A stretch of DNA of 64,000 nucleotides from NCBI GenBank assembly GCA_965219955.1, contig OZ244799.1, forward strand, positions 864,001 through 928,000. The letters run 5' to 3'. How positions within the stretch are numbered: the stretch's first letter is position 1; each line of letters opens with the position of its first letter. The notes under the pieces are model-generated. The model saw only the letters and a list, made by a program, of their open reading frames with translations, had not been told where the DNA came from and ran no database searches. Positions 1 to 64,000 of the stretch are shown here, in pieces. This stretch comes from a bacterium. Its GTDB lineage: Bacteria; UBA8248. Position numbers and translations under genes: made by a program.

Positions 1-699
1 CTGGAGATTGTCGCTCCCCGTCCGGGCGAGCGCGTGCTCGACCTGGGTTCCGGCCCAGGCTTCATGACGCTGGAGGCCGGGCGCATGGTGGGGGCGGGAG
101 GCGCCGTTTTCGGCGTGGACAAGAGCGCGCCCATGCTCGCCCTCGCCGAGAAGCGTTGCGCATCCCAGCCGCAGGTGTCGTTCCACGAGGCCGATGCGCT
201 GAGCCTCCCTTTCGAGGATGGCGGTTTCGATGCGGCCATCGTCTCTCAGGTGTATGAATACGTCACCGACATGGAGGCCGCACTGACGGAGCTTTGCCGC
301 GTGCTGCGGCCCGGCGGACGCGCCCTCATCATGGATACGGATTGGGGTTCGCTCGTATGGAACGCGCAGGACGCCGAGCGGGCGAAGCGGATTTTCGCCG
401 CATGGGACGCGCATCTGGCCGACCCTCATCTGCCGAGAAGATTGTCGCCCCTGCTGCAAGGCGCAGGTTTCGAGATCATGGACTCAAGGGTTTTGCCTCT
501 TCTCAATACGGAGTATCCTGCGGAGAACTACAGCCACGGCATGGTGAGCGTCATCGTGCCCTTCGTCATCCGCAAGGGCGGCGTGCCGAAGGAAGTGGCA
601 AAAGCCTGGGCGGAGGATTTGAAGGCGCTGGGCGAGCGTGGGGAGTATTTCTTCAGTCTCAACCGCTACGTCTTTCTGGCGAGAAAATCAGGAGCCTAG
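1..699 (+). CDS. Class I SAM-dependent methyltransferase (UbiE/ArsM-like), 5' end outside window
   Basis: Frame open from base 1; VLDLGSGPG SAM motif, LPFEDGGFD and RVLRPGGR motifs. Confidence 0.85.
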   Translation: MEIVAPRPGERVLDLGSGPGFMTLEAGRMVGAGGAVFGVDKSAPMLALAEKRCASQPQVSFHEADALSLPFEDGGFDAAIVSQVYEYVTDMEAALTELCRVLRPGGRALIMDTDWGSLVWNAQDAERAKRIFAAWDAHLADPHLPRRLSPLLQGAGFEIMDSRVLPLLNTEYPAENYSHGMVSVIVPFVIRKGGVPKEVAKAWAEDLKALGERGEYFFSLNRYVFLARKSGA

Positions 700-700
700 A

Positions 701-1591
701 ATGGACAGGTTCATCGACTGCCACAATCACCTGCACGGATTCAGTTTCGACGACTGGGAACTCCAGGGCATGTGCGGGATGGCGGGTTCCGTCCTCTCCT
801 GCGGGAATCCCCACGTGCACCGCGAGATTTGGAAGCGCGCGCCCGGGCCGGAGGATGTGGAGAGGCTTTGGGAGAGCCCTCTCAGGATGGCCGAAGCCGC
901 CGAGGCCAAACACCACATTCGAGCCATGTGCGCCGTGGGCGTGAGTTCGATGACCCGGGTGGACGGCTGGGAGCGGCTCATCGACGCGCTCCCCGGCTAT
1001 CTGGAGAACGATCGGGTGGCCGCCCTGGGGGAGGTGGGCCTGGACCCGGGGCAATATTTTGGCTTTTCCTGGGATCTGGAAGATCAGGCCAGATGCCTCG
1101 AAGCGCAGGCGCGCCTCGCGGCGGAGCTTGAAAAGCCCCTGATCCTCCACACGCCCACCTACAAGAACCCGAAGGAATTCCTGGGCGGCGTGGACACGCA
1201 GGGAGAGGTTTCGCCCGAAGAGTTCAGGCTCCATTACCTCAAGATGGACCTGGAAGTCATCGATGCCGCAGGTCTCGACCACGCACTGCTCGTGGTCGAC
1301 CACGTGGATGCGACGATAGTGGATTTCGTTCACGAAGAGACGGGCGCGTGGTGCGCGACGAGCCTCGGCAGCCGGCTTCGGCCGATTCCCCCCTCCGCCG
1401 TCGTGGAATGGGTGCGGCGTCACGGGGGAGGGCGCATGATGCTCAACTCCGACCTCATTCCCTACACGTCGAACGACCTCTACTGCATCCCCCGGGCGAT
1501 TCGCGCCATGCGCCGGGGCGGCATCGCCGAGGCGGAGATCGAAAAAGCGGCATTCGGCAACGCGAACGCGCTCTTCGGCTTCGGTCTCTAG
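701..1591 (+). CDS. TatD-family metal-dependent hydrolase
   Basis: MDRFIDCHNH (HxH), ALGEVGLD, ILHTP, VVDH, LNSD; ATG follows the upstream stop. Confidence 0.8.
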   Translation: MDRFIDCHNHLHGFSFDDWELQGMCGMAGSVLSCGNPHVHREIWKRAPGPEDVERLWESPLRMAEAAEAKHHIRAMCAVGVSSMTRVDGWERLIDALPGYLENDRVAALGEVGLDPGQYFGFSWDLEDQARCLEAQARLAAELEKPLILHTPTYKNPKEFLGGVDTQGEVSPEEFRLHYLKMDLEVIDAAGLDHALLVVDHVDATIVDFVHEETGAWCATSLGSRLRPIPPSAVVEWVRRHGGGRMMLNSDLIPYTSNDLYCIPRAIRAMRRGGIAEAEIEKAAFGNANALFGFGL

Positions 1592-1592
1592 A

Positions 1593-2303
1593 TCAGTCCA
1601 GCACCGCCACGGCGCGCACCGGCGAGCCCGTGGCGTCTTTCAGCTTGATGGGCAGGCACAGGAAGGTGAAGCGCTTGCCCACCAGGCGCCTGGGGATCAC
1701 CAGGTTCTCCGTGTTGAGCATCCCCCGCTCCTTGCACACCTGGTGAGAGGGATAGGGCTCTTCCGACTCGGGAAACATCTGCGTGGGGTTTTCTATCGTG
1801 AACGCCTCGCAGCCGATGTTGCGCACCCCCCGATCGGCGAGATACTCGGTGGCGGGCCGGCTCAGGCCTGCGAATTCTTTCCACCATACATCGGGATTCG
1901 GGTCCTTGAACGACTTCTCGAAATGCCCCGTGTAGTACAAGAAAGCGTCACCCTCTTCGATGGAAAGCCCGTGTTTGTCCAGTTCGCGCTCGATGTGTTC
2001 GGTTTCGATGTAGGTCCTGGGCGCGACGTCCGAGAAATCCACGCAAATCGCGCTCGAATAAAAACGCTCCAGCGGCAACTGGTCGATGGAGGGCGCGTCT
2101 CCGGGCACGTAGTGGTTCAGGGCGTCCACGTGGCTTCCGGTGTGATCCGAGAGCGTGAGCTTCATGGCCGCGAAGGAGAATTTCCCGAGAAATCTTTTGG
2201 AAGATTCCTCGTGCGTCATCATCGGCTCGATGGCCACCTTGGGGTGGAACGGACGCTCGAATCCGCCCGCCGCCACGGTTTGTGAGAGGTCGATCAATTC
2301 CAT
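1593..2303 (-). CDS. Cyclase / kynurenine formamidase family protein
   Basis: HTGSHVDALNH signature; C-terminal LPIKLKDATGSPVRAVA. Confidence 0.9.
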   Translation of the reverse strand: MELIDLSQTVAAGGFERPFHPKVAIEPMMTHEESSKRFLGKFSFAAMKLTLSDHTGSHVDALNHYVPGDAPSIDQLPLERFYSSAICVDFSDVAPRTYIETEHIERELDKHGLSIEEGDAFLYYTGHFEKSFKDPNPDVWWKEFAGLSRPATEYLADRGVRNIGCEAFTIENPTQMFPESEEPYPSHQVCKERGMLNTENLVIPRRLVGKRFTFLCLPIKLKDATGSPVRAVAVLD

Positions 2304-2348
2304 GGAATTTTATCCTTTCCTCGTAAAACGTGAATCAAATCTCTGTCT

Positions 2349-3935
2349 TCAGGCCATCATGGTCTCGACGGGCGCCCAGAATCGTTCGATTTCCAGGTCT
2401 TCGGCGATCGCGTTCGCGCAGTTGTAACCGGGCGCTCCCGTCACCGCGCCGCCCACGTGCGAACTCGAACCGCACAGGTAGAGCTTGCCGATCGGCGTGC
2501 GGAAGTCGCTCACGTCCGGATGCGGGCGGTTGTAGCCCAACTGCTCGGGAATGTAGGCGCCCACGTGGTGGCTCGCGCGTACGAAGTTCGGGTTCATGCG
2601 CACGATGTCGAGCGGCGTGTAGAGATAGCTGCCCATAATGTTGTCGTGGTTGATGTTGGGCGCATACGGCGTCCAGGAGTCGATGAAGTGCTGGGTGTAC
2701 TCCTCGCGCCGCGCGTCCCACGCCTCGGCGCCTCCGTCTTTGAGTTCAAAGGGCGCAAACGGCCACCAGTAGCCCACGTGCGTGCCGTCCGGCGAGTAGG
2801 TCGGGTCGAAGTGGCTGTTGCTGCCGCCATTGCCCATGAGCTTGGGCAGTTCGCCGTCGTGGATCGTCTCGAAGCACGCGTCGATCTCCTCGGTCGAGTC
2901 CGCGCCCCAGAAGATGTTGAACGTCTTGTTGATGTCGGGCTCGAATTTCGCGGCCGCGAAATCGGGCGCTTCCTTGAGCGCCAGGTGGATGGTGCACAGC
3001 CCGTGGCTCGCCCACTGATACTCGAGAGCCGCCCTGGCGAGCTTGCCGCCGAAGTAATCCTCCCCGGCCAGGCGAACCGTGAGCGGCCAGTTCACCCCGC
3101 TCGCCACGAACTCGGTGGCCTCGATGCGTGTGCCGTCCTCGAGGATGACGCCGGTGGCGTCGCCGCTTTCCACCGTGATCTCGCGGACCTCCGCGTTGGT
3201 GAACACCTTGCCGCCGCCTCGAACGACCACGCGCTCGAGCGCGCGCGTGAAGTTCACCGAACCGCCGACAGGCAGGGCGAAGCTTGCGATGCGCGAGAAT
3301 ATTCTCGGGAAGAAGATGCCCGTCGTGGGCGTGTTCTCGAGAGTGAAGGAACCCAGGAAGAGCTTGAACAGCACCCGCAACCTGTCGTCTTCGAAGTGCT
3401 GGTCCACCGCATCGTACATGCTCAAGTTCGCATAGCTTAAGAACTCACGGCCCAGCGGCCCCGCGAAGCGCTCTTTGAGCTCCTCCGGCGGCAGGGGGGC
3501 GCAGTACATGAAGGAGGTGATGATGTCGAGCATACCTTCTGTGAACTTGACGTGGAGGTCCCGGTAGGTTTTCGCGTCGTTCTTGTTGATGCGCTCGATC
3601 GACTTGACGGTCTTCTCCACGTCGCGGTGGATGACGAACGCCGTGCCGTCGCTGAAGAGGGCACCTTGCTGAAATTCCGGGAAGATGAGGCTGAAGCCGT
3701 ATTCGTGGAGTTCCAGATCGCGCAGGATGGGGCTTCTCTCCAGGCCCACGTAGTAATTCGAGTGCAGGTTGTGCTTGAAGCCCGGCAGTGTGACTTCGTG
3801 CGTGGAGCAGCCCCCGCCGGCGACGTCTGCGCGTTCCAGGACGGCTACTTTTTTCCCGGCCTTCGCCAGATAGGCGGCGCATACCAGGCTGTTATGTCCG
3901 CCGCCGACGAACAATCCATCGTAAGATTCGGTCAT
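2349..3935 (-). CDS. Phytoene desaturase-like FAD-dependent oxidoreductase
   Basis: VGGGHNSL FAD motif; C-terminal RTPIGKLYLCGSSSHVGGAVTGAPGYNCA. Confidence 0.85.
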   Translation of the reverse strand: MTESYDGLFVGGGHNSLVCAAYLAKAGKKVAVLERADVAGGGCSTHEVTLPGFKHNLHSNYYVGLERSPILRDLELHEYGFSLIFPEFQQGALFSDGTAFVIHRDVEKTVKSIERINKNDAKTYRDLHVKFTEGMLDIITSFMYCAPLPPEELKERFAGPLGREFLSYANLSMYDAVDQHFEDDRLRVLFKLFLGSFTLENTPTTGIFFPRIFSRIASFALPVGGSVNFTRALERVVVRGGGKVFTNAEVREITVESGDATGVILEDGTRIEATEFVASGVNWPLTVRLAGEDYFGGKLARAALEYQWASHGLCTIHLALKEAPDFAAAKFEPDINKTFNIFWGADSTEEIDACFETIHDGELPKLMGNGGSNSHFDPTYSPDGTHVGYWWPFAPFELKDGGAEAWDARREEYTQHFIDSWTPYAPNINHDNIMGSYLYTPLDIVRMNPNFVRASHHVGAYIPEQLGYNRPHPDVSDFRTPIGKLYLCGSSSHVGGAVTGAPGYNCANAIAEDLEIERFWAPVETMMA

Positions 3936-4043
3936 GATCCCTCTCCTCTGAAAGGACTCAGCCTCGCGGGCTGCTTGCGAACTGGTTTGAATGTGTCCCT
4001 ATTCTGCCTTGTTGAGGCGCATTTCTCAATCCGCCTTTTTCTC

Positions 4044-4436
4044 TCAGGCCTCCGGGATATAGGCCGTGGCGTCGATTTCCACCAGAAAATCCTCTGAAGC
4101 CAGCCCGTCCACGATCACGCCCGTGCTCGCGGGCGCATGAGGGCCGAAGTATTCCGCGATCACCGCGTATACGGGCTTTCGGTACGCCCTGTCGGTAATG
4201 TAGTTCGTGAGCTTCACGACGTGGGAGAGGTCGCCGCCCGCCTCTTCGAGAAGCCGGCGGATGTTCTCGCACGCCTGGCGGGCCTGGGCCGCGGCGTCGC
4301 CGCGCGCGGGAGGTGTGCCGTCGAGCCCCTCTCCGGTCTGGCCCGCGAGATAGAGCGTCCTGCCCGCCAGAAGGCCCTGTGAATAGCTGCCCGCCCCGGC
4401 GGTCACCTGCGTGGTGTGGAATTTTTGGAATGACAT
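4044..4436 (-). CDS. RidA/YjgF family protein
   Basis: YSQG, LYLAGQ, VVKLTNY, PAST, VEIDATA; start moved to MSFQ downstream of a GGAG. Confidence 0.85.
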   Translation of the reverse strand: MSFQKFHTTQVTAGAGSYSQGLLAGRTLYLAGQTGEGLDGTPPARGDAAAQARQACENIRRLLEEAGGDLSHVVKLTNYITDRAYRKPVYAVIAEYFGPHAPASTGVIVDGLASEDFLVEIDATAYIPEA

Positions 4437-4569
4437 GGCGATATCTCCAGAAATCATCGAAGAATTGGAAAAGGTAAGCGATGGCGCTTTTCTGACGCGT
4501 GTATGAGCTTCAGGGCCTGTGCATAAGGAAGTTGCGGTGGAATGCGCACCCACCCGCGCCGCGCGAGCG

Positions 4570-4965
4570 TTACTCCATATCGAACATCGCCGTGGACGCG
4601 ACCTCGATCAGGTTGTTCTCCGGGTCCCGGAAGAAGATTTGGGGATAACCGTAAGGCTCGTCGTGAAACGGGATGTCGTGCGACTTGAGCCTCTCCTTCA
4701 TGCCTGCCAGATCTTCCGTCACCATTCCGAAGTGGTGGTCCATATAGCCGTCTTCGTTGTCGCTGATGGAATGCTTCACGTGCGTGTCGCTCACCTTGGC
4801 GAGGTGAATCTGATGATCCGTACCCGCCTCGTACCAATAGCCGGGGAAGGGGAAGTGGGGCCGGGGCATCTCGGGCAGTCCCATGATTTCGTTATAAAAC
4901 TTGTGCATGGCCGGCAAATCCCGGCAATAGATGCTGAAGTGCTGCAGGAACTTGATCTTGGACAT
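4570..4965 (-). CDS. VOC/glyoxalase family protein
   Basis: LQHFSI...FY...GL, QIHL, HHFG, QIFFRDPENNLIEV; start at MSKIK after GAGGAG. Confidence 0.85.
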   Translation of the reverse strand: MSKIKFLQHFSIYCRDLPAMHKFYNEIMGLPEMPRPHFPFPGYWYEAGTDHQIHLAKVSDTHVKHSISDNEDGYMDHHFGMVTEDLAGMKERLKSHDIPFHDEPYGYPQIFFRDPENNLIEVASTAMFDME

Positions 4966-5109
4966 CGGCGTCTCTCCTCGGATTGTCGAGTTCTTTCTCA
5001 CACTAATAATGCTCTTTTCCCTCTCTGGCAAGGCGCGGCTTCCACTGGAGATACTCAAATCCGCACGTTTGTCGTATCCTGCTGAAAACACCAAACCGGA
5101 GGAATCCTC

Positions 5110-6513
5110 ATGGCGGGTCGTTTCGTGGTCGAAAACGCCTGCGTCCTCACTCAGAACGAGGCGCGTGATGTGCTCCCCCGCGCGTCGGTGCTGGTCGAGG
5201 ATGGCCGGGTCGCCGAGATCTCTGAATCCAGCATAGACGCAGGCGCGGCAGAGGTGATCGACGGCGAGGACATGGCCCTCATGCCGGGGCTGGTAAACGC
5301 CCACAGCCACATCATGTGCATTCTTTTGCGCGGCGGCCTGGGCGCGGATAGGCGGCTCATGGACTGGCGCCTGAACGTCATGGCGCCCGGCCAGGTCGCC
5401 TATACGCCCGGGGATGCGGCGCTCTCCGTCAAGCTCTTCGCGTGCGAAGCGATTCGCTCCGGCACCACGGCGGTGGTGACGAACGAGCGGGTCCCCATCC
5501 CGCTGGCCGAGGCGATGATAGAGGCCATGGACGATTCGGGCATGCGGAGCGTCTTCGCCTTATGCTTCAACGAAATGTCTCCTTCGGGAAAACTCGCCGA
5601 GCGGGCGCACTCCCACATCGCCGCCTGGGGGAAGACCTTTCCGCCGAGTCTCAAGACGAGGGATGAGGTGTTCGAGGAGACTTCCCACCTGGTGGACAAA
5701 TACCACGGTCGCTCCGGTGGCCGGGTTCTCGTCTGGCCGGGGCCGAACATCCCCGTCTACGTGAAGCCCGAGACATTCCGCGAGGTGGACGAATGGGCCG
5801 GCGAGCGCGGCCTTCGCGTCTCCACGCACGTATCGGAAGACCCCATGGAATCAGAAGTGGGCGGCCTTCCCGTGGTGCAGCACCTGGCGGCCTGGGGTCT
5901 GCTCTCGGAGCGTCTCGTCGCCGGCCACTGCATTCACTTGAGCGAGGAGGACATACGCCTCCTCAAGGAATCAGGTACGCAGGCCGTGCATCTGCCCTCT
6001 AGCAATATGTATCTGGGTTCGGGCGTCTCGCCGGTGCCGCGCATGCTGGGCTACGGCATCCCCGTGGCGCTCGGCACGGACAATGCGAACTGCAACGACC
6101 TCGTCAACATGTTCTGGGAGATAAGGCTCGCCTGCCTGCTCCACAAGGGCGTGCAGCAGGACCCCGCAGCCATCACGGCGCAGCAGGTGCTCGACATGGC
6201 CACGCGCAACGGCGCTCGCGCTCTCGGCCTGGAAGAAGAAATCGGGAGCATCGAGGTGGGCAAGCGGGCGGATATGATTCTGCTCGACATGAGCGGCCCC
6301 CACATGCACCCGAATCATCATCTGCCGTCCGTGCTCGCGTACCAGACCCACGGGACGGAAGTGCGCTGGGTCTGGGTGGAAGGCGAGCCGCTCATGGAAG
6401 CGGGACGCCTGAGCAGGATAAGCGAAGATGAGGAACGCGCGATTCGCGGGGAGGCGCAGGCGGCGTCCGCGGCTATCGTCGAGCGAGCGGGCCTGATTGT
6501 CCCCGGGACATGA
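5110..6513 (+). CDS. Amidohydrolase-superfamily deaminase/chlorohydrolase, AtzA/TriA-like
   Basis: PGLVNAHSH, ILLRGG, THVSE, AGHC, SNMYLGSG, GTDNANCND, GSIEVGKRAD; strongly resembles AtzA/TriA as recalled. Confidence 0.85.
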   Translation: MAGRFVVENACVLTQNEARDVLPRASVLVEDGRVAEISESSIDAGAAEVIDGEDMALMPGLVNAHSHIMCILLRGGLGADRRLMDWRLNVMAPGQVAYTPGDAALSVKLFACEAIRSGTTAVVTNERVPIPLAEAMIEAMDDSGMRSVFALCFNEMSPSGKLAERAHSHIAAWGKTFPPSLKTRDEVFEETSHLVDKYHGRSGGRVLVWPGPNIPVYVKPETFREVDEWAGERGLRVSTHVSEDPMESEVGGLPVVQHLAAWGLLSERLVAGHCIHLSEEDIRLLKESGTQAVHLPSSNMYLGSGVSPVPRMLGYGIPVALGTDNANCNDLVNMFWEIRLACLLHKGVQQDPAAITAQQVLDMATRNGARALGLEEEIGSIEVGKRADMILLDMSGPHMHPNHHLPSVLAYQTHGTEVRWVWVEGEPLMEAGRLSRISEDEERAIRGEAQAASAAIVERAGLIVPGT

Positions 6514-6561
6514 AACGGCGTTCGCCCATCGAGCGCCCTTGATGAATAAGGAGACTCAATC

Positions 6562-7668
6562 GTGTTTGATACCCAGGTGGTGAAGTTTCAGATGTCGGGA
6601 CCCGAGGACGTCTCGGGTCTTGCGGAAGCGGTGGCGGAAGGCCGCATTCAGGCGGCGGACATTCAGGCCATCATCGCCAAGACCGAAGGCAACGGCCGGG
6701 TGAACGACTATTCGAGGCCATACGCGCTCCATTCCTTCGAGGATTACATGATGGAGAAGCTGGGCCTCTCCCGCGCCGAGGTGCAGGGCATGTGCGCCAT
6801 GGTGATGTCGGGTGGCTGCGAGGGGATCATGAGCCCCCACGCGGTGGCCATTTCCAAGACGGACGTGGGCGACGCCGAAGGCCCCGGCGAGAAGCGCCTC
6901 TCCATGGGGGTCGCCTTCACCAGGGAGCTTCTGCCCGAGGAGTTGGGCACGATGGCGCAGGTGGACTTGGTGGCCGAGGCGGCGGAGGAGGCGCTCGCAA
7001 AGGCGGGCGTGGATTCGCTGGATGATGTGGGCTACGTGCAGGTGAAGTGCCCGCTTTTGACGTCGGACCGCATCAACGACGCGGCCTCGCGTGGCAAGAA
7101 GGTGGTGAGTACGGACACCACGCGCTCGATGAGCCTGTCGAACGGGTGCTCGGCTCTGGGTGCTGCGGTGGGCATCGGGGAGATCGACAGGGCGTCGTTC
7201 GAGATAACCGACGTGTGCAGCCGGGGCGACCTGTATTCGGAGATGATCTCCTGCTCGGCGGGCGTGGAACTCATGCGTTCGGAAGTCGTCGTCCTGGCGA
7301 ATTCCTCCCAATCGGTGAGCCGCTACAAGATCGGCCGGGCGGTGATGCAGCACCTGATCGACGCCGACGCCGTGAGGCAGGCGCTCAAAAACGCAGGGCT
7401 CGCCTTCGAAGGCCTGCCGGGTGCGGATGATTTGAGCAGGGTTGTGCACGCGTTCGCGAAAGCCGGCGCGCCCTGGGACGGCAGGCTTCTGGGCAAGCGC
7501 GTCACGCTGCTCACGGATTCCGTTCTGGGCACGCGGCCCGTGCGCGCCGTGGCGAACGCCGTAATCGCGTCGGTGGTGCAGGACCCGGCGGTCTACGTCT
7601 CGGCCGGTCTCGTCTTCCACCAGGGTCCCGTGGGCGGAGGGGTGGTTTCCGCCATCATCGAGGCGTAG
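6562..7668 (+). CDS. Ring-opening amidohydrolase, cyanuric acid hydrolase/barbiturase (AtzD) family
   Basis: KTEGNGxVND, MSGGCEG, VQVKCPLLT, SCSAGVE, HQGPVGGG family signatures. Confidence 0.92.
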   Translation: MFDTQVVKFQMSGPEDVSGLAEAVAEGRIQAADIQAIIAKTEGNGRVNDYSRPYALHSFEDYMMEKLGLSRAEVQGMCAMVMSGGCEGIMSPHAVAISKTDVGDAEGPGEKRLSMGVAFTRELLPEELGTMAQVDLVAEAAEEALAKAGVDSLDDVGYVQVKCPLLTSDRINDAASRGKKVVSTDTTRSMSLSNGCSALGAAVGIGEIDRASFEITDVCSRGDLYSEMISCSAGVELMRSEVVVLANSSQSVSRYKIGRAVMQHLIDADAVRQALKNAGLAFEGLPGADDLSRVVHAFAKAGAPWDGRLLGKRVTLLTDSVLGTRPVRAVANAVIASVVQDPAVYVSAGLVFHQGPVGGGVVSAIIEA

Positions 7669-7782
7669 AGACGGAGTGAAGGGCCGAATGGTCAGGGAGA
7701 AGGACGCCTGAAAAATTATGATGATAAGGTGTTGAAATATATGAGGCTGGGGTTTTCCGGCGCAATTGAGGACAAAAAAATC

Positions 7783-7811
7783 TTGACACGATTCCGGGCC
7801 TTTGCTAGGAT
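7783..7811 (+). promoter_or_regulatory. Sigma70 promoter TTGACA-17bp-TAGGAT with extended -10 TG
   Basis: TTGACA 7783-7788, 17-nt spacer, TGcTAGGAT; A-tract just upstream and IHF-like site near 7725-7740. Confidence 0.7.
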
Positions 7812-7850
7812 TTGAGCGTACAAATCGCAAGTAGCAAGAGGAGGGCTGTC

Positions 7851-7946
7851 ATGGTAAGAAACTTGATAGTAACCGCCTACAACACATCTCTCCGGAGGGT
7901 TCTGAAAACGGCTCACCACCGGAAGAGGGTTCTGAAAAAACCCTAA
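7851..7946 (+). CDS. Candidate 31-aa basic peptide MVRNLIVTAYNTSLRRVLKTAHHRKRVLKKP
   Basis: AGGAGG at 7839-7844, 6 nt before the ATG; too short for the ORF track. Confidence 0.4.
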   Translation: MVRNLIVTAYNTSLRRVLKTAHHRKRVLKKP

Positions 7947-7998
7947 ACTGCCCCTTGGTGTTACCTGAAACGGGACATTGAGGGAAATTCAAAAACAG

Positions 7999-8031
7999 CA
8001 GGCGGCGTCGACGGGCGCCGCCTGTTTTTTT
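7999..8031 (+). terminator. Rho-independent terminator
   Basis: caggcggcgtc-gacg-ggcgccgcctg followed by T7. Confidence 0.85.
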
Positions 8032-8096
8032 GCGCGCGTTTTTGGAGGAGGGGCCGGGAGACCCCATCTTCCCCGAAAGCGTCGAAGCCCTCCCTC

Positions 8097-8297
8097 CTCA
8101 CCCTGAGTTGCGGCGGAGCCGCGTATCGAAGGTCAAACGCGATTGATGAATGAGCGTTTGCGTATTGATTTTTCCTCACCCGCAATCGCTCCTGATGCGC
8201 CCCGGCGAACCCTCCTTCATCGGTCGGGTTCGTGCCCTTGATACGGCCCTTCGGGCCTACTCGGGATGAAGAGGTTTGGCGAAGCCGCGTATCGAAG
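8097..8297. repeat. Intergenic repeat mosaic (CTCACCCTGAG...GTATCGAAGG doublet plus TCAAACGCGATTGATGA-type ends)
   Basis: Same motifs recur at 10557-10610, 19635-19748, 23635-23782, 37230-37430. Confidence 0.75.
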
Positions 8298-8304
8298 AGG
8301 GGCA

Positions 8305-8742
8305 CTACTCTCCGTGGCCGGGCGGGCGGCCACGGTTCATCTCGTCGGGTTCTTCGGCGAACTCCATGCGGTTCTTGATGGCGTCTATCGTGAAATCCTC
8401 CTTGTCACCGGCCAGCTCCGGGTTCCACATCGGGTAGAACACCTCGAGGGCCATCCCCGGCTCATCGCTCACCAATTTCAACGTATGCATCGCGCCCGCC
8501 TTGACGTGCACCACGTCGCCAGGCCCGATTCGCCGCACCTCGTCTTCGAGCGTGAACTCCCACTCGCCCGCCTGGATGTAGAAGAACTCCTCGTGGTCGG
8601 GGTGGTTGTGCAGTTTGGACGGCGTGCCGCCCGGCTCGGTGATCAGGTGCTGCATCTGGATGTTGTCGCCGAAGATGCGCCTGTGCGCGACGCCGGGGCG
8701 GTCGTGGCTCAAGGGCAGCATGTCCCAGTTGTAGAAACTCAT
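8305..8742 (-). CDS. Cupin domain protein
   Basis: LHNHPDHEEFFYIQAG and GPGDVVHVKAGAMH cupin motifs. Confidence 0.85.
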   Translation of the reverse strand: MSFYNWDMLPLSHDRPGVAHRRIFGDNIQMQHLITEPGGTPSKLHNHPDHEEFFYIQAGEWEFTLEDEVRRIGPGDVVHVKAGAMHTLKLVSDEPGMALEVFYPMWNPELAGDKEDFTIDAIKNRMEFAEEPDEMNRGRPPGHGE

Positions 8743-8994
8743 GGTGTATTCCTTCGCGTGAGAGGGAGAAAATGATCGCTTTTGAGCATGGAGGGCTTCG
8801 TTGCGCCCGACCCGCTCGTTTTATGCCGGCAATGCCGGGCATTCTAGGGGCAGGCAGCAAGGTAAGACAATCCGCGCGCTCATCCTCATGAAAAAAGATG
8901 GGAGACCTCGAACCGCATAGCCGTGCGCGGTGCTGTGGGATACACTACGTCCATTCGATTTCCACTTTACATATTATCGGGAGAGGAGATGGTC

Positions 8995-10518
8995 ATGCGG
9001 TTCTCCGTTGTCGGCGGTGAGGGCTTCGACCAGGGGACGGACGCCCTGGTTTGCCTCATGGCGAAAGACGAGAAAAACGAGCAGTTGGAAAAGGTTCTCG
9101 GCGGCGCCCTGGCCTCCTTGCGCGCGCGCAAGGTTTTTGAGGGGAAAGAGGGGCAGGTCTCCGTTCTGCCCGTACCCGAGGGGGGTGGAGCGCCCGATTT
9201 CGTGGTTCTCGCAGGCCTGGGCGATGAGGCGTCGCCCGAATCGGTTCGCTGCTCCGGCGCTCTGGCGGCCAGGCGCGCCCGCGCCGAGGGTTTGAAGAGC
9301 ATCGCATTCTCGGCTTCTTCCGTTGTTGGCGATGACCTCGATGCGCGCGGGGCGGCCCAGGCGATTGTCGAGGGCGTGGGGCTCGGCCTCTACCGGATGG
9401 ACAAGTACAAGAGTGCGGATGATGACGAGAAGAGCGAGGTCTCGAGCGTCGTTTTGTGCGGGGGATCGGGCAGGAACCTGAGCGCGATGCGGCGCGGGGT
9501 GCGCTATGGCCGTGCTCTGTGCGAGGGGACGAATTACGCGCGCGACCTCATCAACACGCCCAGCAACGAGAAGCGCCCGCCCGCACTCGCCGAGATGGCG
9601 CGCGCGATGGCGCGGCGCGAGGGCCTTCGGTGCCGCGTGCTGGACGAGAAGCAGATGGCGAGGCAGAAGATGGGCGCGCTTCTCTCTGTAAGCCGGGGCA
9701 GCAGCGAGCCGGCTCGTATGGTCGTTCTGGAGTACAGGCCCCAGGGCGCGCGGACGAAGCCCATCGCCTTCGTCGGCAAGGGGGTGACGTTCGACACGGG
9801 CGGCATCTCCATCAAGCCGAGCGGCGGTCTCGAACTCATGACGACCGACATGAGCGGCGCCGCCGCCGTGTTGGGCGCGATGCTCGCCGTCGCGCGCGTA
9901 AAGCCCCGCGTGCCCGTGGTGGGCGTGGCCGGCCTCGTGGAGAACATGGTGGACGGCGACGCCACGCGGCCCGGCGACATCGTGCGCTCGATGAAGGGCA
10001 CGACGGTCGAAATCCACAACACCGACGCCGAGGGCCGGCTCGTCCTGGCAGACGCGCTCCATTACACGCGCGAGAAATACAAGCCCCAGTGCATGATCGA
10101 TCTGGCAACGCTCACGGGCGCCTGCATGGTGGCGCTCGGCCAGAAGGTGACAGGCATGTACGGCACGCACGATGAATTATTGGAGCGGGTACGCGACCTG
10201 GGCGAGCGCACCGGCGACCGCGTCTGGCACATGCCGCTCTTCCCGGAATACGGCGAGGCGATGAAGGGCAAGATAGCCGACATGTGCAACATCTCGGGCG
10301 CGCGCTGGGGGGGAGCAAACACCGCGGCGGCGTTTTTGCAGCACTTCGCCGACGAGACGCCCTGGGTTCATCTCGACATCGCGGGCCCCTCGCACACCGG
10401 AAAAGCCGGACCCTACCGCCCCGAGGGCGGCACCGGCGTGGGCGTGCGGATACTCGCGGAGCTTGCGATGGCCTGGAAGCGCCTCCCCGCACAGGAGGGC
10501 AAGGCCTACGGGTGTTAG
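8995..10518 (+). CDS. pepA: Leucyl aminopeptidase (M17)
   Basis: VGKGVTFDTGG, DMSGAA, NTDAEGRL, DLATLTGA, HLDIAG; AGGAG before ATG 8995. Confidence 0.95.
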   Translation: MRFSVVGGEGFDQGTDALVCLMAKDEKNEQLEKVLGGALASLRARKVFEGKEGQVSVLPVPEGGGAPDFVVLAGLGDEASPESVRCSGALAARRARAEGLKSIAFSASSVVGDDLDARGAAQAIVEGVGLGLYRMDKYKSADDDEKSEVSSVVLCGGSGRNLSAMRRGVRYGRALCEGTNYARDLINTPSNEKRPPALAEMARAMARREGLRCRVLDEKQMARQKMGALLSVSRGSSEPARMVVLEYRPQGARTKPIAFVGKGVTFDTGGISIKPSGGLELMTTDMSGAAAVLGAMLAVARVKPRVPVVGVAGLVENMVDGDATRPGDIVRSMKGTTVEIHNTDAEGRLVLADALHYTREKYKPQCMIDLATLTGACMVALGQKVTGMYGTHDELLERVRDLGERTGDRVWHMPLFPEYGEAMKGKIADMCNISGARWGGANTAAAFLQHFADETPWVHLDIAGPSHTGKAGPYRPEGGTGVGVRILAELAMAWKRLPAQEGKAYGC

Positions 10519-10556
10519 GGGAGGCGAACCCCAGAGCGCGTCGAGCGCCCTTCGGT

Positions 10557-10839
10557 ACAAACGCTCATTTATCAATCGCGTTTTACCTTCGGCGGCTACT
10601 CAGGGTGAGGTCGATACGTCGGCTATGCAGTGCGGGATAGCCGTCATTCCGGCGAATGCCGGAATCCAGCGACTTTGCGCTTTGCTTTTGTTTTTTATGA
10701 AAAAAAGAGAATGCCACATCTTTCCACCCGATTGGTTCTGGATTCCGGCATTCGCCGGAATGACGAACGAAAAGCGGGCGGGCGCGGGACTCATCCCTAT
10801 GGAACAAACCCTCCCTCTTCGGGGTTTTTCAACAACCCC
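10557..10839. repeat. Repeat mosaic with a GTCATTCCGGCGAATGCCGGAATCC inverted doublet (10642-10765) and a lone TTTTTCAACAACCCC end
   Basis: Direct reading; homologous doublets at 23477-23619 and 63209-63351. Confidence 0.85.
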
Positions 10840-10863
10840 TTTTGGGCTGGGTTGCTTGTCTCG

Positions 10864-11889
10864 CTACTCCACGGCGAACGCCTTGGAGACGGGCCGGCTG
10901 GTGTTGTTCCATCCCGGGATGATGAACGAGGAAGGCCCGGGAAGTCCGCCCGCCACAAGAAGAGTGACGTCTTCCGGTTTCCGGATCATGGGCGCCATGC
11001 ACGCATCATCGTCGTGATCCACCCATCCGGGCCATTCGCTTTTTTCTTTTCCCCGGTAGCGGCCGCCGCGCTTTAGTAGCCCCACGGGCAGTCGGGCGCG
11101 CTCGGCGAGTCCCCGTTTGGCGTCGTCCCGGCTGAAGCCGTGGTCGGCGAGGAGTTGCGCGTGTTCGGGCCCCATGATCACCGTGAGGCCCACGGGCGAG
11201 TAGGCGTGGCGCGTACCCATGGTGGCGATGGTGCTTGCAATGGTGGTGAGCACGCCGTCTGCGTGATCGCTCGAATCATCGAGCGCGACGCGCGGGCCTT
11301 CCCCCGCGCAGGCGGTGACGACGTTCTCCTCCCGCCCGAATCCGCGTTCCTCGGCGAGTGAGGGCCAGGGGCTGATTTCCTCGTTCTCGCGCAGGCAGTA
11401 GGCGAACTTGCTCGGGCTGCCGAATGTGCTCATGTCGACCACGCCGGGGATCCCGCCCCCCAGGTTCAGGAGCATGAGCCTGAGCGCGCGGCCGATGGTC
11501 GCGTTGGCCCGGAAACCGGGCCCCAGGCAGCCCGTGCCGCCGTGGACCCCGATCTCGCGCGGGTAGGGGCCGTTCATGACGATGAGGGGACCGGCGGGGT
11601 TCATCGTCGCCTGAATGCCGTTCATGTTGAAGCGCCCGTCCAGAATGCACGAGAGCGCGCACGCGAGCGCGGGAAAGTATTCGGGCTTGCAGCCCGCCAT
11701 GACGGCGTGAATCGCCACTGTTTCCATGGTCGCGGGATGGTTCGCCGGCGGCACGTGGCCGATGAGGGCATCGGGCGCATGGTCTGCGAGCATTGCGGAC
11801 AGACGCTCTTCCGTCGGGACCACGACGGGCAGGCCGTCGGACCAGGGTTGCGCGAAGAAATACTCGACCGGGTCTATCGCGTCCGCCAT
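10864..11889 (-). CDS. Conserved hypothetical protein (DGLPVVxPT family, often near UGSC/thioredoxin-like genes)
   Basis: WSDGLPVVVPT, AVMAGCKPEY, RANATIGRALRL, ENEE-SPW motifs. Confidence 0.7.
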   Translation of the reverse strand: MADAIDPVEYFFAQPWSDGLPVVVPTEERLSAMLADHAPDALIGHVPPANHPATMETVAIHAVMAGCKPEYFPALACALSCILDGRFNMNGIQATMNPAGPLIVMNGPYPREIGVHGGTGCLGPGFRANATIGRALRLMLLNLGGGIPGVVDMSTFGSPSKFAYCLRENEEISPWPSLAEERGFGREENVVTACAGEGPRVALDDSSDHADGVLTTIASTIATMGTRHAYSPVGLTVIMGPEHAQLLADHGFSRDDAKRGLAERARLPVGLLKRGGRYRGKEKSEWPGWVDHDDDACMAPMIRKPEDVTLLVAGGLPGPSSFIIPGWNNTSRPVSKAFAVE

Positions 11890-11899
11890 ATGCTTAAGC

Positions 11900-12814
11900 C
11901 TACGCTCTTTCGGCGATGGCGCGGGCGCGGGCGAGCACGTTATCGGCGTGCTTGACCATGGCGATATCGATCATCTTGCCCTGGAAGGAAACCGCGCCTA
12001 ATCCCTGCGCCTCGCCCTCGCGGTAGGCTTGGGCCATCTCGGTGTAGTAGGAGACCTCTTCTTCGCTTGGCGAATAGACGTCGTTGAAGATCGGCACCTG
12101 TCTGGGATGGATGGCCGCCTTGCCGGTGTAGCCGAGTTTTTTGGCGAATTCCGCATCCGCCCGGCAGCCGTCGTCGTCCTGCAGGCGCATGTAGACGCCG
12201 TCGGTGGGGTGGGGCAGTCGCGCCGCCCGCGCCTCGACGAGCACCTTGCTCCGCGTGTAGAGGAGCGTCGTGCCGTCTTCCGTCCAGGTGGCCCCCAGGC
12301 TGCGGCAAAGGTCCGCATCCTCCGCACTGCCCAGGTTCACGCCCACCACGCGGTCCGCCGCCTTGCAGATGTCGTAGCAATGCACCACGCCCGGGGCGCT
12401 CTCAATCTGCGCGATGACCCCAACGCCGCCTTCTTCCAGGCCGCGCTCGCGCTCGTATTTCGAAAGCAGGGCATCGGCGGTTCGCACGTCCGCGGCGCTT
12501 TCGGGCTTGGGGAGGAAAATGCCGTCGAGTCCCTGGGTCACGATGGCGTCAATGTCTTCTTCGAGCATGCCCGATTCCACGTCGTTCACGCGCACGAGAA
12601 CCGTGGAGGGGCCGCCGGGCGCGCTGCTCGTCTCTGCGATGCCTGCGCGCACGAGTTCGCGCGCCGCTTCCTTCATCTGGGGGGCGACGGAATCCTCGAG
12701 ATCGAACAGGGCGGCGTCCGCCTCGATAGTGGGGCCTTTGCCCACCATCTTCTCGCTCGAACCGGGGATGAAGAGCATGGAGCGCAAGGGGGTGTCGATG
12801 TCTGGTCTGGCCAT
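11900..12814 (-). CDS. HpcH/HpaI aldolase / citrate lyase beta (CitE) family CoA-ester lyase
   Basis: RSMLFIPG, DLEDSV, IESAPG, GKAAIHPRQ, GKMID. Confidence 0.9.
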   Translation of the reverse strand: MARPDIDTPLRSMLFIPGSSEKMVGKGPTIEADAALFDLEDSVAPQMKEAARELVRAGIAETSSAPGGPSTVLVRVNDVESGMLEEDIDAIVTQGLDGIFLPKPESAADVRTADALLSKYERERGLEEGGVGVIAQIESAPGVVHCYDICKAADRVVGVNLGSAEDADLCRSLGATWTEDGTTLLYTRSKVLVEARAARLPHPTDGVYMRLQDDDGCRADAEFAKKLGYTGKAAIHPRQVPIFNDVYSPSEEEVSYYTEMAQAYREGEAQGLGAVSFQGKMIDIAMVKHADNVLARARAIAERA

Positions 12815-12887
12815 GGGATTTTCATACTCCTTGTTGTCTTGGTCACTTGCCGGAAGCAAAGCAACTAAGGTTACGGGATTCCAGTAT

Positions 12888-14171
12888 TCAATATTCCAAA
12901 AGGGAAAAGTCCATGTTTTCGAGAGCGGCGCGCATGTCGGAGATGAACCTGCCCGCCGCCATGCCGTCGTTCACGCGGTGGTCGAAGGTGATCGCCAGAA
13001 TCATGACGGGCCGCACCGAGACCGAGCCGGTCGGAAGGGCCACCGGGCGCGGCGCAATGGCCCCCGTGCCGATGATGGCCACCTCGGGCGGGTTGATGAT
13101 GGGGTTTCCGCCCAGCGCGCCCGAGGCGCCGAAATTGGTGAGCGTGAGCGTCCCGCCCCGGACGTCTTCGGGGCTGAGCGCGCCCTCTCTCGCGCGGGCC
13201 GCCAGATCGTCGAGCCGAATGGAAAGCTCCACCAGGTTCATCGAATCCGCCGATTTCAAGACGGGCACCACGAGGCCGCCCGGGGAGTCGACGGCGACGC
13301 CAAGATTGAGATAGCGCCTGACCGTGAGGGCGGCGTCTTCAAACGTGGCGCTGAAGCGCTCGTTGCCTTCGTTTCTGAGCGCGTGGACGAGCGCCATGAT
13401 GAAAAAGGGCGTGTAGGTGAGGTTTGCGCCGTGTTTCTCGCGAAACGCCTCTTTGTTCGCGTCGCGAAAGGCCGACACGCCGCTCATGTCGACTTCCAGC
13501 CAACTGGTGACCTGGGGAATTTCCTGTACGGAGCGGGTCAAGTTCTCTGCGATCCGCTTCCTGACCCTGCTGAGCGGTTCGACTCGCTCATCATGTCCTT
13601 CGCTGAGCGGTTTCGCCGACATCTCGATTCTGGGCGGTGCGCCGCCGCCCGCGATAAACGCCTCCACGTCGCGCGCGCTGACCCTTCCGCCCGCTCCCGT
13701 GCCTTGTATGCCGGCGATTACGTCCAGGCCGACCCCGTGTGCGGCGGCGAGGCTCTGGACGCGGGGGGAGAGCCAGGTTTTTCCCTCAGTCGATGGGCGG
13801 GACGTTTTTTCCACCCGCGCCGCGGGGATGACGGGTTTTTCCCTGGGCTGCAAGGGCGCGACCGGGGCCGCCCAGTCGCTCGCGCCCGATTCCGGCTCTT
13901 CCGGCTCGGGCGTCTCTTCGGCGACCTCGGTTTCGGTCTCCATGGTCGCGAGCACCTCGCCCACGGGCACGGTCTCCTCGGCTTCCGTCAGGATTTCCGT
14001 TATCACGCCGTCTGCGGGGGCCTCGACCTCGAACTCCACCTTGTCGCTCTCCGCGGAGAGGAGCACCTCGCCCTTCGCCACCGTGTCGCCCACCGCCTTC
14101 TTCCAGGCGACCACCGTGCTCTCGTGCACGCTGGTTCCCATGCGGGGCATTCTGATGCGCGCGGTGTACAT
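12888..14171 (-). CDS. 2-oxoacid dehydrogenase E2 dihydrolipoamide acyltransferase
   Basis: Lipoyl domain ESDKV, E3-binding GTGAGGRV, catalytic FDHRVNDG. Confidence 0.93.
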   Translation of the reverse strand: MYTARIRMPRMGTSVHESTVVAWKKAVGDTVAKGEVLLSAESDKVEFEVEAPADGVITEILTEAEETVPVGEVLATMETETEVAEETPEPEEPESGASDWAAPVAPLQPREKPVIPAARVEKTSRPSTEGKTWLSPRVQSLAAAHGVGLDVIAGIQGTGAGGRVSARDVEAFIAGGGAPPRIEMSAKPLSEGHDERVEPLSRVRKRIAENLTRSVQEIPQVTSWLEVDMSGVSAFRDANKEAFREKHGANLTYTPFFIMALVHALRNEGNERFSATFEDAALTVRRYLNLGVAVDSPGGLVVPVLKSADSMNLVELSIRLDDLAARAREGALSPEDVRGGTLTLTNFGASGALGGNPIINPPEVAIIGTGAIAPRPVALPTGSVSVRPVMILAITFDHRVNDGMAAGRFISDMRAALENMDFSLLEY

Positions 14172-14267
14172 GGGGGCTCCTTCAAGCGTGATGGGGAAAT
14201 TCCTGGGGAGTATATACCAGAATCCGTTCCGTATTTACAAAAGCGGGGCGCGCCCGTCGTCCCGGTC

Positions 14268-14684
14268 TCAATCCCGGCCGATGAGGGGTTGTTGAAAAAG
14301 CCCTCTTCCCCAAGGGATAAAGGCAACCCCCCCTACCCCCCCTTGTCAGGGGGGTATAAAAAGGCGATGCGTTTCCACCGGGCTGAGGTGGTTTTGCTCT
14401 TTCTTACCCCCCTGACAAGGGGGGGTAGGGGGGTTGGTTTTCATGCAGGTGAGAGGGCAATCAAACCCGACCGAGGAGGCGCCGCCCCGTAGGGACAGGC
14501 CTCCGTGCCTGTCCTGACGAAGGACAATCACGGAGGGCAGGACAGGCGCCGTGCCTGCCCGATGCCCTGTTCTACAAGGGACAACCACAGGGGGTTGTCC
14601 CTACAAACGACCAGTCCATACCCCGAATCACGAAATCGGGACTATTTCAATTAAACCCCTCATTCATCAATCGGGTTTGACCCT
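14268..14684. repeat. Repeat mosaic (TGTTGAAAAA end, CCCCCCTACCCCCCTTG doublet, GTAGGGACAGG REP) between the E1b and E2 genes
   Basis: Motifs shared with clusters at 28.3-28.7 kb, 30.3 kb and 37.5 kb. Confidence 0.8.
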
Positions 14685-14713
14685 CAAAGAGGGAATGAAA
14701 AACCTTCGGCGGG

Positions 14714-15706
14714 TCAGAACGCGGCGAGGTCGCGCAGTTCGTTCACCACTTTCTCCGTGCTGGGCAGGTAGGCGCGCTCGAGCGGGGGGCTGAGCGGCAC
14801 GTGGGCTTCCGGCGCGCCGATGCGGCGGACGGGCGCGTCGAGATATTCAAAAACCTCCTCGCTCACGATGGCGGCCAACTCACCGCCCACGCCGCCTCGT
14901 TTTCTCGCCTCGTGCAGGAAGAGGATTTTCCCCGTCTTCTTCACACTTTCGAGGATCGCCCCTTTATCGAGCGGAACCAGGGTTCTGAGATCGATGACCT
15001 CCACCGACACCCCGTCGTTTTCGAGCACTTCCGCCGCTTCCAGGGCTTCGAGCACGGTGGTGCCGAAGGTGATGAGCGAAATGTCCTCTCCCTCGCGCAG
15101 GGTTCTCGCCTGGCCGAAGGGCACGGTGTAATCGTCATCCGGAATCCCGGGTCTCAGGACTTCGGGCAGCTCGTCCACCGGGTAGTTATAGAACTTTTTG
15201 TATTCCATGAAGATGACGGGGTTGGGATCTCTGATCGCTCCCTTGAGCATTCCCTTGGCGTCAAAAGCGGTGGTGGGAGCGACGATCTTGAGGCCGGGCG
15301 TTCCGAAAAACCATATTTCGGGGTTCTGGCTGTGGAAAGGGCCCGCGCTCACGAGCGCGGCGGCGGGCAGGCGCAGGACGATGGGCACCGGCCCCATCTG
15401 CCGGTAGTGGTTCCCGGCCGCGTAATCCACGATCATCTTGTAGGATTCGGTGACGAAATCGGCGAACTGAAACTCCACCACGGGGCGCATGCCGCAAAGC
15501 GCGGCGCCGATGGCCGCGCCTGTGAAGCCCGCCTCGCTCAGGGGGACGTCCACCACGCGGTCGCGCCCGAATTTCTCCATGAACCCTTTTGTGACGTAGA
15601 AGGCCCCGCCGCCGAGGCCGATGTCCTCCCCGAAGAGAAACACGTCCTCGTCCCGCTCCATCTCCTCCCAGAGGGCTTCGCTCAGCGCTTCGCGGTAGGT
15701 GATCAT
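14714..15706 (-). CDS. 2-oxoacid dehydrogenase E1 beta subunit
   Basis: GEDIG, PLSEAGF, EFQFADF, HSQ, EVIDLRTL. Confidence 0.93.
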   Translation of the reverse strand: MITYREALSEALWEEMERDEDVFLFGEDIGLGGGAFYVTKGFMEKFGRDRVVDVPLSEAGFTGAAIGAALCGMRPVVEFQFADFVTESYKMIVDYAAGNHYRQMGPVPIVLRLPAAALVSAGPFHSQNPEIWFFGTPGLKIVAPTTAFDAKGMLKGAIRDPNPVIFMEYKKFYNYPVDELPEVLRPGIPDDDYTVPFGQARTLREGEDISLITFGTTVLEALEAAEVLENDGVSVEVIDLRTLVPLDKGAILESVKKTGKILFLHEARKRGGVGGELAAIVSEEVFEYLDAPVRRIGAPEAHVPLSPPLERAYLPSTEKVVNELRDLAAF

Positions 15707-16800
15707 TCGGCGAACACTCCTTCGGTCAGGCCCGCGGGGTCGGGCATCGGGCTTTTCAGCGCTTCATCGCGCGCGTCTTCGGCGTCTTTTCTCGCTTTAT
15801 CATGCGATTCGGTAACTTGTTCCTGCGTCATGACGCCGAACTCGATGAGCGCCTCGTCGAGCCGCTTGATGGGGTCGCGCTCGTTGGTCCACTTCTCGAA
15901 ATGCTCCATGTCCACGTAGTCGGCGAACTTGTCGTACACCGAATGGCCGGCGGCGCGCAGGGTGATGCTCTCGATGAGCGTGGGGCCGCCGCCCGCCCTC
16001 GCGCGCGCGAGCGCTTCTGAACACACGTGGTGCACCAGTGGCGCGTTCGTGCCGTCGATGAGAAAGCCGGGAAGCCCGTAGCCGGGCGCCTTCAGCACCA
16101 GGGCGTCGCATGCGTACTGATCGCTCAGCAGCGTCTTGTAGGCGTACTGGTTGTTGTCGATGATGATGACGAGGGGAAGCTTTCTCACGGCGGCGAAGTT
16201 CACCGCCTCGTGAAAATCGCCCGCGCTCGTGCCGCCGTCGCCGATGTAGTTGATGGTGGCCTCGCCCTTGCCGCGCGCCTTGGCCGCCCACGCCACGCCC
16301 GTCGCGATGGGCACCATGGTGCCGATGTGGCTGATCAATTGGGTGATGCGCTTGGGCCGGTAGCCCATGTGGAAATTCCCGTCGCGTCCGCCGGAGGGGC
16401 CGTCGGCGCGTCCGAAGAAATGCGACATGATGCTCCTGGGCGGATGACCCTTGGCGAGGTGCGCTCCACAGTTACGGTGCATGGGCACGAGCCATTCGTG
16501 ATCTTCGAGACACATCGCGCTCGCGACGCTCGCCCCCTCGTTCCCCCTTCCGAAAAAGGCGGTGCCGGGGATGTGGCCGGCGCGAAAGGCGGAATCGAGC
16601 GTCTCCTCGACAGCACGGGCGAGCGAGACGAGATAGTGCATCCGCTCCGCGGTTTCCTGGTCGGGGAGAATCTCTTTTTTGGTGAAACTCACCCAGCGCG
16701 CTTCCAGGCCGTCCACGGCGAGGTAGCGATCGGCGAGATCGGCATAAAAATCAAGGCCTGCCAACTCCTCGCGCGTGGCGAGGGGGTGATTCGCGTCCAT
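15703..16800 (-). CDS. 2-oxoacid dehydrogenase E1 alpha subunit (TPP-dependent)
   Basis: GDGGTS...NN TPP motif, GGGPTLIE, GHS; 4-bp overlap with E1b. Confidence 0.92.
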   Translation of the reverse strand: MDANHPLATREELAGLDFYADLADRYLAVDGLEARWVSFTKKEILPDQETAERMHYLVSLARAVEETLDSAFRAGHIPGTAFFGRGNEGASVASAMCLEDHEWLVPMHRNCGAHLAKGHPPRSIMSHFFGRADGPSGGRDGNFHMGYRPKRITQLISHIGTMVPIATGVAWAAKARGKGEATINYIGDGGTSAGDFHEAVNFAAVRKLPLVIIIDNNQYAYKTLLSDQYACDALVLKAPGYGLPGFLIDGTNAPLVHHVCSEALARARAGGGPTLIESITLRAAGHSVYDKFADYVDMEHFEKWTNERDPIKRLDEALIEFGVMTQEQVTESHDKARKDAEDARDEALKSPMPDPAGLTEGVFAE

Positions 16801-17058
16801 GCGGCTCTCCTTGCGCGTGACCGGAGAAAACGACAGACGTCGTGGTGCGTCTTCGGGGTCGTCTCCTGTTCTTCAGGCGATTAAACCATATTTCGCCCCG
16901 GAATGGATACAGCCTTTGAAACGCGCGCGCTTTGAATATAGAGTTGGCGTCCTGAGAACGAGAAGGGAATGGGCGCGCCTGCGCCGGAGCTTTCCAGCGG
17001 GGCGTGGGCGATGTCATGAGGCGGCGCAAGCCGGCCGGTATGAAAAAGTGAGGGAAAG

Positions 17059-17967
17059 ATGAGTCTTCTGGTGGTCGGTTCCATGGCGATAGATTCGGTG
17101 AAGACGCCCTTCGGCGCGCGCGAGGAGGCGGTGGGGGGGTCGGCCACCTATTTCTCGGTGGCGGCGAGCTATTTCTCGGACGTGCGGCTCGTGGCCGTGG
17201 TGGGAGCGGATTTTCCCGAAAATACACTCGAATTTCTGGAAGAGCGCAAAATCGACATATCGGGCATCGAGCGAAGCGACGGGGAGACGTTCCGCTGGCG
17301 CGGGGAGTACGGGTTCGACTTGAACACCGCCCACACGCTCGACACGCAGCTGAACGTCTTCGATAGCTTCTCGCCCAAATTGCCGGATAATTTTAAAGAC
17401 ACCGAGTTCGTCTTTCTGGCGAACATCGACCCCGAGCTTCAGGCCGAGGTCCTGGGCCAGGCGAACTCGCCCCGGCTCGTGGCGTGCGACACCATGAACT
17501 TCTGGATCGAGGGAAAGCGCGAAGAATTGCTCAAAACGCTTTCCCTGGTCGACCTGGTCGTCATCAACGATGCGGAGGCGCGCGCCCTCTCGGGTGAGGC
17601 GAACATCGCGCGCGCCGCGCGCTGTATCCGCGAAATAGGCCCAAAGACCCTGGTGGTGAAACAGGGCGAATACGGCGCGCTGCTCTTTCATGAAGGTGGC
17701 GTGTTCTCCGCCCCCGGGCTGCCGATTGAAGACGTCTGCGACCCCACGGGGGCGGGAGACAGCTTCGCCGGCGGCTTCATGGGTCATATCGCAGCCACGG
17801 GCGACCTGAGCGAGGCGGGAATGCGCCGGGCGGTCGTTTTCGGCAGCGTGATGGCGTCGTTCAACGTGGAATCGTTCAGCTACGACCGCATGCGCGCGCT
17901 CTCGGCGGAGGAGATCGACGCGCGCTACCGGGCGTTCAGCGAACTGGCCCACTTCGAGCGCCTCTGA
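17059..17967 (+). CDS. PfkB-family carbohydrate/nucleoside kinase
   Basis: GGSATY and DPTGAGDSFAGG. Confidence 0.9.
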   Translation: MSLLVVGSMAIDSVKTPFGAREEAVGGSATYFSVAASYFSDVRLVAVVGADFPENTLEFLEERKIDISGIERSDGETFRWRGEYGFDLNTAHTLDTQLNVFDSFSPKLPDNFKDTEFVFLANIDPELQAEVLGQANSPRLVACDTMNFWIEGKREELLKTLSLVDLVVINDAEARALSGEANIARAARCIREIGPKTLVVKQGEYGALLFHEGGVFSAPGLPIEDVCDPTGAGDSFAGGFMGHIAATGDLSEAGMRRAVVFGSVMASFNVESFSYDRMRALSAEEIDARYRAFSELAHFERL

Positions 17968-17976
17968 GGCCGGCCG

Positions 17977-18564
17977 GTGTCGCTCAGGATCATCGGCGGC
18001 GCGGCCAGGAGCCGGAGGATCCCCTCGCCCGGGGAAGAGGGCGTGCGGCCCACGGGTGACCGCGTGCGCGAGGCGCTGTTCAACATCTGGGGAGACGCGG
18101 TCGCCGGCGCTCACGTGCTCGATTTGTGCGCGGGCTCGGGCGCGATATCGCTCGAGTCGCTCAGCCGGGGCGCGGCAGGCGTGGTTGCAATAGAGAATCG
18201 CCCGCGGCTTTGCGCGGCGATGCGCAAAAACGCCGAAACTCTCGGCCTGGCGGAAGGTTTCGATGTGCTCTGTGCGGACGTGATCCGCGAGATCGGGCGC
18301 ATCCGGGCGCAGGGCTTGCGCCGGTTCGAGTTTGCCTTCGCCGATCCGCCCTGGCGCGAAGAGGGGTTGCGGCAAGAGTTGCTCGATGCCGTCTTTTTGC
18401 CCGAACCGATTTGCGCGCAGTTGGTCATGGAAGCGCCCCGGGGCGGTGAGGCGAAAAGCGAAGTGGGCGAGGCGAGACTCGTGCGCGAGAGGCGCTACGG
18501 CGATACGTGTTTGCTCTTCTACGAGGCGGGATCGGCGTGGGTATCGGGTGATGCCGGCGAATGA
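17977..18564 (+). CDS. rsmD: 16S rRNA m2G966 methyltransferase RsmD-like
   Basis: LRIIGG, RPTGDRVREALFNI, LDLCAGSG, DPPW, RRYGDT. Confidence 0.9.
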   Translation: MSLRIIGGAARSRRIPSPGEEGVRPTGDRVREALFNIWGDAVAGAHVLDLCAGSGAISLESLSRGAAGVVAIENRPRLCAAMRKNAETLGLAEGFDVLCADVIREIGRIRAQGLRRFEFAFADPPWREEGLRQELLDAVFLPEPICAQLVMEAPRGGEAKSEVGEARLVRERRYGDTCLLFYEAGSAWVSGDAGE

Positions 18565-18621
18565 AAATAGAAATTCTGATGGCGTGATGCAATGCGAAAT
18601 CGGGATTTCGTCGGTAAAACT

Positions 18622-18813
18622 TGTGCAAAAACAATGCTTAAAACGAAAACGCAAGGCTCGATGGGGCGAAAATTTAGTGTATGTTATTGATATCATTAGC
18701 GTTAGAAGGTTTGCCCAAAATTGTGTCAATATGTTTTAAGTGACGGAAAATAGGGGGTTTAGAGGCCCTCCCAACAGACTTATCCACAGCTTATTCACGG
18801 ATTCTGTGGGCAA
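18622..18813. promoter_or_regulatory. DnaA-box cluster in an AT-rich intergenic region
   Basis: TTATCCACA 18780-18788, TTATTCACG 18791-18799, reverse boxes tgtgggcaa 18805-18813 and tgtgcaaaa 18622-18630. Confidence 0.55.
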
Positions 18814-18848
18814 AAATTACGGAAACTTTATGTTCAGGGGAAAGAGAA

Positions 18849-19610
18849 TTGCCACAACTATTTGATTTAAGCGGAAAGAGGGCTTTGGTCACAGGAGGCG
18901 GCACGGGACTCGGGCGCGCGATGGCCCATGCGCTGGCCGAGGCGGGGGCCGACGTCGCCCTGGCGGCGAGGCGAAAGGAAAAGCTCGAGGAGGCGGCTGA
19001 GGAGATTCGCGCCCTGGGCCGCTCGGCCCACGCCGTCGCCTGCGACCTGACGGAGCCCGGCTCCATACGCGAAGCGGCGCGCGAGGCGGAAGACGCGCTG
19101 GGGGCCATCGACGTTCTGGTGAACAACAGCGGCGTGAGCGGGGAGGGCTGGGCCACCGATCTGCCGATTGAGCGGTGGGACCAGGTGCTGGAGACGAACC
19201 TCAGGGGCGCGTTCCTGATGTGCCAGGCGGTGGCGCCCGGCATGATCGAGCGCGGCGGCGGGGCGATCGTGAACGTGGCTTCCGTCGCGGGCTTCATCGG
19301 CGTGAAGATGCTCTCCGCCTATTCGGCGAGCAAGGGCGGCCTGATCCAGCTCACCAAGACGCTCGCGCTCGAATGGGCGAAAACGGGGGTGCGCGTGAAC
19401 GCCCTGGCGCCCGGGTATTTCCTGACCGACATCAACAGCAAGTTTTTCGCGTCCGAAGCGGGGGAGAGGATGATCAAGGCCCACATCCCGATGGGAAGGA
19501 CCGGCCGGCCCGAGGAGCTCAAGGGCGCGATCCTCTTCCTGGCGAGCGACGCTTCGAGCTTCATGACGGGCGCGGCCCTGGTGGTGGACGGCGGACAGTA
19601 CGCGCAGTAA
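18849..19610 (+). CDS. SDR oxidoreductase (gluconate/2-deoxygluconate dehydrogenase-like)
   Basis: TGGGTGLG, NNSG, YSASK. Confidence 0.9.
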   Translation: MPQLFDLSGKRALVTGGGTGLGRAMAHALAEAGADVALAARRKEKLEEAAEEIRALGRSAHAVACDLTEPGSIREAAREAEDALGAIDVLVNNSGVSGEGWATDLPIERWDQVLETNLRGAFLMCQAVAPGMIERGGGAIVNVASVAGFIGVKMLSAYSASKGGLIQLTKTLALEWAKTGVRVNALAPGYFLTDINSKFFASEAGERMIKAHIPMGRTGRPEELKGAILFLASDASSFMTGAALVVDGGQYAQ

Positions 19611-19802
19611 GGGTTGTTGAAAAATCCTATCCGCCTCATCCTGAGTAGCGGCGGAGCCGCGTATCGAAGGATGCCCTCTCGCCAAGCCCGAGGCGTTCGC
19701 CCCCCCCGCCCTTCGATACGCCGCCTTCGGCGGCTACTCAGGGTGAGGAAATAGGTGTTGACGGTTTGCGGGGGTTGCAGACGGGGCTTTTTCGACAACC
19801 CC
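19610..19802. mobile_element. MITE-like unit: GGGTTGTTGAAAAA...TTTTTCGACAACCCC enclosing a CTCATCCTGAG/GTATCGAAGG doublet
   Basis: Inverted termini and internal doublet read directly. Confidence 0.65.
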
Positions 19803-20170
19803 GATTCATGTGAGATTCAGTCTTGGTGTTGGGGGCGTTGATCCCGGAAATCGAAAAAAACGAAAAAAGGGACTTGACCTCGTCGCGCGCTTGACCCATA
19901 AGATCGGTGTTGCTTTTGCGGGGACTTGCGTGATCTCCGCCCATAGAGTCACGCAATCTCGCGTCTGATGGATCGATATGGAGTATTGATTCGATGAGGC
20001 ATCAGGATCGCAGGAGGTCCTGGGGCGTGTTCAAGACGCCCCGCCATCCACTGGCTTCTTAGGAAACCAGCGCGTTCACCCGTCTTGCGCGCAAGCGCCC
20101 CATCACTCCCTAAAACCCGGCGTTCCGCTCAAGGCGCACATTCACGAAAACATAGAAATTCCTGAGGAGC

Positions 20171-21814
20171 ATGGAACCCATGGCGAGACAAGCCACGGCA
20201 GTACGAAAGAAACCATCCAGAGGCAGGGCCTCGAACAGAATCCGTATTTTCGACACCACGCTCAGGGACGGGGAGCAGTCGCCCGGCTGCAGCATGGACC
20301 ATTTCCAGAAGGTGCAGATGGCGCTTCAGCTCGAAAAACTGGGCGTGGACATCATCGAAGCCGGTTTTCCCATCGCGTCGAACGACGAGTTCGAATCGGT
20401 GCGCGACGTGGCCAAGGCGGTTACGAAGACAAGCGTCGCAGGCCTTTCGCGCTCGGCGCGCGAGGACATCGACCGCTGCTGGGAGGCGGTGCGCCACGCG
20501 AAAAAACCCAGAATCCACACCTTCATCGCCACGTCGGACATTCACCTCAAGCACAAGCTCAAGATGACGCGCGCGGCGCTCCTGAAGGAGATCGCCGCCT
20601 CGGTGCGCCATGCGCGAAAACTCTGCAAGGACGTGGAGTGGAGTGCTGAGGACGCGACGCGCTCGGATTGGGATTTCCTGGCCGAGACGGTGAAGATAGC
20701 CATCGAGGAGGGGGCGACGACCATCAACCTCCCCGACACGGTGGGCTACATCATCCCGAGCGAGTTCAAGCGCTTCTGGGAGCACATCTTCGAAAAGGTG
20801 CCGAGCTATGACGAGGTGGTCTTCAGCGCGCACTGCCACGACGATCTGGGCCTCGCGGTGGCGAACAGCATCGTGGCTATCGAATCCGGCGTGCGGCAGG
20901 TGGAGTGCACCATCAACGGCATCGGCGAGCGGGCGGGCAACGCCTCGCTCGAGGAGTTCGTGATGGCCATCGCCACGCGCAAGGATGAGCTCAACTACAA
21001 ATCGGGTATCAAGACGCGCGAGATCTACCCCACGAGCAGGCTCCTGACCTCCATGACGGGCGTGCCCGTACAGCCCAACAAGGCGGTGGTGGGCAAGAAC
21101 GCCTTCGCGCACGAGGCGGGCATCCACCAGCACGGGGTGATCTCGAAGGCCATCACGTATGAGATCATGACGCCAAAGTCGGTGGGCAGGCCCTCGAACA
21201 CGCTCGTTCTCGGCAAGCACTCGGGGCGCGCGGGCTTGAGGAAGCGCTACGAGCAGCTGGGCTTCAAGATGTCGCGCGAGGACATCACGGCCATCTACCC
21301 GCGCTTCATCGACCTGGCCGACAAGAAAAAAGAGGTCTACGACGAGGACTTGATCGCGCTCTTGCAGCAAAACCGCGCCGAGGGCGGGGAGAACTACTAC
21401 AGCATCGAGTTCCTGCAGGTCACCTCCTCCACGGGCACGCAGCCGGCCTCCACGGCCACGGTGCGGATCCGCCAGGGCGAGGAGGAGTTCTCCGAAGTGA
21501 GCCAGGGCAACGGCCCCGTGGACGCGGCCATCAACGCCATCTGCCGTGTGGTGGGCATCGAATGCCGCCTGGCGGATTTCTCGGTCAACGCCGTCACGCG
21601 GGGTCGCGACGCGCTCGCCGAGGTGAACATCATGGTGGAGTTCGAGGGCGACTTGCAGATAGCGGGCCACGCCACGAGCCCCGACACGGTCGAGGCGGGC
21701 GCCAAGGCCTTCGTGAACGCGGTGAACAAGTTCAAGCTCACCGAAGACATGCGCAAACCCAAGGGCAGGGGGCGCAAGGCGAAAGCGCCCGCCGAGCGCC
21801 CGCGCGGCATTTGA
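20171..21814 (+). CDS. leuA: 2-isopropylmalate synthase
   Basis: IFDTTLRDGEQ, HCHDDLG, GIGERAGN, HEAGIHQHG, GNGPVDA regulatory domain. Confidence 0.95.
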   Translation: MEPMARQATAVRKKPSRGRASNRIRIFDTTLRDGEQSPGCSMDHFQKVQMALQLEKLGVDIIEAGFPIASNDEFESVRDVAKAVTKTSVAGLSRSAREDIDRCWEAVRHAKKPRIHTFIATSDIHLKHKLKMTRAALLKEIAASVRHARKLCKDVEWSAEDATRSDWDFLAETVKIAIEEGATTINLPDTVGYIIPSEFKRFWEHIFEKVPSYDEVVFSAHCHDDLGLAVANSIVAIESGVRQVECTINGIGERAGNASLEEFVMAIATRKDELNYKSGIKTREIYPTSRLLTSMTGVPVQPNKAVVGKNAFAHEAGIHQHGVISKAITYEIMTPKSVGRPSNTLVLGKHSGRAGLRKRYEQLGFKMSREDITAIYPRFIDLADKKKEVYDEDLIALLQQNRAEGGENYYSIEFLQVTSSTGTQPASTATVRIRQGEEEFSEVSQGNGPVDAAINAICRVVGIECRLADFSVNAVTRGRDALAEVNIMVEFEGDLQIAGHATSPDTVEAGAKAFVNAVNKFKLTEDMRKPKGRGRKAKAPAERPRGI

Positions 21815-21819
21815 CTTAG

Positions 21820-21860
21820 AATCGGGGCGGTCCTCTCCGGGGGGCCGCCCCGCGATTTTT
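21820..21860 (+). terminator. Intrinsic terminator after leuA
   Basis: cggggcggtcctc-tccg-gggggccgccccg followed by cgattttt. Confidence 0.6.
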
Positions 21861-21882
21861 GCGCGAGGCGGCATAGTCGTGA

Positions 21883-21980
21883 TGTAGGGGCGGACCGATG
21901 TGTCCGCCCGCAGCAAGTCTGTATGGTTGAATTACATGCCGGGCGAACACGCAGGCGGCGGGCATATATGCCCGACCCTG
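21883..21980. repeat. GTAG-type REP-like hairpins
   Basis: GTAGGGGCGGACCGATGTGTCCGCCC, similar to the copy at 62811. Confidence 0.6.
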
Positions 21981-22027
21981 CGGAACCATACGCTCCCTTG
22001 TCCACCAGCCATCAAGGAGATTCCTCC

Positions 22028-23401
22028 ATGACATATCCGGCCACAAGAGAGCTGGCGAAACGAATCGCGGCGGTTCACGCCTCGGATATCGGCGATGCGG
22101 CCCGCGCTGGGGCGCGAAACGCCGTTCTCGACACGCTGGGCGTGATTCTGGCGGGCCGGGAGGATGATTGCGCGCGGCTGGCGCATCGGCTGGCGGCGTC
22201 TGAGGGCGGCGCTCCCGTCGCTCGCCTGATCGGCACGGAGGAGCGCACGAGCGCCTCCTGGGCCGCCTTCGTGAACGGAACGGCGGGCCATGCGCTCGAT
22301 TACGACGACGTGGATTTCGTGATGCTGGGCCACCCGAGCGTCACCCTGGTTCCCGCCCTCATCGCGCTGGCCGAGGAGCGCGGCATCGGCGGCGCGCGGG
22401 TTCTGGAAGCCTATACGGTCGGTTTCGAACTCTTGCACGTTCTGGGCCGCGCGGTGAACCCCCGCCACTACCGCCGGGGCTTTCACGCCACGGCCACGTT
22501 GGGATCCGTCGGCGTGGCGGGCGCCTGCGCGTATCTGCTGGGACTGGACGAGGAGCAGACGCGGAACGCCCTGAGCCTGGGCGCCAGCGGCTCGGCGGGA
22601 CTGGTGTCGAACTTCGGCACGATGACGAAGCCCTTGCACGCGGGCCAGTCCGCGCGGGCGGGCCTCGTGGCGGCGAAACTCGCCGAGGACGGCTTCACGG
22701 CGGCTGAGGATACGCTGGAGACGGGCTTCACGGCGGCCATGGCGGCGGAGGAAATCGGCCCCACGGCGTATGAGTTCGCGGACTGGGAGGGCGCGGTCGC
22801 TCCCTGGGGGCGGCCCTGGGACATCGAGGAGGGCGTCTGCGTGAAGATCCACCCCTGCTGCGCGATGACGCATCCGGGCATCGACGCCATGCTCGACCTG
22901 GTGAATGAAGAAGACATCGCGGTCGCCGACGTGGCGGCCCTCGGCGCGCGCGCCTCGACCATGACGCTGAAAGTCCTGCGCTACAAGGAGGCGACCACGG
23001 GTCTCGAGGGAAAATTCTCCATGCCGTTCTGCATTGCCTCGGCCTTGGTGGACCGCAAGGTCGGCATCCGCCAGTTCGAGGAAGACAGCGTGCAGCGGCC
23101 CGAGATAGCCGCCCTGCAGAAGCGCGTGGCGTTCGAGCTGGATGAGGAGATGGCGCGCGAGGACCCGGAAACAGAGGCGGCCCAAGTCTGGGTCAAGCTC
23201 AACGACGGCCGCGAACTCACTCGCTTTTTCCCCCGCGCGCGCGGCCACGTCGAAAACCCCCTGACCGAACTCGAGCTCCAGGAAAAGTTTTTAGAGTGCG
23301 CCGCAGGCCTCACCGAAGGGAAGGCACGCGCCGCCTGGGACGCCTGGCGTCGGCTCGACGAGGCGGAGGATATCACCCGTCTCACCGCCATGCTCTCATA
23401 G
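22028..23401 (+). CDS. MmgE/PrpD family protein
   Basis: HALDYDD, GHPS, GFHAT, TKPLHAG, KIHPCC, KFS; AAGGAG before ATG 22028. Confidence 0.9.
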   Translation: MTYPATRELAKRIAAVHASDIGDAARAGARNAVLDTLGVILAGREDDCARLAHRLAASEGGAPVARLIGTEERTSASWAAFVNGTAGHALDYDDVDFVMLGHPSVTLVPALIALAEERGIGGARVLEAYTVGFELLHVLGRAVNPRHYRRGFHATATLGSVGVAGACAYLLGLDEEQTRNALSLGASGSAGLVSNFGTMTKPLHAGQSARAGLVAAKLAEDGFTAAEDTLETGFTAAMAAEEIGPTAYEFADWEGAVAPWGRPWDIEEGVCVKIHPCCAMTHPGIDAMLDLVNEEDIAVADVAALGARASTMTLKVLRYKEATTGLEGKFSMPFCIASALVDRKVGIRQFEEDSVQRPEIAALQKRVAFELDEEMAREDPETEAAQVWVKLNDGRELTRFFPRARGHVENPLTELELQEKFLECAAGLTEGKARAAWDAWRRLDEAEDITRLTAMLS

Positions 23402-23433
23402 GGGTTGATTGAGTTTAGCGGACTGGTCCGTAG

Positions 23434-23804
23434 GGCGCTGTTGAAAAAGCCGTCCTTGGTTGGAATTGACCACCGCCGTCATTCCGGCGAAAGCCGGAAT
23501 CCATTTTCAAGCAGAATGACAATACGCCGGCTTTTCATCTCCTCGTCATCGGCGCGAATCGATCAGAAAAGAAAAAACAAAGGCAAAACGAATGGATTCC
23601 GGCTTTCGCCGGAATGACGAACAAAACCGCACCCCCTCATCCTGAGTAGCGGCCCCTCGACTTCGCTCGGGGCAGGCTCCGCCCCCCCCACCTTCCTATC
23701 CTGAGTAGCCGCCGAAGGCGGCGTATCGAAGGGCGCATGTCCGTCCCTCGATACGGCGCGCAAGCGCGCCTACTCGGGATGAGGAGGGCTTTTTCAACAC
23801 CCCC
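23434..23804. mobile_element. Composite MITE (TGTTGAAAAA termini) carrying two REP-like doublets, with GTAG target duplication
   Basis: GTAG 23430-23433 | GGCGCTGTTGAAAAAG ... CTTTTTCAACACCCCC | GTAG 23805-23808. Confidence 0.75.
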
Positions 23805-24023
23805 GTAGGGGCGGTTCGCCAACCGCCCCTACAATCTCGATTCCCCCTGTAGCCTGCTTTGCAGTTGCTCGTCGTTCCGGTCTGCGCCGGAGCGGCGGTG
23901 ACGTTTGCCGCATGGGTCGAGACAAAGCCTCATTCTCCGGAGGGGACTCACAACCTTGCAGCCGGGTGGCGCGGGTAATAGAATCATCACGCCGCCGAAG
24001 AACGCACTCTCAGGAGACCGATT

Positions 24024-25340
24024 ATGAAACGCAGGGATTTTCTTCTGGCGTTGGCGGCGACGGCGCTGGCCCCCGCGAGCGGATGGGCGGCGCCCGCAGG
24101 TTTCCGTCTCAAGGCCGAGCCCGTCACCGCCCGTCTCCTGCCTGAGGGGCAAGGGGTGACGCGGATGCTCGGGTTCAACGGGTCGACGCCGGGCCCCGAA
24201 ATCCGCGCCCGCCAGGGCGGCCGGATAGCCGTCGCCTTCGAGAACGGAATCGACAGCGCTTCCGCCATCCACTGGCACGGCATCCATATCGACAACGCGA
24301 TGGACGGGGTGCCGGGCCTCACCCAGGCGGCGGTCGAGCCGGGCGAAATGTTCGACTACGCCTTCGACGTATCCCATCCCGGCACCTACTGGTACCACTC
24401 GCACGAGCGCTCCTGGGAGCAGGTGGCGAAGGGACTCTACGGCCCTCTGATCATCGAGGAGCGCGACCCCCCGCGCGTCGACCGCGACATCATGGTGATT
24501 ATCGACGACTGGCGCCTCACGCGCGGCGGCGAATTGCGCGCAAACTTCGGCAACCGGCACGACTTCTCCCATGACGGGCGGATCGGCAACTTCGCGCGCG
24601 CGCTCGTCTCGCGCGAAGCGGTAAGGCGCGGCGACCGGGTTCGCCTGCGGCTGATCAACACGGCGACGGCCCGGATTTTCCCGGTGCGGATCTCGGGCGG
24701 CGCGGGCAAGGTCGTGGCGCATGACGGCATGCCGCTCGCGACGCCCGAGCCGCTCGGCGAACTCGTCCTCGCCCCCGCGCAGCGGACCGACGTCATCCTC
24801 GACGTGGCGGAGCCCGTCACCTTCGCCATGTTGATTCGGGAGGGAGCCTACGAACTCGGCAAAATAGAGGCGGAAGGCGCGAACCCCGCGCCCGTCAAAA
24901 CCCCGATCGCGCCGCTTCCGCCGCACGCCGCCCCGGCGCCCGATCGCAAAAGGGCGCGGCGGCTGACGCTCGCCATGCAGGGCGGCGCGATGAGCCGGAT
25001 GGGCATGACGGGCATGATGCGCGGCGGGGATTTCTGGGCCTTCAACGGCCGCTCCGGCTTGCCGCGCGCGCCCTGGCAGCGCTTCGAGCGCGGCGAGACG
25101 GCGCTGATCACGATGCGCAACGACACCGCTTTCCCGCACGGCATCCACATCCACGGCCACCACTTCCACGAACTCGACGAGAACGGCGCGCCCGGCCATT
25201 ACCGCGACACCACCCTGGTCGACCCGCGCCGGCGGCGGGACGTCCTCTGCGTGTTCGACAACCCCGGCAAGTGGCTGATCCACTGCCACACGCTGGCCCA
25301 CCAGGCGTCGGGCATGAAGACCTGGGTCGAGGTCGTTTGA
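24024..25340 (+). CDS. Tat-exported multicopper oxidase
   Basis: MKRRDFLL twin-Arg signal; HWHG, WYHSH, HGIHIHGH, HCHTLAHQASGM copper motifs. Confidence 0.95.
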   Translation: MKRRDFLLALAATALAPASGWAAPAGFRLKAEPVTARLLPEGQGVTRMLGFNGSTPGPEIRARQGGRIAVAFENGIDSASAIHWHGIHIDNAMDGVPGLTQAAVEPGEMFDYAFDVSHPGTYWYHSHERSWEQVAKGLYGPLIIEERDPPRVDRDIMVIIDDWRLTRGGELRANFGNRHDFSHDGRIGNFARALVSREAVRRGDRVRLRLINTATARIFPVRISGGAGKVVAHDGMPLATPEPLGELVLAPAQRTDVILDVAEPVTFAMLIREGAYELGKIEAEGANPAPVKTPIAPLPPHAAPAPDRKRARRLTLAMQGGAMSRMGMTGMMRGGDFWAFNGRSGLPRAPWQRFERGETALITMRNDTAFPHGIHIHGHHFHELDENGAPGHYRDTTLVDPRRRRDVLCVFDNPGKWLIHCHTLAHQASGMKTWVEVV

Positions 25341-25490
25341 CGCGGATACCGCCGGCAATAGCGTTCGCCGCGGAATCGAGTCATTCCGGCCTGCGCCGGA
25401 TGAGGGTGAACTCACCGCATTGCCAGCGGAGCCGGGCGCGGAAAGCGAGTCCCGCGTAGGTATTTCAGCGTGGGGACGAACCCCTCCTCC

Positions 25491-25918
25491 AGGTCGTTGA
25501 AAAAGCCCCTGCAAGGGGGTGGGATGTGTGGGGGTCGCATACATGCGACCCTGATTTTTTGCGCCTCCCGCGAACGGGCCGCATGTATGCGGCCCCTGCA
25601 TATGCCCTCGAACGGCGACCGTAGGGGGACAGGTCGCGACCTGTCCCTACACCCTTCTCGGAAGAATCCTTCTTCGGGCAGCAAACTCTCCCTCATCGGA
25701 CTTGTTGAAAAACTCCTATCCGACCTTCGAGATTGTTCGCCGTAGGGACAGGCCTCTGTGCCTGTCCGAGACCTTTTACGGGCATGGACATTCCCGATAC
25801 GGGCGGGCACGGAGGCCCGCCCCTACGGTTGAAATTTTCATCTGTGGCGATCACGGGCATAATTCGCCGTTCCTCGTTCATCGAGGTTTTTTCAACAACC
25901 CTCATCGGTCGAGTTTGC
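25491..25918. repeat. Repeat mosaic including a MITE at 25698-25902 with CATC duplication and several GTAG REPs
   Basis: catc | GGACTTGTTGAAAAA ... TTTTTCAACAACCCT | catc. Confidence 0.75.
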
Positions 25919-26027
25919 CTCCCGCATTCTTGACATACCGCCCTCACGATACCTAGCATGGGGCATACGGAATCTTCTCTCACGCCTGCGGGACGCTCGT
26001 CGTGATCCCCCATTCGGACGCCATATT

Positions 26028-26813
26028 ATGAAACCCTCGGAACTTTTCGATGTCAGCGGACGCTCCGCGCTGGTAACGGGCGCGTCGGGCGCGTTCGGGG
26101 CGGTCGCCGCACGGACGCTGGCCGGAGCCGGCTGCCGCCTCACGCTGGCTTCCGGCAACGCGGACGCCTTAAATGCCATCGCGGGCGAGTGCCGCGAACT
26201 TGGGGCCGAGGTCGCGGCGGTGAACGCGCGCCCCGAAACCGAAGCCGTGGCCGACGCCATGGTGAGAAAAGCCGTGGAGGACTATGGCCGACTCGACATT
26301 CTGGTGGTGGCGTCGGGGATCAACAGGGTAGGGATGATCGATGAGATGGCGCCCGACGCGTTCGCAGACGTCATGGACGCCAACGTCACGCAGTCGTGGC
26401 TGTTGGCGCGCGCCGCGACGCGGCAGATGAAGGCGCAGGGGGACGGCGGCAAGATCGTCCTCGTCTCCTCGACGCGCGGGATTCTCGGCCACCCGGCGGG
26501 CTACACCGCCTATTGTGCATCGAAGGCGGCGGTCGACGGCATCACGAAGGCGCTCGCCTGCGAGTTGGGGCCGACGGGGATCACGGTGAACGCGGTCGGG
26601 CCGACCGTCTTCCGCTCGGTGCTCACGGACTGGATGTTCACCGACGCGCCCAAAGCTGTGAAGACCCGAGAGAACATCGTGAACCGGGTTCCGAAAGGCC
26701 GATTGGGCGAGCCCGAGGACCTCGCGGGGCCGCTGCTGTTCCTCGCATCGCGCGCGTCCGATTTCTACACCGGCCACATTCTCTACGCCGACGGCGGCTA
26801 TACGGCGGGATAG
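26028..26813 (+). CDS. SDR oxidoreductase
   Basis: TGASGAFG, YCASK, DGGYTA. Confidence 0.9.
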   Translation: MKPSELFDVSGRSALVTGASGAFGAVAARTLAGAGCRLTLASGNADALNAIAGECRELGAEVAAVNARPETEAVADAMVRKAVEDYGRLDILVVASGINRVGMIDEMAPDAFADVMDANVTQSWLLARAATRQMKAQGDGGKIVLVSSTRGILGHPAGYTAYCASKAAVDGITKALACELGPTGITVNAVGPTVFRSVLTDWMFTDAPKAVKTRENIVNRVPKGRLGEPEDLAGPLLFLASRASDFYTGHILYADGGYTAG

Positions 26814-26981
26814 GGCGAAAGTATCTGCCGACAGGGCATTTGAGGAAGCAACAGCCTCATATGGACCAAAACGTGAACCCGGGGAGAAAACCCGAGCCGA
26901 CGAACGCGAACGAAGCGCACGGCGGGAGCCGCGACGGCGGCCTGGCCGGCCCTTTCTAGAAACCCCCTTCGAGGAGAAATC

Positions 26982-28253
26982 ATGAAGCGCGTGATCGTTC
27001 CACCGGACTGCCCGGCCTCCCCGAAAGCGCAGTCAGAGGCCATCGAGACCGAACACCTGCTGTTCTTCGCCGGACAGATGGCGACGGACTACGCCACCGG
27101 CGTCGCCCCCGAGGCGGCCGTGGACCCCGACAACCCGTTCGGCGGCCCGCCGCCGATGGCGCGGCAGACCCACGTCATCCTCCGGCGGATGGGGAAAATC
27201 CTCGAATCAGCGGGCCTCGGTTTCGAGGACGTGATCCGCATCGAGCAGTTCATCACCGGCCGCGAGGAGGCCGCGTGGTATTCCGCGACGAGGCAGGCCT
27301 ACATGTCCCAGGCGCACCCGACCAGCACGCGGGTGGTGGCGCAGGCGCTGGAGGTGCCCGGTGCGCTCATCGTGTGCGACGGCTTCGCGCTCAAGCCCGG
27401 TTCGGGATGGGAGAAGCGGACGCACGACCTCGAACTCGTGCCCAAATCCCTCACGGGCTACCCGGCGGCGCAGTCCGCAGGCCCTTTCGTGCTCATGCCG
27501 GGCATGATCGCCACCGACTACGCGACCGGGATTCACCCCGACGCCCGCGTCGACCCGACTTTCTGGCACCAGTCCGCCATCAAGCGCCAGACCGAGTACA
27601 TCCTCCGCACCAAGCGGAAAGTCCTGAACGAGCTGGACCTCGACTTGAGCGATATCGTCCAGACTTCCGTCTACCTCACCCACATGGAGGACCTCCCGGC
27701 GGTGGACCTCGTGTGGCGCGAGTTCTTCGGCGACGCTCCGCCCGCGCGCAGCGTCATCCCCTGCGACGATCTGGCCATCGGCGGCGCGCGCATCGAGGTC
27801 AGCTCCATCTCCCTGCGCCCGGACGGCGGGCTTGCGCGCCAAACGATTCACTCGCCCGACGCCCCGCCATCCCCCTTCCATGAGCCGCACGCCGTCAAGA
27901 CGGGGCCGTATCTCTGGCTTTCGACGCAGATCGCAGCAGATGAAAACGGCCTCGCGCCCGAGGTTCGCGTGAACCCGGGCCTCCCCTGGCATTCCTCGCC
28001 CGTCAAGCGCCAGACCGAATACATTCTTAAGAACGCCGACGCCATCTGCCGCGCGGCGGGCGGGAGCCTCGCCGACGTCGTGAGAAGCCAGACCGTGTTC
28101 TGCGACATGAACGATCTGCACGGCGCGTTCGAAGTCTGGGGCGGCGCATTCACCGACGCGCCGCCGGTGAACATGAGCGCGCAGACCACCACCCCCATGC
28201 CCGTGCCCGGATGCCGTATCCTGGCGTCGCTCGTGGCCTACATCCCGGATTGA
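26982..28253 (+). CDS. Protein with three tandem RidA/YjgF domains
   Basis: Three internal repeats (ATDYATG / ATDYATG / AADENG; RQTxxIL three times); second repeat has PPARS. Confidence 0.8.
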   Translation: MKRVIVPPDCPASPKAQSEAIETEHLLFFAGQMATDYATGVAPEAAVDPDNPFGGPPPMARQTHVILRRMGKILESAGLGFEDVIRIEQFITGREEAAWYSATRQAYMSQAHPTSTRVVAQALEVPGALIVCDGFALKPGSGWEKRTHDLELVPKSLTGYPAAQSAGPFVLMPGMIATDYATGIHPDARVDPTFWHQSAIKRQTEYILRTKRKVLNELDLDLSDIVQTSVYLTHMEDLPAVDLVWREFFGDAPPARSVIPCDDLAIGGARIEVSSISLRPDGGLARQTIHSPDAPPSPFHEPHAVKTGPYLWLSTQIAADENGLAPEVRVNPGLPWHSSPVKRQTEYILKNADAICRAAGGSLADVVRSQTVFCDMNDLHGAFEVWGGAFTDAPPVNMSAQTTTPMPVPGCRILASLVAYIPD

Positions 28254-28311
28254 GGGGAGGGGCTTGGCCCTTTTCGGGGATGGAGGAGACGCCCCGCTCG
28301 ACTCAAAAACC

Positions 28312-28714
28312 AACCCCCCCTACCCCCCCTTGACAGGGGGGTAAAAAAAGGCGACGCCTGCCGCCGGTAGAGGGGTTTTTGATTTTTCTTGCCCCCCTGA
28401 CAAGGGGGGGTAGGGGGGGTTGCCTTTCAAGCAAAGGCCTTTGGGCGACTCCTCGAAGGTCGGGCTTTCCTCCTCGGACGAGGTTCAAATTCACTCCCCC
28501 TCAAGGGGGGAGTGAATCTCTTCTCTACTCGGTCGACAACTACCCGCAAGGGGCTGCCCCAAAAACCCCGGTTGGGGAGGGAGTCCCGATCATCGAAGTG
28601 TTCACCGTAGGGACAGGCCTCCGTGCCTGTCCGAAACCCTGACAAAGGACAACCACGGAGGGTTGTCCCTACATCCGCAACACCGACCAACGGGGGCTTT
28701 TTCAACATCCCCCC
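28312..28714. repeat. Repeat mosaic (CCCCCCTACCCCCC doublet, CACTCCCCC palindrome, GTAG REP doublet, TTTTTCAACA end)
   Basis: Direct reading; motifs shared across the window. Confidence 0.8.
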
Positions 28715-28956
28715 AAGCCAAGATTTTAAGGGTCAGGCCCCTCGCGCGTGGTTTAACCCGCGTATATATTATGCTAGTGTCAGTTACATACAGAAAATAA
28801 AGTGCGCTTGAGATTGCGGGCGGGCGATGCGGAATCGGGGCGGGACCACGATTTTCACGTCGTTTTTGCTTCACGCGATACAGCCCCGTTTCCCCGTCGT
28901 CTCTTCGCGGTCCGTGTCCGCCGGGCTCCGGCCCGGCCAGGAGAGGGAGTGGATAC

Positions 28957-30312
28957 ATGGAACAGGCGGCGGGCATGTCCGAACATCTAGAGAAGGTCTT
29001 CGCGGCGATCGACAAGGGGCGCCTCAAGAAGCTGGGAATGGACCTGGTCGACATCTGGAGCCCCACGGGGGAGGAAGAGGAGATCGCCCGCTTCCTCGGC
29101 GAGCGCTATGAGTCCATCGGGCTCGCCTCGCGCCTCCAGGAGTTCGAGACGGACAGGTTCAACGCGCTGGGGACGCTTCAGGGCGACGGCACGGGCATCG
29201 AGTTCCTCTTCTGCGGACATATCGACACCTCCTACTCGGGCAAGGAGCCCGGCCTCCCCAAGCTCCCCGCCTACCAGCCGAACGCCTGGAGCGAGACGGA
29301 CCCCGCCACGGGCGAGGAGTGGATATACGGCCTGGGCATCTACAACATGAAGGGCGCGATCGCCTGCTACGTTGAGGCGCTGAACGCCATCCAGGACGCG
29401 GGCGTCAAGCTCAAGGGGAACGCCACCGTCGGGGCGGTGGGCGGCGAGATCGAGATGGGCGCGATCGACCAGTACCAGGGCAAGCACTACCGGGGCGGCG
29501 GCTGCGGGGCCTGCTATCTGGCCACCCACGGCGGCACCGCCGACATGGCGGTCATCGGCGAGCCGTCCGAGATGCGGGTGGTCCTCGGCCACATGGGCTA
29601 CGTCTACCACAAGATCACCGTCTACGGGACGCCGGCCCACACGACCTACGCGCACAACGCGGTCAACGCCATCCTGAAGATGAAGAAAATCCTCGACGCC
29701 CTGGAGCGCTGGGCGCCCAAGTACCGCGAAGCGCATCCCTACGGCAACTCGAACGCCAACGTGAACATTGCGGCCATCGAGGGCGGCTGGCCCTGGCGGT
29801 GCAGCCGCACCCCCGTCTTCTGCAACCTCTATCTGGATACGCGCCTCCTGCCCAGGCAGCACCCCCTGGAGATCAAGCGCGAGATTCAGGACATCATCGA
29901 GGAGATCGTGGCGGGAGACCCCGACCTCAAGGTGGACCTCGAGATGTACATGTCCAACCCGGGGGCCGAGATCGAGGATGACGAATACATCTACGGCGCC
30001 ATCAAGCGCGCCCACAAGTCGGTGCACGGCCAGGACCCGGAAACGGTGACGGAGGGCTGGATATCGGACGCATCACACATCACGCGCTACGGCATTCCCA
30101 CCCTCAACTACGGACCCTCCGGCAGGACGCGCTCGGGCGTGCCGGGGTGGGACCCGAACATCGGCGAGCACGTGAGCCTCGAGGACCTCTACCACACCAC
30201 CAAGGTCTATGCGAGCCTGCTGCTCGACGTTTGCGGCAGGCCGAGGGAGGAAATCCTCCCCCACATCAAGCGGAAGATCGAACAGCAGCGCCACAGCACG
30301 GTCACGCTCTGA
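28957..30312 (+). CDS. M20 family metallo-hydrolase (ArgE/DapE-like)
   Basis: GHIDT, YGLGIYNMKG, GGEIE, IGEPS, SDASH, YGP. Confidence 0.85.
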   Translation: MEQAAGMSEHLEKVFAAIDKGRLKKLGMDLVDIWSPTGEEEEIARFLGERYESIGLASRLQEFETDRFNALGTLQGDGTGIEFLFCGHIDTSYSGKEPGLPKLPAYQPNAWSETDPATGEEWIYGLGIYNMKGAIACYVEALNAIQDAGVKLKGNATVGAVGGEIEMGAIDQYQGKHYRGGGCGACYLATHGGTADMAVIGEPSEMRVVLGHMGYVYHKITVYGTPAHTTYAHNAVNAILKMKKILDALERWAPKYREAHPYGNSNANVNIAAIEGGWPWRCSRTPVFCNLYLDTRLLPRQHPLEIKREIQDIIEEIVAGDPDLKVDLEMYMSNPGAEIEDDEYIYGAIKRAHKSVHGQDPETVTEGWISDASHITRYGIPTLNYGPSGRTRSGVPGWDPNIGEHVSLEDLYHTTKVYASLLLDVCGRPREEILPHIKRKIEQQRHSTVTL

Positions 30313-30342
30313 ACCGCGGGAGGAGGAAGGCGGCGGATAGCC

Positions 30343-30551
30343 GGGGTTGCTGAAAAAGACCCTGTGTCGGGGTTGGCGGCATAGAGGTTCACGCGGCGCA
30401 GGCGCGATGGTTTTGTAGGGACAGGCCTCCGTGCCTGTCCTCACGAAGGACAACCACGGAGGGCAGGACAGGCACGGAGGCCTGTCCCTACGGTGAACAA
30501 TTCGATGCCCGGGATTCCCTCCCTCCCCAGGGGGACTTTTTCAACAACCCC
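30343..30551. mobile_element. MITE-like unit (GGGGTTGCTGAAAAAG...CTTTTTCAACAACCCC) with a GTAGGGACAGG doublet
   Basis: Inverted termini; first ~150 bp nearly identical to 31742-31890. Confidence 0.75.
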
Positions 30552-30658
30552 GATAAGGGAGTAGGGGGGTACTGCCCCGGATGATTGGAACCTGGACGTT
30601 TGAGGAAGTTCCTGAAGAAGTTCGCTTTTCGAGGCAATCACTACAGGGAGGTTGAGCT

Positions 30659-31648
30659 ATGCGTCACACGGCAAACAGGATGTTCGGATTCGTGCTGATT
30701 CTACTGGTAGCGTTCGCCCTGGCTGCGGCCGTTCCCGCAGAAGCGGCGCCCAAGAAGTCCTCGTACACCTATCTCATCGGCTCCACGCCCCAGTTCGCGC
30801 CGATGGTGACGGCGGTTCACAAGGGGTTCTACAAGAAGCTGGGGCTCAACGTGAAACTCAAGCACTTCACCTCGGGCGGCGTCGCCGCGCAGTCGTTCAT
30901 CGCGGGACGCGGGGACTTCGTGAACACGGGAGACTGGCCCGCCGTGCGCACCTGGCTCCAGACCAAGGGCAAGATCGTCGGGCTCCACCCCTCCGCGCAC
31001 TACACCGAGCTTTCGGTGGTGGTCGCCAAGAAATCGATCAAGAGCGCCAAGGATTTCATCGGCAAGACGATGGGCGTATGGCTGGGGACGACGTCGGAGT
31101 TCTTCGCGGCCAAGTATCTCGACGCGAACGGCGTCAAGCTCTCCGACGTGAAGTACAAGAACGTCAAGCCGGCCGAGATGGTCGTCGCCCTGGACGGGGG
31201 CGACCTGGACGGCTTCACCATCTGGCAGCCCTTCGGCTGGCGGTCGGTCGAGGTGTCGGGCGCGAACAAGGTGCACATCCTGAGCACGGGCAAGGGTTTC
31301 TTCACGGAGTACATGGTCACGTCCGTCCGCAAGGACCTCATCGACAACGACTTCGACGCCGTGACGGCGCTCATCAAGGGAACGATCCAGGGCGCCGAAT
31401 TCTCCGCGAAGAACGTCGACGAAGCGGCGAAGATCGTGGGCAAGGAGTTCAAGGTCCCCGCGGACAAGGCAAAGCGGATGATCGCGGTCATGAACATGGA
31501 CGTGGCCTATACGCAGCAATTCCGAAAAGACATGGACGGCCTCAACAACTTCATGATCTCGAAGGGCAAGTCCAAGGCCAAGGTGGACTGGGGCAAGCTC
31601 TTCGACACGCGGGGCCTGAAGTCGGTGAGTTCCAAGCTCATCAAGTAG
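30659..31648 (+). CDS. ABC transporter substrate-binding protein (SsuA/TauA/NMT1-like)
   Basis: Signal peptide; FTSGG, GTTSE, WQPF motifs; upstream of the ATPase and permeases. Confidence 0.85.
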   Translation: MRHTANRMFGFVLILLVAFALAAAVPAEAAPKKSSYTYLIGSTPQFAPMVTAVHKGFYKKLGLNVKLKHFTSGGVAAQSFIAGRGDFVNTGDWPAVRTWLQTKGKIVGLHPSAHYTELSVVVAKKSIKSAKDFIGKTMGVWLGTTSEFFAAKYLDANGVKLSDVKYKNVKPAEMVVALDGGDLDGFTIWQPFGWRSVEVSGANKVHILSTGKGFFTEYMVTSVRKDLIDNDFDAVTALIKGTIQGAEFSAKNVDEAAKIVGKEFKVPADKAKRMIAVMNMDVAYTQQFRKDMDGLNNFMISKGKSKAKVDWGKLFDTRGLKSVSSKLIK

Positions 31649-31724
31649 GCAAGGGACGAAAACGCGGTTCGGGCCAGTTGAAAGAGTCCAGTGAACGATT
31701 TTGGTTGAGCGCAAGTTTTTGAAT

Positions 31725-32293
31725 TTCATTCCCCCCTTGAGGGGGTTGTTGAAAAAGCCTGTTTCGGGGTCGGCGGCATGGAGGTTCACGCGGCGCAGGC
31801 GCGATGGTTTTGTAGGGACAGGCCTCCGTGCCTGTCCTCACGAAGGACAACCACGAAAGGCAGGACAGGCACGGAGGCCTGTCCCTACGGGCGAATGCAG
31901 TTTTGATCGTCATTCCGGTAATCAATGCCGACCGAGGAGGGGTTTTTCAACAGCCCCTTGAGTGGGAGTGAATCTGAAAACCCACGGGGGAGGGGCTGTT
32001 GAAAAAGCCGCGTGGAGCGATTTTGGGAATTCAGGCAACCGACGAGAGAGAAGAAATCACTCCCCCCTTGAGGGGGAGTCGATGAGCTAAGGGCGCAAGC
32101 CCGCAAGCGAATCGGTGGGGGGACATGCCGCAGAAAAAGCGCCCCCCACCGAATCGGCCTTCGCACAAACCGCTCGGCCTCTTCGACTCCCCCTCAAGGG
32201 GGGAGTGAAATTCAACGCGCTCCCTCAGGGGGCTTTTTCAACAGGCCCGAGGAGAGAGGGGTCGCTTCCCCTCAAGGGGCTTTTTCAACAGCG
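31725..32293. repeat. Stacked repeat mosaic inside the ABC gene cluster: MITE 31742-31957 (TTGAG duplication) and a second unit carrying a CACTCCCCCCTTGAGGGGGAG doublet
   Basis: Direct reading; doublet homologous, in inverted orientation, to 62993-63170. Confidence 0.8.
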
Positions 32294-32351
32294 CTGTTTC
32301 CCCCGTCTCCGGCATGCCGAGCGGCCCGGGGGCGGGGACGAGGAGGCCGGA

Positions 32352-33137
32352 GTGAGTTGGCGGGTCTTACGCCTGGAGGGCGTGGGGAAGGATTTCACCC
32401 GCGCCGACGGGGGCGTCGCGCAGGTATTGCGGGACGTCACCCTGACCGTGGAGCGGGGGTCTTTCTTCACCCTCCTCGGGCCGAGCGGGTGCGGCAAATC
32501 CACCCTCCTCAACATCGTCGCCGGCTTCGAGGGGGCGACGACGGGAGGCGCGTCCCTCGACGAGGAGCCCGTCGCCGGACCCGGAACGGACAGGACGGTC
32601 ATCTTCCAGGACGTGAGCAACGCCCTCTTTCCCTGGATGAACGCGCGCGAGAACGTGGAGTTCGGCCCGAAGATGGCCCGCCTCGGCGCCGGGGTGCGCA
32701 AGGAGCGCGCCGACACGTACCTTCGGCTCGTCGGTCTCGACGCCGACGCCGGGAAGTTCCCCTTCGAACTCTCGGGCGGGATGAAGCAGCGCATCCAGAT
32801 CGCACGCGCGCTGGCGAACGACCCGGACATCCTCCTCATGGACGAGCCGTTCGCGGCCCTGGACGCGATAACGAAAAAACACCTCCAGGTCGAATTCCGT
32901 AAAATCTGGTCCGAGACGGGCAAGACCATTTTCTACATCACCCACGACATTTTCGAGGCGCTCCTGCTGAGCACCCACCTGGCGGTGATGACGGCCGGGC
33001 CGAAGGCGGGGATCAAGGAGGTCTTCCAACTCGACCTCGAAGAACCCCGCTCTCCGTCCAATCCCGATTTCGCCGCCATGTACAGCCGGGTCGAGACGCT
33101 CATCGACGAAGAAGTACAGAGGATGCGCGCCCGGTGA
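32352..33137 (+). CDS. ABC transporter ATP-binding protein (SsuB/TauB-like)
   Basis: GPSGCGKST, LSGGMKQR, LLMDEPF; GAGGAGG before GTG 32352. Confidence 0.93.
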   Translation: MSWRVLRLEGVGKDFTRADGGVAQVLRDVTLTVERGSFFTLLGPSGCGKSTLLNIVAGFEGATTGGASLDEEPVAGPGTDRTVIFQDVSNALFPWMNARENVEFGPKMARLGAGVRKERADTYLRLVGLDADAGKFPFELSGGMKQRIQIARALANDPDILLMDEPFAALDAITKKHLQVEFRKIWSETGKTIFYITHDIFEALLLSTHLAVMTAGPKAGIKEVFQLDLEEPRSPSNPDFAAMYSRVETLIDEEVQRMRAR

Positions 33138-33901
33138 ACCGCCGGACGGTATTCTGGAGAACGCTCTCGGTCGCCGCTGCGCTCTCCCTGTGGTGGTTGA
33201 GCAGCGGCACCCTCTTCAACCCGATCCTGGTGCCCGCGCCGCACAAGGTCGCCGTGCACCTCTGGGAGATGACGGCGGACGGCGAGATCATCTTTCACGC
33301 CTGGGCCAGCCTGCGGCGCGTGATCGTCGGTTACACGCTCGGCTCCGTCCTGGGGATTCTCACGGGGGTCGCCGTCGCGCGGATCCGGATCGCCGAAGAC
33401 ATGCTGGAGCCGCCCCTTCAGTTCGTGCGCAACATCACGCCGGTCGCCATCATCCCGCTGGCGGTGAACGCCTTCGGCCTGGAGGAGCCCAGCAAGTATT
33501 TCGTCATCATCTATTCGACCATCATTCCGGTCGTCTTCAACACCGCGGCGGGGGTGGCGTCGACGCCCCAGATTCGCGTCCGCGCGGCCATGTGCCTGGG
33601 CGCGGGGCGCTGGGACATCTTCATGCGCGTGGTGCTGCCCTCGGCCTGGCCGTTCATCCTCACAGGCCTCAGGGTCGCGCTCGGCTTCGCGTTCATGGGG
33701 GTGGTGGCCGCGGAGATGATCGCGGCCGAGTCCGGCGTGGGCTACCTCATCATGCAAAGCCGGAACATGCTGCTGCCCGAGCAGATGTTCTCGGGGCTGT
33801 TCCTGCTGGGCCTGATCGGGCTCGTGACGGATCGCGCCTTCCAGTTCACCATCGGCAGGCTCATGCGGCGCTATATGCTGCAGACGGCCGCGTTCGACTG
33901 A
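33134..33901 (+). CDS. ABC transporter permease (SsuC/TauC-like)
   Basis: Hydrophobic; ASLRRV, VVLPSAWP, VVAAEM. Confidence 0.9.
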   Translation: MNRRTVFWRTLSVAAALSLWWLSSGTLFNPILVPAPHKVAVHLWEMTADGEIIFHAWASLRRVIVGYTLGSVLGILTGVAVARIRIAEDMLEPPLQFVRNITPVAIIPLAVNAFGLEEPSKYFVIIYSTIIPVVFNTAAGVASTPQIRVRAAMCLGAGRWDIFMRVVLPSAWPFILTGLRVALGFAFMGVVAAEMIAAESGVGYLIMQSRNMLLPEQMFSGLFLLGLIGLVTDRAFQFTIGRLMRRYMLQTAAFD

Positions 33902-33924
33902 TACGGGACGGGAGACGGGAAAGA

Positions 33925-34683
33925 ATGAATGCGGGCAAATTGGCGAGGCTGTCGGTTTCGATCCTGGTGTTCACAGGGGTCTGGTGGACGTCGAGCGGGA
34001 CCTTCTTCGAGGAGGCGATCGTTCCCTCTCCCGTCTCGGTGGCCGGGAAACTCGGCGAAATGATCTGGAACACCGAGCTGTTCGCCCACCTCGGAGCGAG
34101 CCTGCGGCGCATCGTCCTGGGCTACGCCCTGGGCTGCGTCATCGGGGTCGTGGTCGGCGTGGCGACCGGGGCGATTCGACTGGCCCGCGACCTCATCGAG
34201 CCGCCGCTGGAATTTTGCCGGAACATCCCGCCGGTGGCCCTCATCCCGCTGGTCGTCTCGATCTTCGGCATCGGCGAGATCGGAAAGTACTTCATCATCT
34301 CCTACGCCGCGGGGATCGCGGTGCTGTTCAACACCGCGGCAGGCGTCGCCTCCACGCCTCAGATCAGGGTCCGGGCCGCCCTCTGCCTGGGCGCGCGCAA
34401 ACAAGACATCTTCATGCGGGTCGTCCTGCCTTCGGCCTGGCCCCACGTCCTCACCGGGCTCAGGCTCGCGCTGGGCTTCTCCTTCATGGGCGTCGTGGCC
34501 GCGGAGATGCTGGCCGCGGACCAGGGCATCGGCTTCCTCATCATGCAGAGCACGAACATCATCGCGCCCGCCGAGATGTTCGTCGGGTTCCTGATGCTGG
34601 GCTCGTTCGGCCTCATCACCGACCAGCTCTTCCGGATGACCATCCACAGGCTCATGCGGCGCTATATGATTCCCATGGCGTGA
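33925..34683 (+). CDS. ABC transporter permease, paralogue of the previous gene
   Basis: Shares FNTAAGVASTPQIRVRAA...IFMRVVLPSAWP with the upstream permease. Confidence 0.9.
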   Translation: MNAGKLARLSVSILVFTGVWWTSSGTFFEEAIVPSPVSVAGKLGEMIWNTELFAHLGASLRRIVLGYALGCVIGVVVGVATGAIRLARDLIEPPLEFCRNIPPVALIPLVVSIFGIGEIGKYFIISYAAGIAVLFNTAAGVASTPQIRVRAALCLGARKQDIFMRVVLPSAWPHVLTGLRLALGFSFMGVVAAEMLAADQGIGFLIMQSTNIIAPAEMFVGFLMLGSFGLITDQLFRMTIHRLMRRYMIPMA

Positions 34684-35020
34684 AGCTGGAAAGACGCGGG
34701 GGACCGAACGGCCCGGGGGGTGTTCCGGCACTATGAGCCGAGGCCTGTGGGCTTAGTCTCTGGTCTCTGGCGGGCCGCGGGGAGGCCGGCCGGGACGTAC
34801 GACGGAGCCTCGCGCACGACGCCTGCGATGATGTTTCAGGGGTTCTGTCCGCGCGTCCTGTTCGGCGCCGGCAGGCGCGAACGACCCCGGGTTCGTCTCT
34901 ATACGGCTCACGTATGTATGTGTATGGTGTTTCAAAATTCACCCTTTCATAAGAAGAAACCAAATCAGAAACAATAATCGTTTCGCGCAAAAGGCATTCG
35001 CCGTTCTTCTCTCGCTCGCG

Positions 35021-36463
35021 TTGATATTGTCGGGCTGCGGTGGAGGCGGCGGGGGCGGTTTCGGACCCGCCGTTATCGGTTCTTTCGGTATCCAGAACAC
35101 CGCGGGGGTGGATATACGGGATACGTGGAAATCGACCGAGCCGATCGCCTCCTATTTCGGCCTGCAAGGAGGCGGCAGTCTCCCCCGGTTCGAGGGTCTG
35201 GACCCGTCGGGGTATTCCGTCCTGGGTTCGAAGGACGGGATCACGTACGCGCAGCGGATGTCGGGTCCGACGGACACGATTGATATTGACTTCATTGGGG
35301 ATTTTGATGGGTATTTTGATACGTTACCGGATTACGTGCAGGGCACCATAGAAAGAGCGGGAAAGGCCTGGTCTCACAGGCTCAAGGATGTGCTCGGATC
35401 CTTCATGTCAACAGATGAAGTGGTGACACGCAAGGGGAGGAATGAGTTGGGGCATACCATCCCGCGTCTGGTGGACGGGATTCTTCTTGATTTTGAAACT
35501 GATTTCGAGAATCCCAAGTGGGATTATGCTTGGGGGGGATCCAGGGGGCTATACCGGTACGAACAAGTAGTGGGACAGGATTTTACGGTAAGGACGGGCT
35601 GGTTTGAGGTGGCGGCGGGTGACATCAACAGTGGACCATTGTGGTTCGCTTATATTGCCGCTCATGAGATTGGCCACGCAATCGGGAGTGGTTTGGAATT
35701 TGGCAGAAGCGACATACCCGAAGCAATTGAACGTTATGTGGACTATGACCGGGGGGTATGGACCGGCCCGGAATTGACGGCGGCCAACGGAGGCAGGAAC
35801 GTGCGCTTCCAGAAGGATCGCGACGGCGAACCGGATTTTGGTCATCTGGGCGCCTGCCCGATGATCATGTCCTATTGCGGCCCTGAGATTGCGATTCCGC
35901 ATGAGATGGATTTCGCCTACATGAAGGATATCGGATACACCGTGGCGGATGACTATCCTGCCGAGCCTGAGCTCTACAGTTACGGCGCATGGGCGAAGCA
36001 CTCGGCGTGGGTGGTTACGACGGCCCGGCACATGACCTTCACTTCCACTCGCATCACCGATCGCATTACGGTGGAGGCGGACGTTTTCGGGAATCCGGCA
36101 GTCACCAATTTCGCCGATGCGCATACGGGCACGCTGACGTGGAACGGCTCCCTGCTGGCTACCGATATGAATAAGTTCGCTCCGGTGTTCGGCGAGGCGG
36201 AAATCGTTCTCTCGGCCGATACGCTCGACGGCACGGCGCGGTTTATGAATCTTCGCACGGCAGTTGACGTGGAAGCGCAGGCCCGGCTGACGGGATGGCG
36301 TAAATCCGGCCTGGCGTATGACGTGACGGTGGAAGCAAACGGTTTCACCGACGCGGACGGAAAAGTGATTGGCGGGTTTTACGGCCCGAACCACGAGGAG
36401 GCGGCGGGGATTCTCGATGATCGGGCGGAGAAAATTCTCGGCGCCTTCGGCGGGAGAAGATGA
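35021..36463 (+). CDS. Putative lipoprotein with an HEXXH zinc-peptidase-like domain and a C-terminal TbpB-like barrel; true start uncertain
   Basis: LSGC lipobox plus Gly run; AAHEIGHAIG; GGFYGPNHEEAAG...LGAFGG C-terminus. Confidence 0.6.
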   Translation: MILSGCGGGGGGGFGPAVIGSFGIQNTAGVDIRDTWKSTEPIASYFGLQGGGSLPRFEGLDPSGYSVLGSKDGITYAQRMSGPTDTIDIDFIGDFDGYFDTLPDYVQGTIERAGKAWSHRLKDVLGSFMSTDEVVTRKGRNELGHTIPRLVDGILLDFETDFENPKWDYAWGGSRGLYRYEQVVGQDFTVRTGWFEVAAGDINSGPLWFAYIAAHEIGHAIGSGLEFGRSDIPEAIERYVDYDRGVWTGPELTAANGGRNVRFQKDRDGEPDFGHLGACPMIMSYCGPEIAIPHEMDFAYMKDIGYTVADDYPAEPELYSYGAWAKHSAWVVTTARHMTFTSTRITDRITVEADVFGNPAVTNFADAHTGTLTWNGSLLATDMNKFAPVFGEAEIVLSADTLDGTARFMNLRTAVDVEAQARLTGWRKSGLAYDVTVEANGFTDADGKVIGGFYGPNHEEAAGILDDRAEKILGAFGGRR

Positions 36464-36784
36464 GGACGGTTGCGACGCCCACTCGCTGCGCTTCCCGGTT
36501 CCGGCCGACAGATAAAACAGGGGAAAGACTTGGCGCACGGCACGAAGGCATGGGCGGTGTCGTCGAGAGAAGCGATATGTCCGCCGGATTCGGTGGAACG
36601 CGATAGAAAAAGATGGAAAGCCAAGGATGCTGTAGTGGGGATGGCGAAATATCAGGCTGATTCGTATCTTTTATTCCGCTCTAATCAATTAATCTGGGGT
36701 TTGTCTACTCTTTCTGGTATTTCCTGAAGAATCTCTCGCCTCGATACTGACTTGGGATGCTGTTCACCCGGAATCGAGGTTCGT

Positions 36785-36855
36785 ATCATGCTGAGCACGA
36801 ACATCGTCGCGCCCGCCGAGATGTTCGTCGGGTTCTTCATGTTGGTCTCGCTCGT
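36785..36855 (+). pseudogene. Degenerate ~70-bp copy of the 3' part of the second permease gene (34540-34610)
   Basis: atcatgctgagcacgaacatcgtcgcgcccgccgagatgttcgtcgggttc vs atcatgcagagcacgaacatcatcgcgcccgccgagatgttcgtcgggttc. Confidence 0.8.
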
Positions 36856-36949
36856 CGTGACGCCATACCGGCGCGAAAGGATTTGACTCGCGGATCGGTT
36901 GTTGGGCCCATAAGGGGATAACCCCTCCCCGGTCGCGTTCGACGCCCAG

Positions 36950-37830
36950 CCTCCCTTGAGGAGTCTGTTGAAAAAGTCCCCCAAGGGGTTGTTGACTCCC
37001 CCCCCAATCGGGGCTGTTGAAAAACCCTGCAATGCCAGGATTGCCGGAATGACGACGATCTACGGGTCGAGGCCGGCGTAGGGGCCGTTCGCGAACGGCC
37101 CCTACAGGCTTTCTTCTCGCCGGTCGCATCGAACCCTCGTTCATCGGGCCTTTTTCAAGAAACCCCTCAGGGGGGAGCGTCCACCCCATCGACCCGCTCG
37201 GGATGGCCTTTCGACAGGCTCAGGACAGGCCCTTCGATACGCGGCTTCGCCGCTACTCAGGGTGAGGGGTGCCGGGGAACGGCGGAGCCTGCCCCGAGCG
37301 AAGTCGAGGAGGCGGCTGCTCGGGGCGAGAGTGATATGGCGGTTGCTCAGGGTGAGGAAGACATAAAACTTCCTCATCCCGAGCAGGCTCGCCAGGGCCG
37401 TATCGAAGGTCAAACGCGACTGATGAGGGGTTGTTGAAAAAGTCATACTCGGCCGGAATTAACTACCGCCGACGCGGCTACGGACTTCTCCTTAGTACTC
37501 ATTGCCAACCGACGAGAGAGAAGAGAATCACTCCCCCCATGAGGGCCTGTTGAAAAAGTCCTCTCAAGCGGTGGGGGTACGATGGTTTTGTAGGGACAGG
37601 CCTCCGTGCCTGTCCTGCCCTCCATGGTTGTCCTTCGTCAGGACAGGCACGGAGGCCTGTCCCTACGGTAAACAATTCGATGATCGGGATTCCCTCCGTT
37701 CTTCGGGAGGACTTTTTCAACAACCCCTTGACAGGGGGGTAAAAAAAGAAAGCCCCCGGCGAGGGGGGGGGTAAAGGCAATGCCCCGACCTGGAGTTTTT
37801 CAAGAATCCCTCATCGGTCGGGTTTGGCCC
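36950..37830. repeat. Largest repeat mosaic: several TGTTGAAAAA-bounded units carrying full or partial copies of the REP-like families
   Basis: TGTTGAAAAA near 36966, 37015, 37432 and 37548, with inverse ends near 37150, 37713 and 37796. Confidence 0.85.
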
Positions 37831-38066
37831 CGCGTGGTTGTCCGCTCCCGGGGTTTTCCGTAGCCGGGCCGGACGCGGGGGCCGGACAGGACGCGGCCTG
37901 TCCATGCAAGCGGATTCACTCGCCGTGTCGTCGATCCGGCGAGATCAATCGGCGGGAACGACGCATTTGCCCGCATTTGCCGCTGTTCATCTCCTCCCGT
38001 GCTTCCCTAGACTGCGGGAGCGGGATATCCCCCTTCAGCCCCGGCCGAAGAGGGGAGGGCCGCCGG

Positions 38067-38358
38067 GACTTCTCCCGTGAATTTCATAAGGGCATGTCCG
38101 GTGAAGGAATCGAATTTCCCGTAGCCGTTTTCATAAGGGCATACCCGGCGGGGCAGCCGTATTTCCTGCAGCCGTTTTCACAGGGGCGAACCCGGTGGAG
38201 GGATCGAATGTCTCGCAGTCATTTTCATAGAGGCGAACCGGGCTGTAATACCGTATTCCACGCAGCCGCATACCCATGGGTGATGAGGAGGGCTTACCAA
38301 ATTCCTCGCAGCCGTTTCATCAAGGTGAACCCGATGAGTCACCAAATCTCCTGGAGCC
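38067..38358. repeat. Degenerate 47-bp tandem array (about 6 units), consensus ATTTCCYGCAGCCGTTTTCATARGGGCRWACCCGG-N9-CGW
   Basis: Unit starts 38114, 38161, 38208, 38255, 38301 (spacings 47, 47, 47, 46); partial units on either side. Confidence 0.8.
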
Positions 38359-38719
38359 TCGTGGACGCAGACGGAGGGATGAAACCTCCCCTGAGCGCGG
38401 GTATGCTCCCGGTTTTTGAATTCGTGAAAAATTCGATAAATACCGATAAATTACTGAAAATATCTGCGGATAGAATGAACTGTATATTTTCCTGTAATTT
38501 AACTGGTTGCCGGATAATATTAAAGTAACACATTAAATAATTACGGAAATTTATCGAATGAAAAGTTTTTTTCAGCCCCCGCATTTGCCCGCAATTGCGC
38601 GATCTGATGCCGCGCCCTCCCGGTGGGCCGCCGCCCGCCTTCCCGCGCCTTGTGGCCTCGGGTTCCGTGGGTGGTGTATAACGTGGCCGGACTTTGGATG
38701 GTATCCTCTGGAGGCGGTG

Positions 38720-39781
38720 ATGGCGAAGCGCGTGGTGGTGGCGATGAGCGGCGGGGTGGACTCTTCGGTGGCCGCTGCCCTCATGGTGGAGGGGGGGTAT
38801 GAGGCCATCGGCGTGGGGCTTCGCCTGGCGGACAGGCCCGCGCAGGAATCGTTCCACCGGGGCTGTTGCGCGCCGCGCGATCTGGCCGATGCCCGCGCCG
38901 TGGCGGCACAGCTCGGCATCCCCTTCTACGTGATGGACGTGCGCGAATCCTTCAGGGAGAGCGTGATCGAGGACTTCGTAAACGAGTATGAAAACGGCAG
39001 AACGCCCGTGCCCTGCGTCAAGTGCAACCAGGTGGTGAAGTTCGACTATCTCGCCGAGCGCGCGATGGCGTTCGGCGCGGAGTTGCTCGTCACGGGCCAT
39101 TACGCCAGACGGGTGGAGGTCGGCGGGAGGCTGAGCGTCGCCAGGAGTCTCGACAAACAGAAGGACCAGACCTATTTCCTCTTCGGCATGACGCAGGAGC
39201 AACTCGCGCGCACCGCGTTCCCCCTGGGGGAGTTCACGAAGGAGCAAACGAGGGAATACGCCAGAAAACTGGGCCTTGCCACCGCGGAGAAGCCCGAAAG
39301 CCAGGAGATCTGCTTCGTGCCGAAGGATGACTACCGCGCTTTCCTCAAGACGGAGAAACCGGGCATCGACAGGCCGGGAGACATCGTGGACCTGGAGGGA
39401 AACGTGCTCGGCAGACACGGGGGGGTAACCAACTTCACCGTGGGGCAAAGGCGGGGCCTCGATTTGGGTGGCGGTCCGCCGCGCTACGTGGTGGAACTCG
39501 AAGCGGATTCGGCCACCGTCGTGGTGGGTGAGCGCGGGTCCTTGGCGCGCGAAGTGTTCTGGGCCCGGGACGTGCGCTGGTCGATTCCCCCCGAATCCGC
39601 GGATTTGCAGGTGCAGGTGCGGCACCGGGGCCGCGCCGCCGCCTGCGACGTGACGCCCGGAGACGACGGGACCGTCGAGATCAGGCCCCATGACCCCACG
39701 TATCTGGGCGCCGTGGCGCCCGGGCAGGCGGCCGTTTTCTACGCCGGCGACGTGCTCTACGGCGGCGGTTGGGTGGCCTAG
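38720..39781 (+). CDS. mnmA: tRNA 2-thiouridylase MnmA
   Basis: [54 protein letters not shown]. Confidence 0.97.
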
Positions 39782-39782
39782 A

Positions 39783-40406
39783 GTGAAACGCATCCTTCTC
39801 GCTGCGATGGTGTTGTTCCTGGCAGTCTCTGCTTCCGCCCAGGAGCAGGACAAGAACCCGGAAGGGGCATACCTTCCGCTGCTCGGCTCCCATCAGGGCG
39901 AGCTGCTGGTCGCGCGCCCGGGTATGCCGGACGGTCGGTTTCACCAGAGCGTCATTCTTCTGGTGGAACACAATGAAAATGGGGCTTTCGGGCTGATAGT
40001 GAATCGTGTGGCGCAGAGAATTCCGCTCTCCGCGCTTTTCAGAAGTTTTGGTATCAAGGCGCCTCGAGACATGAGCCAGGTGAACATCCACTACGGTGGA
40101 CCCGTGTCGCCCGACACCGGCTTCGTGCTCCATACGACAGAACATGAACTCAACGTGATACACGACGTGGGAGAGAATGTGGCGATAAGCCCGGTGGATG
40201 CGGTCCTCCGGGCCATGACCCGAGGCAAACGACCCGAGAAAATCGTTATCGCGGTCGGCTACGCCGGCTGGGGCGCCGGGCAGTTGGAGAGCGAGATGAA
40301 GCGCGGAGACTGGTATACGGCGCCTGCGGATCCGGATATTTTGTTCGATGATGATCATGCGAGCAAATGGAGCCGGGCCATGGAGCGGCGATTCCGGGTG
40401 ATGTAG
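39783..40406 (+). CDS. YqgE/AlgH (DUF179) family protein with N-terminal signal-like extension
   Basis: LLVARP, F-SVILLVEH, GAFGLIVN, GGPV, GYAGWGAGQLESE. Confidence 0.88.
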   Translation: MKRILLAAMVLFLAVSASAQEQDKNPEGAYLPLLGSHQGELLVARPGMPDGRFHQSVILLVEHNENGAFGLIVNRVAQRIPLSALFRSFGIKAPRDMSQVNIHYGGPVSPDTGFVLHTTEHELNVIHDVGENVAISPVDAVLRAMTRGKRPEKIVIAVGYAGWGAGQLESEMKRGDWYTAPADPDILFDDDHASKWSRAMERRFRVM

Positions 40407-40519
40407 GTTCTACGAGGGCATCAATGATCCGGCGAGTTTATATCGGGCGCCACGCGGCAAGCTCAGCGAGTTCCTCAACGGTGCTGTTCGGCTGGAAAAC
40501 TTCCCGCACGATCCTGCTG

Positions 40520-40864
40520 CTAGCCCGGCGGCCATTCCATGCGGCGTCCGCCCAGGAGGTGAAAGTGGATGTGAAAGACCGTCTGGCCCCCGTTTTCTCC
40601 GCAATTCGCGACGATACGGAATCCTTCTTGCGCGATTCCCCGTTTTCGGGCGATTTCATTCGCAACAACGAAAATCGAGCCAATCAGCTCCTTGTCCGCA
40701 TCCTGTATTTCGTGGAGCGTCTCCATGTGTTTTTTGGGGATGATCAGAATATGCGTGGGCGCCGCAGGGTTGACGTCTTCAAATGCAAACAATGCGTCAT
40801 CTTCATACACTTTTTTGCAAGGGATCTCGCCGGCTACGATTTTGCAAAAGACGCAAGATTGCAT
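40520..40864 (-). CDS. hinT: Histidine triad nucleotide-binding protein
   Basis: CVFCKIVAGEIP, GGQTVFHIHFHLLGGR. Confidence 0.93.
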   Translation of the reverse strand: MQSCVFCKIVAGEIPCKKVYEDDALFAFEDVNPAAPTHILIIPKKHMETLHEIQDADKELIGSIFVVANEIARKRGIAQEGFRIVANCGENGGQTVFHIHFHLLGGRRMEWPPG

Positions 40865-41095
40865 TTTATATCTCCAAAATGGTGAGAGTATGCAAACGAT
40901 GGAAAATTCTATCCGCAAGTTATGCCTATGACAAACGCATCTGTATCCCGAGGGTATGAAGAAGGGTTCCCGCTCTTGCGCGGAGGCGGGATTCAGCCGG
41001 TTCTGGTATGATTTCCGGATAGAGAAAAACACCTGCCCGGTCGTGGGCTTACATCTCAAAATCACATGCCGACTTTAGCGGAAGGAGAAGTTCGA

Positions 41096-42487
41096 ATGAA
41101 TATAAGCCGAATGCTCGTCGAGCACGTTCACGCCATTACATATGATTCTCTGCCCGATGAGGCCAGGGACCGCGCAAAGTATTTCCTGCTCGATCACCTC
41201 GGCGTTACATTGAGGGCGATGGAAGCGGCCAGTTCCCGGGTTTTTCATAATTTCGCCCAAAAGCGCGCTCCCCGGGGCGGGCCGTGCTCCATCATCGGTT
41301 CGGCTTTGAAAACGGATGCCCCTCATGCCGCGCTGGTGAACGGCGGCGTGAGCCACGCTACCGAAATGGATGATGTGACTACGCGCTCCAGCCTGCATCC
41401 CGCGGTCAGCGTCATGCCCAGCACGTTAGCCGTTGCCGAAGCGCATCAGCCCGACCCGAAGCGCGTGATCGCCGCTATCGTGGCAGGCTATGAAGTGACC
41501 AATCGCATTGGCAATGCCGTGAACCCGACGAGCCACTATGAGCGCGGGTTCCATCCCACGGGCACCTGCGGCACTTTCGCCTCCGCGATTACGGCGTCGA
41601 AGCTTCTGGGGCTGTCGGTCGAGGCCACCTCCAATGCAATGGGCATTTCGGGCAGCCAGGCGGCGGGATCGATGCAATACCTGGATAACGGCGCCTGGAC
41701 GAAGAGGTTTCACCCGGGATGGGCGGCGCATAGCGGTATCATCGCCGCCTATCTGGCCCAGGAGGGATATACGGGACCGGAAGATATCCTGGGCGGGAAG
41801 ACGGGATTTTTGCATGGCCATAGCGATGACTATTCGCCCGAGTATGTTGTGGAGCACTTTGGGGAGTACTGGGAAATCTGCGAGAGCGCCATAAAGCCCT
41901 ACGCTTGTTGTCGCTATAACCACGCTTCAATCGACGCCACAATCGAAGTCTGCAAAGCGCATGATATTCAGCCGGAGGAAATCAGACGAGTTAAAGTCCG
42001 GGTTCCAGAGACGAGCGTGATGGTGGTCATCGAACCCTATGACATGAAAACAAATCCGCAAAACATCGTTGATGCGCAGTTCAGCCTTCAATATGCAGTG
42101 GCTGTAGCGATTCTCAGGCGCGCCGCAGGACTTGATGAGTATGCCGACGATTTCCTTCGCTCCCAGGTTTACTCCTCGATCATCAAGAAAATTGAATGTT
42201 GCGGCGATGCCGAAATGGAAAAGGAATTTCCGGATAAATGGCAGGCGCATGTCGAAATCGAGACCGATCGCGGCGCTTTCGAAGCGCATCAGGATTATCC
42301 AAAAGGGGATTCGCGCAATCCGTTGACGTGGGATGAGTTGATCGAGCGATTCTACGTGATGACGGCCCCGGTGCTTGAAAAGGAAACGGGGGATTTGCTG
42401 ATCGAGCGGGTGAGGAATTTGGAAAATCTCAACAGCATCTCAGAGGTCATGGAACTTTTGTCCAAAGGGCAGGGAGTTCCAGCCTGA
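41096..42487 (+). CDS. MmgE/PrpD family protein
   Basis: HATEMDD, LHP, GFHPTG, TKRFHPG, KPYACCRYNH, AQFS. Confidence 0.9.
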   Translation: MNISRMLVEHVHAITYDSLPDEARDRAKYFLLDHLGVTLRAMEAASSRVFHNFAQKRAPRGGPCSIIGSALKTDAPHAALVNGGVSHATEMDDVTTRSSLHPAVSVMPSTLAVAEAHQPDPKRVIAAIVAGYEVTNRIGNAVNPTSHYERGFHPTGTCGTFASAITASKLLGLSVEATSNAMGISGSQAAGSMQYLDNGAWTKRFHPGWAAHSGIIAAYLAQEGYTGPEDILGGKTGFLHGHSDDYSPEYVVEHFGEYWEICESAIKPYACCRYNHASIDATIEVCKAHDIQPEEIRRVKVRVPETSVMVVIEPYDMKTNPQNIVDAQFSLQYAVAVAILRRAAGLDEYADDFLRSQVYSSIIKKIECCGDAEMEKEFPDKWQAHVEIETDRGAFEAHQDYPKGDSRNPLTWDELIERFYVMTAPVLEKETGDLLIERVRNLENLNSISEVMELLSKGQGVPA

Positions 42488-42534
42488 TGATTCATAAGCT
42501 GGGAACGAGGCCGTTTCAAATCGGGCGCTTTGTT

Positions 42535-43260
42535 TTATAGGTTTGCTTGTGCGGTTTTTCCATTGTTGAATCGCTGGAAGATGGAAATTCCCAGGGCTAA
42601 ACGCATTGCAAGACGCTTGAGGAGGTGAGTCGCCATCCTTTCTTGGTATCGCTCGGGATCTCTTGAGCCCAAGATGAGAAAGCCGATGATTCCCTCATTA
42701 ATTTCCAGAGGAACAGTGGCGGTCGAATGAATATTTTCTCTCAACGTTTCTGGAAAGAGTGGGCCTCCGCTTCCTTCTAGTTTGCTTTTGAGCACAACGC
42801 CCCCTTCCATGGGAACGAGTTCTTCCTCAATTTTGGCAAGTGGACGAATGCGGGATGATTCCTCCGGATTAGCAGCAATCACCGGAATACCATCGATAGG
42901 TTCCAGAAGTAAGAAACCTGCGTATTCAATTCCAAAGCGTGATTCGATATTTTGGGCGATTCTTGTGAGGCTCGTTACCGAGGGCGCTTGTTCAAACAAA
43001 AGTTGTTCAATGGCCAAAAAGTCTTTTTCGATCTGCTCATTTTGGCGAACGAGTTCTATCGTTTCATCAAGGAGTCGTATCAGATCCTCTCTTTCGCCTT
43101 TTAAGCGGTCAAACAGTTTATCACGCAAGTTGAGGACTTTTGCTGAAGTGCTGTCTTGAGTCAGCAGACCGCTTTGGCGAAGCAAGTCTGGGTGTTCTAT
43201 GAAAAAACCGGGATTTTCTTCCAGGTAACATACGACATCATCCGCCGAAATCGGCGCCAT
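42535..43260 (-). CDS. DUF484 family protein
   Basis: VVCYLEENPGFFIEHPDLL N-terminus; LILGSRDPERY C-terminus. Confidence 0.75.
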   Translation of the reverse strand: MAPISADDVVCYLEENPGFFIEHPDLLRQSGLLTQDSTSAKVLNLRDKLFDRLKGEREDLIRLLDETIELVRQNEQIEKDFLAIEQLLFEQAPSVTSLTRIAQNIESRFGIEYAGFLLLEPIDGIPVIAANPEESSRIRPLAKIEEELVPMEGGVVLKSKLEGSGGPLFPETLRENIHSTATVPLEINEGIIGFLILGSRDPERYQERMATHLLKRLAMRLALGISIFQRFNNGKTAQANL

Positions 43261-43438
43261 TTCGAATCTCCTTGAACGGCATATGAATAAACAAAGGGCG
43301 GGTGATGGGAAAAGCTTGGAATTATCAACAAGCTTACCACCCCAGTTGGGGATTGACAAAAACCTTAGAGCGAATAAAAACATCTAAACGATTGACGGTG
43401 GCTTCGATAACAAATTTTATCCAGATAGCGAGGAAATT

Positions 43439-44362
43439 ATGAAAACCTTAAAGCCAGGAAGCGTTACTATCGGTTTCGTCGGGATAGGAAAGATGGGAAA
43501 ACCCATGTCGAAAAATCTGAGGCATGGCGACTATACGGTGGTTGCTTATGACACGAGACCAGAAAATATGAAGGCTGTTGCGGCTGATGGCGTGCAAGAG
43601 GCTGAGAGCTTGAGCGATTTGGCGAGTCGCGCCGATGTTGTCATTACAATGTTACCTGATAGTGACGTCGTTGACGCAGTAGTGGATGGATCAGATGGAC
43701 TATCCTCACACCTGGATAAGGGGAAATTGATTATCGATATGAGTTCTTCCTACCCGATAAGGACTAGTATTCTCGCCTCGCGTGTGGAAGAAAAGGGATT
43801 GCACCTGATTGGAGCGCCGGTCTCGGGCGGCGTAGTTGGAGCGGAAGCCGCCACATTGGCGATCATGCCGGGTGGTCCCAAGGAGATTGTGGATGCGGCG
43901 ATGCCTATTTTTGAAACGTTGGGGAAAACGATTGTTCATATCGATGAAACACCGGAATCTGGACACGCAATGAAATGTGTAAATAATTTTCTCTCAGCCA
44001 CGAGCTTGCTCGCATCTATGGAGGCCATGGTTTTGGCATCGAAGCTGGGCCTGGACCCGGAAAGGGCGCTTCAGGTCTTCAATGGAGGCTCAGGCATGAA
44101 TAGCGCTACAAAAGACAAATGGCCTCGGTTTCTCCTGCCGCGGGACTTTACCTGTGGGTTCTCCACGGGGTTGATGCACAAAGATCTCTCGATGGGGAGC
44201 GATTTGGCACGCGAATACGGTGTGGCGGCGTTTTATTTGAATCAAGCTCGGCAGATGTATGGTCTGGGTGTGCAAAAATTTGGACCAGATTCAGATCAGA
44301 CGGAATTATTGCAAATGTTTGAGGAATGGTCTGGAAAAAAGGTGGGTGAACCACCTGCGTAG
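43439..44362 (+). CDS. Beta-hydroxyacid dehydrogenase (3-hydroxyisobutyrate DH/GarR-like)
   Basis: GFVGIGKMG, APVSGG, AMKCVNN. Confidence 0.88.
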   Translation: MKTLKPGSVTIGFVGIGKMGKPMSKNLRHGDYTVVAYDTRPENMKAVAADGVQEAESLSDLASRADVVITMLPDSDVVDAVVDGSDGLSSHLDKGKLIIDMSSSYPIRTSILASRVEEKGLHLIGAPVSGGVVGAEAATLAIMPGGPKEIVDAAMPIFETLGKTIVHIDETPESGHAMKCVNNFLSATSLLASMEAMVLASKLGLDPERALQVFNGGSGMNSATKDKWPRFLLPRDFTCGFSTGLMHKDLSMGSDLAREYGVAAFYLNQARQMYGLGVQKFGPDSDQTELLQMFEEWSGKKVGEPPA

Positions 44363-44518
44363 CAGGGGACCGCTAACTAAGCGGATGGATCCCATAACAA
44401 AGTGTTTTTCCTCATAATGTTTTCAGTGTAAGCTGATGTTATGTATAGTATTGGTGTTTTCGAGAATGTCGATTTTCAAAGGGTTTTGATTATGTCTCGA
44501 AAATAGAATCGAGGAAAT

Positions 44519-44890
44519 ATGCATAAACCTTCGTTACAGCTTATTACGGGTTTTATTATTTTCCTCTTGCTTCTTCCGGGTGTGTCAGGATGTGGCAATA
44601 CCAGAAAGCAAATGGGGAAATGGTGGGAGAGGAATGTTGAGAATCCGATTAAAGGCTTCAAGAATCGACAACTAATCGTCACGTCGAATCCACCACAGGC
44701 AGATGTTTTCATCGATGATATTTACCAAGGAAAAACACCGCTGCGCCTGAAATTTAAAACCGGCATGAAAGATATTTTCAAGGGCTTTACCGTATCAGTG
44801 CAAAAGAAGGGATATTTGCCTGTCAGGCGTACCGTGTCGTATCGGGCCGAACGAGTGACGTTTAGCTTGATCAAGAAGAAAAGAAAATAA
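44519..44890 (+). CDS. PEGA-domain lipoprotein
   Basis: VSGC lipobox; VTSNPPQADVFID-YQGKTP. Confidence 0.75.
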   Translation: MHKPSLQLITGFIIFLLLLPGVSGCGNTRKQMGKWWERNVENPIKGFKNRQLIVTSNPPQADVFIDDIYQGKTPLRLKFKTGMKDIFKGFTVSVQKKGYLPVRRTVSYRAERVTFSLIKKKRK

Positions 44891-45041
44891 GAGGAATGAA
44901 AAAGATAATCAGTTTGTTAAGACTTAGAATTGACTTTTAGCGGCTGGATTGATAGATATCCTCTTCGTTATGGCCGAAAGTTAGGGAAATGGTTGATTTT
45001 TAAGACCAAAGCATAATTTGGGCTTCAAGGAGATTTTTTGA

Positions 45042-45359
45042 ATGTATGCTGTAGTGGAAACCGGCGGCAAGCAGGTACGTATTGAAACGGGAGATCAAAT
45101 CTTGGTCGAGCGTTTGCCCGGTAATGTTGGAGAAAGCGTCGAGTTTGAGGATGTTCGACTTATCGTAGATGGAGAAGAAGTTGTTGCAGATAAAGAGGCG
45201 TTGAGCAAAGCTAAAGTAAAAGCGGTGATTCGTGACCACGGGCGTGGACAAAAAGTTGTAGCTTTTCGATTCAAACGCCGCAAAAAAGTTCGGACCAAAC
45301 GAGGGCACAGGCAGCCTTATACTCAAATAGAAGTGACAGACATCCTCGCTTCAGGATGA
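45042..45359 (+). CDS. rplU: 50S ribosomal protein L21
   Basis: MYAVVETGGKQ, GHRQPYT. Confidence 0.98.
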   Translation: MYAVVETGGKQVRIETGDQILVERLPGNVGESVEFEDVRLIVDGEEVVADKEALSKAKVKAVIRDHGRGQKVVAFRFKRRKKVRTKRGHRQPYTQIEVTDILASG

Positions 45360-45371
45360 AAGGAATAGAAT

Positions 45372-46697
<1,326 letters not shown>

Positions 46698-46698
<1 letters not shown>

Positions 46699-47849
46699 TG
46701 AGCGAGACGATGATCAGAAGAAATGATCCTGTACTCAAGAGTCGGCGCATTGTAGTCAAAGTGGGAAGCTCGGTTTTGACAGCATCTGATGAATTGGGCG
46801 TGAACCGTAGAGTTTTGGGACGCATCGCCTCCCAAGTGGCGAAACTCAGAGAAGAGGGTAGGCAAGTCGTTATGGTTTCATCTGGTGCCATTGCGGCTGG
46901 TGTGAAAAGGCTGGGTCTTAAAGGAATTCCTAAAGCAGTTCCTGAACGCCAAGCCGCCGCTGCAGTTGGCCAGCCCATCTTGATGGAAGCATATGGCCGT
47001 GCATTCAAACAGAGAGGCATCGAGACGGCACAGGTGTTGCTCATTCATTCAGATTTAGATGAGAGAAGCCGATTTCTGAACGCTTGTAATACTTTTCAAG
47101 CGTTGATTAACAAAGGTGTGCTCCCAATTGTGAACGAAAACGATACAGTTTCCATTGAGGAAATCCGTTTTGGGGACAACGACACATTGGCCGCCCAGAC
47201 AGCCCAAATAGTTCAGGCAGGTCTCGTCATTATCTTGTCAGATGTAGCGGGTTTGTATGATGAGGACCCTAGGCGATCAAAAATGGCGCGTTTGATTCCC
47301 CGTGTTGAGGGTCTGCCCAAGGAAATTACCTCAGTCGCAGGCACCAGTTCGAACCCACTTGCTCACGGGGGAATGCGTACGAAGGTTGAAGCCGTTAATA
47401 TCCTCAATAAAGTGGGTATTAGCACACTCATAGTGAAGGGGCGAGACCCCAACATTATCGAACGTGTCGTGATGGGTGAACCGTTAGGGACGCTTTTCGT
47501 GCCGAATGGTGCGCGCCTAAAGGGGAAAAAGGGCTGGATAGGAACCACGGCTAAAACCCGCGGGTGGCTTAAACTCGATAGCGGTGCCGTAAATGCCATG
47601 CTGAAGAGAGGAAAAAGTCTTTTGCCGAGTGGTGTATTATCCGTTGGAGGGAATTTTCGTTTTGGTGATGTAGTGGAGATACGTGATACTCAAGGAGTGG
47701 CATTTGGACGAGGACTAGCGAATTATTCGAGTGATGATGCTACTCGAATCGCAGGGAAACAAACCAAAGAAATCGCCTCTATTCTCGGAAGCAAGGATTA
47801 TGATGAGATCATTCACCGAAACAATTTCGTTTTGATTGAAGAAGAATAG
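46698..47849 (+). CDS. proB: Glutamate 5-kinase with PUA domain
   Basis: VVKVGSS, VSSGA, NENDTV, GDNDTLAA, GGMRTK. Confidence 0.97.
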
Positions 47850-48543
47850 TAATAGCCAAGGAGAGCGATTGCGCATCGGGATTCTAGGCGGGACATTTAA
47901 CCCGATTCACTATGGGCACCTCCGATCCGCCGAAGAAGTGTATAAAGAACTGATGCTTGATGAAATCAGGTTTGTTCCGTCTGCTTTGCCGCCTCATAAA
48001 CCGAAAGATGAAGTCGCCTCAGCGGATGACAGGCTGAAAATGGTTCGTATTGCTTTGGAGAATTATCCCGCATATGTATGTGATCCCGTTGAAGTAGAGC
48101 GGGGAGGGGCATCTTATACCCTTGATACTTTGAAGGAACTTACGAGAAAGATCCCTGACAAAAATGATATGTTCTTCATCATCGGTGCGGATGCGTTTCT
48201 TGAGTTGGGCACATGGCACAAGCCAAAAGAGGTTTTAAGCGCCACTAATTTTGCTGTTACTTTGCGAGGAAATCAAAATACTCCAGAGTATTTCGAAATG
48301 CTTCTCCGAGTGATTCAAGAAATTGAGCCAAGTTATTTCATCAACAGATTCTTAAAAGAAGTTAAATCTACTGATAAGAAGCGGGTGATAAAATTTATTC
48401 CGATCACTGAAGTTGACATTTCAGCAACCCGGATCAGGCAGCGCATAAAAGAGTCATCCTCCATACAGCATTTATTGCCACGCGAGGTCGAACTCTTTAT
48501 AATTCGCCGCCGATTATATGGGCATTCGGGAGTTGTTCGCTAG
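47836..48543 (+). CDS. nadD: Nicotinate-nucleotide adenylyltransferase
   Basis: GGTFNPIHYGH, PPHK, SYT, IGAD, ISAT. Confidence 0.95.
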   Translation: MKKNSNSQGERLRIGILGGTFNPIHYGHLRSAEEVYKELMLDEIRFVPSALPPHKPKDEVASADDRLKMVRIALENYPAYVCDPVEVERGGASYTLDTLKELTRKIPDKNDMFFIIGADAFLELGTWHKPKEVLSATNFAVTLRGNQNTPEYFEMLLRVIQEIEPSYFINRFLKEVKSTDKKRVIKFIPITEVDISATRIRQRIKESSSIQHLLPREVELFIIRRRLYGHSGVVR

Positions 48544-48572
48544 AGGCTAAAGATTGAGGAGGATGGAGGCCT

Positions 48573-48929
48573 ATTAAGAAACTAGAGAATCGTCTTCATG
48601 CTCTCCAAGAGTCATTAGAAGCGAAGAAAGCCATGAAAGTAGTGCTTTTGGATCTTCGATCTCTATCCGTCGAGGTGGATGCATTTTTGATTTGCCATGG
48701 AACGAGCCTCCGACATGTGCAAGCGCTTTGTGAGGCGGCTAGGGAAAAACTCAAGAGAATTGGGGATACTGTATTATTGACAGAAGGGTTAACTGAAGGA
48801 AATTGGGTGTTGATGGATTGTGGTGATTTTCTTGTCCACATATTCAATGAAAAGAGCCGAGATTTTTACCGACTAGAAGATTTATGGTCGCACGCATCCG
48901 TCATCAAACCAATAGCACCTAGTGCTTAG
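48573..48929 (+). CDS. rsfS: Ribosome silencing factor; probable ATT start at 48573 (first ATG at 48633)
   Basis: KKA-VVLLD, WVLMDCGDFLVHIF, RDFYRLEDLW; synteny after nadD. Confidence 0.9.
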   Translation: MKKLENRLHALQESLEAKKAMKVVLLDLRSLSVEVDAFLICHGTSLRHVQALCEAAREKLKRIGDTVLLTEGLTEGNWVLMDCGDFLVHIFNEKSRDFYRLEDLWSHASVIKPIAPSA

Positions 48930-48957
48930 ATCATCAGTATGAAAGTTGAGGTTCAGA

Positions 48958-49323
48958 GTGAAGCATTTGACTAAAAAACAGCTAAGAGATTTAGCAGAAA
49001 GATTGAATGCAGTGCGCCGCGAAATACTTGGGGATGTTGAGAAAAGTAAGATACACACCAAAGAAATCGGTGATGATGGGACTCAAGATATTGCGGACAT
49101 GGCTGCCGACACCTATTCTCGTCAGGTTTTAATGGATTTAGGAGAAAGGGAGCGGGAGCGTCTGCGGGAAGTGGAAGCAGCATTCCAGAGGATAGAAGAA
49201 GGACTTTATGGTATTTGTGAGGAGTCGGATGAGCCGATTCCCTATTCCCGCCTGGAAGCGATTCCCTATGCCCGTTATACAGTGGCGGCTCAAAATGCAA
49301 TTGAAAGGCGCGGCGGTAGTTAA
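48958..49323 (+). CDS. TraR/DksA family protein (single-Cys type)
   Basis: DIADMA coiled-coil tip, YGICEESDEPI, RLEAIPYA. Confidence 0.85.
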   Translation: MKHLTKKQLRDLAERLNAVRREILGDVEKSKIHTKEIGDDGTQDIADMAADTYSRQVLMDLGERERERLREVEAAFQRIEEGLYGICEESDEPIPYSRLEAIPYARYTVAAQNAIERRGGS

Positions 49324-49338
49324 ATACCGGGCTGTGAG

Positions 49339-50616
49339 TTGCGAATGAAAATTCGGACTCTCTTAATCCTTGCAGCTCCAGTTGTGGCTGCTGTCTATTT
49401 TCTTCACTACAATCGAGAAATCATAGAACTGCGTCTCACGGATGCCTGGTCTGTGCGAGTACCATTAGCTCTAGTGGTTTTTGGAGCGGCTCTCATTGGT
49501 TCGTTTCTGGCCTCTGTTCTAGGGTGGGGGGAGGCTGCTCTTGGTTGGTTTTCGCGTCAGAAGATTGCAAAGAAACAAAAACGTTTACATCGTGCACAAG
49601 AACGATTTGTCAGAGCCCAAAGCTTTGGAATTCAAGGGAAAAGAAGGCGTGCCCGAAGAGAACTTAGGCGTGCCCTCAAGGATGATCCTTACTTTATACC
49701 CGCTTTGAGGCTAGCCGCAGATTTAGCTATAGATTCTGGCAATCCCAATGATGCTATTCAATGGAATGAGCGCCTTCGTGCTGTCACGAACAACTCACCT
49801 GATTCCATTATCCGTCTGTCGGAAACTTTAGATCAATCCGGTCAAGCGAAAGAGGCTCTTGAGTTACTTGCGCAAAACATTACAGGGAAAGGTGCGAGCC
49901 CTTTGTTGTTGCGAAAACTCAGGGATATGTATTTGGAGAATGGCCGCATCGAGGCTGCTGTCAATATTTGTGAGAAACTCTCACAATCGGGCGTGTCCGA
50001 TATGGATCGACAGGCGGATAACCAAATAGCTGGACGCGCGTATCTGTCTGTAGGAGAAGCTAAATTAAATAATTCTGACCCAGAAACGGCCATTACTTTT
50101 TTAGAACAAGCTCGGCGCCATCTAGCCAAGGAGAAAAAAGTACACCTTTTGTTGGGCGATGCACAATTGGCAGCAGGTCGTGAACGGCGAGCTCTACGTA
50201 CTTGGGAAAACGGCTATCAGGCTTTGGGTGGTTTGGAGTTTTTACAAAGGTTAGCGTTAGCTGTCGGACCCCTGGAGTCACAAAGCGCGATTAAAAAAGC
50301 CGCTGCAAATGTCCAATCTGCCGGAAAGCGCAGGGAGAAAGATATCCACCATCATGTGCTACACGCAGCGTTGATGCTCGAAGCAGGTCAAATCGAGAAA
50401 GTCGATAAAAGCTTGGAGCAGGTATCCGCCATGACCGTGTCAGCAGATGGTCAGGATTCTTGGGTACGTTTGGCACTGCATTTAATCGAGGCACGGTGTT
50501 TACAGGAAAAAGGAGAAAGGTTGGCCGCAGAGAATGAATTCAAGAAAACAGCGCAGGAGGCATCAAGGCTCCTAATGGGCAAGTCAATTTCTGGTACAGA
50601 ATTGAAACCATATTGA
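49339..50616 (+). CDS. Membrane-anchored TPR protein (LapA/LapB- or HemY-like architecture)
   Basis: Two N-terminal TM segments followed by TPR-like helical repeats. Confidence 0.6.
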   Translation: MRMKIRTLLILAAPVVAAVYFLHYNREIIELRLTDAWSVRVPLALVVFGAALIGSFLASVLGWGEAALGWFSRQKIAKKQKRLHRAQERFVRAQSFGIQGKRRRARRELRRALKDDPYFIPALRLAADLAIDSGNPNDAIQWNERLRAVTNNSPDSIIRLSETLDQSGQAKEALELLAQNITGKGASPLLLRKLRDMYLENGRIEAAVNICEKLSQSGVSDMDRQADNQIAGRAYLSVGEAKLNNSDPETAITFLEQARRHLAKEKKVHLLLGDAQLAAGRERRALRTWENGYQALGGLEFLQRLALAVGPLESQSAIKKAAANVQSAGKRREKDIHHHVLHAALMLEAGQIEKVDKSLEQVSAMTVSADGQDSWVRLALHLIEARCLQEKGERLAAENEFKKTAQEASRLLMGKSISGTELKPY

Positions 50617-50821
50617 TGCCTTTTGTTGGATAAAAAATGTGTTTACACGAGCCAAATAGATTGGTGTCGTTTGCAATGGGTGCAATTTAGGTTCTCTTGC
50701 CACGTGATTTCAAAGACTTTGGGATCATAGGAGTGAATAGTGATTGCTTGACTTATGGTTTGCTACAGCCTAGGTTTTGAGTGGTTGTATCCCTCCAACA
50801 CACATCGCCCGGAGATTCCCG

Positions 50822-51280
50822 ATGAAGCGTATCGCTCTTGCCGCTGATCATGGAGGGTATGAACTCAAGGAAGCAGTCAAACAAATGCTTGATGATAGAG
50901 CGATTCCATATCTTGATTTCGGGACGAACTCGGATGAATCTTGTGATTACCCGGATTATGCCGAACTCGCCGCTCGTTCAGTGAGCGAAGGCAACTCCGA
51001 ACGGGGAATTTTCTGTTGTGGGTCGGCTGCGGGAATGGTCATCGTGGCGAATAAATTTCCGGGTGTTCGCGCCGTAGCCTGCCACAATGAGTGGGCCGCG
51101 CGAATGAGCCGCTTGCACAATGATGCCAATGTCTTGGCTCTAGGTGGTCGGGTGGTCAGCCTAGAAGAGGCAGAAAGAATTGTAGCCATTTGGTTGGAAA
51201 CAGAGTTTGAAGGCGGGCGTCATTCCCGCCGTTTGGATAAGATTTCTGATATTGAGGATGCGCTCCAGCCGACGTCCTGA
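50822..51280 (+). CDS. rpiB: Ribose-5-phosphate isomerase B
   Basis: ADHGG, DYPDY, ANKFPGVRA, HNDANVL, FEGGRH. Confidence 0.95.
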   Translation: MKRIALAADHGGYELKEAVKQMLDDRAIPYLDFGTNSDESCDYPDYAELAARSVSEGNSERGIFCCGSAAGMVIVANKFPGVRAVACHNEWAARMSRLHNDANVLALGGRVVSLEEAERIVAIWLETEFEGGRHSRRLDKISDIEDALQPTS

Positions 51281-51307
51281 TGATTCTACTGCACGGGCCG
51301 GATTCTT

Positions 51308-51772
51308 ATGAAATGTCCGATATGTAGTCACTCTGAGAGTAAAGTGGTCGACAGCCGAACGACCAAGGAAGGCAACTCAATTCGCAGAAGGCGTGAGTGC
51401 GAGGAATGCGCTCACCGTTTTACGACTTATGAGAGGGCGGAAGTCTCCTGGCCACTTATAATTAAGAAAGATGGCACACGTGTAAATTATCTTCGCGACA
51501 AAATAAGCATAGGGATCAAGAAGGCGCTGGAGAAAAGGCCTGTTTCTGCCGAGGATCAAGAAGCGATTGTCGACCGAATAGAACGATATATACTTGATAG
51601 TGGCGAGAAAGAGCTATCCACAGAGGCTATTGGGGAAAAGCTCATGGGAGAGTTGAGGGATGTAGATGAGGTAGCCTATGTGCGTTTCGCATCAGTCTAT
51701 CGTTCATTCAAAACCCTCAAAGATTTCGAAGCCGAGTTGGAAAAATTAGAAGAACGCACCAATATCGAATAA
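51308..51772 (+). CDS. nrdR: Transcriptional repressor NrdR
   Basis: [32 protein letters not shown]. Confidence 0.97.
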
Positions 51773-51876
51773 AGAGTGATTCATATCGTTAATCTATTTT
51801 GGCCCAATTTACTGTAATCCTACCGGATAAATGCCCAATCATACTCCATTTAATGGATTCTAAATTTGAAGTAGCT

Positions 51877-53091
51877 TTATTCGCTGATGGTTTCACCCAC
51901 AGGGTCAGCACCCCGGTGGGAAGCTCCGGATGCCATTAAATTTTTGATTTCTTTATCTTGAAATCCATATTCTTTTAATATTTCAACGGAATGCTCCCCC
52001 AATCGGGGTGGAGGGAAAGAGTCCCGTATAGGCAAATCCGAAAATTTTGGCGCCGGCCTCGTGCCGGGATAAGTCCCTTTGACGGGATGTTGGTATTCTC
52101 TTACGAACCCACCCGATTGAACCTGTGTGTGTCCGAAACTTTCGAGCATGTTAAGCGCCGGGCTCACACATACATCCGCACCATCAAAAAAAGTGGTCCA
52201 CTCATCGAGAGTTTTTGTTCGGAAAGTATTATTGAGTGCTTGAATCACCTCTATGCGGCGCTCACCGCTAGCGCTATAGTCATCGTGAAAATCATCATGC
52301 CCGATCAATTTGCATAAATTTATCCAAAATTTCGGCTCCGAGCATGCGACAGAAAGCATCCGGCCGTCTTTGGTAGGATAGAGGCGGTAACATGGTCTTC
52401 GGCCATTGTGTCGCATTTCTTCACGCCCTGGGCATTGCTCTGTCGAAAGATATGTTTGGCCGTGGATGGATAAAAAACTCATCACAGCATCGAGCATGGA
52501 CATGTCGATAAATTGTCCAACGCCTGTTCGGTCGGTAAGGCGTAAAGCCGCGAGTATTGCGAAAGCCGCCCACATTCCGGCACCCACATCCCCGATGAGC
52601 ACCCCGGGCACATACGGTGGGCCTCCTGCGGCTCCAGTAAGTTCTACGACACCACCTAGAGCCTGGAAGTTCAAATCATGTCCCGGAATTCGAGCCAGAG
52701 GGCCATCTTGTCCATATCCGGTGATAGAGCAATGGACAAGGGCTGGGTTCTCTTTTTTGAGTCTTTGATAGCCAATGCCCAGGCGCTCCATCACCCCCGG
52801 TCTGAAGCTATCGACGAGTACGTCTGTATCTTTCACCAGCTTGAGGAATGTGGATATACCGCTTTCATTCTTAAGATCTAATGCTAAGGAGCGTTTATTG
52901 CGGTTATAGCAAAGGTGAAGTGGGGATACGCCATGTTCATCAAAAGGGGATGCGAGGCGGATATAGTCGCCGCGCAGCGGTTCTTCTATCTTGATCACAT
53001 CCGCTCCCATATCGGCGAGCATCAAAGTGCATTGCCCGCCGGGAAGCAGGCGGCTCAAGTCTAATACACGTACACCAGTCAGTGGCATCAC
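51877..53091 (-). CDS. CaiB/BaiF class III CoA-transferase / racemase
   Basis: VLDLSRLLPG, NRNKRS, FRPG, GHDLN, PPPRLGEH. Confidence 0.92.
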   Translation of the reverse strand: MMPLTGVRVLDLSRLLPGGQCTLMLADMGADVIKIEEPLRGDYIRLASPFDEHGVSPLHLCYNRNKRSLALDLKNESGISTFLKLVKDTDVLVDSFRPGVMERLGIGYQRLKKENPALVHCSITGYGQDGPLARIPGHDLNFQALGGVVELTGAAGGPPYVPGVLIGDVGAGMWAAFAILAALRLTDRTGVGQFIDMSMLDAVMSFLSIHGQTYLSTEQCPGREEMRHNGRRPCYRLYPTKDGRMLSVACSEPKFWINLCKLIGHDDFHDDYSASGERRIEVIQALNNTFRTKTLDEWTTFFDGADVCVSPALNMLESFGHTQVQSGGFVREYQHPVKGTYPGTRPAPKFSDLPIRDSFPPPRLGEHSVEILKEYGFQDKEIKNLMASGASHRGADPVGETISE

Positions 53092-53257
53092 TTAACATTC
53101 CTTCTTGAAATTTGTAGACAAGCAGAGTTTCTATTGCGATATCATTCGACGTTTCAAAGATCAATGAAATGAGGGTGTATAAGTTGCTTCTCGCCTTTTA
53201 TCCTTCGCTTAAGATGGGCTACCCTAGGCGACCTTAAAGGAGCGGGTATGGAAGTAG

Positions 53258-54571
<1,314 letters not shown>

Positions 54572-54672
54572 TAGCGTACCGTATGTCATTCCGACAATAT
54601 TGATTATTTTGGAAATGAGAGGATGTCGCATTTTCGAATCGAGCGCCGTTTCCAAATTGAATCGATGAGGAT

Positions 54673-56028
54673 TTACTTGGATAAATAAATGTGCACGAGG
54701 CCGGATTGATCGACGAAAGCGATGTCGTCTTTCGCGTCTTGGTTGAAATCTGCGGTGAGTATGTTGGAACGAACGGGTGAGGGGATAGGCCTCGTCCATC
54801 TGAAATGCCAACGATTTCCGAAGAGCGCTAGCCCACTCAAATGCTGCCGGCCGACTTCTTGCATCACAACTTCCGCAACTCCTCGACGTCTTAGCAAAGT
54901 GAATTCCCAAAGGTTACGTGAACCAACCGAATGCGTGGTGAAACCAGCCATGCGAGCTCGCTCGCGGAGTCGTTTTCCACTAAGCCGCAGTGCCAGCAAG
55001 AAGCCTGCCAAATGTGGCTTTTCGACGGCCAGAACTTTCGGAGCACTGCCGTCGATATTGAATGCACCCAATAGATGCGACCAGCGCTTTCCCTTCCCGA
55101 TAGCCTCACCTCGGGCTTTTAGCGCAAGTTTGTTATTCCTCATGCCTAAAACCAGATGAGCCGCTCCACGGTCGTCGTCACTTTTAGTGACTAGAATTTC
55201 CTGTTTCCCGTCTTTGTCCAAGTCCGAGACTAGGGTACCAATGGCTTCGAAAACACCATTCTTTCCTGCGGTGTATTTGGCCATGAGTTGGAGAGATTTT
55301 TGGTTGAAGCGATATGCGTGGATTTCTGTTGGCTCGATGTCATCGCCAAGTACGGCGTGTCTATAAAGTCTGGATGGTACAGCGGGCACGATCAATTCTT
55401 TTCTTCCATCTCCGTCCAGATCCGCTGTTGTTAAGACAGCGTCTGGCAATACTCTTGCCGTTTTCGCTTTAATGAGTTGAGTCTGGAGCCATTTGCCCTC
55501 TTTTTTTTGGAATAAAAGCAAGGAGCCATCGACGCCGACCATTGCCACGTTATCTCTATCCAATACGACGGGTTTCGATAGGGTTGAAGGGCGGATGCTT
55601 GGCCAGACGAACAACCAACGCCGTTCGATAGTGTCGACATTGATGAACATTCCACTTTTTCCTGCGCCGACAAAGCTCCCGTCGGACAATTGCGTGGGTG
55701 GGACATTTGCAGCCAGGTCGGAGGGGGTAGGGTGGTCTTGCACATGCACACGAAACAGTTCGCCTGATTTCTTGAAGGTGATGGGATGAAAATCGCCATC
55801 CATTGTAAAGGCCAGAAGGGTAGTTTTTGTCTTTGAAGAACCTTTTTCGGCAGGTGCTGTCAACAACCACTTCGTTCTGCTTGATACTAAGGCGGTGAGT
55901 GTTTGGTGAGTAACGAGAGTTTCTGAGCCTTCAGCTATATTTTCATGTGGATAGAAGGTAAAGACGCAGACTAGAGCAAAAAGAATAGATAACTTCTTTC
56001 TTGAAATTCTCATCATCGCATCGTGCAT
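54673..56028 (-). CDS. Secreted FG-GAP/VCBS repeat protein
   Basis: Signal-like N-terminus; ADLDGDGRKELI, SDLDKDGKQEIL, ADFNQDAKDDI. Confidence 0.7.
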   Translation of the reverse strand: MHDAMMRISRKKLSILFALVCVFTFYPHENIAEGSETLVTHQTLTALVSSRTKWLLTAPAEKGSSKTKTTLLAFTMDGDFHPITFKKSGELFRVHVQDHPTPSDLAANVPPTQLSDGSFVGAGKSGMFINVDTIERRWLFVWPSIRPSTLSKPVVLDRDNVAMVGVDGSLLLFQKKEGKWLQTQLIKAKTARVLPDAVLTTADLDGDGRKELIVPAVPSRLYRHAVLGDDIEPTEIHAYRFNQKSLQLMAKYTAGKNGVFEAIGTLVSDLDKDGKQEILVTKSDDDRGAAHLVLGMRNNKLALKARGEAIGKGKRWSHLLGAFNIDGSAPKVLAVEKPHLAGFLLALRLSGKRLRERARMAGFTTHSVGSRNLWEFTLLRRRGVAEVVMQEVGRQHLSGLALFGNRWHFRWTRPIPSPVRSNILTADFNQDAKDDIAFVDQSGLVHIYLSK

Positions 56029-56033
56029 GGTTT

Positions 56034-56798
56034 CTACCCTGCCGTGACGCCGCCATCTGAAAGCACTATCGAGCCATTCATGAATGCATTTTCAGGAGAG
56101 ACCATAAACAGAGCAGTGGCCGCCATATTTTCGACCGTACCGAGTTGATGGAGTGGTATGCCCTCCAGTCTGGACTGGAGATATTCGGGTTTTGCATCGA
56201 GCCTTACTTTTACGCGAGGGCTTGCAACCAGGCCCGGTGCCAGGCAGTTCACGCGAACTCCCAGAGGTCCTAATTCCAGGGCCAGGCATTTCGTGAGATG
56301 GTGAAGCACGGATTTGGTCACCGAATAGAGACTCGTATCGGCTCTGCCTCGATGACCAGCAGATGAGCCGATCATCAAAATTGTGCCGCTTTTTTGAGGA
56401 ATCATCACCTTTGCCGCTTCACGGGATGCGATGTAGGCGGCTTTGGCATTGACTTCGAACAAGAGGTCGACTTCATCATCTGTGATTTCGACAATGGGTT
56501 TGAAGGCTCGAGTGCCCGCGCAAATGACTAAAATATCAAGTCCACCTAGGAAGTCGACGCCATCACGAATCAGTTGAACGGTGCGCCGCGCTTTGGATAA
56601 ATCATAACATTTTCCACCGGCGTTTACGCCAAGGTTTTTGCACGCGTTGATGGTGCTTCGCAGTCCTTGTGGATCGCTACCTCCCGTTCCCCATACGTGA
56701 GCCCCTGCTTGGGCGTATACGTGGGCGATAGCGGCTCCGATACCGGTTGATGCTCCTGTGATGATGACACGCTTATCCGCCAATAGTTTTGTAGACAT
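56034..56798 (-). CDS. SDR oxidoreductase
   Basis: TGASTGIG, YSVTK, VRVNCLAPG. Confidence 0.9.
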   Translation of the reverse strand: MSTKLLADKRVIITGASTGIGAAIAHVYAQAGAHVWGTGGSDPQGLRSTINACKNLGVNAGGKCYDLSKARRTVQLIRDGVDFLGGLDILVICAGTRAFKPIVEITDDEVDLLFEVNAKAAYIASREAAKVMIPQKSGTILMIGSSAGHRGRADTSLYSVTKSVLHHLTKCLALELGPLGVRVNCLAPGLVASPRVKVRLDAKPEYLQSRLEGIPLHQLGTVENMAATALFMVSPENAFMNGSIVLSDGGVTAG

Positions 56799-57117
56799 GG
56801 AGTATCCTCTTACGATGAATAGGAAAAGTAAGGGTGATGATTATCGAATAGATTGCAATGATGGTAAATACATTCGAAGGTTTGTGGTTTTTGGTCATGG
56901 CATGGAAACCTGCGTTTTAGAGTTTGGAGTTCGAGAGGGTTGTACGAGGGTCATACTATCTGTTGGCGATTTCATGTGAAACTGAAAGCGCAATAATGTT
57001 CATTAGAGATTACTTTGGTCTGATCACTCATTAGAAATGTTCAAAAGGGCAGAGGGTTTTCAAGGTCGAATGAAGATATTTGGAACTTTGGTCGTTTAGT
57101 ATATGAAAGGGAAGGAA

Positions 57118-57546
57118 ATGGGCAAAAAAGTAGAGCATCGCCATTGGCCGGACGCCCCTGAATTATGGATGCCATATGCGCCGGTTATCAAAGTAACCGG
57201 GGGTAGCCTCGTATTTCTGGCTGGGGTAACCGCTGCACCCGTCTATCATTATCATCCGCATCGACCGGAAGAATTTGATGCCATGCCCCGAGATATGGAG
57301 GGGCAGACTCGAGCGGCGTTGGAGAACTTGAAAAAAAGCCTTGAGGCGGTGGACGCCGATTTTGGCGATGTCGTTTCCGCCAACCGATTTGTTACTGACT
57401 TGGCGGATCAAGATTCTCTGAATAAAGTATGGGCTGAATATTTCGGAGACAACAAGCCAACTACAACCACTGTCCAGGTGGTTCAACTGGCTACAGATCC
57501 ACGTTGTCTCATCGAGGTAAATGCCTTGGCCGTTGTCGATTCATAA
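57118..57546 (+). CDS. RidA/YjgF family protein
   Basis: VFLAGV, QTRAALENL, PTTT, LIEVNALA. Confidence 0.82.
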   Translation: MGKKVEHRHWPDAPELWMPYAPVIKVTGGSLVFLAGVTAAPVYHYHPHRPEEFDAMPRDMEGQTRAALENLKKSLEAVDADFGDVVSANRFVTDLADQDSLNKVWAEYFGDNKPTTTTVQVVQLATDPRCLIEVNALAVVDS

Positions 57547-57695
57547 CGATAGCTTAGAATCCAAAACTTATGCTTGCACAAAAGCTTGGATTACAGCCAG
57601 AGACACGAAGCTCTTGTCAGAGCGGGGCGCCCTTTGTTAGCATTTGTTCATACATGAATATGCGCCCTTGGTTCCCCACCGAGAATTAGGTGTCC

Positions 57696-58877
57696 ATGAT
57701 ACGTCGCTTAAGAAATCCGGAATCTCGTATCAAAGTTTTGGAAGGGCGTTTACAACAATACCCATCCTCGGCTGTTTTTTTCCCTCTGGCCTCACTTTTA
57801 TGGGAGAAAGGCTTGGTAGATCAGGCCGAAAATCTCCTGAAAAGTGGCCTTGCAACCTATCCCAACTACGCAGCTGCGGGTGTTTTGCTTGGAGAAATAC
57901 TCATTACGAAAGAAGAACATGAACAAGCAGTCCGCTATATCACAAAAGCTCTGGAAATCGCTCCCTGGAATATTTCTGGTAGGCGTCTTCTGGCTGAATG
58001 CTATCGAAAAGAGGGCGATGAGGAAGCCATGCAAGTCGCGTTAAGAGTAGCCAAGATGCTTGAGGGCGATGAAGTAGCGATCCAAAGCGCGATAATCGAT
58101 TCCAATGTGGATAGCGCTCCAGTTGTTGTTCCGGAAGGCGAATTGGACGAAGTGGCAACGCCTGCTCTCGCTGAGCTTTATATGGCTCAGGGCCATCTGG
58201 ATAAGGCGCGGGACGTTTATGAGCGTCTTTTGGAGTCTGAGCCCGCTAAAGTCGAATGGAATGAGAGATTGGTTGCTATCAAAGAGCAAATATCGCAGGG
58301 GGAGGATGGTGATGGGCCCACGGGATACCCCGAGATGGGGGAAAATCTCGATTTGATAGCAGGAGAAATAAAAGGTGAGGCAAACGTACCGGGTGAGGCG
58401 AAGGCGGATGACGTCGCGTCCGGAAATATGGAAGCAGTTAAAGGGGACGTCGATACGTCAGCCGCCGAATTTCAAGACTTGGGTGATGTTTCGAGCCCTG
58501 CCGATAAAATAGCTGAAAGCGAGAATGAGGGGCGGGAGCCTGGCACCGCTCCAGAAGAAGAGGGTGTTGTTGGGGAAAAAGCCGTCGACTCCATTCTCCG
58601 AAAGATGGTTGAACTCTACGTCGAAGAGGATAACGATGCACTAGCGCTGGATATGTGCCGAAAAGCGCAAGCCTTGGGAGAGAACGCCCCTTGGATGTTG
58701 GAAAAAATCTCGGTGCTTGAGCGAAAAATGGAAGAATCGGCCGCATCACTGTTGCGTTATGAAGAGGAAGAAGATAAAGACCGATCGACTCCGGATCTTC
58801 TTCGTGCTGACCAGATGGTTGTGGAAACTTTGGAAGATTGGCTCGAAACGTTGCAACGGCGCAAAGCGAACGCATAA
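57696..58877 (+). CDS. Tetratricopeptide repeat protein with acidic linker
   Basis: FFPLA...TPR-like helices, TPALAELYMAQGHLDKA, LEDWLE C-terminus. Confidence 0.7.
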   Translation: MIRRLRNPESRIKVLEGRLQQYPSSAVFFPLASLLWEKGLVDQAENLLKSGLATYPNYAAAGVLLGEILITKEEHEQAVRYITKALEIAPWNISGRRLLAECYRKEGDEEAMQVALRVAKMLEGDEVAIQSAIIDSNVDSAPVVVPEGELDEVATPALAELYMAQGHLDKARDVYERLLESEPAKVEWNERLVAIKEQISQGEDGDGPTGYPEMGENLDLIAGEIKGEANVPGEAKADDVASGNMEAVKGDVDTSAAEFQDLGDVSSPADKIAESENEGREPGTAPEEEGVVGEKAVDSILRKMVELYVEEDNDALALDMCRKAQALGENAPWMLEKISVLERKMEESAASLLRYEEEEDKDRSTPDLLRADQMVVETLEDWLETLQRRKANA

Positions 58878-58986
58878 CCCGTCCGCCTGGTTAATTGGAT
58901 TGCTTGAAATATCGGGATATGGGTTCTGGAAAATGTGTTTGCTCCTGTTTTTTAGTTTGTTGACCTCGTAAGCGGGTGAATTTGGC

Positions 58987-61023
58987 ATGACGAAACTATC
59001 AAAAGAGAAGGCTCTATTCTCTGGCATGAGTATTGCCGAACAATCAATTCACACCATACGTACACTTTCGATGGATGCGGTGCAGAAGGCGAACAGTGGT
59101 CATCCGGGCACGCCAATGGCGCTGGCGCCACTAGCGTATGAACTGTGGGTGAACCATCTGCGTTATAATCCCCGGAACTCAGACTGGTTTGATCGAGACC
59201 GTTTCGTGCTTTCGTGTGGTCATGCCTCCATGCTTCTTTATGCCGTTCTCCATTTGAGCGGTTATGAACTTCCGCTCGATGAGATCGTTCGCTTTCGTCA
59301 GTGGGACAGCAAGACGCCGGGACACCCCGAATATGGTCTTACGCCGGGTGTCGAGACCACTACTGGCCCGCTCGGACAGGGGTTCATGAACGCAGTGGGC
59401 ATGGCAATGGCGGAGGCGCATTTGGCGGCCACTTTCAATCGGCCAGGCCATTCGATTGTAGACCACAATACCTATGTATTCATGAGCGATGGCGATATCA
59501 TGGAAGGCGCATCGCATGAAGCGGCATCCCTCGCGGGACATCTGGGTCTGGCGAAATTGATATGTGTCTATGACGATAATCGCATCACTATCGACGGCGA
59601 AACATCGTTGAGTTACTCCGATGACGTTGTGAAACGTTTTGAGGGGTACAACTGGCATGTGCAGAATCTCGGTGATAGTGCGGAGGATTTATCCCGGATT
59701 TCAGGAGCGCTTGACTCGGCAAAGGCGGAAACCGAGCGCCCTTCTTTGATTGTAGTGCGTTCGCACATCGGATATGGCTCGCCTCGATATCAGGATACCG
59801 CGCGGGCGCATGGTGCTCCTTTGGGGAATGAGGAAGTCGAGGCTACGAAAAGGAGTTATGGCTGGCCCGAGGGCGAGACGTTTCTGGTGCCGGACGAGGT
59901 ATCCACCCATATGGGAGAGGCGGTTTCTCGCGGCGCCGCGCTTGAAGAGGACTGGAATCACCGGTTCTCAAAATATGAATCGGAGAATCCTGAGTTGGCT
60001 GAGAAGTTTCAGGCGGCGCTTAAAGGCGAACCTCCTGCCGGCTGGGAGAGCTGCATTCCCGGTTTTGGAGCCGATGACGGGGCGCTCGCAACGCGGGCGG
60101 CATCTGGCGAAGTATTGAATGAAATCGCCTCTGCTATTCCCTGGTTGATTGGAGGAAGCGCGGACTTGGCGGCTTCAAACAACTCGCTCATCAAAGAATC
60201 AGGAAATTTCGCCAGGGGGGATTTTTCCAATCGCAACATCAACTGGGGCATCAGGGAACACGCTATGGGAGCCGCCTGCTCGGGAATGGCCCTGCACGGG
60301 GGTGTTCGTCCTTATGCGGCCACATTTTTCACGTTCACCGATTACGCCCGCCCGGCCATACGGCTCGCGGCGCTGATGGAATTGCCCGTCATCTATGTAA
60401 TGACGCATGACTCTATCGGTCTGGGCGAGGATGGCCCCACCCACCAGCCTGTCGAGCATCTCGCATCGCTTCGCGCCATGCCGGGTCTCACCATCATACG
60501 GCCATGCGACGCGAACGAAACCACCGCAGCTTGGCGAGTGGCGATCGAGCGTCTTGAAGGTCCGACCATGCTCGTGTTGACGCGCCAGGGCCTGCCCATC
60601 TTGGAGCGTTCGGAGGAGAACGAAGCGGATGCCCTGTCACGAGGGGCCTATGTCGTCTCGGCAGAGAGCGGGAATTCTCCTCAAGCTATATTGATTGCCA
60701 CGGGCTCGGAAGTGCATCTCGCAATGGAAGCGCAAAGCGCGTTGGCGGCAGATGGAATCGATGCCCGGGTCGTGAGCATGCCGAGTTGGGAGCTTTTCAG
60801 GGAGCAATCTCCCGCCTATCGGGATTCCGTTCTCCCGCCGGAGGTGAAGGCGAGAGTTGCGATTGAGGCGGGCGCCACCATGGGTTGGCGCGAGTGGGTC
60901 GGGGAGGATGGCGTTGTGATTGGAATCGATCGATTTGGGGCGAGCGCTCCTTATAAGGAAATTTATGCGCATTTCGGACTCACGCCGGAGAACGTCGCCG
61001 CGCGCGTGAATGACCTCCTCTGA
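58987..61023 (+). CDS. tkt: Transketolase
   Basis: [38 protein letters not shown]. Confidence 0.98.
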
Positions 61024-61025
61024 AG

Positions 61026-61041
61026 CGTTTCACGTGAAACG
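61026..61041. promoter_or_regulatory. parS-like centromere site
   Basis: Perfect 16-bp palindrome CGTTTCACGTGAAACG; inner 14 bp match the parS consensus TGTTTCACGTGAAACA. Confidence 0.75.
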
Positions 61042-61359
61042 ACCCGCGCATTTGCCCGCAGACGCGCGCATTTGCCGCTGCGCAAACTGATCCATGGGCG
61101 TGTATCCTCACGATTGTTCCAGGCGGGGCGGAGTTGCGCCTCCGTATGCAGCAAAAACGGATTGAAAACCCTCGCAAATTTATCGAAAAGCCCCGTGAAT
61201 TTATCTATATTTATCTGAATTTACAGAAATTCACCCGCTCCCGCTGCGCGTCCGCCCCGGCTGTCTCCCCTCGAATTTGAATCCCCGGTTTTGTGTGGCT
61301 TTCTCGGGTATCGTGAAGTAAAATCACTCTTTTGGGCCGCATCGTCTGAGGAGTGAGAG

Positions 61360-62676
61360 ATGTCGAAAAAATATCGTTTATCCGGGTGGATGATATGGGC
61401 CGGCGCCCTGGTGCTGCTCGTCGCGGGGATGTCGATGAGCCCCGTCGCGAATCTGGCGGCAAGCGAGACGAGCGCCTATTCGGAGCTGAGGGCCTTCAGC
61501 GAGGTCCTGAGCCTCGTTGAGGAGAACTACGTCAACAAGGTGGACGCCAAGAAACTGATTCGCGGCGCCATCCGGGGCATGCTTCGCACGCTCGACCCCC
61601 ATACGACCTATCTGAATCCCGAATTCTTCAAGGAGATGCAGGTCGAGACCACGGGCCGCTTCGGCGGCCTGGGCGTGGAGATTTCGATTCGCGACGGCGT
61701 GCTGACCGTGGTGACGCCCATCGAGGACACCCCGGCGTACAAGGCCGGCGTCCAGGCGGGCGATCAGATCATCCTCATCGAGGAGGAGCCGACGAAAGAC
61801 CTCCTGCTTCAGGAGATCGTCAAGAAGCTTCGGGGCAAGCCCGGCACGAAGGTGAAGATCACGGTGAGGCGCAAGGGGGAGAAGGAGCCGATCCCCTTCA
61901 CGATCACGCGCCGGATCATCCGCATCAAGAGCGTGAGAAGCCGGATGCTGGAAGACGATATCGCCTACATCCGGGTTCGCAGTTTCCAGAACGGCACGGG
62001 CCGCGAAGTGAAGGACGCCCTCTCCTCGCTCGAGGGTGAGGGCGCCAAAGCCCTCGTGCTCGATCTCAGGAACAATCCGGGCGGGCTCCTCTCCCAGGCG
62101 GTTTCGGTGTCCGACATATTCCTGAAGGCGGGCAGCCTGATCGTCTACACCAAGGGCCGCATGACCGACCAGGAACATCGCTTCACATCCACGCACGAAG
62201 CGCTTGGCGGCAAGATTCCCATGGCGGTCCTCGTCAACGCGGGAAGCGCCAGCGCGTCCGAGATCGTGGCGGGCGCGCTCCAGGATCTGGAAAGAGCCAA
62301 GCTCATCGGCGTCAAGACGTTCGGGAAGGGCTCGGTGCAGACCGTCGTTCCGCTCTCGGACGGTTCGGGGCTTAGGCTGACCACCGCGCTTTATTTCACC
62401 CCCAAGGGAAGGCGCATCCAGGGCAAGGGAATCGAGCCCGACATCGTCAGCGAGGTGGGCGCAAGTTCCGGCGGCGCGCGCATGATGCGCGAGAAGGACC
62501 TGCCCGGCCATCTGCCCGGCGAGGCGGAGAAAGAGGCGGAAAAAGAAGACAAGGGCGCCGGTGACGCCCAGGCCGGCCCGGCGAAAAGCCCCGATGAGGA
62601 AGAGAAAGACACCCAGCTCGAGCGCGCTGTGAAATACCTCAAGGATTCGTTCCTCGACAAGAAGATGGGGGCCTAG
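61360..62676 (+). CDS. ctpA: Carboxyl-terminal processing protease (S41A, PDZ)
   Basis: LDPH, GGLG PDZ, DLRNNPGG, SASASEI, TFGKGSVQ. Confidence 0.93.
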   Translation: MSKKYRLSGWMIWAGALVLLVAGMSMSPVANLAASETSAYSELRAFSEVLSLVEENYVNKVDAKKLIRGAIRGMLRTLDPHTTYLNPEFFKEMQVETTGRFGGLGVEISIRDGVLTVVTPIEDTPAYKAGVQAGDQIILIEEEPTKDLLLQEIVKKLRGKPGTKVKITVRRKGEKEPIPFTITRRIIRIKSVRSRMLEDDIAYIRVRSFQNGTGREVKDALSSLEGEGAKALVLDLRNNPGGLLSQAVSVSDIFLKAGSLIVYTKGRMTDQEHRFTSTHEALGGKIPMAVLVNAGSASASEIVAGALQDLERAKLIGVKTFGKGSVQTVVPLSDGSGLRLTTALYFTPKGRRIQGKGIEPDIVSEVGASSGGARMMREKDLPGHLPGEAEKEAEKEDKGAGDAQAGPAKSPDEEEKDTQLERAVKYLKDSFLDKKMGA

Positions 62677-62750
62677 GCCGAGGGAAACGAACGCGGGCTG
62701 GTATGAACCCTTGGCAGGGGGTGAACATCCTGCCAACCGTGTTTTGCACC

Positions 62751-63430
62751 GTAGCGGACAGGCCCCTGTGCCTGTTCGAGGCCCCCGTGCCTGTCCTGAC
62801 GATTTTTCCGGTAGGGGCGGACCCATGTGTCCGCCCTTATGCGTTCGGCCTCGTCGAATGTTCGATGAATTCGTAGCCGGACAGGCCCTCGTGCCTGTCC
62901 GAGGTTGCGACCTGTCCTTACGAGGCAGTGCGCTTTTGTTCGCCATTCCGGCAATCCCTCCCGCCTTGTTTGCCACTCCGCCTCGGTTTGAAAATCACTC
63001 CCCCCTTGAGGGGGAGTCGAAGAGGCCGAGCGTTTTTTGCGAAGGCCGATTCGGTGGGGGGAGGTTTACTCTGTGGCATGTCCCCCCACCGAATCGCTTG
63101 CGGGCTTACGCCCTTAGCTCTTCGTCGGCCTTCCCGAGGAGGAAAGGCCGACCCTCAAGGGGGGAGTGATTGTTGGGCGCTCTACAAGGGAGGAAAGCGG
63201 TTTTGGTTCGTCATTCCGGCGAAAGCCGGAATCCATTTGTTTTGCCTTTGTTTTTTATTTCCTGATTGATTCTTGACAATGACGGAGAGATGAAAAGCCA
63301 GTGTATCGTCATTCTGCATTAGAATGGATTCCGGCTTTCGCCGGAATGACGAACCAGGGTGAGAACCACATCTATCCGTAATGACAGCCCCTCCCCGGGG
63401 CTGTCCCACAGGTCGCGGCCTGTCCCTGCT
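62751..63430. repeat. Repeat mosaic: GTAG REPs, CACTCCCCCC doublet (62993-63170), GTCATTCCGG doublet (63209-63351)
   Basis: Homologous to the clusters at 32.05-32.21 kb and 23.48-23.62 kb. Confidence 0.85.
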
Positions 63431-63439
63431 GGTTCAAGC

Positions 63440-63563
63440 GGGGAGAGGGGTTTTCCCGAGGAAGAGCGTGAGGCCGATGCAGGCGCGTAGCAACGCCGCG
63501 CTTTGCGGTATCGCACATGCCATCGGCCCCGCCGTCTTCCACCACGATTTCTTTGTACTCCAC
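63440..63563 (-). pseudogene. Possible relic of an enoyl-CoA hydratase N-terminus
   Basis: MEYKEIVVE...GVAT-LHRP resembles a crotonase start, then runs into repeats. Confidence 0.25.
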
Positions 63564-64000
63564 GTGGAAGCTACTTGAGTCCGCGTGAACCGGATCGCCC
63601 GACGCTGTTCACGTTTAATTTCCTGAAAATCCACTGGACACGGCAAGAATTTCAAAATCCCCCCAATATTAGGGGGGCGGTGAATCGTAAGATTTTCTAT
63701 ACTTTTATGTATTGTTATTTCATCTGAACACTCTGGACTGGAATGGATAGATACCCCTGCACCGGTCGGCTTGGCGGAGTGGAACACCGGAGATTCGGGA
63801 TGCGATCCCGGAAGTGTTCAAATGACTCCGGGCCGGGTATACGGCTCTGGCGCAGCAACCACCATTGTCTTGTCCCGGCAGCCCGCGCATCACGCCGCCA
63901 ACGTCATCCGGTAGTGGTTGGAACAGTTCGATTTACCCGCAACGATGCCAGTGTCCATGACTACGAGGGGTCATATGGGCAACCAAAGAGGGCTCTCGCC

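Follow-up and report, generated by a model that had tools for sequence, protein, structure and literature searches.

A chromosomal gene pair for a triazine-deaminase-type amidohydrolase and an atypical Toblerone-fold hydrolase, probably a catabolic unit for a candidate nitrogen-rich ring compound

Introduction

Cyanuric acid hydrolases (CAHs) and AtzA/TriA are textbook enzymes recruited for man-made triazines. In the lower melamine pathway, TriA/TrzA, guanine deaminase, and TrzC/AtzC are followed by TrzD/AtzD, so that ring amino groups are removed hydrolytically before a Toblerone-fold enzyme opens the ring. The genes of that pathway are scattered or lie on plasmids near insertion sequences; we saw TriA on a Klebsiella plasmid next to insertion sequences. 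In contrast, the locus studied here joins relatives of AtzA/TriA and AtzD in one fixed chromosomal pair of a deaminase and an atypical hydrolase, in an uncultured marine sponge-associated lineage. Which compound would such a pair degrade?

The initial annotation of this stretch of DNA (64,000 nucleotides, here called the window) had proposed deamination followed by ring opening of a natural triazine- or pyrimidine-like compound. Our analysis indicates that the genes, here called A and B, probably form a two-gene catabolic unit for a candidate nitrogen-rich ring compound. If that compound proves to be a natural amino-triazine or amino-pyrimidine, the pair would be the first natural, non-xenobiotic case of an AtzA/TriA-related deaminase supplying an AtzD-related enzyme with its substrate.

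Organization and genomic context of the pair

The features of the locus are as follows.

1593-2303, minus strand: cyclase gene
2349-3935, minus strand: FAD amine-oxidase/phytoene-desaturase-like gene
within 4044-4553, minus strand: Rid gene
4570-4965, minus strand: VOC/glyoxalase gene, with the ORF trimmed to the start supported by relatives
4966-5109: divergent intergenic region between the VOC gene (minus) and gene A (plus)
4983-5010, plus strand: promoter-like site upstream of gene A (consensus match only, 9/12)
5099-5104: ribosome-binding site of gene A (GGAGGA), just 5' of the start
5110-6513, plus strand: gene A (467 amino acids [aa], ATG start), metal-dependent amidohydrolase of deaminase type, in a clade that also holds AtzA/TriA
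6514-6561, plus strand: spacer between genes A and B, 48 bp
6549-6554: ribosome-binding site of gene B (AAGGAG), just 5' of the start
6562-7668, plus strand: gene B (368 aa, GTG start), Toblerone-fold cyclic amide hydrolase

The two co-oriented genes are 48 bp apart, as first described, and both look coding (third-position GC of 0.82 in A and 0.86 in B; GC of the whole window about 63%). We found no terminator-like site within the 48-bp spacer, and A and B are probably one operon. Metatranscriptome contigs from a sponge library lie across the A/B junction (6481-6710) as well as on parts of A and on the 3' end of B, at a depth of 3 to 10; such contigs indicate presence in an RNA library rather than a transcript and are blind to strand, ends, and expression level, and stretches of A and B outside their cover prove nothing. 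The sequencing runs that contain this stretch are sponge and marine metagenomes.

The VOC, Rid, FAD-oxidoreductase, and cyclase genes are present on the minus strand, divergent from the pair, as the initial annotation stated. We rejected them as pathway partners: their synteny with the pair is limited to the genus, they are missing beside it in genomes G023, G029, and G033, and G009, which has lost A and has only a remnant of B, keeps them at 84 to 95% identity. They thus fall outside the A/B unit. When profiles were compared, the triple-Rid protein showed no relation to the hydrolase family (probability 0.5%). A possible third partner is a cupin: outside the genus, a cupin gene (134 to 165 aa) lies directly 5' of A in five loci (L106/L116, L107, L108, and L117), and the cupin upstream of A is a remnant in L109. 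The genus of the window lacks this cupin and has a 24 to 26% identical one on the opposite strand, which G009 retained.

A Pfam scan of 53 window ORFs gave no match to a transposase family, which agrees with the earlier remark that no transposase gene lies nearby; the remaining window holds core chromosomal genes (Obg, ProB, enolase, transketolase). Genes for subsequent steps were not found beside the pair in this genome, nor was an AtzH-like gene found in the whole genome. One allophanate-hydrolase-like match (C1:712275-713528; 600 bits; stops inside the match) and one protein 35% identical to Rhizobium BiuH are present, both unlinked to the pair.

Gene A belongs to the broad AtzA/TriA clade

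Gene A matches Pfam Amidohydro_1 (E = 2.9e-56). Its best solved relative is AtzA (4v1x; E = 5e-95, 322 bits), followed by an MTA/SAH deaminase (199 bits). In the tree, A is placed in a 62-row clade with AtzA/TriA (SH-aLRT 99), and deoxyadenosine-type deaminases form a separate clade of 11 rows. A is below every NCBIfam equivalog cutoff (best, PRK07228, 304 versus 522; guanine deaminase, 139.6 versus 375). It thus stands apart from the generic MTA/SAH, deoxyadenosine, and guanine deaminases, a grouping with which would have counted against the initial reading.

The metal and catalytic residues of A are complete (H65, H67, H240, E243, H273, and D324). In AtzA, the metal site is described as His66, His68, His243, His276, and Asp327, with Glu246 in addition (PMC4356373). 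A has this site of subtype III amidohydrolases, with E243 as the equivalent of Glu246. It shares with AtzA/TriA the amidohydrolase fold, the mononuclear metal site, and the broad clade, and with TriA also Leu, Ile, and Cys at positions 84, 217, and 331. The pocket differs from that of AtzA, where Gln71, Tyr85, Leu88, Val92, and Ala216 are replaced by Cys, Met, Arg, Met, and Asn in A (clade-specific pocket residues C70, M84, R87, M91, and N213). At the specificity positions 84/328/331, A has a mixed set, Leu/Asn/Cys (N325 and C328 are AtzA positions 328 and 331), versus Leu/Asp/Cys in TriA and Phe/Asn/Ser in AtzA; A therefore departs from TriA at position 328, with Asn for Asp.

Leu/Asp/Cys also occupies these positions in the closest natural relatives of AtzA/TriA. 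The AtzA/TriA group falls in a different 22-row subclade (SH-aLRT 100), where it joins other metagenomic proteins first, and is not sister to A. With only 36.5% identity to AtzA, which has closer natural relatives, A tells little about the origin of AtzA/TriA, a question that the initial annotation had raised. Unlike AtzA/TriA, A is chromosomal and vertically inherited, not carried on a plasmid or transposon.

Gene B lacks two of three CAH-defining features

Gene B matches Pfam Amido_AtzD_TrzD (PF09663; E = 2.6e-121, 405.5 bits) and exceeds the cutoffs of TIGR02714 (388.4 versus 153.1) and of the NCBIfam CAH equivalog NF052395 (398.7 versus 360). Its structural model (pLDDT 91.8) resembles Moorella CAH (6bum; TM 0.94), AtzD (4bvq; 0.94), and barbiturase (5hwe; 0.92). 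By overall score, proven CAHs (337 bits) are closer to B than barbiturase is (254 bits), and B is 47 to 49% identical to the Moorella and TrzD CAH structures. With the CAHs (AtzD 4bvq, TrzD 5t13, Moorella 6bum, and Azorhizobium 4nq3), it shares the Toblerone fold, three intact Ser-Lys dyads (S83/K40, S232/K162, and S347/K300), Arg52, and Arg328. In Azorhizobium numbering, the conserved nucleophile dyad is Ser226/Lys156, with Glu230 and Arg52 (PMC4051656); S232, K162, E236, and R52 of B are invariant in alignment A2.

CAHs have been defined by Arg194 and Arg324 (AtzD numbering) and the motif S-G-G-X-E-X-Q-G-P-X-G-G-G-P (PMC9118981). B has the second of these features (R328; Moorella Arg328, site A) and misses the other two. 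Asn194 replaces the third arginine (Moorella Arg193, site C), and the C-terminal loop reads S347-A-G-L-V-F-H-Q-G-P-V-G-G-G-V, with Gly changed to Ala, one residue inserted, Glu lost, and the final Pro changed to Val. In Moorella CAH, Arg193 at carbonyl site C is hydrogen-bonded to Glu351 (PMC6557486); this arginine and its partner were lost jointly in 104 of the 120 nearest homologs of B. All eight aligned B-clade sequences (B and seven orthologs) have LSN194GCSALG, MSGGC86EG, SC231SAG, and SAGLVFHQGPVGGGV, the last replacing the CAH loop SGGxExQGPxGGGP, whereas AtzD, a TrzD-like protein, Rhizobium CAH, and the paralog from the same genome have YSRGASALG and SGG-AEHQGP. B also has Cys86 and Cys231 in place of Thr, and its partner is a deaminase gene, not a biuret hydrolase or atzG/E/H. 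One of the three substrate-binding sites of the ring opener is thus altered in a precise and conserved way.

Among several dozen compounds tested, cyanuric acid was reported as the only one to react with CAHs, which have a three-fold Arg-Lys-Ser site (PMC9118981). Lacking two CAH-defining features, B probably acts on another nitrogen-rich ring compound. A canonical CAH paralog lies elsewhere in the same genome (C1:1778770-1779852; 521.8 bits on NF052395), and 15 of the 24 genomes that have both A and B also have one, which argues against redundancy.

Barbiturase from Rhodococcus erythropolis (5hwe) and 30 of 30 actinobacterial homologs have Asn194, Lys324, WSGGTDG, SCSSGVE, and SVSAAHQGP. For the position of AtzD 194, PMC4051656 gives glutamine in the barbiturase subgroup; our alignments have Asn in all of these sequences. 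B has in common with this set only Asn194 and Cys231, the Cys before the nucleophile Ser, and it likewise has no acidic loop residue. It differs in Arg328 (Lys in barbiturase), Glu87 (Asp), MSGGCEG, and the loop SAGLVFHQGP. In the tree, B nests among Arg-type CAH sequences, and a long branch (1.78 changes per column; SH-aLRT 100) separates it from the barbiturase clade. Because B branches among CAHs, the Asn194 common to B and barbiturase is convergent.

The pair is conserved within one bacterial family

We searched 42 genomes of the family and found A in 24, from three of nine genera; in all 24, a B ortholog lies downstream on the same strand. The pairing is therefore conserved in relatives, as the initial reading needed it to be. 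In 23 genomes, 50 to 132 bp separate the matched segments; in G019 the distance is 1097 bp and includes an inserted methyltransferase-like ORF. A is also followed by B on four of four B-clade metagenome contigs. An A-family alignment scan of genome contigs yielded only 29 to 42% identical paralogs, and none of their 78 loci holds a B homolog.

Proposed pathway and alternatives

We regard the chances as evenly balanced that A deaminates and B then opens an asymmetric amino-oxo triazine or pyrimidine ring. As a mononuclear-metal amidohydrolase of triazine-deaminase type, A would act on an amino-oxo six-membered N-heterocycle (s-triazine or pyrimidine) and remove an exocyclic amino group by hydrolysis, a deaminase chemistry that we infer. 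This would leave a cyclic amide or ureide whose two ring carbonyls would occupy the oxyanion holes kept in B (Arg52 with the Gly84 backbone and Arg328 with the residue-348 backbone). Ser232, activated by Lys162, would attack, and B would open the ring. Judged from the Moorella structure, B appears to have Asn194 and a hydrophobic Leu-Val-Phe loop in place of the third CAH hole (Moorella Arg193 and Glu351). The third ring substituent would then most likely be H, alkyl, or NH2 and not a carbonyl oxygen. This would rule out cyanuric acid as the substrate, and probably barbituric acid too, and would leave ammeline/ammelide-like, 5-azacytosine/5-azauracil-like, or aminopyrimidine-dione compounds as candidates. 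The unknown-heterocycle idea of the initial annotation gains a further reason from the loss of Arg194 and SGGxExQGP in B and from the canonical CAH paralog elsewhere in the genome; the order of the steps and the substrate keep their conjectural standing. Because both proteins are small, soluble, and easily expressed and the candidate substrates are few, the pair would offer a handle on a natural triazine or pyrimidine catabolic step.

It is rather unlikely that the pair serves an ordinary lower melamine or s-triazine route, with A as an ammelide/ammeline deaminase, B as a working CAH despite Asn194, and the clade as a CAH variant. The equivalog score of B, its nesting among Arg-type CAHs, and the TriA-like positions 84, 217, and 331 of A would fit this route, as would the AtzH-like, Amidase, and 8-oxoguanine-deaminase-like neighbors of other Asn194 proteins (see below), which echo atzD-G-E-H. 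It is at odds with the two missing CAH-defining features, the joint loss of Arg193 and Glu351, the canonical paralog in 15 of 24 genomes, and the reported restriction of CAHs to cyanuric acid (PMC9118981). A barbiturate-type route, in which A turns an aminopyrimidine (e.g., 6-aminouracil or 2-amino-4,6-dihydroxypyrimidine) into barbituric acid and B is a convergent barbiturase, seems improbable to us. Asn194, Cys231, and the lost loop Glu are common to B, 5hwe, and the 30 actinobacterial barbiturase-type genes, and Asn194-clade metagenome loci L131 and L133 (apparently one arrangement) hold a xanthine-dehydrogenase-family enzyme of a kind that makes barbiturate from uracil. Arg328, the loop, and the long branch to the barbiturase clade all point away from it, and no uracil-dehydrogenase-like gene lies near the pair.

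We see only a slight chance that the substrate of A is a cyclic guanidine (e.g., creatinine or a sponge 2-aminoimidazolone) and that B, its bulky Leu-Val-Phe loop filling a smaller pocket, opens the resulting hydantoin without ATP. The sponge and marine origin of the runs is compatible with such a five-membered ring, and a creatininase-family gene, a creatinase-like M24 peptidase, and hydantoinase B lie near the pair in two other genera. However, these neighbors score far below the creatininase (102.7 versus 235) and ectoine-hydrolase/PepQ cutoffs, they are not conserved with the pair, and to our knowledge all characterized Toblerone-fold members act on six-membered rings. Least probable is that the enzymes are uncoupled, with A in nucleoside or purine salvage, B acting alone, and adjacency due to inheritance within one family. 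The pair is indeed confined to this family, so the 24 genomes are not independent; G024 has a B ortholog on a short contig without A in the 650 bp upstream, and G029 has a second A copy without B. Yet the pair stays adjacent across three genera with completely different flanks, A and B decayed together in G009 while the flanks were kept, and A is below all nucleoside and guanine deaminase cutoffs.

Relatives of B in the Asn194 clade

The nearest relatives of B (48 to 55% identity) form an Asn194 clade with the loop SAGWGYHQGP and occur in Burkholderiales, Casimicrobiaceae, Betaproteobacteria MAGs, and soil or marine contigs. They share with B the Arg/Asn/Arg pattern, Cys86, the one-residue loop insertion, and a joint clade (SH-aLRT 99) but have Trp-Gly-Tyr for Leu-Val-Phe. 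Instead of A, their neighbors among 16 loci of Asn194 relatives are AtzH-like genes (7/16), Amidase genes (7/16; the only two scored against NCBIfam were both AtzE-family), and 8-oxoguanine-deaminase-like genes (4/16). In Pseudomonas ADP, AtzH and AtzE process the CAH product; the ring-opened product may therefore be carboxybiuret-like and the substrate close to cyanuric acid, which, like the CAH-level scores of B, speaks against the pathway proposed above. In the literature that we searched, neither the Asn194 clade nor the A clade was described or assayed; both may already be named elsewhere. We tentatively propose, at somewhat less than an even chance, that the Asn194 relatives together with B make up a third functional class of ring-opening Toblerone-fold hydrolases, whose natural substrate would differ from both cyanuric and barbituric acid, and that A-B is an old, vertically inherited amino-triazine/amino-pyrimidine module in sponge-associated bacteria.

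The SAGWGYHQGP relatives score 418 to 424 on NF052395. Since they and B pass its cutoff, this model does not separate the Asn194 clade from CAHs and names proteins that fail published active-site criteria, which is relevant to metagenome counts of cyanuric acid degraders.

Locus anatomy and RNA cover

Gene A, an amidohydrolase, and gene B, a hydrolase of the AtzD/barbiturase (Toblerone-fold) family, were confirmed as the two co-oriented genes 48 bp apart that the initial annotation had described. The VOC, Rid, FAD-oxidoreductase, and cyclase genes that it placed divergently are present upstream on the other strand. Its statement that no transposase gene is nearby was borne out by a scan of 53 window ORFs, none of which matched a transposase family.

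Features of the locus
4570-4965, opposite strand to A and B, upstream: VOC gene
Upstream of gene A, opposite strand to A and B: Rid gene, FAD amine-oxidase/phytoene-desaturase-like gene, and cyclase gene
5110-6513, + strand: gene A (467 aa)
6562-7668, + strand: gene B (368 aa)
7783-8040, + strand, spacer after gene B: candidate small RNA of ~200 nt
7783-7811: promoter-like site TTGACA-17-TAGGAT
7997-8026: 13-bp GC-rich hairpin with T-run (terminator-like)

GGAGGA lies shortly 5' of the gene A start and AAGGAG shortly 5' of the gene B start. No terminator-like site was found between the two genes; the first strong one is at 7997-8026. Third-position GC is 0.82 in gene A and 0.86 in gene B. The window (G000:C1:864001-928000) comes from a 4.28-Mb genome in a single contig, and MAG proteins labeled "Nitrospinota/Nitrospinae bacterium" at NCBI are 67 to 89% identical to gene A. 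The stretch is also present in sponge and marine metagenome runs, with 23 differences from the window in a sponge contig (4400-8139) and 54 in a marine contig (4638-8139).

Sponge metatranscriptome contigs 90 to 95% identical to the window cover 5012-5165, 5532-5735, 6481-6710 (spanning the A/B junction), and 7578-7749, at depths of 3 to 10; on A and B they show no more than that this sequence is present in an RNA library. RNA from the 636-bp spacer downstream of gene B is far more abundant in these runs. There, metatranscriptome contigs cover the candidate small RNA at depth 940 (sponge run, 7846-8036) and depth 83 (marine run, 7838-8006, no differences), compared with 0 to 10 on the two genes. 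Its fold z-score is -4.7, and an Rfam search with it gave no family at the gathering score, the weak matches spanning the terminator only. The region is 72 to 99% conserved across the genus, including a genome that lost both genes (G009).

Conservation of the pair

Our collection holds 42 genomes of the GTDB family in nine genera. At E <= 1e-100, gene A was present in 24 genomes and three genera: 20 of the 22 other genomes of the window's genus, 2/2 in genus g8, and 1/5 in genus g2. A B orthologue (76 to 100% identical) follows on the same strand in all 24, so the pairing first noted in a single stretch is kept throughout the A-bearing family genomes. In 23 genomes, 50 to 132 bp separate the matched segments; in G019 an inserted methyltransferase-like ORF (282 aa) widens the gap to 1097 bp. 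B likewise follows A on 4/4 metagenome contigs of the B clade. In G024 (87% complete) a 5.3-kb contig carries a B orthologue, and the 650 bp upstream of it contain no A. G009 (99% complete) lacks A and retains B only as a remnant riddled with stops, and G017 (79% complete) has neither.

The 24 genomes are kin, and 24/24 cannot be read statistically; what is informative is that the pair holds together while its flanks change completely. The whole neighborhood is syntenic inside the window's genus. None of the VOC, Rid, FAD, cyclase, cupin, and PepA genes was found near the pair in G023, G029, or G033, and in other genera a different small cupin gene lies directly 5' of A. G009 keeps the full VOC-to-PepA set of the window's genus after the loss of A and B. 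The conserved unit is A-B and nothing else.

G029 also has a second A copy without B. Cupin and A are duplicated ~19 kb from the cupin-A-B copy (loci L107 and L108; G029:C1:790000-825900), and the extra copy adjoins DDE transposase fragments and genes for an M20 peptidase, an amidase, and a peptide-type solute-binding protein.

Gene A

Gene A matches Pfam Amidohydro_1 and scores under every NCBIfam equivalog cutoff (best, 304 versus 522). Its best solved relative is AtzA (322 bits; next, 199). Identity is 36.5% with AtzA of pADP-1 and 36.8% with a protein encoded on a Klebsiella plasmid, which differs from AtzA at 8 of the 9 AtzA/TriA difference positions given in PMC4356373 and is therefore TriA. 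Thirteen clusters share 66 to 93% identity with A, one of them matching in part; all further homologues reach at most 42%.

We placed A in a 73-row tree (A, AtzA, TriA, and chosen top homologues, each of at least 400 aa), built by a quick search on a sample that favors relatives of A. A 62-row clade (support, 99) contains both the A clade (13 rows; support, 100; stem, 0.66) and AtzA and TriA, the latter two in another subclade of 22 rows (support, 100). The 62 rows stand apart from 11 others that include a named 5'-deoxyadenosine deaminase.

All AtzA metal ligands and Glu246 are kept in A (His65, His67, His240, His273, Asp324, and Glu243). At the AtzA/TriA specificity positions, Leu83 and Cys328 are TriA-like and Asn325 is AtzA-like. 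Among the pocket residues listed in PMC4356373, A has invariant residues of its own: Cys70 (for Gln71), Met84, Arg87 (for Leu88), Met91, and Asn213. From these kept and distinctive residues, A is very probably an active hydrolytic deaminase with its own pocket.

Gene B and its relatives

Gene B scores 405 bits against PF09663 and passes the NCBIfam "cyanuric acid amidohydrolase" equivalog (398.7 versus a cutoff of 360). Its best solved relatives are the cyanuric acid hydrolases (CAHs) of Moorella (337 bits), TrzD (322), and AtzD (268), followed by barbiturase (254). An AlphaFold model built on 49 sequences (pLDDT, 91.8) has a TM score of 0.94 to the Moorella enzyme (6bum).

In PMC9118981, CAHs are told from barbiturases by AtzD Arg194, Arg324, and the motif S-G-G-X-E-X-Q-G-P-X-G-G-G-P. 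In Moorella CAH, the carbonyls of the three-fold symmetric substrate are bound one apiece by three Arg residues, each acting with a backbone NH, and Arg193 (site C, AtzD Arg194) is hydrogen bonded to loop Glu351 (PMC6557486). Gene B keeps Lys40/Ser83, Lys162/Ser232, Lys300/Ser347, Arg52, Glu236, and Arg328. Position 194 is Asn in B and Arg in CAHs. The B loop reads S-A-G-L-V-F-H-Q-G-P-V-G-G-G-V, with Glu lost, one residue inserted, and Gly348 changed to Ala; Cys86 and Cys231 replace the CAH Thr. All eight aligned B-clade sequences have these changes, and the CAH state is found in AtzD, a TrzD-like protein, a Rhizobium CAH, and the source genome's second family member. Judged by alignment, B is a Toblerone-fold hydrolase that departs from two of the three published CAH criteria; it also lacks most of the barbiturase residue set.

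The second family member of the source genome is
G000:C1:1778770-1779852 (locus L104:9256-10359): canonical CAH paralogue, 44% identical to B

It scores 521.8 bits on NF052395, with Arg/Arg/Arg and SGG-AEHQGP, and is flanked by a carbamate kinase gene 5' and by two DDE transposase genes and a BMP-type ABC transporter 3'. A canonical-type paralogue occurs in 15 of the 24 genomes with the A-B pair. Similar paralogues are spread through the class.

Among the 120 nearest B homologues in 5.8 billion proteins, the AtzD-194 position is Asn in 104 and Arg in 16. Thirteen form the B clade (75 to 97% identical; loop LVF), and about 90 are 48 to 55% identical with the loop SAGWGYHQGP, a few of them named Burkholderiales, Casimicrobiaceae, or Betaproteobacteria MAG. 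The family as a whole is small: a search of 1.84 billion representatives, in which the B clade collapses to one, gave 1180 at E <= 0.001, of which 149 reach E <= 1e-30. Of the best 150, 79 are full-length proteins, and their three-arginine pattern was Arg/Arg/Arg in 42, Arg/Asn/Arg in 5, and Arg/Asn/Lys in 4.

Barbiturase of Rhodococcus erythropolis (5hwe) also has Asn at this position (LSNGGTALG), with SCSSGVE, SVSA-AHQGP, and Lys at the second arginine. The full barbiturase set, including this Asn, was found at 30/30 actinobacterial loci read (L186-L215), contrary to the "glutamine" stated for the subgroup in PMC4051656. Barbiturase-type genes are common in Actinomycetes: 82 of 351 sampled genomes match TIGR02714, most at 525 to 614 bits; the tally counts three unpublished genomes, and sequences were taken from the others only.

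A second tree was built from 51 rows picked by hand (7 from the B clade, 20 with the SAGWGYHQGP loop, 14 Arg type, and 10 barbiturase type; quick search, SH-aLRT support only). In it, the B clade (100) falls inside a 27-row Asn194 clade (99). This clade nests among Arg-type rows, with a long branch (1.78; support, 100) between it and the barbiturase clade. On midpoint rooting, the Arg-to-Asn change arose twice. PDB entry 5hy0 is titled "Ring-opening amidohydrolase" in the sequence table and "orotic acid hydrolase" in the fold library, a hint that the family may act on a third class of substrate.

Proposed route and alternatives

A triazine-type deaminase is inherited as a unit with a ring-opening hydrolase, the hydrolase keeps two of the three CAH carbonyl-binding sites with the third turned from Arg/Glu to Asn plus Leu-Val-Phe, and a standard CAH is encoded elsewhere in the same genome. 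From these premises we infer, with an even chance of being right, that A would replace an amino group of a six-membered N-heterocycle with a carbonyl and that B would then open the ring, which would bear two carbonyls and a third, non-oxo substituent. The lower melamine pathway has the same logic of deamination and then Toblerone-fold ring opening; its members differ, as A forms a clade separate from AtzA/TriA and B departs from two CAH criteria. Two things are particular to this locus: B is stably paired with a deaminase of the AtzA/TriA clade, and its site C is cleanly remodeled. A literature search, covering the key family literature in part, found no paper on the A clade or the Asn194 clade.

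The main alternative, in which B has remained a CAH and A deaminates ammelide or ammeline, is rather unlikely given the altered site C of B; the strongest evidence for this alternative is the SAGWGYHQGP-loop relatives, which lie beside AtzH-like and AtzE-family amidase genes and score 418 to 424, over the cutoff, on the NCBIfam CAH model. We read 16 of their metagenome loci with crude longest-ORF calls, leaving out L128 and L129 as near-copies of L126 and L131. An AtzH-like gene occurs at 7/16, an amidase at 7/16 (two scored against NCBIfam are AtzE family, 676 and 687 versus a cutoff of 461), and an amidohydrolase at 4/16 (395 to 402 on the 8-oxoguanine deaminase model; cutoff, 532). The clade recurs in gene clusters (L120, L124, L125, L137, L138, L145, L151, and L156) with these three genes, an HTH-cupin regulator, and transporters. 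In Pseudomonas ADP the CAH product is processed by AtzE and AtzH (PMC6219798), which makes a carboxybiuret-like product plausible for this clade. The same paper states that atzG-E-H clusters rarely occur with atzD homologues.

A barbiturate-type substrate would fit the xanthine-dehydrogenase-family enzyme at L131 and L133 (apparently one common arrangement) and the Asn in common with barbiturase; with the rest of the barbiturase set largely missing from B, we hold it improbable. Still more doubtful is a five-membered ring, with creatinine or 2-aminoimidazolone converted to hydantoin, as the neighbors that point to it are weak and not conserved. That A and B are not coupled at all seems the least probable, set beside a pair that outlasts its flanks.

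Other features of the window

Short multicopy repeats occupy two sites after gene B, with many loose ends and back-joints in the DNA run, and a further gene encodes three Rid/YjgF domains.
8096-8132: repeat, word depth ~2990 (flanks, ~21)
8235-8269: repeat, word depth ~1370 (flanks, ~12)
26982-28253, + strand: triple-Rid protein, a 423-aa single chain (PF01042, three stretches)

The repeats probably represent a REP- or MITE-like element dispersed in this community. Next after the triple-Rid gene come an M20 peptidase gene and an NMT1-type ABC transporter; the triple-Rid protein has 86 clusters of similar length among 5.8 billion proteins. Its model (pLDDT, 93.3) has chorismatases as best full-length fold matches (TM, 0.49 to 0.64), not AtzD, and profile comparison with the hydrolase family of B gave no similarity. 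The protein is a curiosity in a genome that also holds two genes of the Toblerone fold, which has been proposed to come from joined YjgF monomers (PMC3758960).

Follow-up and report, generated by a model that had tools for sequence, protein, structure and literature searches.

A candidate lineage-restricted gene for a small basic protein, with conserved structures in its mRNA, in an uncultured bacterial lineage

Several very small basic proteins, among them bTHX, bS22, bL37 and Sra, are lineage-specific ribosomal or ribosome-associated proteins, and in lambda N with boxB an arginine-rich peptide is paired with a hairpin. Dual-function sRNAs that also encode small proteins are represented by SR1/SR1P, SgrS/SgrT, VcdRP/VcdP, Spot 42/SpfP and AzuCR, as described in excerpts of three papers (PMC12612679, PMC3526287, PMC8672173). 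The excerpt of one of these also names rnTrpL, a leader-derived sRNA, and the regulatory leader or arrest peptides TnaC and SpeFL (PMC12612679). Here we analyzed a small locus that can be compared with each of these systems. It lies in a 64,000-nt stretch of DNA (the window) from an uncultured marine bacterium; the genome records of its lineage bear the title Nitrospinota. We propose, with a probability of about 0.72, that positions 7818-8031 form an independent monocistronic unit whose selected product is a basic protein of 31 residues (7851-7946). The sequence comparisons are best read as evidence of a gene, unannotated and restricted to its lineage, for a small basic protein; its mRNA would carry conserved regulatory or stabilizing structures. 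Genes so short are routinely missed by annotation.

A predicted independent transcription unit

An initial annotation of the window had placed a near-consensus sigma70 promoter and a strong intrinsic terminator about 215 nt apart, and both were found. A promoter scan of 7000-9000 located a sigma-70-type promoter on the + strand at 7783..7811, with TTGACA at 7783-7788, a spacer of 17 nt, TAGGAT at 7806-7811 and an extended -10 (TG at 7803-7804), and 10 of the 12 consensus positions are matched. CTTGACA is unchanged in all 20 aligned loci of the genus, and the sister genera have TTGACT-17-TATATT and TTGACC-17-TATACT promoters in the same place. The transcript is predicted to start near 7818. Upstream of the -35, a block at 7729..7782 (+ strand) that ends in an A-tract (7775-7781) can be aligned in 20/20 genus loci, whereas the sequences farther upstream and 3' of the terminator are divergent; judging from this conservation, the block is possibly an UP element or a regulator site. 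The terminator (7997..8031, + strand) consists of a 13-bp GC-rich stem (7997-8026) with a loop of 4 and a run of seven T residues to 8031, and it is terminator-like on the - strand too. Its stem pairs are kept by compensatory changes in the genus alignment (AU/GC at 191-214, CG/UA at 197-208), and a strong terminator follows the small gene in every member of the family. These signals, strong and conserved across genera, bound a predicted monocistronic transcript of ~214 nt (7818..8031, + strand), which is single copy in the genome and folds with a minimum free energy (MFE) of -81.3 kcal/mol (z -4.19), a value equaled by 0/200 shuffles.

RNA libraries contained contigs over the stretch from the Shine-Dalgarno sequence to the terminator in 4/4 runs examined, from four studies; these are assembled contigs of 175-503 nt, from which neither strand nor ends nor level can be read, and they could reflect DNA carry-over. 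They begin at 7832, 7834, 7838 or 7846 and end at 8006, 8015 or 8036, their source labels are sponge, marine and coral-reef metagenome, and the coding differences that they carry are synonymous in 3/3 cases. Contig depth was 83, 940, 3.2 and 76.8 over the unit versus 0-10 over the upstream AtzD gene, with empty flanks, a contrast suggestive of high abundance and discrete ends, although contig depth and gaps can neither rank genes nor map ends. The 503-nt contig, X2, is a variant with a shorter spacer that runs from the unit into the 3' portion of the cupin gene, an arrangement that cannot separate read-through from overlapping convergent transcripts.

That cupin gene (Cupin_2 in Pfam; 8305..8742, - strand) is the convergent downstream neighbor. 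It always adjoins the small gene, across the genus and in the sister-genus genomes G030, G027 and G034, while the upstream neighbor of the unit changes between loci. Five other genera have the cupin gene, 75-82% identical, but lack the small gene, and no homologue of the small ORF was found beside it there. The next gene on the unit's own strand lies beyond an opposite-strand gene, and none that is co-oriented lies directly downstream. The unit is syntenic as well as single copy, and it is not mobile.

Selection on the C-terminal residues of the small protein

The Shine-Dalgarno sequence AGGAGGG (7839..7845, + strand) lies 5 nt 5' of the ATG at 7851, which opens an ORF of 31 codons plus TAA (7851..7946, + strand). 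Its product, MVRNLIVTAYNTSLRRVLKTAHHRKRVLKKP, contains nine Lys or Arg (29%) and no Asp or Glu, and has RVLK twice; the AGGAGG, the basic composition and the repeat had all been pointed out in the initial annotation. The stretch from AGGAGGG through the spacer to the ATG is nearly invariant (24 sequences). The ORF is intact in 26/26 loci (20/20 of the genus set and 6/6 further ones) with zero indels, unlike both UTRs, in which indels do occur.

Conservation is concentrated in codons 15-31 (RRVLKTAHxRKRVLKKP), where pairwise dN/dS between the window's ORF and 16 relatives is 0-0.40, against about 0.4-2.0 in codons 2-14. Over 136 pairs drawn from 17 sequences, synonymous and nonsynonymous codon differences number 692 and 521 in codons 15-31 and 183 and 1131 in codons 2-14. 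Within codons 24-31 the variable columns are 2, 0 and 6 at codon positions 1, 2 and 3, and R24, V27, L28, K29, K30 and P31 stay unchanged as residues while each is written with two to four synonymous codons. Proline is the last residue in 22/22 genus ORFs; in the sister genera g9 and g6 it stands one to four residues from the stop, and the g9 versions of the peptide are rich in Pro and Gly. At the level of codon comparison these patterns show purifying selection on the amino-acid sequence of the C-terminal 17 residues, a tandem [RK][RK]VLK ending in KKP. The N-terminal 13 codons behave as neutral at the protein level, yet their pairing with the Shine-Dalgarno and AUG region is kept. Codon-level evolution thus supports the small cationic peptide gene that had been one of the options in the initial annotation. 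An AF2 model of the peptide has one helix (residues 2-23) followed by a disordered tail, with a pLDDT of 74. A -1 frameshift at A-AAA-AAC was considered and rejected, as the heptamer is not conserved (CTC AAG AAA, AAA AAT), and so was read-through of the stop, since for both events the downstream frames are unconserved and interrupted by indels.

The family has a narrow distribution. DNA matches occur in 21/22 other genomes of the genus and in 0/38 genomes of other genera, while a protein profile matches over all 31 positions in 21/22 genomes of the genus (g1), 3/4 of g9 and 1/1 of g6, so that 4/5 genomes of the two sister genera together carry the unit; the profile found nothing in 23 further genomes that represent 12 other genera from the phylum. 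The exact 31-residue protein occurs, unnamed, in public gene-call collections. A profile search of 1.84 billion representatives returned one true cluster (P0003), the match to a 4223-residue E/K-rich repeat protein (P0004) being spurious, and a scan of metagenome contigs gave three loci, all identical to sequences already in the set.

The initial annotation had not recognized the family, and it is new, with no counterpart in Rfam, Pfam, NCBIfam, PDB, PHROG or PADLOC. With Rfam 15, zero families reached the gathering threshold in the 64 kb; the best subthreshold models, STnc240 (26.5 bits versus 55) and antisense_SR1 (23.4 bits versus 45), covered the terminator only, as did CsrC (12 bits versus a gathering score of 61). 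Pfam gave no family for the peptide at E values up to 10, and for all 17 members only matches with E of at least 0.086. NCBIfam gave one chance match (13 bits versus a cutoff of 400), the PDB profile search a meaningless best match to glutamate receptors (E 0.4) and PHROGs only matches with E of at least 0.013. PADLOC matched 0/17 members, and the ESM Atlas held no usable match for the peptide. The peptide did not match PF00468 or PF00444 (L34 and L36). Canonical L34 (64.5 bits) and L36 (70.7 bits) are located elsewhere in the genome, and therefore the small basic protein replaces neither. A text search of the literature found no paper with the C-terminal motif, and the gene is absent from titles and abstracts among the matches listed for Nitrospinota, sponges and small proteins.

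RNA structures and competing explanations

The RNA has two conserved helices. The 5' helix (7839..7878, + strand) occludes the Shine-Dalgarno sequence, the AUG and the spacer between them: nucleotides 7845-7853 are paired to codons 4-7 (7862-7870), and in an outer pairing taken from the MFE structure alone the Shine-Dalgarno GGAGG (7840-7844) pairs with CCGCC at 7873-7877 (codons 8-9). It folds at -13.8 kcal/mol (z -2.84) on the + strand and at -5.5 kcal/mol (z +0.14) on the - strand. In the inner helix 85.0% of 153 cells are paired, versus 19-66% when it is slid, and two pairs are compensatory between genera (CG to UA, UA to CG). The second helix is a post-stop hairpin (7952..7984, + strand) of 13 bp with A7963 bulged and the apex UGAAAC at 7966-7971. 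In the window this hairpin starts 5 nt 3' of the stop codon; in G027 the two overlap. The energy of the hairpin is -15.7 kcal/mol (z -2.65) on the + strand and -8.9 kcal/mol (z -0.51) on the - strand, in keeping with the initial claim that this stem folds only on the + strand. It is kept in three genera, with 95.7% of 234 cells paired versus 39-51% when slid. Changes on both sides affect 6/13 pairs, and the covariation score is reached by 0/500 shuffles, counts that, like those of the 5' helix, overstate independence because the sequences are related and the structure was derived from the same sequences. When the genome was searched with a covariance model of the hairpin (R1), this was the only site recovered (55 bits), the next best being 16 bits with E 4.9. 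The apex of the hairpin is U-G-N-N-A-C within the genus (GAAA, GAGA, GGAA, GUAA, GACA) and varies between genera (CCUGAAACGG versus GCUGGCC). The alignments thus show a post-stop hairpin maintained by compensatory changes, and a promoter, Shine-Dalgarno sequence, ORF, hairpin and terminator that have been kept together as a unit within a narrow lineage of bacteria.

How the unit works can be outlined conditionally. The 5' helix may limit or gate translation initiation, and the 3' hairpin would be partly unwound whenever a ribosome arrives at the stop codon. Together with the terminator, the hairpin could stabilize the RNA or tie its fate to translation. Acting in trans, the peptide would use its conserved basic C-terminus to engage a polyanionic partner; our tentative guess at the likeliest partner is RNA, either the ribosome or the peptide's own mRNA. 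A predicted complex of the peptide with the neighboring cupin, run without controls, scored 0.00 (mark 0.32) and counts neither way.

Several features count against reading the transcript as a simple messenger for this protein. K25-R26 is written AAG AGG in 24/24 coding sequences, so that these synonymous sites are frozen, as are CGG AGG and CTG AAA ACG in 18-19/20 genus coding sequences. The ORF also uses codons that are rare among neighboring genes (AGA, 0/101 Arg codons; AAA, 21% of Lys codons). In the sister genera the RNAs are ~335-340 nt long, of which only ~96-105 nt are coding and ~195-200 nt form a structured 3' UTR, which holds additional conserved hairpins and perhaps a loop-to-downstream pseudoknot (6 pairs, 24/24 cells paired, only 4 sequences). 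A mid-ORF hairpin common to all genera was rejected on inspection, the g9/g6 register misfitting the genus sequences. The frozen sites, the rare codons and the long structured 3' UTR therefore point to more constraint on the RNA than a plain mRNA would require.

A dual-function RNA, in which the peptide-coding transcript and especially its 3' domain would also regulate in trans by base pairing or protein binding, is the alternative that survives best, and we regard it as unlikely though a real possibility. It was among the options of the initial annotation, and two RNA helices and some synonymous sites are more conserved than the peptide requires. Besides those constraints it gains from the low folding energy of the whole transcript, the covarying 3' hairpin conserved in three genera, and the conserved promoter and terminator and the RNA-library contigs, which support an independent short transcript with predicted ends; the architecture is also that of the dual-function sRNAs described in PMC12612679. 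However, predicted duplexes of the transcript with the 5' regions of the neighboring cupin and pepA genes gained nothing over shuffled sequences (z -0.23 and +0.89), the hairpin is without a second copy in the genome, its apex varies between genera, and the conserved helices are explicable as cis-acting elements of translation control or stability.

We also considered the improbable idea of a self-contained ribonucleoprotein switch, in which an abundant structured RNA would encode an Arg/Lys-rich peptide whose conserved twin RxVLK tail would bind the G-N-N-A-capped hairpin of that RNA in the manner of N and boxB, or stall the terminating ribosome there. Either event would determine how stable the RNA is, or how often transcription passes the bidirectional terminator into the convergent and highly conserved cupin gene. 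If this were true, the unit would represent a so far undescribed type of antisense regulator, one under the control of a peptide. Very doubtful is the related proposal of a cis-acting leader or arrest peptide, whose nascent C-terminus would stall the ribosome at or near the stop, keep the hairpin open and so exert antisense control over the convergent cupin gene by altering termination or read-through. Conservation confined to the tunnel-proximal C-terminal 17 residues, the terminal or near-terminal proline and the constant convergent cupin beside a changing upstream gene are compatible with it, as is the spacing of the hairpin, since a hairpin that close to a stop codon lies inside the footprint of the terminating ribosome; the small gene would also resemble TnaC/SpeFL-type leaders. 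Against this stand the opposite-strand orientation of the only adjoining downstream gene, the strong terminator in every member, the lack on inspection of anti-terminator pairing between the 3' arm of the hairpin and the 5' arm of the terminator, and the 75-82% identical cupin in five genera that have no such unit.

The initial annotation had further described three hairpins with a shared UGAAA loop motif and suggested a CsrB-like, protein-titrating sRNA; the ORF would then be incidental. CTGAAA does occur at 7902, 7932 and 7965, three copies in 69 nt and hence a local cluster, and the first copy (CUGAAAACGG), which resembles the apex of the post-stop hairpin, is fixed even at synonymous sites in 18-19/20 genus coding sequences. 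In the whole window the motif is not enriched (36 found versus 31.6 expected). Copies 1 and 2 are Val-Leu-Lys codons, the second varies synonymously in relatives (CTCAAG, TTGAAA or CTCAAA), and the g9/g6 versions lack the motif. Of the hairpins, the third alone stood, being strand specific and covarying; the first (z -1.31, with 25/200 shuffles folding equally well) and the second (z -1.78, 13/200 shuffles, with the - strand folding at least as well) are at chance level, and their stems are broken in relatives by synonymous codon changes. Conservation in relatives, which had been proposed as a check, was found for the ORF codons and for covariation in the third hairpin and failed for the loop motif, as both motif 2 and the hairpin 3 apex vary. 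Judged from these comparisons, the CTGAAA repeats are by-products, two of them arising from the duplicated coding motif for Arg-Val-Leu-Lys and one from a hairpin apex. Together with the codon-periodic substitutions, the purifying selection on the peptide and the lack of any Csr/Rsm or other Rfam family at threshold, this leaves the titrating sRNA with almost no credence.

A type I toxin-like small protein kept untranslated by its structured mRNA would fit a small stand-alone gene with a stable, highly folded mRNA and a sequestered Shine-Dalgarno sequence and AUG, but we hardly credit it for a peptide that lacks a hydrophobic membrane-spanning segment (9 K/R in 31, Pro/Gly-rich in g9), with no - strand promoter within 7783-8031 in the scan of 7000-9000, no PADLOC match among 17 members and a single-copy, syntenic, nonmobile locus.

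Comparison with known systems

The small protein gene that we favor illustrates how comparative evidence alone may reveal a selected micro-protein in an uncultured lineage, and how what looks like a recurring loop motif can reflect a repeat in the encoded peptide. In its transcript, protein and RNA constraints appear to overlap: N-terminal codons covary with the ribosome-binding region, synonymous sites are frozen and a hairpin follows the stop, which makes the unit a clean natural case for the coevolution of a tiny ORF and RNA structure. It is also a candidate dual-function RNA from outside the few model phyla known for such RNAs.

Like CsrB and RsmZ, the unit would be a small stand-alone structured RNA with a short, locally repeated motif; unlike in those RNAs, the repeats serve as codons in a peptide under selection, one alone sits in a conserved hairpin apex, and the motif is lost in the sister genera and has no Rfam match. 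With bTHX, bS22, bL37 and Sra the protein shares a size in the range of ~25-45 residues, a strongly basic character, a restricted taxonomic range and strong expression signals, but it is less basic (29% K/R) and shows no homology in Pfam or NCBIfam. The short ORF with conserved C-terminal residues, the Pro-stop and the RNA structure and terminator that follow recall TnaC, SpeFL and rnTrpL, from which the small gene differs in having neither a co-oriented downstream gene nor an alternative anti-terminator fold. As an analogy only, a short basic peptide and a G-N-N-A-type hairpin on the same RNA just before a terminator bring lambda N and boxB to mind, although the hairpin apex of the small gene changes in the sister genera. 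To the dual-function sRNAs the unit has no sequence or Rfam relationship, and its conserved helices, at the start and just past the stop, may act only in cis. It nevertheless shares with them an independent transcript (~200-340 nt) that has a promoter and an intrinsic terminator to itself and holds a conserved ORF (about 30-40 codons), with peptide and RNA features that are both conserved in relatives.

Genomic extent and distribution of the small gene

The initial annotation had described a promoter, a Shine-Dalgarno sequence, a 31-codon ORF, and a terminator on the forward strand, and sequence reading and consensus scans located all four. The promoter (TTGACA-17-TAGGAT, 7783-7811) matches the consensus at 10 of 12 positions and carries TG one base 5' of the -10 element. 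The Shine-Dalgarno AGGAGGG (7839-7845), seen by inspection and in the scan, precedes the ORF, which in our reading of 7400-8400 runs from ATG 7851 to TAA 7944-7946, and the scan places an intrinsic terminator with a 13-bp stem (9 GC; 7997-8026) and T7 ending at 8031. The predicted RNA of ~214 nt (from ~7818 to 8031) folds with a minimum free energy (MFE) of -81.3 kcal/mol (z -4.19), as good as which was none of 200 shuffles. Upstream of the -35 element, a block of ~55 nt (7729-7782; TGTTGAAATATATGG ... A-tract) is kept across the genus though it lies outside the transcript and may serve as a UP element or operator. CTGAAA occurs a fourth time, at 7708.

The 4.28-Mb genome holds one copy of the 271-nt unit. 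A BLASTN comparison with relatives, suggested in the initial annotation, found it conserved within the genus, in 21 of 22 other genomes, the sole genome without a match being a 79%-complete assembly in 320 contigs; 38 genomes from 29 other genera gave no match. A six-frame search with a profile of the ORF protein matched all 31 positions every time in three of four genomes of one sister genus (g9) and in the single genome of another (g6), and had no match in 23 genomes representing another 12 genera of the phylum. Among 1.84 billion protein representatives, the profile search returned one true cluster (a 31-mer), and a second match was dismissed as a spurious repeat protein. Public gene-call collections contain the exact 31-aa peptide, unnamed. 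By these searches, the small gene is confined to three genera of one family.

In the genus, the gene lies downstream of a same-strand amidohydrolase and an AtzD/TrzD-type ring-opening amidohydrolase. On its other side comes a convergent Cupin_2 gene and, beyond that, an M17 leucyl aminopeptidase. The tandem in the window (Amidohydro_1 and a gene of the cyanuric acid or barbiturate hydrolase family, 5110-7668) is syntenic in most of the genus and not in g9. In g9 and g6 the upstream neighbor is different and the convergent cupin is retained, with the aminopeptidase beyond it confirmed in one genome (G030). The cupin is 75 to 82% identical in four further genera of the family and 66% identical in a fifth, and no small-gene homologue was found beside it in those five. 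Because these genera have the cupin without an adjacent small gene, the linkage may reflect inherited gene order and not function. The Cupin_2 protein (8305-8742, reverse strand; 145 aa) shows unusually high conservation, with 59 invariant columns among 11 sequences, and has an acidic C-terminal tail.

The terminator (7997-8031; 5263-5296 in locus L066) scores as terminator-like on both strands. In g9 one bidirectional terminator lies ~25 nt from the cupin stop and is probably common to the two convergent genes. The scan listed none in the sister-genus genome G027, where the same GC-rich inverted repeat and T-run as in G030 is visible (locus L067, 3178-3208); a simple scan can overlook clear terminators. 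The spacer from terminator to cupin stop (8036-8304) holds dispersed-repeat pieces at ~8096-8132, 8131-8161, and 8235-8269 and a repeat 20-mer at 8278-8297. Among the matches listed, each piece recurs dozens of times, in both orientations, across the 4.28-Mb genome. This is a REP/MITE-like family, which accounts for loose-ended RNA-contig fragments there and for spacer differences among close relatives.

Selection on the encoded peptide

The ORF has exactly 31 codons in all 20 genus loci that were aligned and in two more genus genomes, and 32, 32, 32, and 35 codons in the sister genera. No indel falls within the ORF, whereas the 5' UTR, the apex of the hairpin, and the pre-terminator spacer all have them. 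Across 24 distinct CDS (loci L003 and L006 were left out as near-identical to L002 and L001), R24, V27, L28, K29, K30, and P31 are invariant or nearly so while their codons vary (CGG/AGA/CGA/CGC, GTN, CTG/TTG/CTC, AAA/AAG, and CCC/CCG/CCT), and the stop may be TAA, TGA, or TAG. Codons 24 to 31 have 2, 0, and 6 variable columns at codon positions 1, 2, and 3. Between the window ORF and 16 relatives, dN/dS (Nei-Gojobori) is 0 to 0.40 for codons 15 to 31 and ~0.4 to 2.0 for codons 2 to 14; over 136 pairs, synonymous and nonsynonymous differences number 692 and 521 in the C-terminal part and 183 and 1131 in the N-terminal part. The intact frame, the synonymous variation, and the low C-terminal dN/dS together argue that the selected product is a peptide with the conserved part RRVLKTAHxRKRVLKKP ([RK][RK]VL[KRT][TA]PxxxKRVLK[KNH]P in the sister genera). 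Codon-level evolution thus backs the small cationic peptide gene, one of the options offered in the initial annotation.

A word-index search with a 1301-nt stretch around the unit found 4 to 17% of its words in 10 RNA-recorded runs. Four of these, from four studies and labelled marine, sponge, coral-reef, and sponge metagenome, were examined, and each yielded one contig of the unit (7838-8006, 7846-8036, 7834-8006, and 7832-8015; 0 to 3 differences each), which indicates library presence and not strand, ends, or level, with DNA carry-over possible. The three differences within the ORF (7886 A>G, 7901 T>A, and 7932 C>T) are all synonymous.

RNA structure and the CTGAAA motifs

Two RNA elements are conserved alongside the peptide. 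The first is a hairpin of 13 bp with five G-U pairs (7952-7984, forward strand) that begins 5 nt past the stop. The G-U pairs make it strand-specific (-15.7 versus -8.9 kcal/mol on the opposite strand), as the initial annotation had predicted for its third hairpin. Standard pairs fill 95.7% of 234 cells in an alignment of 18 distinct sequences that span three genera (39 to 51% when the partner is slid by 1 to 3 columns), 6 of 13 pairs show both-sided changes, and none of 500 column shuffles reached the covariation score, figures that relatedness of the sequences inflates. Searched genome-wide, a covariance model built on the hairpin hits this site only (55 bits; next 16 bits, E 4.9). Its apex in the genus, U-G-N-N-A-C (GAAA, GAGA, GGAA, GUAA, or GACA), varies in the pattern expected of a GNRA-like loop, and in g9 and g6 it is GCUGGCC. 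There the promoter type is unchanged, but the 3' UTR is ~195 to 200 nt long and has additional conserved hairpins. It ends, ~25 nt from the cupin stop, in a GC-rich inverted repeat and T-run that all four sequences share without a difference. The apex of the post-stop hairpin in g9 and g6 is complementary to AAGCCAGC, which lies ~25 nt further on (6 pairs; 24 of 24 cells paired, with wobble changes only), a possible pseudoknot read from just four sequences.

The second element, found by folding and covariation on the forward strand, is a 5' helix that pairs 7845-7853 (last Shine-Dalgarno base, spacer, and AUG) with 7862-7870 (codons 4 to 7); in the MFE structure, GGAGG of the Shine-Dalgarno also pairs with CCGCC of codons 8 and 9. 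The helix is strand-specific (-13.8 kcal/mol, z -2.84, versus -5.5 kcal/mol on the opposite strand), and 85% of 153 cells are paired versus 19 to 66% when slid. Compared with the genus, g9/g6 have exchanged two of the pairs (CG to UA and UA to CG), which alters residues from Ile-Val to Met-Thr/Met and is consistent with the neutral N-terminal dN/dS: at the N-terminus, conservation is of the RNA and not of the protein.

Some codons are frozen: AAG AGG (K25 R26) in 24 of 24 CDS, and CGG AGG and CTG AAA ACG in 18 to 19 of 20 genus CDS. A consistent pairing partner for these synonymous sites was looked for and none was found. The ORF also contains AGA, AAA, ATA, and GTA, codons that four neighboring genes seldom use (AGA, 0 of 101 Arg codons; AAA, 11 of 52 Lys codons).

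The mechanism favored in the initial annotation was CsrB-like titration of a protein by three equivalent UGAAA loops. The three CTGAAA copies are indeed present within 69 nt (7902, 7932, and 7965), clustered locally in a window with no overall enrichment (36 versus 31.6 expected), and the third hairpin stands as strand-specific and covarying. Hairpins 1 and 2 do not (z -1.31 and -1.78, no better than shuffles); the reverse strand folds no worse than the forward strand at hairpin 2, and in several relatives silent substitutions in Arg codons (CGG to AGA/CGA) disrupt the outer stem of hairpin 1. The peptide carries a duplicated Arg-Val-Leu-Lys motif, and its codons (GT)N CTG AAA make up motifs 1 and 2; motif 2 becomes CTCAAG, CTCAAA, or TTGAAA in relatives with the protein unaltered, and CTGAAA is absent from sister-genus ORFs. 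With two motifs coding, two hairpins at shuffle level, and the motif missing in sister genera, titration is unsupported, and we rejected it. An Rfam 15 search, also proposed in the initial annotation, matched no family at gathering score within the whole 64-kb window; at permissive thresholds over 7600-8400, the best matches (STnc240, antisense_SR1, CsrC, and others) cover the terminator only and are far sub-threshold.

Nature of the peptide and place among known transcripts

Family, structure, and language-model neighbor searches with the peptide returned none. AF2 predicts, with modest confidence, a helix over residues 2 to 23 and a disordered basic tail; the g9 forms are Pro/Gly-rich, which argues that the N-terminal helix is nonessential. 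Canonical L34 and L36 genes are present elsewhere in the genome, so the small protein replaces neither. From composition and expression signals, we speculate, as a rather doubtful proposal, that the conserved twin basic motif might bind RNA, either the ribosome or its own transcript.

Most of what the initial annotation observed holds, although its favored mechanism does not. Judged from comparative sequence evidence, the locus holds a genuine small-protein gene that is conserved and unannotated and whose RNA is structured. The constraints on peptide and RNA overlap unusually clearly here; no new principle is indicated so far, and the unit belongs with small-protein or candidate dual-function transcripts, a class already known.
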